A DNA stretch of 15,867 nucleotides from Bacteriovoracia bacterium. Lineage in GTDB: Bacteria > Bdellovibrionota > UBA1018 > JBFWNL01. Below the pieces are notes generated by a model that made no database searches, was not told where the DNA came from, and saw only the letters and a list, made by a program, of their open reading frames with translations. The position numbers were made by a program, and so were the translations under genes. Location: the NCBI GenBank assembly GCA_050251055.1, contig JBFWNL010000017.1:1-15867 (forward strand). Reading direction: 5' to 3'. Shown here one piece after another: positions 1 to 15,867 of this stretch (positions within the stretch are counted from its first letter, which is position 1; each line of letters begins with the position of its first letter).

Positions 1-340
1 CCGTAGATTCCACCGCCGACACCACCGAATGGGCCGCCGTACATGCCGCCGCCGAACGGACCAGCAAAGATTCCGCCGCCGATTCCGCCAAAGATTCCTC
101 CGCCGACACCGCCGCCGAACGGACCACCGTAGATTCCACCGCCGACACCACCGAATGGGCCGCCGTACATGCCGCCGCCGAATGGGCCGCCATATACGCC
201 ACCCATACCGCCGCCGAACGGACCACCGTAGATTCCACCGCCGACACCGCCGAACGGGCCGCCGTACATGCCGCCGCCGAATGGGCCACCAAACGTGCCG
301 AAGCCGCCACCGCCGCCCCAGCCGAAGCCGCCGCCACCAC
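1..340 (-). repeat. Intragenic Gly-rich coding repeat: 8 GPFGG units and three near-identical ~56-nt blocks
   Basis: The block ccgtagattccaccgccgacacc(a/g)ccgaa(t/c)gggccgccgtacatgccgccgccgaa starts at 1, 127 and 226. The offsets (126 and 99) are multiples of 3, and the block encodes FGGGMYGGPFGGVGGGIYG. Confidence 0.9.
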
Positions 341-1346
341 CGATTCCCGGAGGACCGCAAGGCACGCCGATCGTGGCACATTGGTTCAGGTAATCACCGT
401 ACATTCCAGAATACTTGCCCATCCACTTGGCTCCGAGCCAAGCGTTGAGACCCATGCCCACGCCGCCCATGATGGCGGGCAGGGCCGCGATCGCGTAGTC
501 GCCGAACTTCGGTTCGCGCGGCTTCATCGCTTCCATCAATTCACAGTTCGGGCAGTTCTTGCGGATTGAATTCAACTCCAACTGCGCCGCCTTGATTTCC
601 TCTTTAATGATTTCTAGCTCTTCTTCCGCGGCATCCGCGGCGTCGCAAGCTTCGTCGATCTTCATCGCCGCCTTGATGGACGGGCAGGCCTTCAAGCTCT
701 GCGCGCAGGCGCCAGAGATCCAGCTGATGTCATGCCCCTGGGCTTCGAAAAGCTGCACACAGGAAGCTTCCTGCTGACCGTCGGCACGCAGCTCGTCGAG
801 CTGGGCATCGGTAGTGATCCCGATACGGGCAAAGAGCGAGCGGGAGCAACCGCCGCTACCGACGCGAAGCTCTTCCATTACTAAGTTGTTATTGGCGTCC
901 ACCAGGTTTTCACGTTGATAAACCACGCGTCCACTGGCGTCGCGCACGGGCGCGTTACCGGCCATTTCCGGAACCAGTTGCCCGTCGGCGCCGCGTTTTT
1001 CTTGGGTCTTAGGAACGGATTTCGAAGGACGGCAGTCACAAGCCGAAGCCAAGTAGCCGTTCACGCCACCGGCCGGCTGCGCGACCGCGCGGCCGCGAGA
1101 TCCGCGACGGCTGCGGCTATCGCGGCTTCCACTCGTACGTCCGGAGGAGAGGCCACGGCATTCGCGATCCGACGTCTTTAGGGTTTTCTGGGCTTCGGCG
1201 CGATCCGCTTCCAATTCGTCCAACCGCTCTTGAATCGCAGCGATACGGGCGCCCGTTCCACCTTCCGCCAGGGCTCGGTTGCCTGGATCAAACACGAACA
1301 GGAACTGCGCGGCCATCGCCATCGAAATGATTTTCCGGAAATACAT
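1..1346 (-). CDS. Secreted/exported hypothetical protein with coiled coils, 12 Cys, a hydrophobic segment and a C-terminal Gly-rich (GPFGG) repeat; 3' end runs off the window (>=448 aa)
   Basis: Manual translation from ATG at 1346 (GAGG Shine-Dalgarno-like sequence upstream; alternative in-frame ATG at 1364) stays open to base 1: MYFRKIISMAMAAQFLFVFDPGNRALA-EGG...IAAIQERLDELEADRAEAQK...CPNC...YAIAALPAIMGGVGMGLNAWLGAKW...GGPFGGGMYGGPFGGVGGGIYG. Absent from the ORF track because no stop codon lies in the window. Confidence 0.9.
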   Translation of the reverse strand, partial: MYFRKIISMAMAAQFLFVFDPGNRALAEGGTGARIAAIQERLDELEADRAEAQKTLKTSDRECRGLSSGRTSGSRDSRSRRGSRGRAVAQPAGGVNGYLASACDCRPSKSVPKTQEKRGADGQLVPEMAGNAPVRDASGRVVYQRENLVDANNNLVMEELRVGSGGCSRSLFARIGITTDAQLDELRADGQQEASCVQLFEAQGHDISWISGACAQSLKACPSIKAAMKIDEACDAADAAEEELEIIKEEIKAAQLELNSIRKNCPNCELMEAMKPREPKFGDYAIAALPAIMGGVGMGLNAWLGAKWMGKYSGMYGDYLNQCATIGVPCGPPGIGGGGGFGWGGGGGFGTFGGPFGGGMYGGPFGGVGGGIYGGPFGGGMGGVYGGPFGGGMYGGPFGGVGGGIYGGPFGGGVGGGIFGGIGGGIFAGPFGGGMYGGPFGGVGGGIY

Positions 1347-1482
1347 GCCTTTTTCCTCTCTCATCACACTTCAGTCTTACGACTAAAATTCTCTCACCTC
1401 GTTTGAAACTTCTCCACTTTCCATTGGAGCCGGATCAAATCGAGTTCACTCAGCGAGCCTTAGAAAGCCTTCTCCATCAATT

Positions 1483-1510
1483 GGATCGGCGATTCGGTGC
1501 TCAAACTAAA
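1483..1510 (-). promoter_or_regulatory. Candidate sigma28/FliA-type promoter for the Gly-rich gene
   Basis: Minus strand reads TTTAGTTT-N12-GCCGATCC, against the consensus TAAAGTTT-N11-GCCGATAA; about 135 nt upstream of the ATG. Confidence 0.35.
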
Positions 1511-1620
1511 AGGAATTGCCTCTGAAGGCGAAGAAGAGGGGTCAAAAACTTGCCGGTCACGCGCCACTCCCACGGGGTACCACTACTTCATCACGCAGAT
1601 GCAACACTACTCTCCCCCAC

Positions 1621-1649
1621 AGGATGTGATTCTGTATGAAATTAGTCAA
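1621..1649 (-). promoter_or_regulatory. Candidate sigma70 promoter for the Gly-rich gene
   Basis: Minus strand reads TTGACT-N17-CATCCT, with a GTCA-N4-TGAC palindrome (1660-1671) just upstream. Confidence 0.4.
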
Positions 1650-1694
1650 GTATTATTTCGTCAAAAATGACACAGATCTAAGTACCTAAAAAGA

Positions 1695-1811
1695 TTACTT
1701 ATTCCTGGAACTCTTCACAGCTTCGCGCTTCTTTTTTTTGCGGTTTTTCAGGGCCGCCTGGCGCTTGCGCTGGATCATCTTGCGAGTAGAACGTTTTCTG
1801 CCTTTTCCCAT
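1695..1811 (-). CDS. 38-aa highly basic microprotein (candidate ribosome- or nucleic-acid-binding protein)
   Basis: ATG(1811)..TAA(1695) gives MGKGRKRSTRKMIQRKRQAALKNRKKKKREAVKSSRNK: 19 of 38 residues are K/R and only one is acidic. It is below the ORF-track size cutoff and has no clear Shine-Dalgarno sequence. Confidence 0.7.
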   Translation of the reverse strand: MGKGRKRSTRKMIQRKRQAALKNRKKKKREAVKSSRNK

Positions 1812-1841
1812 ACCCGCGTTGTCCGTGATTTCAGCAAATTA

Positions 1842-1863
1842 TTCAAGTCTTTAAGGACTTGAA
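1842..1863. promoter_or_regulatory. 22-bp palindrome between the divergent microprotein and CarD genes
   Basis: TTCAAGTC-TTTAAG-GACTTGAA has perfect 8-bp arms. Each arm supplies an outward-facing -35-like hexamer (TTGAAT on minus, TTGAAA on plus). Confidence 0.5.
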
Positions 1864-1997
1864 ACAATTGGGAAGAATGGGGACCAAGGCTGGTATTTTA
1901 AATGCCGCTCTGCTAGCCTTAGGGGGTTCCGGCATCCCGCATTACGCCGCCAGAGTACGCTAACGGATTAGAGTAACCAAGCTGCGAGGGTCAGACC

Positions 1998-2552
1998 ATG
2001 GAAGATACCAAAGAGAGAGGCGAGTTCGCCCCCGGAACCGAAGTCATTTACGGATTTCACGGTCGATGCTCAATCGAGGCCATTGAAAACCGCAACATCG
2101 GCGATCAGGCCATCCGTTTCTACAAACTTCAAGTCCAGAAACCCACGCTCTCGCGTTCCAAGAAATCGGACCCTGCCATTTGGCTGCCGGTCGATTCCGC
2201 GCGCAGACGCGGGCTGCGCATGCCGATGACCGTCGAAGCGGCGACTCAAATCTTCGCCATCTTGGGCAACCGCGAATACTATTTTTCCGTCGAGACCCCC
2301 TGGACGAAAATTCACTCCCAGCTCGAACAGACGATTTTCGAAGAGGGCGCCCTGGGCTTGGCCAAGGTCATGAGCTTTCTCTTCATCTTGAAGAGCCGTC
2401 AGATCGTGCCTTCTCCGGAAGTGATCCGTTTCAGCGAAATGATCCACAAGCAGCTCGTGCGCGAGTTAGCCGAAACCCTGCAGGATCAGATGAAGCCGAT
2501 CGAGGACAAGATCGCGTCCTTGCTCAAGAACAAGCTCAAGGCCGACCACTAA
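1998..2552 (+). CDS. carD: CarD/CdnL family transcriptional regulator (RNA-polymerase-interacting), divergent member
   Basis: The N-terminal CarD/TRCF-RID signature is present (FAPGTEVIYGFHGRCSIEAIE...FYKL...IWLPVDSARRRGLR). It is followed by a helical C-domain with a Trp at the expected wedge position (TPWTK) and ending LVRELA. GAGGG Shine-Dalgarno sequence upstream. Confidence 0.85.
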   Translation: MEDTKERGEFAPGTEVIYGFHGRCSIEAIENRNIGDQAIRFYKLQVQKPTLSRSKKSDPAIWLPVDSARRRGLRMPMTVEAATQIFAILGNREYYFSVETPWTKIHSQLEQTIFEEGALGLAKVMSFLFILKSRQIVPSPEVIRFSEMIHKQLVRELAETLQDQMKPIEDKIASLLKNKLKADH

Positions 2553-2567
2553 GCCGCCCCCCGAGTT

Positions 2568-3806
2568 ATGCGGTCGGAGCGTCGCGATTCTCTCGCTTAC
2601 ACCATCATTATAGTAGGTTTCGCTGCCGGCTTGCTCGGCGAGCGGCCCGTTTCCGCCGCGCCCAAGGCCACGGCAAAGCCTCCCGCAAAAGCAAGCCCCG
2701 CCAGCTCCCCCTCGCCGAACGAAACCACGCCGGCGCCCTCTTCCACCTTCGAGCGTAAAGGCACCCGCTGGGGGCTCCTTCCGATCGGCAACTACTCCAC
2801 CGACTTCGGCTTCACCTTTGGATTGCTCGCACGCCGCTTCGACTACGGGCAATCGGGCGTGCAACCGTTCGAGAACCTCACCACCTTTCAAGGGCAATAC
2901 GCCAGTGGCGGCGCGAAAGACTTCCTGCTCTCCTACGAGCAAACGAATATTTTCGGTTCTACCTGGCGTGGCGCCTTAGACCTTTATTACGCCCGCAACG
3001 AGTTCCGCAGCTACTTCGGCGTGGGCGACCACACCACGCTCCCGGCCACCTCGCCTGCGCCTAACTATTTCAGCTACGCGCACCAGATGGGTTACGTACA
3101 CGTGGCCGGAAGGAAAAAAATCTCCGAGCTCTTCGACCTAGAGCTCGGCGTTTCCGAAAACTTCTCGCTCTCGCACCCCGCGAGCAACGTTTCCAAGTTC
3201 GGAGAAGACTTTGGTCCCACGCCCGTGCGGGCGACCTATACCGCTTTTAATACGGGTCTCGTGATCGAACGACGTGATTCTGAATTTATCCCTTCCAAGG
3301 GCTATTTCGCCGCGGCTTCCGTCACCTTCACGCCGGGGTTTCTCGGTAACATCGACAGCTGGGCGCGTCTGAACGCCGTTTACAAGCGTTTCGATTCCTT
3401 CATCGATGACCGCTGGCTATATCTGGCGAGCGAGGTGAAGTTCGCGGCCGCGAGCGTGGACGCCCCCGTTCACGAAAAAGCCCGACTAGGTAGCTGGGGT
3501 ACGCTCCGCGGAATGGCGTACAACCGATACCTTTCCAATTTCTCGGGCAGCTTGCGTACCGAGCTCCGCACCCTACCCATTCGCTGGGAAATTTTCGGCT
3601 TACCCCTCAAAATCGGCGGCGGCATTTTCGCCGAAACGGGCAAGATCGGCGATAGCTTCGGCCGAATCTTCACCAATACCAATCACTTCGCCTGGGGCTT
3701 GACCGGCTTCGGCAGCTACTTCACGGACGACTTCGTCGGCAGCGCCGACCTAGGTTTCTACGACGGAAACACGGCTTTTTACATCCAGCTTGGTCATTCG
3801 ATTTGA
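2568..3806 (+). CDS. Omp85/BamA-TamA family outer-membrane beta-barrel protein without POTRA domains
   Basis: Signal peptide (..PVSA/A), then a Pro/Ala/Ser/Lys linker, then LPIGNYSTDFGFTFG as the first strands. Also present: ERRDSEFIPSKG (D.rD....P..G motif), LRGMAYNRY (VRGF/Y-lid equivalent) and C-terminal strand FYIQLGHSI. Confidence 0.85.
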   Translation: MRSERRDSLAYTIIIVGFAAGLLGERPVSAAPKATAKPPAKASPASSPSPNETTPAPSSTFERKGTRWGLLPIGNYSTDFGFTFGLLARRFDYGQSGVQPFENLTTFQGQYASGGAKDFLLSYEQTNIFGSTWRGALDLYYARNEFRSYFGVGDHTTLPATSPAPNYFSYAHQMGYVHVAGRKKISELFDLELGVSENFSLSHPASNVSKFGEDFGPTPVRATYTAFNTGLVIERRDSEFIPSKGYFAAASVTFTPGFLGNIDSWARLNAVYKRFDSFIDDRWLYLASEVKFAAASVDAPVHEKARLGSWGTLRGMAYNRYLSNFSGSLRTELRTLPIRWEIFGLPLKIGGGIFAETGKIGDSFGRIFTNTNHFAWGLTGFGSYFTDDFVGSADLGFYDGNTAFYIQLGHSI

Positions 3807-3817
3807 CCGCAAACCGT

Positions 3818-4837
3818 CTACGGGCGATCGTGTTCGTTGCCCGCACGCATCGTGCCCACGCGCGAGATCGCCTGGTGCAACTCTTCCACCGTCGTGACGG
3901 CCGGTAGACCAGCGGTTTGTTCCGTACCGTCCAGCAGCACGAGATACTCGAGCGTCGTCGGATACTCCGGATTCGCCTGCTGCAAGGCTTGCCACACTCC
4001 GCTCGGCAGCGCGGTCGAGGCGGACTGCGATCCGTTCAAACCGCCAATCTGTACGATCGTGACCCCACTGGCGATGCCGCCTTCATCTGGATTCTGAGCC
4101 AAGATGATCTCGGGCGCTTCGTCCACGGCATTCACGACGGCAACCGGTCCCGACGGCGGCGGCGGAGAGGAGAACAAAACCGAGCTAGTGGACTCTTCCG
4201 CTGGGTCTACCCGAAGGTTTCCATCAAACATCATGCGGAATTCACGAGGAGGCGGCGCTCCGCCTGCCAAACCGGTCGGAAGGAAAGGAACGCGTCCGTA
4301 GGGGCTCTGATTCGCCGATAGATTCAAAGTCCCATGCGAATTCGTGAGGGAAACCGCGTAAGCAGAGCCCTCCGGTTGCGCACACCCGTCTTGCAGGGAC
4401 AGCACGCCGTTAGTGAAGGAGCGTCCGGCGATGAGATTCACGTCGAAGGTCCCGACCAAGGCCGGTTGGCCCAAGCGGATCTCGGTGAGCTTGGGCGCCG
4501 GGAAGTCCACATGCACCACATCGTTACCGAGCCCCTCCGACACGCCACGATCTAGCCGCAACGAAGGCGCGCAAATCTTCATACTCACGGAGGCGGGCGG
4601 TGCGGGTTGATGAGGAGCAATTGCCAAAGCAGCTTGCGCGACGGGCGCCACTACATCACCGCGGAGGCCCGGCATATAAATCAAAGCCGCCGTGTGGATC
4701 GGCGCCCCCACGCGCGTGCCCCCCGACTGCACCGACGCGTCGCGATCACGGGTCGAAAGCGAGCAGCCCGCACCCGCGAGTGCCGCCAATATCAAAGCTA
4801 AATACGAACGCACCATCTGATTCGTAAACGGAGTCAT
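3818..4837 (-). CDS. Hypothetical lipoprotein (339 aa)
   Basis: N-terminus ..RSYLALILAALAGAG/C resembles a lipobox. The start overlaps the upstream stop (TAATG at 4835-4839) and has GAGGGG upstream. No recognisable domain. Confidence 0.7.
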   Translation of the reverse strand: MTPFTNQMVRSYLALILAALAGAGCSLSTRDRDASVQSGGTRVGAPIHTAALIYMPGLRGDVVAPVAQAALAIAPHQPAPPASVSMKICAPSLRLDRGVSEGLGNDVVHVDFPAPKLTEIRLGQPALVGTFDVNLIAGRSFTNGVLSLQDGCAQPEGSAYAVSLTNSHGTLNLSANQSPYGRVPFLPTGLAGGAPPPREFRMMFDGNLRVDPAEESTSSVLFSSPPPPSGPVAVVNAVDEAPEIILAQNPDEGGIASGVTIVQIGGLNGSQSASTALPSGVWQALQQANPEYPTTLEYLVLLDGTEQTAGLPAVTTVEELHQAISRVGTMRAGNEHDRP

Positions 4838-5703
4838 TAATTGCCCCCTCGTTTTTTTGGATCATCCGCCAACGGAAACGTGAAGAACCCGATGTGATAC
4901 ACCGAATCGCAGTCCTTCGCGTTTGCGTTCTTCCCCAACTGCTCCACCCGGTTGATGGCTTCATCCATGATTGCCTTGATTTTCAAGAAGTCGGCCTTCG
5001 GCACGGCCACCGTATACGACGTCATGTCGCGCTCTTCCGCCGTCATATTCTCGAGCGAATCGACGGCCAGCCCTAGCATCTGTTCGTGGTACTCGCGCAT
5101 CGCGATGCGGAACACGCCGCCCACGCAGTTTAGGCTCTTGTCCGGATGCTCGGCACGGCCGTCCGGCAAGAGCTTGATGTAACCCTGTTCATGCAAAAAC
5201 TTTAGCGCCTCCTCAATCTCACCCAGCGGAACATGTTTTTTCAGGTGCGACTGAATCCACTTCGCATCGGCGCGAAACTCCGGCAGGCCGGTCATTTCGC
5301 GGATCGCTACGTAGTACCAACGCGTGAGGTAGCGATGCACTTCCACTTCGTTCGGATTGAGCTTACGGTAGTAGCGGAACTTACGAATACGCTTGAGCGC
5401 CCCCAGCCGTTCGGCCTGTGAGCTCGATTCGCCGATCGTGCGTAGCTGTTTGAGGTAGTTCCCCTGCGGGCCGGTGAGCTTCAGCGCTGGGATCATTTTC
5501 TCGAGCGCCCTGTCGGTGAGGGGGCGCTTGCCTGAAAGCATCATGGATAGGTACGCGGGAGATACACCGACCTCCGCGCAGAACGAGCGCAGCGAGAAGC
5601 CCTTCTTGAGCGACTTCTGGTACTTCAGCCATGCCTGGAGGAACTCCCGATAGTCGTGGAAGCGAAAGATATTCGGGATTTCCGCTAAACGTTCCGTATC
5701 CAT
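4837..5703 (-). CDS. TIGR02147 family protein (N-terminal XRE-like HTH, DUF4423-type C-domain)
   Basis: Motifs typical of this Fibrobacter/Bdellovibrionota paralog family: IFRFHDYREFL, FSLRSFCAEVGVSPAYLSMMLSGKRPLT, WYYVAIREM, YHEQMLGLA, ERDMTSYTVAV, VYHIGFFTFPL. Confidence 0.9.
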   Translation of the reverse strand: MDTERLAEIPNIFRFHDYREFLQAWLKYQKSLKKGFSLRSFCAEVGVSPAYLSMMLSGKRPLTDRALEKMIPALKLTGPQGNYLKQLRTIGESSSQAERLGALKRIRKFRYYRKLNPNEVEVHRYLTRWYYVAIREMTGLPEFRADAKWIQSHLKKHVPLGEIEEALKFLHEQGYIKLLPDGRAEHPDKSLNCVGGVFRIAMREYHEQMLGLAVDSLENMTAEERDMTSYTVAVPKADFLKIKAIMDEAINRVEQLGKNANAKDCDSVYHIGFFTFPLADDPKKRGGN

Positions 5704-5733
5704 CTAACCCCTATTAACTGACTATTAAAGTAC

Positions 5734-5762
5734 ATTATTACATTTCGGATTTGCAGTGTCAA
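5734..5762 (-). promoter_or_regulatory. sigma70 promoter of the TIGR02147-lipoprotein operon
   Basis: Minus strand reads TTGACA-N17-AATAAT with TGn (extended -10) before the -10. It is 30 nt upstream of the ATG, and an AGGGG Shine-Dalgarno sequence follows. Confidence 0.65.
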
Positions 5763-5956
5763 CAAACTGACCTAATCCCTGTGAACAATTAGAAAAACTC
5801 CTATAGATTTTGTTTATAAATATCATAAAGATATATATACTATAAATTAAATTAATTTATTTTTTTTAAATTTTGAAGTTAATTTTTTACTTTTCTGCCC
5901 CGTTTAAAGTGCATCTGATCAGCAGAGGTGGGGGCACCCCCTCATGCCCACGCAAA

Positions 5957-5984
5957 TCAGGTTTTCCCCAGAAGTTCTCGATAA
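5957..5984 (+). promoter_or_regulatory. Candidate sigma28/FliA-type promoter for the peptidase-kinase gene
   Basis: TCAGGTTT-N12-CTCGATAA, ending 20 nt before GTG 6005; partial match to TAAAGTTT-N11-GCCGATAA. Confidence 0.35.
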
Positions 5985-6004
5985 GTCGGAAGAGGGGGAG
6001 TGAA

Positions 6005-9000
6005 GTGCACCAAGGCCAGATTTTCAGCGCAGTACTGCTATTTTTGACGAGCGCTAGTGCGCTCGCGTGGCCTCCTGTGTCCTCGCTCTACTCTGACCCC
6101 GCCGAGCGCGACATTCTCCGCACGCTGGAAGCCCAAAAAAATAGGGTCATCCCCGAAGCAGAATCCCCCGCGCTCTACAAAACGATACAAACCGTCTTCA
6201 AAGATCTTTCCGAAGCGAAGGCCCGCCTGACGAGCGACCAGGTCCTCAGCATCGAAAAAGTATTCATTCTAGACAGTGACGACATCAACGCCTTTGTTTA
6301 CTCCCCTTCCGTACCCGGCGATACCGTGCACCGAAACTACGTATTCGTCACGCGGCGAATGATCCACGAAATGGCGGGCGGTGATCCATCGGATCTGAAC
6401 GCTGTGGCGGCTCAACTGATGGTCAAACGCAACGCCGGCATCCTCGCCCACGAAGTCGCCCATCCCATGAACAACCTCGCGAACGCGCTCTCCCATTCCC
6501 AAGCCAAGGAGATCCGCGCCGATTTAGAAGCTTTGCAGATCTTAGACGAAGCCGGCTACCCCGCCGATAGCTTACACGACGCGCTAGAAACGATATATGC
6601 CGCCGACGAGAGAATGACCAAAGCCGGGATCGGCAACCTGGGAGGGGCTTTCTCCAGCACTCATCCGGAGGCGAAAGTCCGGCTAAGCGTTCAACGAATG
6701 GCCATGACCCAAAACCGTTTCCAAACAGGCCGTTTTTCGTCCGCCATGCCTCGCCCCGTACCGCCCGCCTTAACCTCCGAGCTCCGCACTTCCGCCGCCA
6801 TCATTGCCCGACGGAATGCGGAAGCGAAGGCCGCCTTAGAAAAGGCGCGTGCCGCCCCGGCAACTCTACTGGACGCATTTTCGGAAATGGAGAGGATCCT
6901 CCGCGAGTCCGACCAGGACCACCGGATAAAATATAATCGCCTCCTTCTCCAGATCGACGAGATGCTCATTGCGAAGGGGCAGGGGCTTTCTCCCGCCGAG
7001 CAAGAAAAATTCCAGGCGTTCACTCGGTGGATTTCCCAGGATGAAGTCAATTTTCAAAAAATATTTACCGACCCCAAAGAGATCCAAGCGGCGCTCGGGC
7101 GCCCATCGCCCAGCCACTTTCAACTCGTAGAAAATATCCCGGCGATGCAGACCCCTAGCTACTTCACTTACGTCCGGGAGAAAATTATTGCCGATATCCC
7201 AAAAAGTAAGCAGGATTCGGTCGCCAAGCCTCTGCTTGCGCGTTTGACCAAGGTCGTGCCAGACCGCGCGATTTGGACGGAGTTTCGCCAAGATCTGGGT
7301 GAAGCTATCCTGCGTGACATGCGGGCCGTGCCCAACATTTCTATTTTCTATGCGAGGTTACTAGCGGACCTCACGCCAGAACATCGGCTCAAAGTAGCGC
7401 AAATTTTCTACACCGACGTCCTGCCGAAGCTCTCAATGCTCGAACGCGTTCGCTTTTTGACCAATCTCTCTGGCGACTTCTACGATCCTACCTTTTTCCG
7501 AAAGCCAACCGCGCCCACCGCAAAAACCCGTGACGAAATCGCGAAAACCCACCGCCTTCTCGCCCAGAATCCGAAGTCCACCCGTGAAATCGCCCAGCAC
7601 ATCTGGGACAACCGGGGAGCGCACGCGGCGGCGGAGGTCACCTCCACGTTCAAAGCTACCCGCATTGACTGGGATCTCGTTTTCCAAACGCTGGGAATCA
7701 ATCCGCAAACGGGCCGGCGAGAACTCAATCAGGCCGTCAAAGCATATACCCAAACGGACGCCTACACCGAACTACTCGTTTGGTATCGCGACGAAATACA
7801 AGCAAACGCCGAGGCATACGCGCGAGGCCTTGCGCCCCGCTGGGCGGATCGCGACCTAGCCCCCCATCTAAGCGGGGACTTCAACCCGCGCATAAAAGCC
7901 GATCCCAGCTTACATACGCTCGCCACCCGTTACATGGCGGGTAACTATACTTTGTCCGTCGAAGGACTGTTCCGCCAAACCTACGGCGAGCGCCTGACCG
8001 AAGCCATTCGCGCGCTTCCCCCGGGTTCCTTCGACCTGCCGACGCTCACCCGAATTCATTCCGGAATCATCGAGAACTTAATCGGCAAGCTGCCCGAGAC
8101 CGACGCCGAGCCCCTCTGTGACATCCAGGCCAAGGCCATTCGAAGCACGCCGCTGCCGGCTGACGCCAAGCAGAAACTCTTGCGACAGATCTTTATTGAT
8201 TCCCCTCCCGTTGGGACGACCGTTCCTGGTCTGTTCTCTCGCACGGGCGATCAGGCCGGCTGGTTAAGAAACGGAGTTTCCGACGAACCCGCCCGGCAAA
8301 CGATACGACTGCTAGTCGACTCTGGCATCGGGAAGTCCACGATCGATATCCTGAACCAAGCGCGCTTCGGCCCCGCCCGGGCCGCCGGCAAAAACGAATG
8401 GAGCCATACAGACCTGCTGGAGCGCTTTCACAAGGACATCATCGCCGACATCCGCAAGGCATCCACACCGGCGGAGCTGCAAAATGCCGCCGACGCTTTA
8501 TTCAAGACTGCCGCCGACGACCGAAAGCCTCATCTCAATACCCGCCTGATCCGGCAAATCAAGGCCGCTTTCGGGGAATCCGCGCTATCCCTGAGGTTGG
8601 ATCCCGACGAGGCGCTTCGGCTCTTCGAGCGGCTGACCGAGTCCGGCGCGTCCGCGGAAACCGATGCCTTCTTCGAAAAACTAGTGGCGCGTTCCTTCGC
8701 CGGTCCCTTGGACGCCACCCGGGCGCGTAGGCTCGACCAGGTGCTCGCTACGGCCCGGCTCCGTGACCAAGGCACCCAAATCCAGCTCACCCGCCGGCTG
8801 ATCGACGCCCAGCTCGGTGAACAGGCGCTCGAGGCGATGACCACCGAGCGCGCCGTAAATCTATTGGCGCTGGTCGACCGGTACGTGCCGAAAGCCAGTG
8901 GGGCCCGCGATACGTATCTGGAGGAACTGGCCTGGAAGATCTCCATCCGCGACCCCCGCTTGCTCCGGCATATCGAATCGTTGAAAAGCACCAACTGGAC

Positions 9001-10732
9001 GAAAATCAATCCGCTCCTCGTGAACTTCGCTTCTTCCGTCAGCGAAGGCATGCACGACCTCCCGCCCGCCACGATCGACGACCTCATCGACTACTTCATC
9101 GACCCCCATGGGCAGCCCCTGCCTGACTCCGTGCTAACCTGGCTACGCGCCCAAGCCACGGACGCCTTCCGTCGGAACTTTCCCAACCCCAATCGCGCGA
9201 CCTTGGCGACGCGGGATAAGTTCCTCGCGGACCAATTAGACAACTTGAAACTCAAGCTCGAAACGTTCGCCTTGGATGCCCAGCCCGAAGAAAGAATTCC
9301 GATTCTCGAGTCCCTACTGAACGCGGGCAAGCAACCCTACGCCAAAGCTCCGGGCTTTCCCGAGAACGTCATCACCAAACTCCTGAAGTTGTCCCCGGAT
9401 TCTTCGGAAGCGAAAACCCTCCGCGCCTACTTGCGCTCCGCCCCCCCCCACGAACACTCGACCACGCTTTCTTACCTCTTAAGCATGCGGGGCCAGGACA
9501 AAAGTACCGTACGTAGCATCTTCGAGGCATTCGGGCCTCCGGGAAAGAAAGGGGCGCAGTTCGCCTCCGTATGGGAGCTGCTCGATGCCCGCTATCGGAA
9601 AGAACTCGAAGCCGTAAAGGACCGGGCTAAGGCGCTAACCAAGTCCGAAGTGGAGGAAATTCTCGCCAAAACGCTCACCCAGGAAGAGCTGACCAAAATC
9701 AGGAAAGTGGAACGAGTGGTGGGCAGCGCCAGCATTAAGACCGCCGTCTTGGTGGAGCTACACGACGGCCGGAAGGCAGTGGCTTTTCTGCAATCTCCGC
9801 ACGCCGAGCTCCAGATCAAAACCAACCTGGAATTCGCCCAGAAATTCCTCCAAGAACTCCAAAAAGAAGGCCTCCAGTCAGAATCCACCCTGGTCTCCCA
9901 GTTCATCGATGAAATCCGCGCCGTAATGCTGGAAGAACTCGACATGACCAAGGAAGCCGCCCGGATCCGTGAAGCACAGGCCTTCTACCACGGCCTTAAC
10001 TCCGATCCGAAAATAAAAAAGACCCTGGGCGAATGGCGCTTTGAAGTTCCGGGCGTGGTATCCGACTTCAAGGAACGTCAAAACCTGATCTTCGTCGACT
10101 ACGTCGATGGCGTGGGATTCGACGCGCTTCCCGAAGGCGTGGCCAAGGCGCAGGCTGGCGAATCCGTCGTCCACTCCACCCTCCGCGGAATCTTCGGTCG
10201 AGGCTGGTTCGATCGTGATCGGCACAAAGGCAATAACCGCTTCAACTACGGGCGCCGGGTCATCCATCCCATCGACTTTGGACAGGCGGCCACGCTCGAT
10301 AACCTTCGTTCTCCTTTCAGCGCAGATGACCGCTACCTATTCGCCCAGTTCTCCAGAGCCGTCGACGAGAAGAACGCCACCGCCGTCGTCGACTTCGGGC
10401 TTCGCATTGGAACGAAAAGCAACGCCCCCTCGGCTGATCGGACCGCACTCGAAACCGCGCTTCGCCAAGTGCTCGGCCAAGAAACAAACATGAAGCGGAC
10501 GTACGTGCAGATCTTGGAAACATTTTCAAAACATGGTCACCCCATCGACTCAAAATTCTCGTTTGGCGTCATGAAAGCCCTGATGATCCTGTACGGTGAA
10601 AACTACGCGACCCCCGAAGGGTTCAGGACATTGATGTCCGGCGAAATACGCTCAACTCTCGTCGGAAAGCTACCGCAATTGATCAAAGACGAAGGCGTGG
10701 GCGCCTGTATTAGGCGGATCCTGGGACGGTAA
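6005..10732 (+). CDS. Large secreted fusion protein (~1575 aa): M48-family Zn metallopeptidase, long helical region, ABC1/UbiB/AarF-type atypical kinase
   Basis: The likely start is GTG 6005 (GAGGGGGAG Shine-Dalgarno; signal peptide MHQGQIFSAVLLFLTSASALA/W). M48 motifs: DINAFV, GILAHEVAH (HEVAH at 6449-6463), EIRAD..A..IL..AGY, STHP...R. UbiB-like motifs: GPPGKKGAQ, GSASIKT, ELDMTKEA, DYVDG, GWFDRDRHKGN, IDFG. Confidence 0.9.
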   Translation: MHQGQIFSAVLLFLTSASALAWPPVSSLYSDPAERDILRTLEAQKNRVIPEAESPALYKTIQTVFKDLSEAKARLTSDQVLSIEKVFILDSDDINAFVYSPSVPGDTVHRNYVFVTRRMIHEMAGGDPSDLNAVAAQLMVKRNAGILAHEVAHPMNNLANALSHSQAKEIRADLEALQILDEAGYPADSLHDALETIYAADERMTKAGIGNLGGAFSSTHPEAKVRLSVQRMAMTQNRFQTGRFSSAMPRPVPPALTSELRTSAAIIARRNAEAKAALEKARAAPATLLDAFSEMERILRESDQDHRIKYNRLLLQIDEMLIAKGQGLSPAEQEKFQAFTRWISQDEVNFQKIFTDPKEIQAALGRPSPSHFQLVENIPAMQTPSYFTYVREKIIADIPKSKQDSVAKPLLARLTKVVPDRAIWTEFRQDLGEAILRDMRAVPNISIFYARLLADLTPEHRLKVAQIFYTDVLPKLSMLERVRFLTNLSGDFYDPTFFRKPTAPTAKTRDEIAKTHRLLAQNPKSTREIAQHIWDNRGAHAAAEVTSTFKATRIDWDLVFQTLGINPQTGRRELNQAVKAYTQTDAYTELLVWYRDEIQANAEAYARGLAPRWADRDLAPHLSGDFNPRIKADPSLHTLATRYMAGNYTLSVEGLFRQTYGERLTEAIRALPPGSFDLPTLTRIHSGIIENLIGKLPETDAEPLCDIQAKAIRSTPLPADAKQKLLRQIFIDSPPVGTTVPGLFSRTGDQAGWLRNGVSDEPARQTIRLLVDSGIGKSTIDILNQARFGPARAAGKNEWSHTDLLERFHKDIIADIRKASTPAELQNAADALFKTAADDRKPHLNTRLIRQIKAAFGESALSLRLDPDEALRLFERLTESGASAETDAFFEKLVARSFAGPLDATRARRLDQVLATARLRDQGTQIQLTRRLIDAQLGEQALEAMTTERAVNLLALVDRYVPKASGARDTYLEELAWKISIRDPRLLRHIESLKSTNWTKINPLLVNFASSVSEGMHDLPPATIDDLIDYFIDPHGQPLPDSVLTWLRAQATDAFRRNFPNPNRATLATRDKFLADQLDNLKLKLETFALDAQPEERIPILESLLNAGKQPYAKAPGFPENVITKLLKLSPDSSEAKTLRAYLRSAPPHEHSTTLSYLLSMRGQDKSTVRSIFEAFGPPGKKGAQFASVWELLDARYRKELEAVKDRAKALTKSEVEEILAKTLTQEELTKIRKVERVVGSASIKTAVLVELHDGRKAVAFLQSPHAELQIKTNLEFAQKFLQELQKEGLQSESTLVSQFIDEIRAVMLEELDMTKEAARIREAQAFYHGLNSDPKIKKTLGEWRFEVPGVVSDFKERQNLIFVDYVDGVGFDALPEGVAKAQAGESVVHSTLRGIFGRGWFDRDRHKGNNRFNYGRRVIHPIDFGQAATLDNLRSPFSADDRYLFAQFSRAVDEKNATAVVDFGLRIGTKSNAPSADRTALETALRQVLGQETNMKRTYVQILETFSKHGHPIDSKFSFGVMKALMILYGENYATPEGFRTLMSGEIRSTLVGKLPQLIKDEGVGACIRRILGR

Positions 10733-10753
10733 TACCCGCGCGAGCAAGGGACC

Positions 10754-10795
10754 AAAGCAAAAAAGCCCCGATCTAGTTTTACCTAAATCGGGGCT
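10754..10795 (-). terminator. Rho-independent terminator of the rRNA operon
   Basis: Stem AGCCCCGAT/ATCGGGGCT (10764-10772 and 10787-10795), followed on the minus strand by TTTTTGCTTT, just downstream of the 5S gene. Confidence 0.85.
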
Positions 10796-10806
10796 GAGTA
10801 ATTTAA

Positions 10807-10924
10807 TGGGGGCATCGCGCTAGTCTAACACCGAGTTTCCTCGGCACTACATTCGCCGCAGAGGAGCTTAACTTCTGAGTTCGGAATGGGATCAGGTGGA
10901 ACCTCCTCGCCATCGACACCCCCA
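10807..10924 (-). rRNA. rrf: 5S rRNA
   Basis: Minus strand TGGGGGTGTCG...CCACCTGATCCCATTCCGAACTCAGAAGTTAAGC...CGATGCCCCCA; conserved CCGAAC loop C, paired termini, about 118 nt. Confidence 0.95.
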
Positions 10925-11079
10925 AACTTTATAAAATTTGGGAGATCTTTAGCACTGAACAGAGTGATGTTAGGTTTATCGTTCAAGATATTTTCGAACT
11001 AAGTAATGTTGCGAATCGACTATATTCGATTCCTAACTCACAGAACTTTCAGGGTTCTGAGAATAGGGAAGAATAAGAA

Positions 11080-14061
<2,982 letters not shown>

Positions 14062-14316
14062 GCTACTTCACTCTCCAATTTCGATTTCTCGAAGCTGAAT
14101 CATGAAGCACTTATTCTTCGCCTATTCGCAGAACCCTGAAATACTTTTGATATGCTCCGTTTAACTTGAGCTCATCATCGGCACTTCAGGTTTATATTAC
14201 GTGTTCTCTATTTTGCTATACTTGAGAGACTCCAGAAACTTAGACCCTCGCTTCGATTGCTCGAAGCTTAGTCAGTAGTTTCATAAATCATAATTAATCA
14301 ATATCACTCTATTCAA

Positions 14317-14328
14317 TTGTCAAAGATC
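14317..14328 (-). promoter_or_regulatory. boxA-like antitermination element in the 16S-23S spacer
   Basis: Minus strand GATCTTTGACAA resembles the rrn boxA GCTCTTTAACAA and lies downstream of the spacer tRNA, as usual. Confidence 0.7.
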
Positions 14329-14436
14329 TCCAACTCGCGCCGACTTTGTTAATGCATCGTCACGAGTCCAAATCGCCGAAGCGATCCGCAAACTTGTAAG
14401 GAGAAGAGGAATTTTCCGAGCTCGAGATCCAATAAA

Positions 14437-14513
<77 letters not shown>

Positions 14514-14655
14514 TTCCCACGGCTCAGGGTCCAATTCCTCTTGAGATGAATTCCTTGGTTGAAAAAGCGGACGTATTCTCGTTTCGGTTACGCTTGCGCG
14601 CACGACGAAACGTCTAGACCTAGTGAGCTGGACAACCGATTACTCGGCGTCAGTG

Positions 14656-15867
<1,212 letters not shown>

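Follow-up and report, generated by a model that had tools for sequence, protein, structure and literature searches.

The window, that is the whole stretch of 15,867 nucleotides analysed here, comes from a bacterium of the predatory type and carries a gene (6005..10732, + strand) for a protein of about 1575 residues, which joins an M48-type metalloprotease domain, a long helical region and a UbiB/ABC1 kinase-like domain in one chain. In the kinase-like domain the canonical β3 lysine is replaced by Phe1305 and a lysine, Lys1289, is found in the nucleotide-binding loop. The family alignment and the structural models suggest that this is probably an active ATPase or kinase-like domain with a relocated lysine, reached via an intermediate that carried both lysines.

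The open frame spans 5873..10732 and the gene likely starts at GTG 6005, which is preceded by GAGGGGGAG. The ESM Atlas entry for the protein begins at residue 45, and the database gene call P0002 (1551 residues) at residue 69. As read off the sequence, the N-terminus (6005..6067, +) resembles a signal peptide, with a hydrophobic core followed by SASALA, and a crude hydropathy rule finds a hydrophobic 12-mer at the N-terminus of 81 among 109 full-length members of the family; the protein thus has the look of an exported one. The M48-type domain (6182..6688, +) matches Pfam PF01435 with 28.8 bits (cut-off 20.3). Besides the profile, the features by which Peptidase M48 is recognised are all found on the + strand, namely the HExxH motif (HEVAH, residues 193-197, 6449-6463), the downstream glutamate (E213 within SQAKEIRAD, 6497-6523) and the HP...R motif (STHPEAKVR, residues 262-270, 6656-6682). 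In 46 aligned sequences, conservation reaches at least 90% for H, E and H in HExxH and, further along the chain, for Q, E, D, H, P and R; from general knowledge of M48 proteases we take the motif residues to be the zinc ligands. The middle region (6689..9439, +) is helical and solenoid-like in the AlphaFold2 model, which for residues 45-1189 is nearly all helix (pLDDT 82.6, pTM 0.70). Foldseek matches to this region are confined to generic helical repeat proteins with a query TM-score of at most 0.22, no Pfam match is found, and the ESM Atlas scores, which do not exceed 0.81, carry no information.

The C-terminal domain, including its KxGQ N-terminal extension, extends over 9494..10672 (+). 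PF03109 is matched over residues 1248-1476 with 55.5 bits (gathering cut-off 22.9, E 6e-15). The AlphaFold2 model of the domain (pLDDT 92.1, pTM 0.91) superposes on COQ8A (7udp) with a Z-score of 29.5 and an rmsd of 3.7 Å for 352 residues (model 20-410 to chain 258-644), and the Foldseek match to a second COQ8A structure (5i35, E 3.8e-14) includes the KxGQ extension. Its fold is genuinely that of the UbiB/ABC1 proteins, of the COQ8 type. It is not a UbiB orthologue, because the 62.4 bits obtained with TIGR01982 over residues 1208-1537 fall far below the equivalog cut-off of 487.55; PRK04750 likewise gives 35.9 bits against a cut-off of 667. Two separate canonical ABC1 genes are present in the same genome, and the product of the one closer to the giant protein ends in a hydrophobic tail. 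No Pkinase match is found in Pfam at E-values up to 1, and eukaryotic protein kinase structures reach Z-scores of about 10 as compared with 29.5 for COQ8A. The domain is not a member of the eukaryotic protein kinase family and could resemble WNK kinases in its working only.

An earlier note, made from the letters of the DNA, had proposed that a WNK-like migration of the lysine has occurred within 9719-9793 (+), which in the frame of 5873..10732 translates to VGSASIKTAVLVELHDGRKAVAFLQ. The residues on which this proposal was built are indeed there: Lys1289 (AAG, 9737-9739) lies in the nucleotide loop GSASIKT (9722..9742), Phe1305 (TTT, 9785-9787) in the β3 strand VAFLQSP (9779..9799), and the αC glutamate, the catalytic loop and the DFG motif are retained. 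The ExD/αC segment EELDMTKEA (9932..9958) contains the ExD glutamate Glu1355 and the αC glutamate Glu1361 (9953-9955), the catalytic loop reads DRDRHKGN (residues 1447-1454, 10211..10234) with Asp1449, His1451 and Asn1454 as well as the family-specific Asp1447 and Arg1450, and DFGQ (residues 1468-1471, 10274..10285) provides Asp1468 and the family-specific Gln1471. The KxGQ-type motif KKGAQ (9545..9559) is of the K-G-A-Q form, with Lys1226 and Gln1229; all of these segments are on the + strand.

In an L-INS-i alignment of the protein and both canonical ABC1 proteins encoded in its genome, Lys1289 stands opposite the Ala or Gly of ASASIAQVH and AAASLGQVH, and Phe1305 opposite the β3 lysine of VVIKVQRP and LALKIQYP. 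The only sequence match in the PDB, Rv3197 (5yjz), gives the same pairing for both residues, with a weak E-value of 0.32. In the AlphaFold2 model Lys1289 is the first residue of β2 and Phe1305 lies within β3. In PMC4718504, Ala339 of ADCK3 is equated with Gly52 of PKA, and its Lys358-Glu411 pair with Lys72-Glu91; in PMC1821047, Lys233 of WNK1 is placed at position 55, in the glycine loop/β2. Ala1286 aligns with the Gly52-equivalent alanine, and Lys1289 is therefore equivalent to Gly55, the third-glycine position of the loop. By alignment the domain thus has the arrangement of WNK kinases, a lysine at the Gly55-equivalent position and no β3 lysine. Of the β3 Lys-αC Glu pair typical of UbiB proteins, the partner Glu1361 is present, with Phe1305 at the lysine site.

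These features are shared by a family of which 151 sequences were aligned, 150 of them representatives with at most 50% identity to one another. The loop column contains Lys in 133, Arg in 8, Asn in 2, Ser in 1 and Gly in 1 of the sequences, with 6 gaps (entropy 0.53 bit); thus 141 of 145 non-gap residues are Lys or Arg, and no fewer than 141 clusters (50% identity) show this arrangement. At the β3 column 13 different residue types are found; Lys accounts for one of the 146 residues (entropy 2.9 bit). Because the loop column is conserved while the β3 column drifts, the rearrangement, as judged from the alignment, is not a matter of chance. Canonical UbiB genes of the same phylum served as a control: the β3 lysine is present in 30 of 30, with Ala (23), Gly (6) or Ser (1) at the loop position; a 31st reading frame was left out since it is gapped at the site. 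Within the family all 140 non-gap residues at the Gln1229 column are Gln, and 130 of 140 at the Lys1226 column are Lys; Glu1355 is retained in 147 of 148, and the Glu1361 column has Glu in 139 and Asp in 5 of 148. Asp1449 (148/150), Asn1454 (146/150) and Asp1468 (150/150) are nearly invariant. The aspartate of ExD is variable (Asp in 63 of 148), which counts against an active domain.

Co-variation of the two lysine sites, which the earlier note had put forward as a check, is borne out by the loop and β3 counts given above, and the loop lysine is conserved in homologues devoid of the β3 lysine, apart from a few that have lost both. The single family member with a β3 lysine, P0097, has Gly in the loop. 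It occurs on 3 contigs and is nested deep in the tree (supports 0.99, 0.998 and 0.933; in a second tree 0.979, 0.999 and 0.93); no relatives closer than 33% identity were found for it. Three members (P0021, P0022 and P0058) are without both lysines and also without Glu at the αC column, and each branches as the sister of sequences that do have a lysine (supports 0.908, 0.987 and 0.957). Among 142 ungapped sequences, 139 combine a basic residue at one of the two sites with an acidic αC residue, 3 have neither and none is mixed (Fisher p = 2e-6, uncorrected for phylogeny). P0021 has a glutamate one residue upstream of the αC column, which speaks against this association. The co-variation supports the view that Lys1289 compensates for the lost β3 lysine, as far as sequences can tell.

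Both lysines are present in 39 of 41 larger M48-UbiB giants of the sister clade, and the clade without the β3 lysine is separated with a support of 0.998. Among 22 genome loci the loop lysine is found in all 22, the β3 lysine in the Omnitrophota locus only. Because 39 of the 41 larger relatives carry both, the inferred order of events is gain, redundancy and then loss. The WNK-like proposal is supported by the position of the lysine, the co-variation and the conserved catalytic residues, with one refinement as to timing: the loop lysine arose before the loss of the β3 lysine, not together with it. Since it coexists with the β3 lysine in those 39 proteins, the loop lysine serves a function in its own right and is not necessarily a plain substitute.

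This order gives room to an alternative that we hold to be unlikely, in which the domain is active but Lys1289 keeps an older, separate role (a contact to the γ-phosphate, a lipid or the substrate), and Arg1450 beside the catalytic Asp, Asp1447 and Gln1471 make up for the missing β3 lysine. It is favoured by the greater age of the loop lysine and by the fact that Arg1450, Asp/Asn/Glu1447 and Gln1471 are found in the β3-less clade and are absent from the canonical and the two-lysine proteins; indeed the loss coincides with the changes of His1447 to Asp, Asn or Glu (135/143), of Pro or Leu1450 to Arg (105/143) and of the residue after DFG to Gln (133/140). However, P0191, the earliest-branching member without the β3 lysine, has a canonical HADPH loop and no Gln1471, and therefore the loss preceded changes of this kind. 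P0097 regained the β3 lysine and lost only the loop lysine, whereas Arg1450 and Gln1471 were kept. Of 143 members without the β3 lysine, 19 have Pro at position 1450, and the αC-column Glu is missing exactly where the loop lysine is missing. Lys or Arg two residues after the β3 site occurs in about 43% of the β3-less clade; as a compensator in the protein described here it is excluded, as Gln1307 occupies that position.

The absence of the β3 lysine is also the formal hallmark of a pseudokinase, and the domain might be one, without turnover of ATP, serving as scaffold or ligand-binding module of an exported protease, its motifs being kept for folding or for a ligand other than ATP. The signal-peptide-like N-terminus, which would place the protein outside the cytoplasm, the variable ExD aspartate and the tolerated loss of both lysines plus the αC-column Glu in three lineages are in line with this. 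The double-loss sequences retain Asp1449, Asn1454 and Asp1468, and the conservation of these residues is therefore no proof of activity. Pseudokinases, however, usually let catalytic and metal-binding residues drift, while here hardly any change is seen in the catalytic Asp, the metal-binding Asn, the Asp of DFG or the Gln of KxGQ across the 150 representatives (at most 50% identity). Moreover, the reciprocal swap seen in P0097, like the disappearance of lysines and αC Glu together, implies selection on the Lys-Glu pair, and WNK is a precedent for mistakenly calling such an arrangement dead (PMC4718504). We regard a pseudokinase as quite improbable.

In the preferred reading, an active domain with a relocated lysine, a Sec-exported protein of about 1575 residues would have an M48 zinc protease in its N-terminal part, followed by a helical solenoid and, at the C-terminus, a UbiB-family domain that still binds ATP and then either hydrolyses it or transfers from it. 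Lys1289 would grip the α- and β-phosphates of ATP and pair with the αC glutamate Glu1361, the canonical task of the β3 lysine. Asp1449 would act as catalytic Asp, Asn1454 and Asp1468 would bind the metal, and Gln1229 of the KxGQ motif would orient the water or acceptor for its attack, a task suggested for this residue in COQ8. The path would have started from a canonical UbiB with the β3 lysine only; the giant M48-UbiB proteins would then have gained the loop lysine and kept both, and the Bdellovibrionota-type clade would have lost the β3 lysine. Later, one lineage presumably swapped back and three lost both lysines plus the αC-column Glu. Two further points count against this reading: the protein looks exported, and ATP is not known from the periplasm; and UbiB enzymes generally have only weak ATPase activity (10.1101/149823).

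WNK kinases, for which the earlier note gives the motif GRGSFKTV, retain the αC Glu, the catalytic Asp and DFG as does the protein described here. Their β3 lysine is likewise missing, and a conserved lysine occupies the Gly55-equivalent site where β2 begins (PMC1821047, PMC4718504 and PMC13686953). In contrast to WNK, the domain has a UbiB fold with a KxGQ lid rather than that of a eukaryotic protein kinase, it is bacterial, apparently exported and fused to a protease, and two-lysine intermediates survive among its relatives. We know of no such two-lysine route documented for WNK. Kannan et al. 2007 describe one other shift of this kind, in the CAK-chloro subfamily of choline/aminoglycoside-type kinases, where Arg55 goes with Met72, Gln186 and a Phe in position 91. 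The M48-UbiB family differs by Lys55, a variable position 72, the Gly of DFG, Gln at DFG+1 and the αC Glu. With the canonical UbiB proteins (COQ8A/ADCK3, E. coli UbiB, Rv3197 (MABP-1) and MSMEG_1954) it has in common the fold, the KxGQ motif, an Ala-containing nucleotide loop, the ExD/αC Glu, the DxH.GN catalytic loop and DFG, whereas these possess the β3 lysine (Lys358-Glu411 in ADCK3) together with a loop residue that is Ala or Gly, and have only 430-590 residues. The giants P0153-P0194 and L026, assigned to Omnitrophota or Endomicrobium in their source records, share the combination of M48 and ABC1, the great length and the loop lysine in GSASIK, but they retain the β3 lysine (41/41) and the canonical HADPH loop, are longer (1357-3709 residues) and often have the kinase-like domain internally. 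An M48 protease (PGM48) and ABC1-family proteins (ABC1K) act on the same lipid droplet in plastids and cyanobacteria (PMC8956952 and PMC12223511), as separate polypeptides and not fused in one chain as here. The family is concentrated in Bdellovibrionota, and its longer version occurs in proteins labelled Omnitrophota in their source records; we know of no link between the plastoglobule or cyanoglobule system and predatory bacteria.

The β3 lysine is the residue most often used for calling kinases dead, and the finding would be a caution against labelling M48-UbiB proteins as pseudokinases. If the preferred reading is true, the lysine shifted a further, independent time to this loop site, within a UbiB branch that is ancient and poorly understood, and the living two-lysine intermediates together with a natural revertant offer a ready-made system for how an essential catalytic residue moves. 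At the same time an uncharacterised family of giant, seemingly exported M48-UbiB proteins is defined. WNK kinases use the emptied β3 pocket for chloride. A far wider reading, which we consider unlikely as a whole, would see in the family every step of a natural mutant cycle around the catalytic lysine of a protein-kinase-like fold (β3 only, both, loop only, back-swap, and neither with the αC-column Glu lost), moved via the redundant state; the proteins might be exported by Sec and serve bacteria that prey on others as protease-ATPase weapons or for handling lipids, with the ATP of the prey, and the emptied β3 pocket might be re-used for a regulatory ligand. A literature search in a limited collection returned no paper on UbiB lysine relocation or on M48-UbiB giant proteins.

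The neighbours of the gene in the window comprise two weak matches, one CarD-like and one Omp85-like, besides an HTH/DUF4423 gene and two reading frames without family. Nothing is common to 16 flanking reading frames at 10 related loci, so that no operon clue is obtained. Among the records listed as carrying the stretch there is none of RNA; all are DNA contigs from one landfill-metagenome study, of which a second sample yielded a contig that agrees with 9440-10679 at every position.

The interval 9719-9793 falls within a single long open frame (5873..10732, + strand), in which K1289 (AAG, 9737-9739, +) belongs to the loop GSASIKT and F1305 (TTT, 9785-9787, +) to the beta3 stretch VAFLQSP. Two ordinary ABC1 genes are present elsewhere in the same genome, and alignment with these paralogues places K1289 opposite the Ala/Gly of ASASIAQVH and AAASLGQVH, and F1305 opposite the Lys of VVIKVQRP and LALKIQYP. 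The same residue pairing is found in a weak PDB match, Rv3197 (E 0.32). A canonical control of 31 ORFs was composed of the second paralogue of the query's own genome and, for 30 genomes of a 41-genome sample of the phylum, the strongest ABC1 match in each. The beta3 Lys is present in 30/30 of the control ORFs with residues at these columns, their loop site being Ala (23), Gly (6) or Ser (1); one ORF with an in-frame TAG is gapped here and stands outside the 30. Both substitutions described in the earlier note, Phe for the beta3 Lys and a Lys in the nucleotide loop, are thus borne out. A second sample of the same study contains a contig that matches positions 9440-10679 without any difference.

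The ABC1/UbiB domain is recognized by Pfam at residues 1248-1476 (55.5 bits, cut-off 22.9). The NCBIfam UbiB equivalog models score far under their cut-off (62 vs 488 bits), so that the domain belongs to the UbiB family without being the UbiB of the ubiquinone pathway. Residues 1190-1619 were modelled with AlphaFold2 from 60 aligned sequences (pLDDT 92.1, pTM 0.91), and the predicted structure has the COQ8A-type fold including the KxGQ extension. Foldseek matches it to 5i35 (E 3.8e-14, TM 0.64/0.70) and VIA-align to 7udp (Z 29.5, rmsd 3.7 Å for 352 residues), the best non-UbiB kinases being RIO and APH with Z of about 12. In the model, strand beta1 (model residues 87-96) is followed by a three-residue turn, the first residue of beta2 is K1289 (model residue 100), and beta3 contains F1305 (model residue 116).

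According to a review (PMC4718504), Ala339 of ADCK3 corresponds to PKA Gly52, the Lys358-Glu411 pair to Lys72-Glu91, and Asp488 to Asp166. A1286 aligns with the Ala equivalent to Gly52 and K1289 sits three residues on; K1289 is therefore the Gly55 equivalent, the site occupied by the lysine of WNK. Kannan et al. 2007 (PMC1821047) describe a G55-to-A change in UbiB and an independent shift of the charge from 72 to 55 in CAK-chloro, and on this account the lysine arrangement is already known from WNK and CAK-chloro. Full-text searches of one literature collection yielded no report of such a relocation for UbiB proteins and none of giant proteins that combine M48 and UbiB; new are the protein family, the surviving two-lysine intermediates, the coupled losses and the putative revertant.

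With the domain as query, an exhaustive HMMER search of 1.84 billion representatives (clusters at 50% identity) recovered 679 proteins with E no higher than 1e-3, of which 141 had E no higher than 1e-30. All 150 matches listed of the 679 belong to one family and were aligned with the query (151 sequences, median length 1613 aa). The loop column contains K 133, R 8, N 2, S 1, G 1 and 6 gaps, the beta3 column M 41, L 31, A 28, S 11, Y 10, G 6, H 5, F 4, V 4, Q 2, E 2, I 1, K 1 and 5 gaps. Retention of the catalytic loop, DFG and alphaC Glu, as the earlier note had it, extends to the whole alignment, with D1449 in 148/150, H1451 in 147/150, N1454 in 146/150, D1468 in 150/150 and E1361 as E (139) or D (5) in 144/148. 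E1355 is kept in 147/148, and in the KxGQ motif K1226 is found in 130/140 while Q1229 is invariant (140/140 non-gap). The column entropy of 0.53 bit at the loop Lys vs 2.9 bits at the beta3 site indicates that the old lysine site is relaxed, whereas constraint acts on the new lysine and likewise on all of the catalytic residues. Among 22 genome-derived loci the loop Lys occurs in 22/22, and a beta3 Lys solely in one Omnitrophota locus.

A tree was built from 143 domains, 8 fragments of <330 aa having been dropped from the 151, and the two canonical paralogues (L-INS-i alignment, the three tested columns removed). P0097, the sole member among the 151 with a beta3 Lys (AALKVQRP), carries Gly in the loop (GSASVGVVV); its sister P0119 (support 0.99) has the loop Lys and Gln in beta3. 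P0097 is nested in clades (supports 0.998 and 0.933) in which every other member is of the loop-Lys type, its placement in a second tree has supports of 0.979, 0.999 and 0.93, and the protein is present on 3 contigs. We interpret P0097 as having returned to the canonical arrangement by a reciprocal swap. Three further members have neither lysine, with Asn (P0021, P0022) or Ser (P0058) in the loop, and at their alphaC column the Glu is replaced by Gly, Ser and Thr, respectively. Each is sister to lysine-bearing sequences (supports 0.908, 0.987 and 0.957), which argues for three separate events; P0058 is placed differently in the two trees, and P0021 is a less clean case because a Glu sits one residue upstream of the alphaC column. 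Altogether, 139/142 ungapped sequences combine a basic residue at one site with an acidic alphaC residue, 3 have neither and 0 are mixed (Fisher p 2e-6, relatedness uncorrected), as would be expected if a single lysine, in whichever of the two sites, worked with the alphaC Glu.

Scanning species genomes with a sequence pattern gave 11 loci, named in their records as Oligoflexia (4), Bdellovibrionales (2), Bdellovibrio sp., Pseudobdellovibrionaceae, Bdellovibrionia, Elusimicrobia and Omnitrophota (1 each). The Omnitrophota locus L026 contains both lysines (GSASIKT and VVKVKRP) in a UbiB-like domain internal to an ORF of >2169 aa that is open at both ends (L026:2-6508). This domain as query retrieved 42 proteins, 1357-3709 aa long, the majority of them with both PF01435 and PF03109 in precomputed Pfam annotation; the few that are named are called Omnitrophota/Omnitrophica or, in one instance, Endomicrobium. 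All except P0184, which fell under the profile threshold, entered the second tree (41/42; 187 sequences, rooted on the canonical paralogues, tested columns removed). There, 40 of these relatives and L026 form a clade (support 0.882) with the beta3 Lys in 41/41 and the loop Lys in 39/41 (Ala in the remaining two), a share that may be overestimated for the giants because the L026 pattern contained the loop Lys and the follow-up search was word-based. P0191 (loop Lys, beta3 Leu) is the first branch of the other clade (n = 144, support 0.998), which contains all of the query family. Read most economically, the tree implies that the giant M48-UbiB lineage first acquired the loop Lys, that both lysines coexisted, and that a single loss of the beta3 Lys followed; the node uniting the two clades is, however, poorly supported (0.44), and the tree has only two outgroups. 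The co-variation put up for testing in the earlier note holds in that the two lysines alternate within the family, as in P0097, with the refinement that the loop Lys would precede the loss.

UbiB proteins are described as weak ATPases activated by lipids and phenols, and the KxGQ Gln is proposed to hold the attacking water (10.1101/149823). On balance, the domain is probably active, with COQ8-like ATPase or phosphotransfer function, and would use K1289 together with E1361. Coincident with the beta3 Lys loss, its clade shows specific changes (residues 1447, 1450 and 1471 at 10211-10285): His to D/N/E at 1447, two residues before the catalytic Asp (135/143), Pro/Leu to Arg at 1450, just after it (105/143), Gln at DFG+1, 1471 (133/140), and Thr following the loop Lys (106/143). 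As the main rival reading, K1289 might keep an older role, with the new R1450, D1447 and Q1471 compensating for the beta3 Lys. We consider this unlikely, since P0191 lacks the clade-specific changes, which places them after the loss, since P0097 exchanges one Lys cleanly for the other, and since Lys and Glu are lost in a coupled manner.

That the domain is a pseudokinase would agree with its putative exported location and with the tolerance of some lineages for loss of both lysines, but fits poorly with the near-invariant catalytic residues, and appears improbable.

Alternative starts of the gene span 5873-6077, namely TTG 5873 (longest frame), GTG 6005 and GTG 6077. GTG 6005 is the likely start; it is preceded by GAGGGGGAG and has a strong ribosome-binding site, the ESM Atlas protein begins at this residue, and the resulting N-terminus, a hydrophobic core followed by SASALA, is signal-peptide-like. 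The database gene call from GTG 6077 loses the signal peptide. By a crude hydrophobicity rule an N-terminal hydrophobic stretch is found in 81/109 full-length family members, and HExxH in 99/109, the 109 including the database's truncated version of the query protein. The M48 residues HExxH, Q, E..D, HP and R are >=90% conserved in 46 aligned sequences. Residues 45-1189 are predicted to form an almost all-helical body (pLDDT 82.6) that resembles generic helical repeat proteins only.

A Peptidase_M48 match near the N-terminus (6182-6688; Pfam, 28.8 bits, cut-off 20.3) and the ABC1 domain (9494-10672) share a single polypeptide. The lipid droplets of plants and cyanobacteria carry an M48 protease (PGM48 / sll1280) and ABC1K proteins as separate polypeptides (PMC8956952, PMC12223511). 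The fusion may reflect a shared function at lipid surfaces.

A match at E up to 1e-25 is present in 11/201 sampled genomes of the phylum, the query genome included; the family is thus patchy. In one genome of the phylum, G027, 14 ABC1-profile matches are spread over several contigs, at least 7 of them within open frames 1671-1842 aa long, suggesting that giant UbiB-like proteins have expanded there as paralogues. At related loci the gene neighbourhood is not conserved. Upstream genes in the window (2568-3806, +, and 4837-5703, -) include one that weakly matches Omp85 (23.1 bits, narrowly short of the cut-off of 24) and a divergently oriented one for an HTH + DUF4423 protein, neither of which recurs beside homologues elsewhere. 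Convergent with the gene lies a ribosomal RNA operon (10807-15867, - strand), comprising 5S (10807-10923, -), 23S (11077-14062, -), tRNA-Ile(GAT) as the sole spacer tRNA found (14437-14513, -) and 16S (14664-15867, -), which is cut by the window end.
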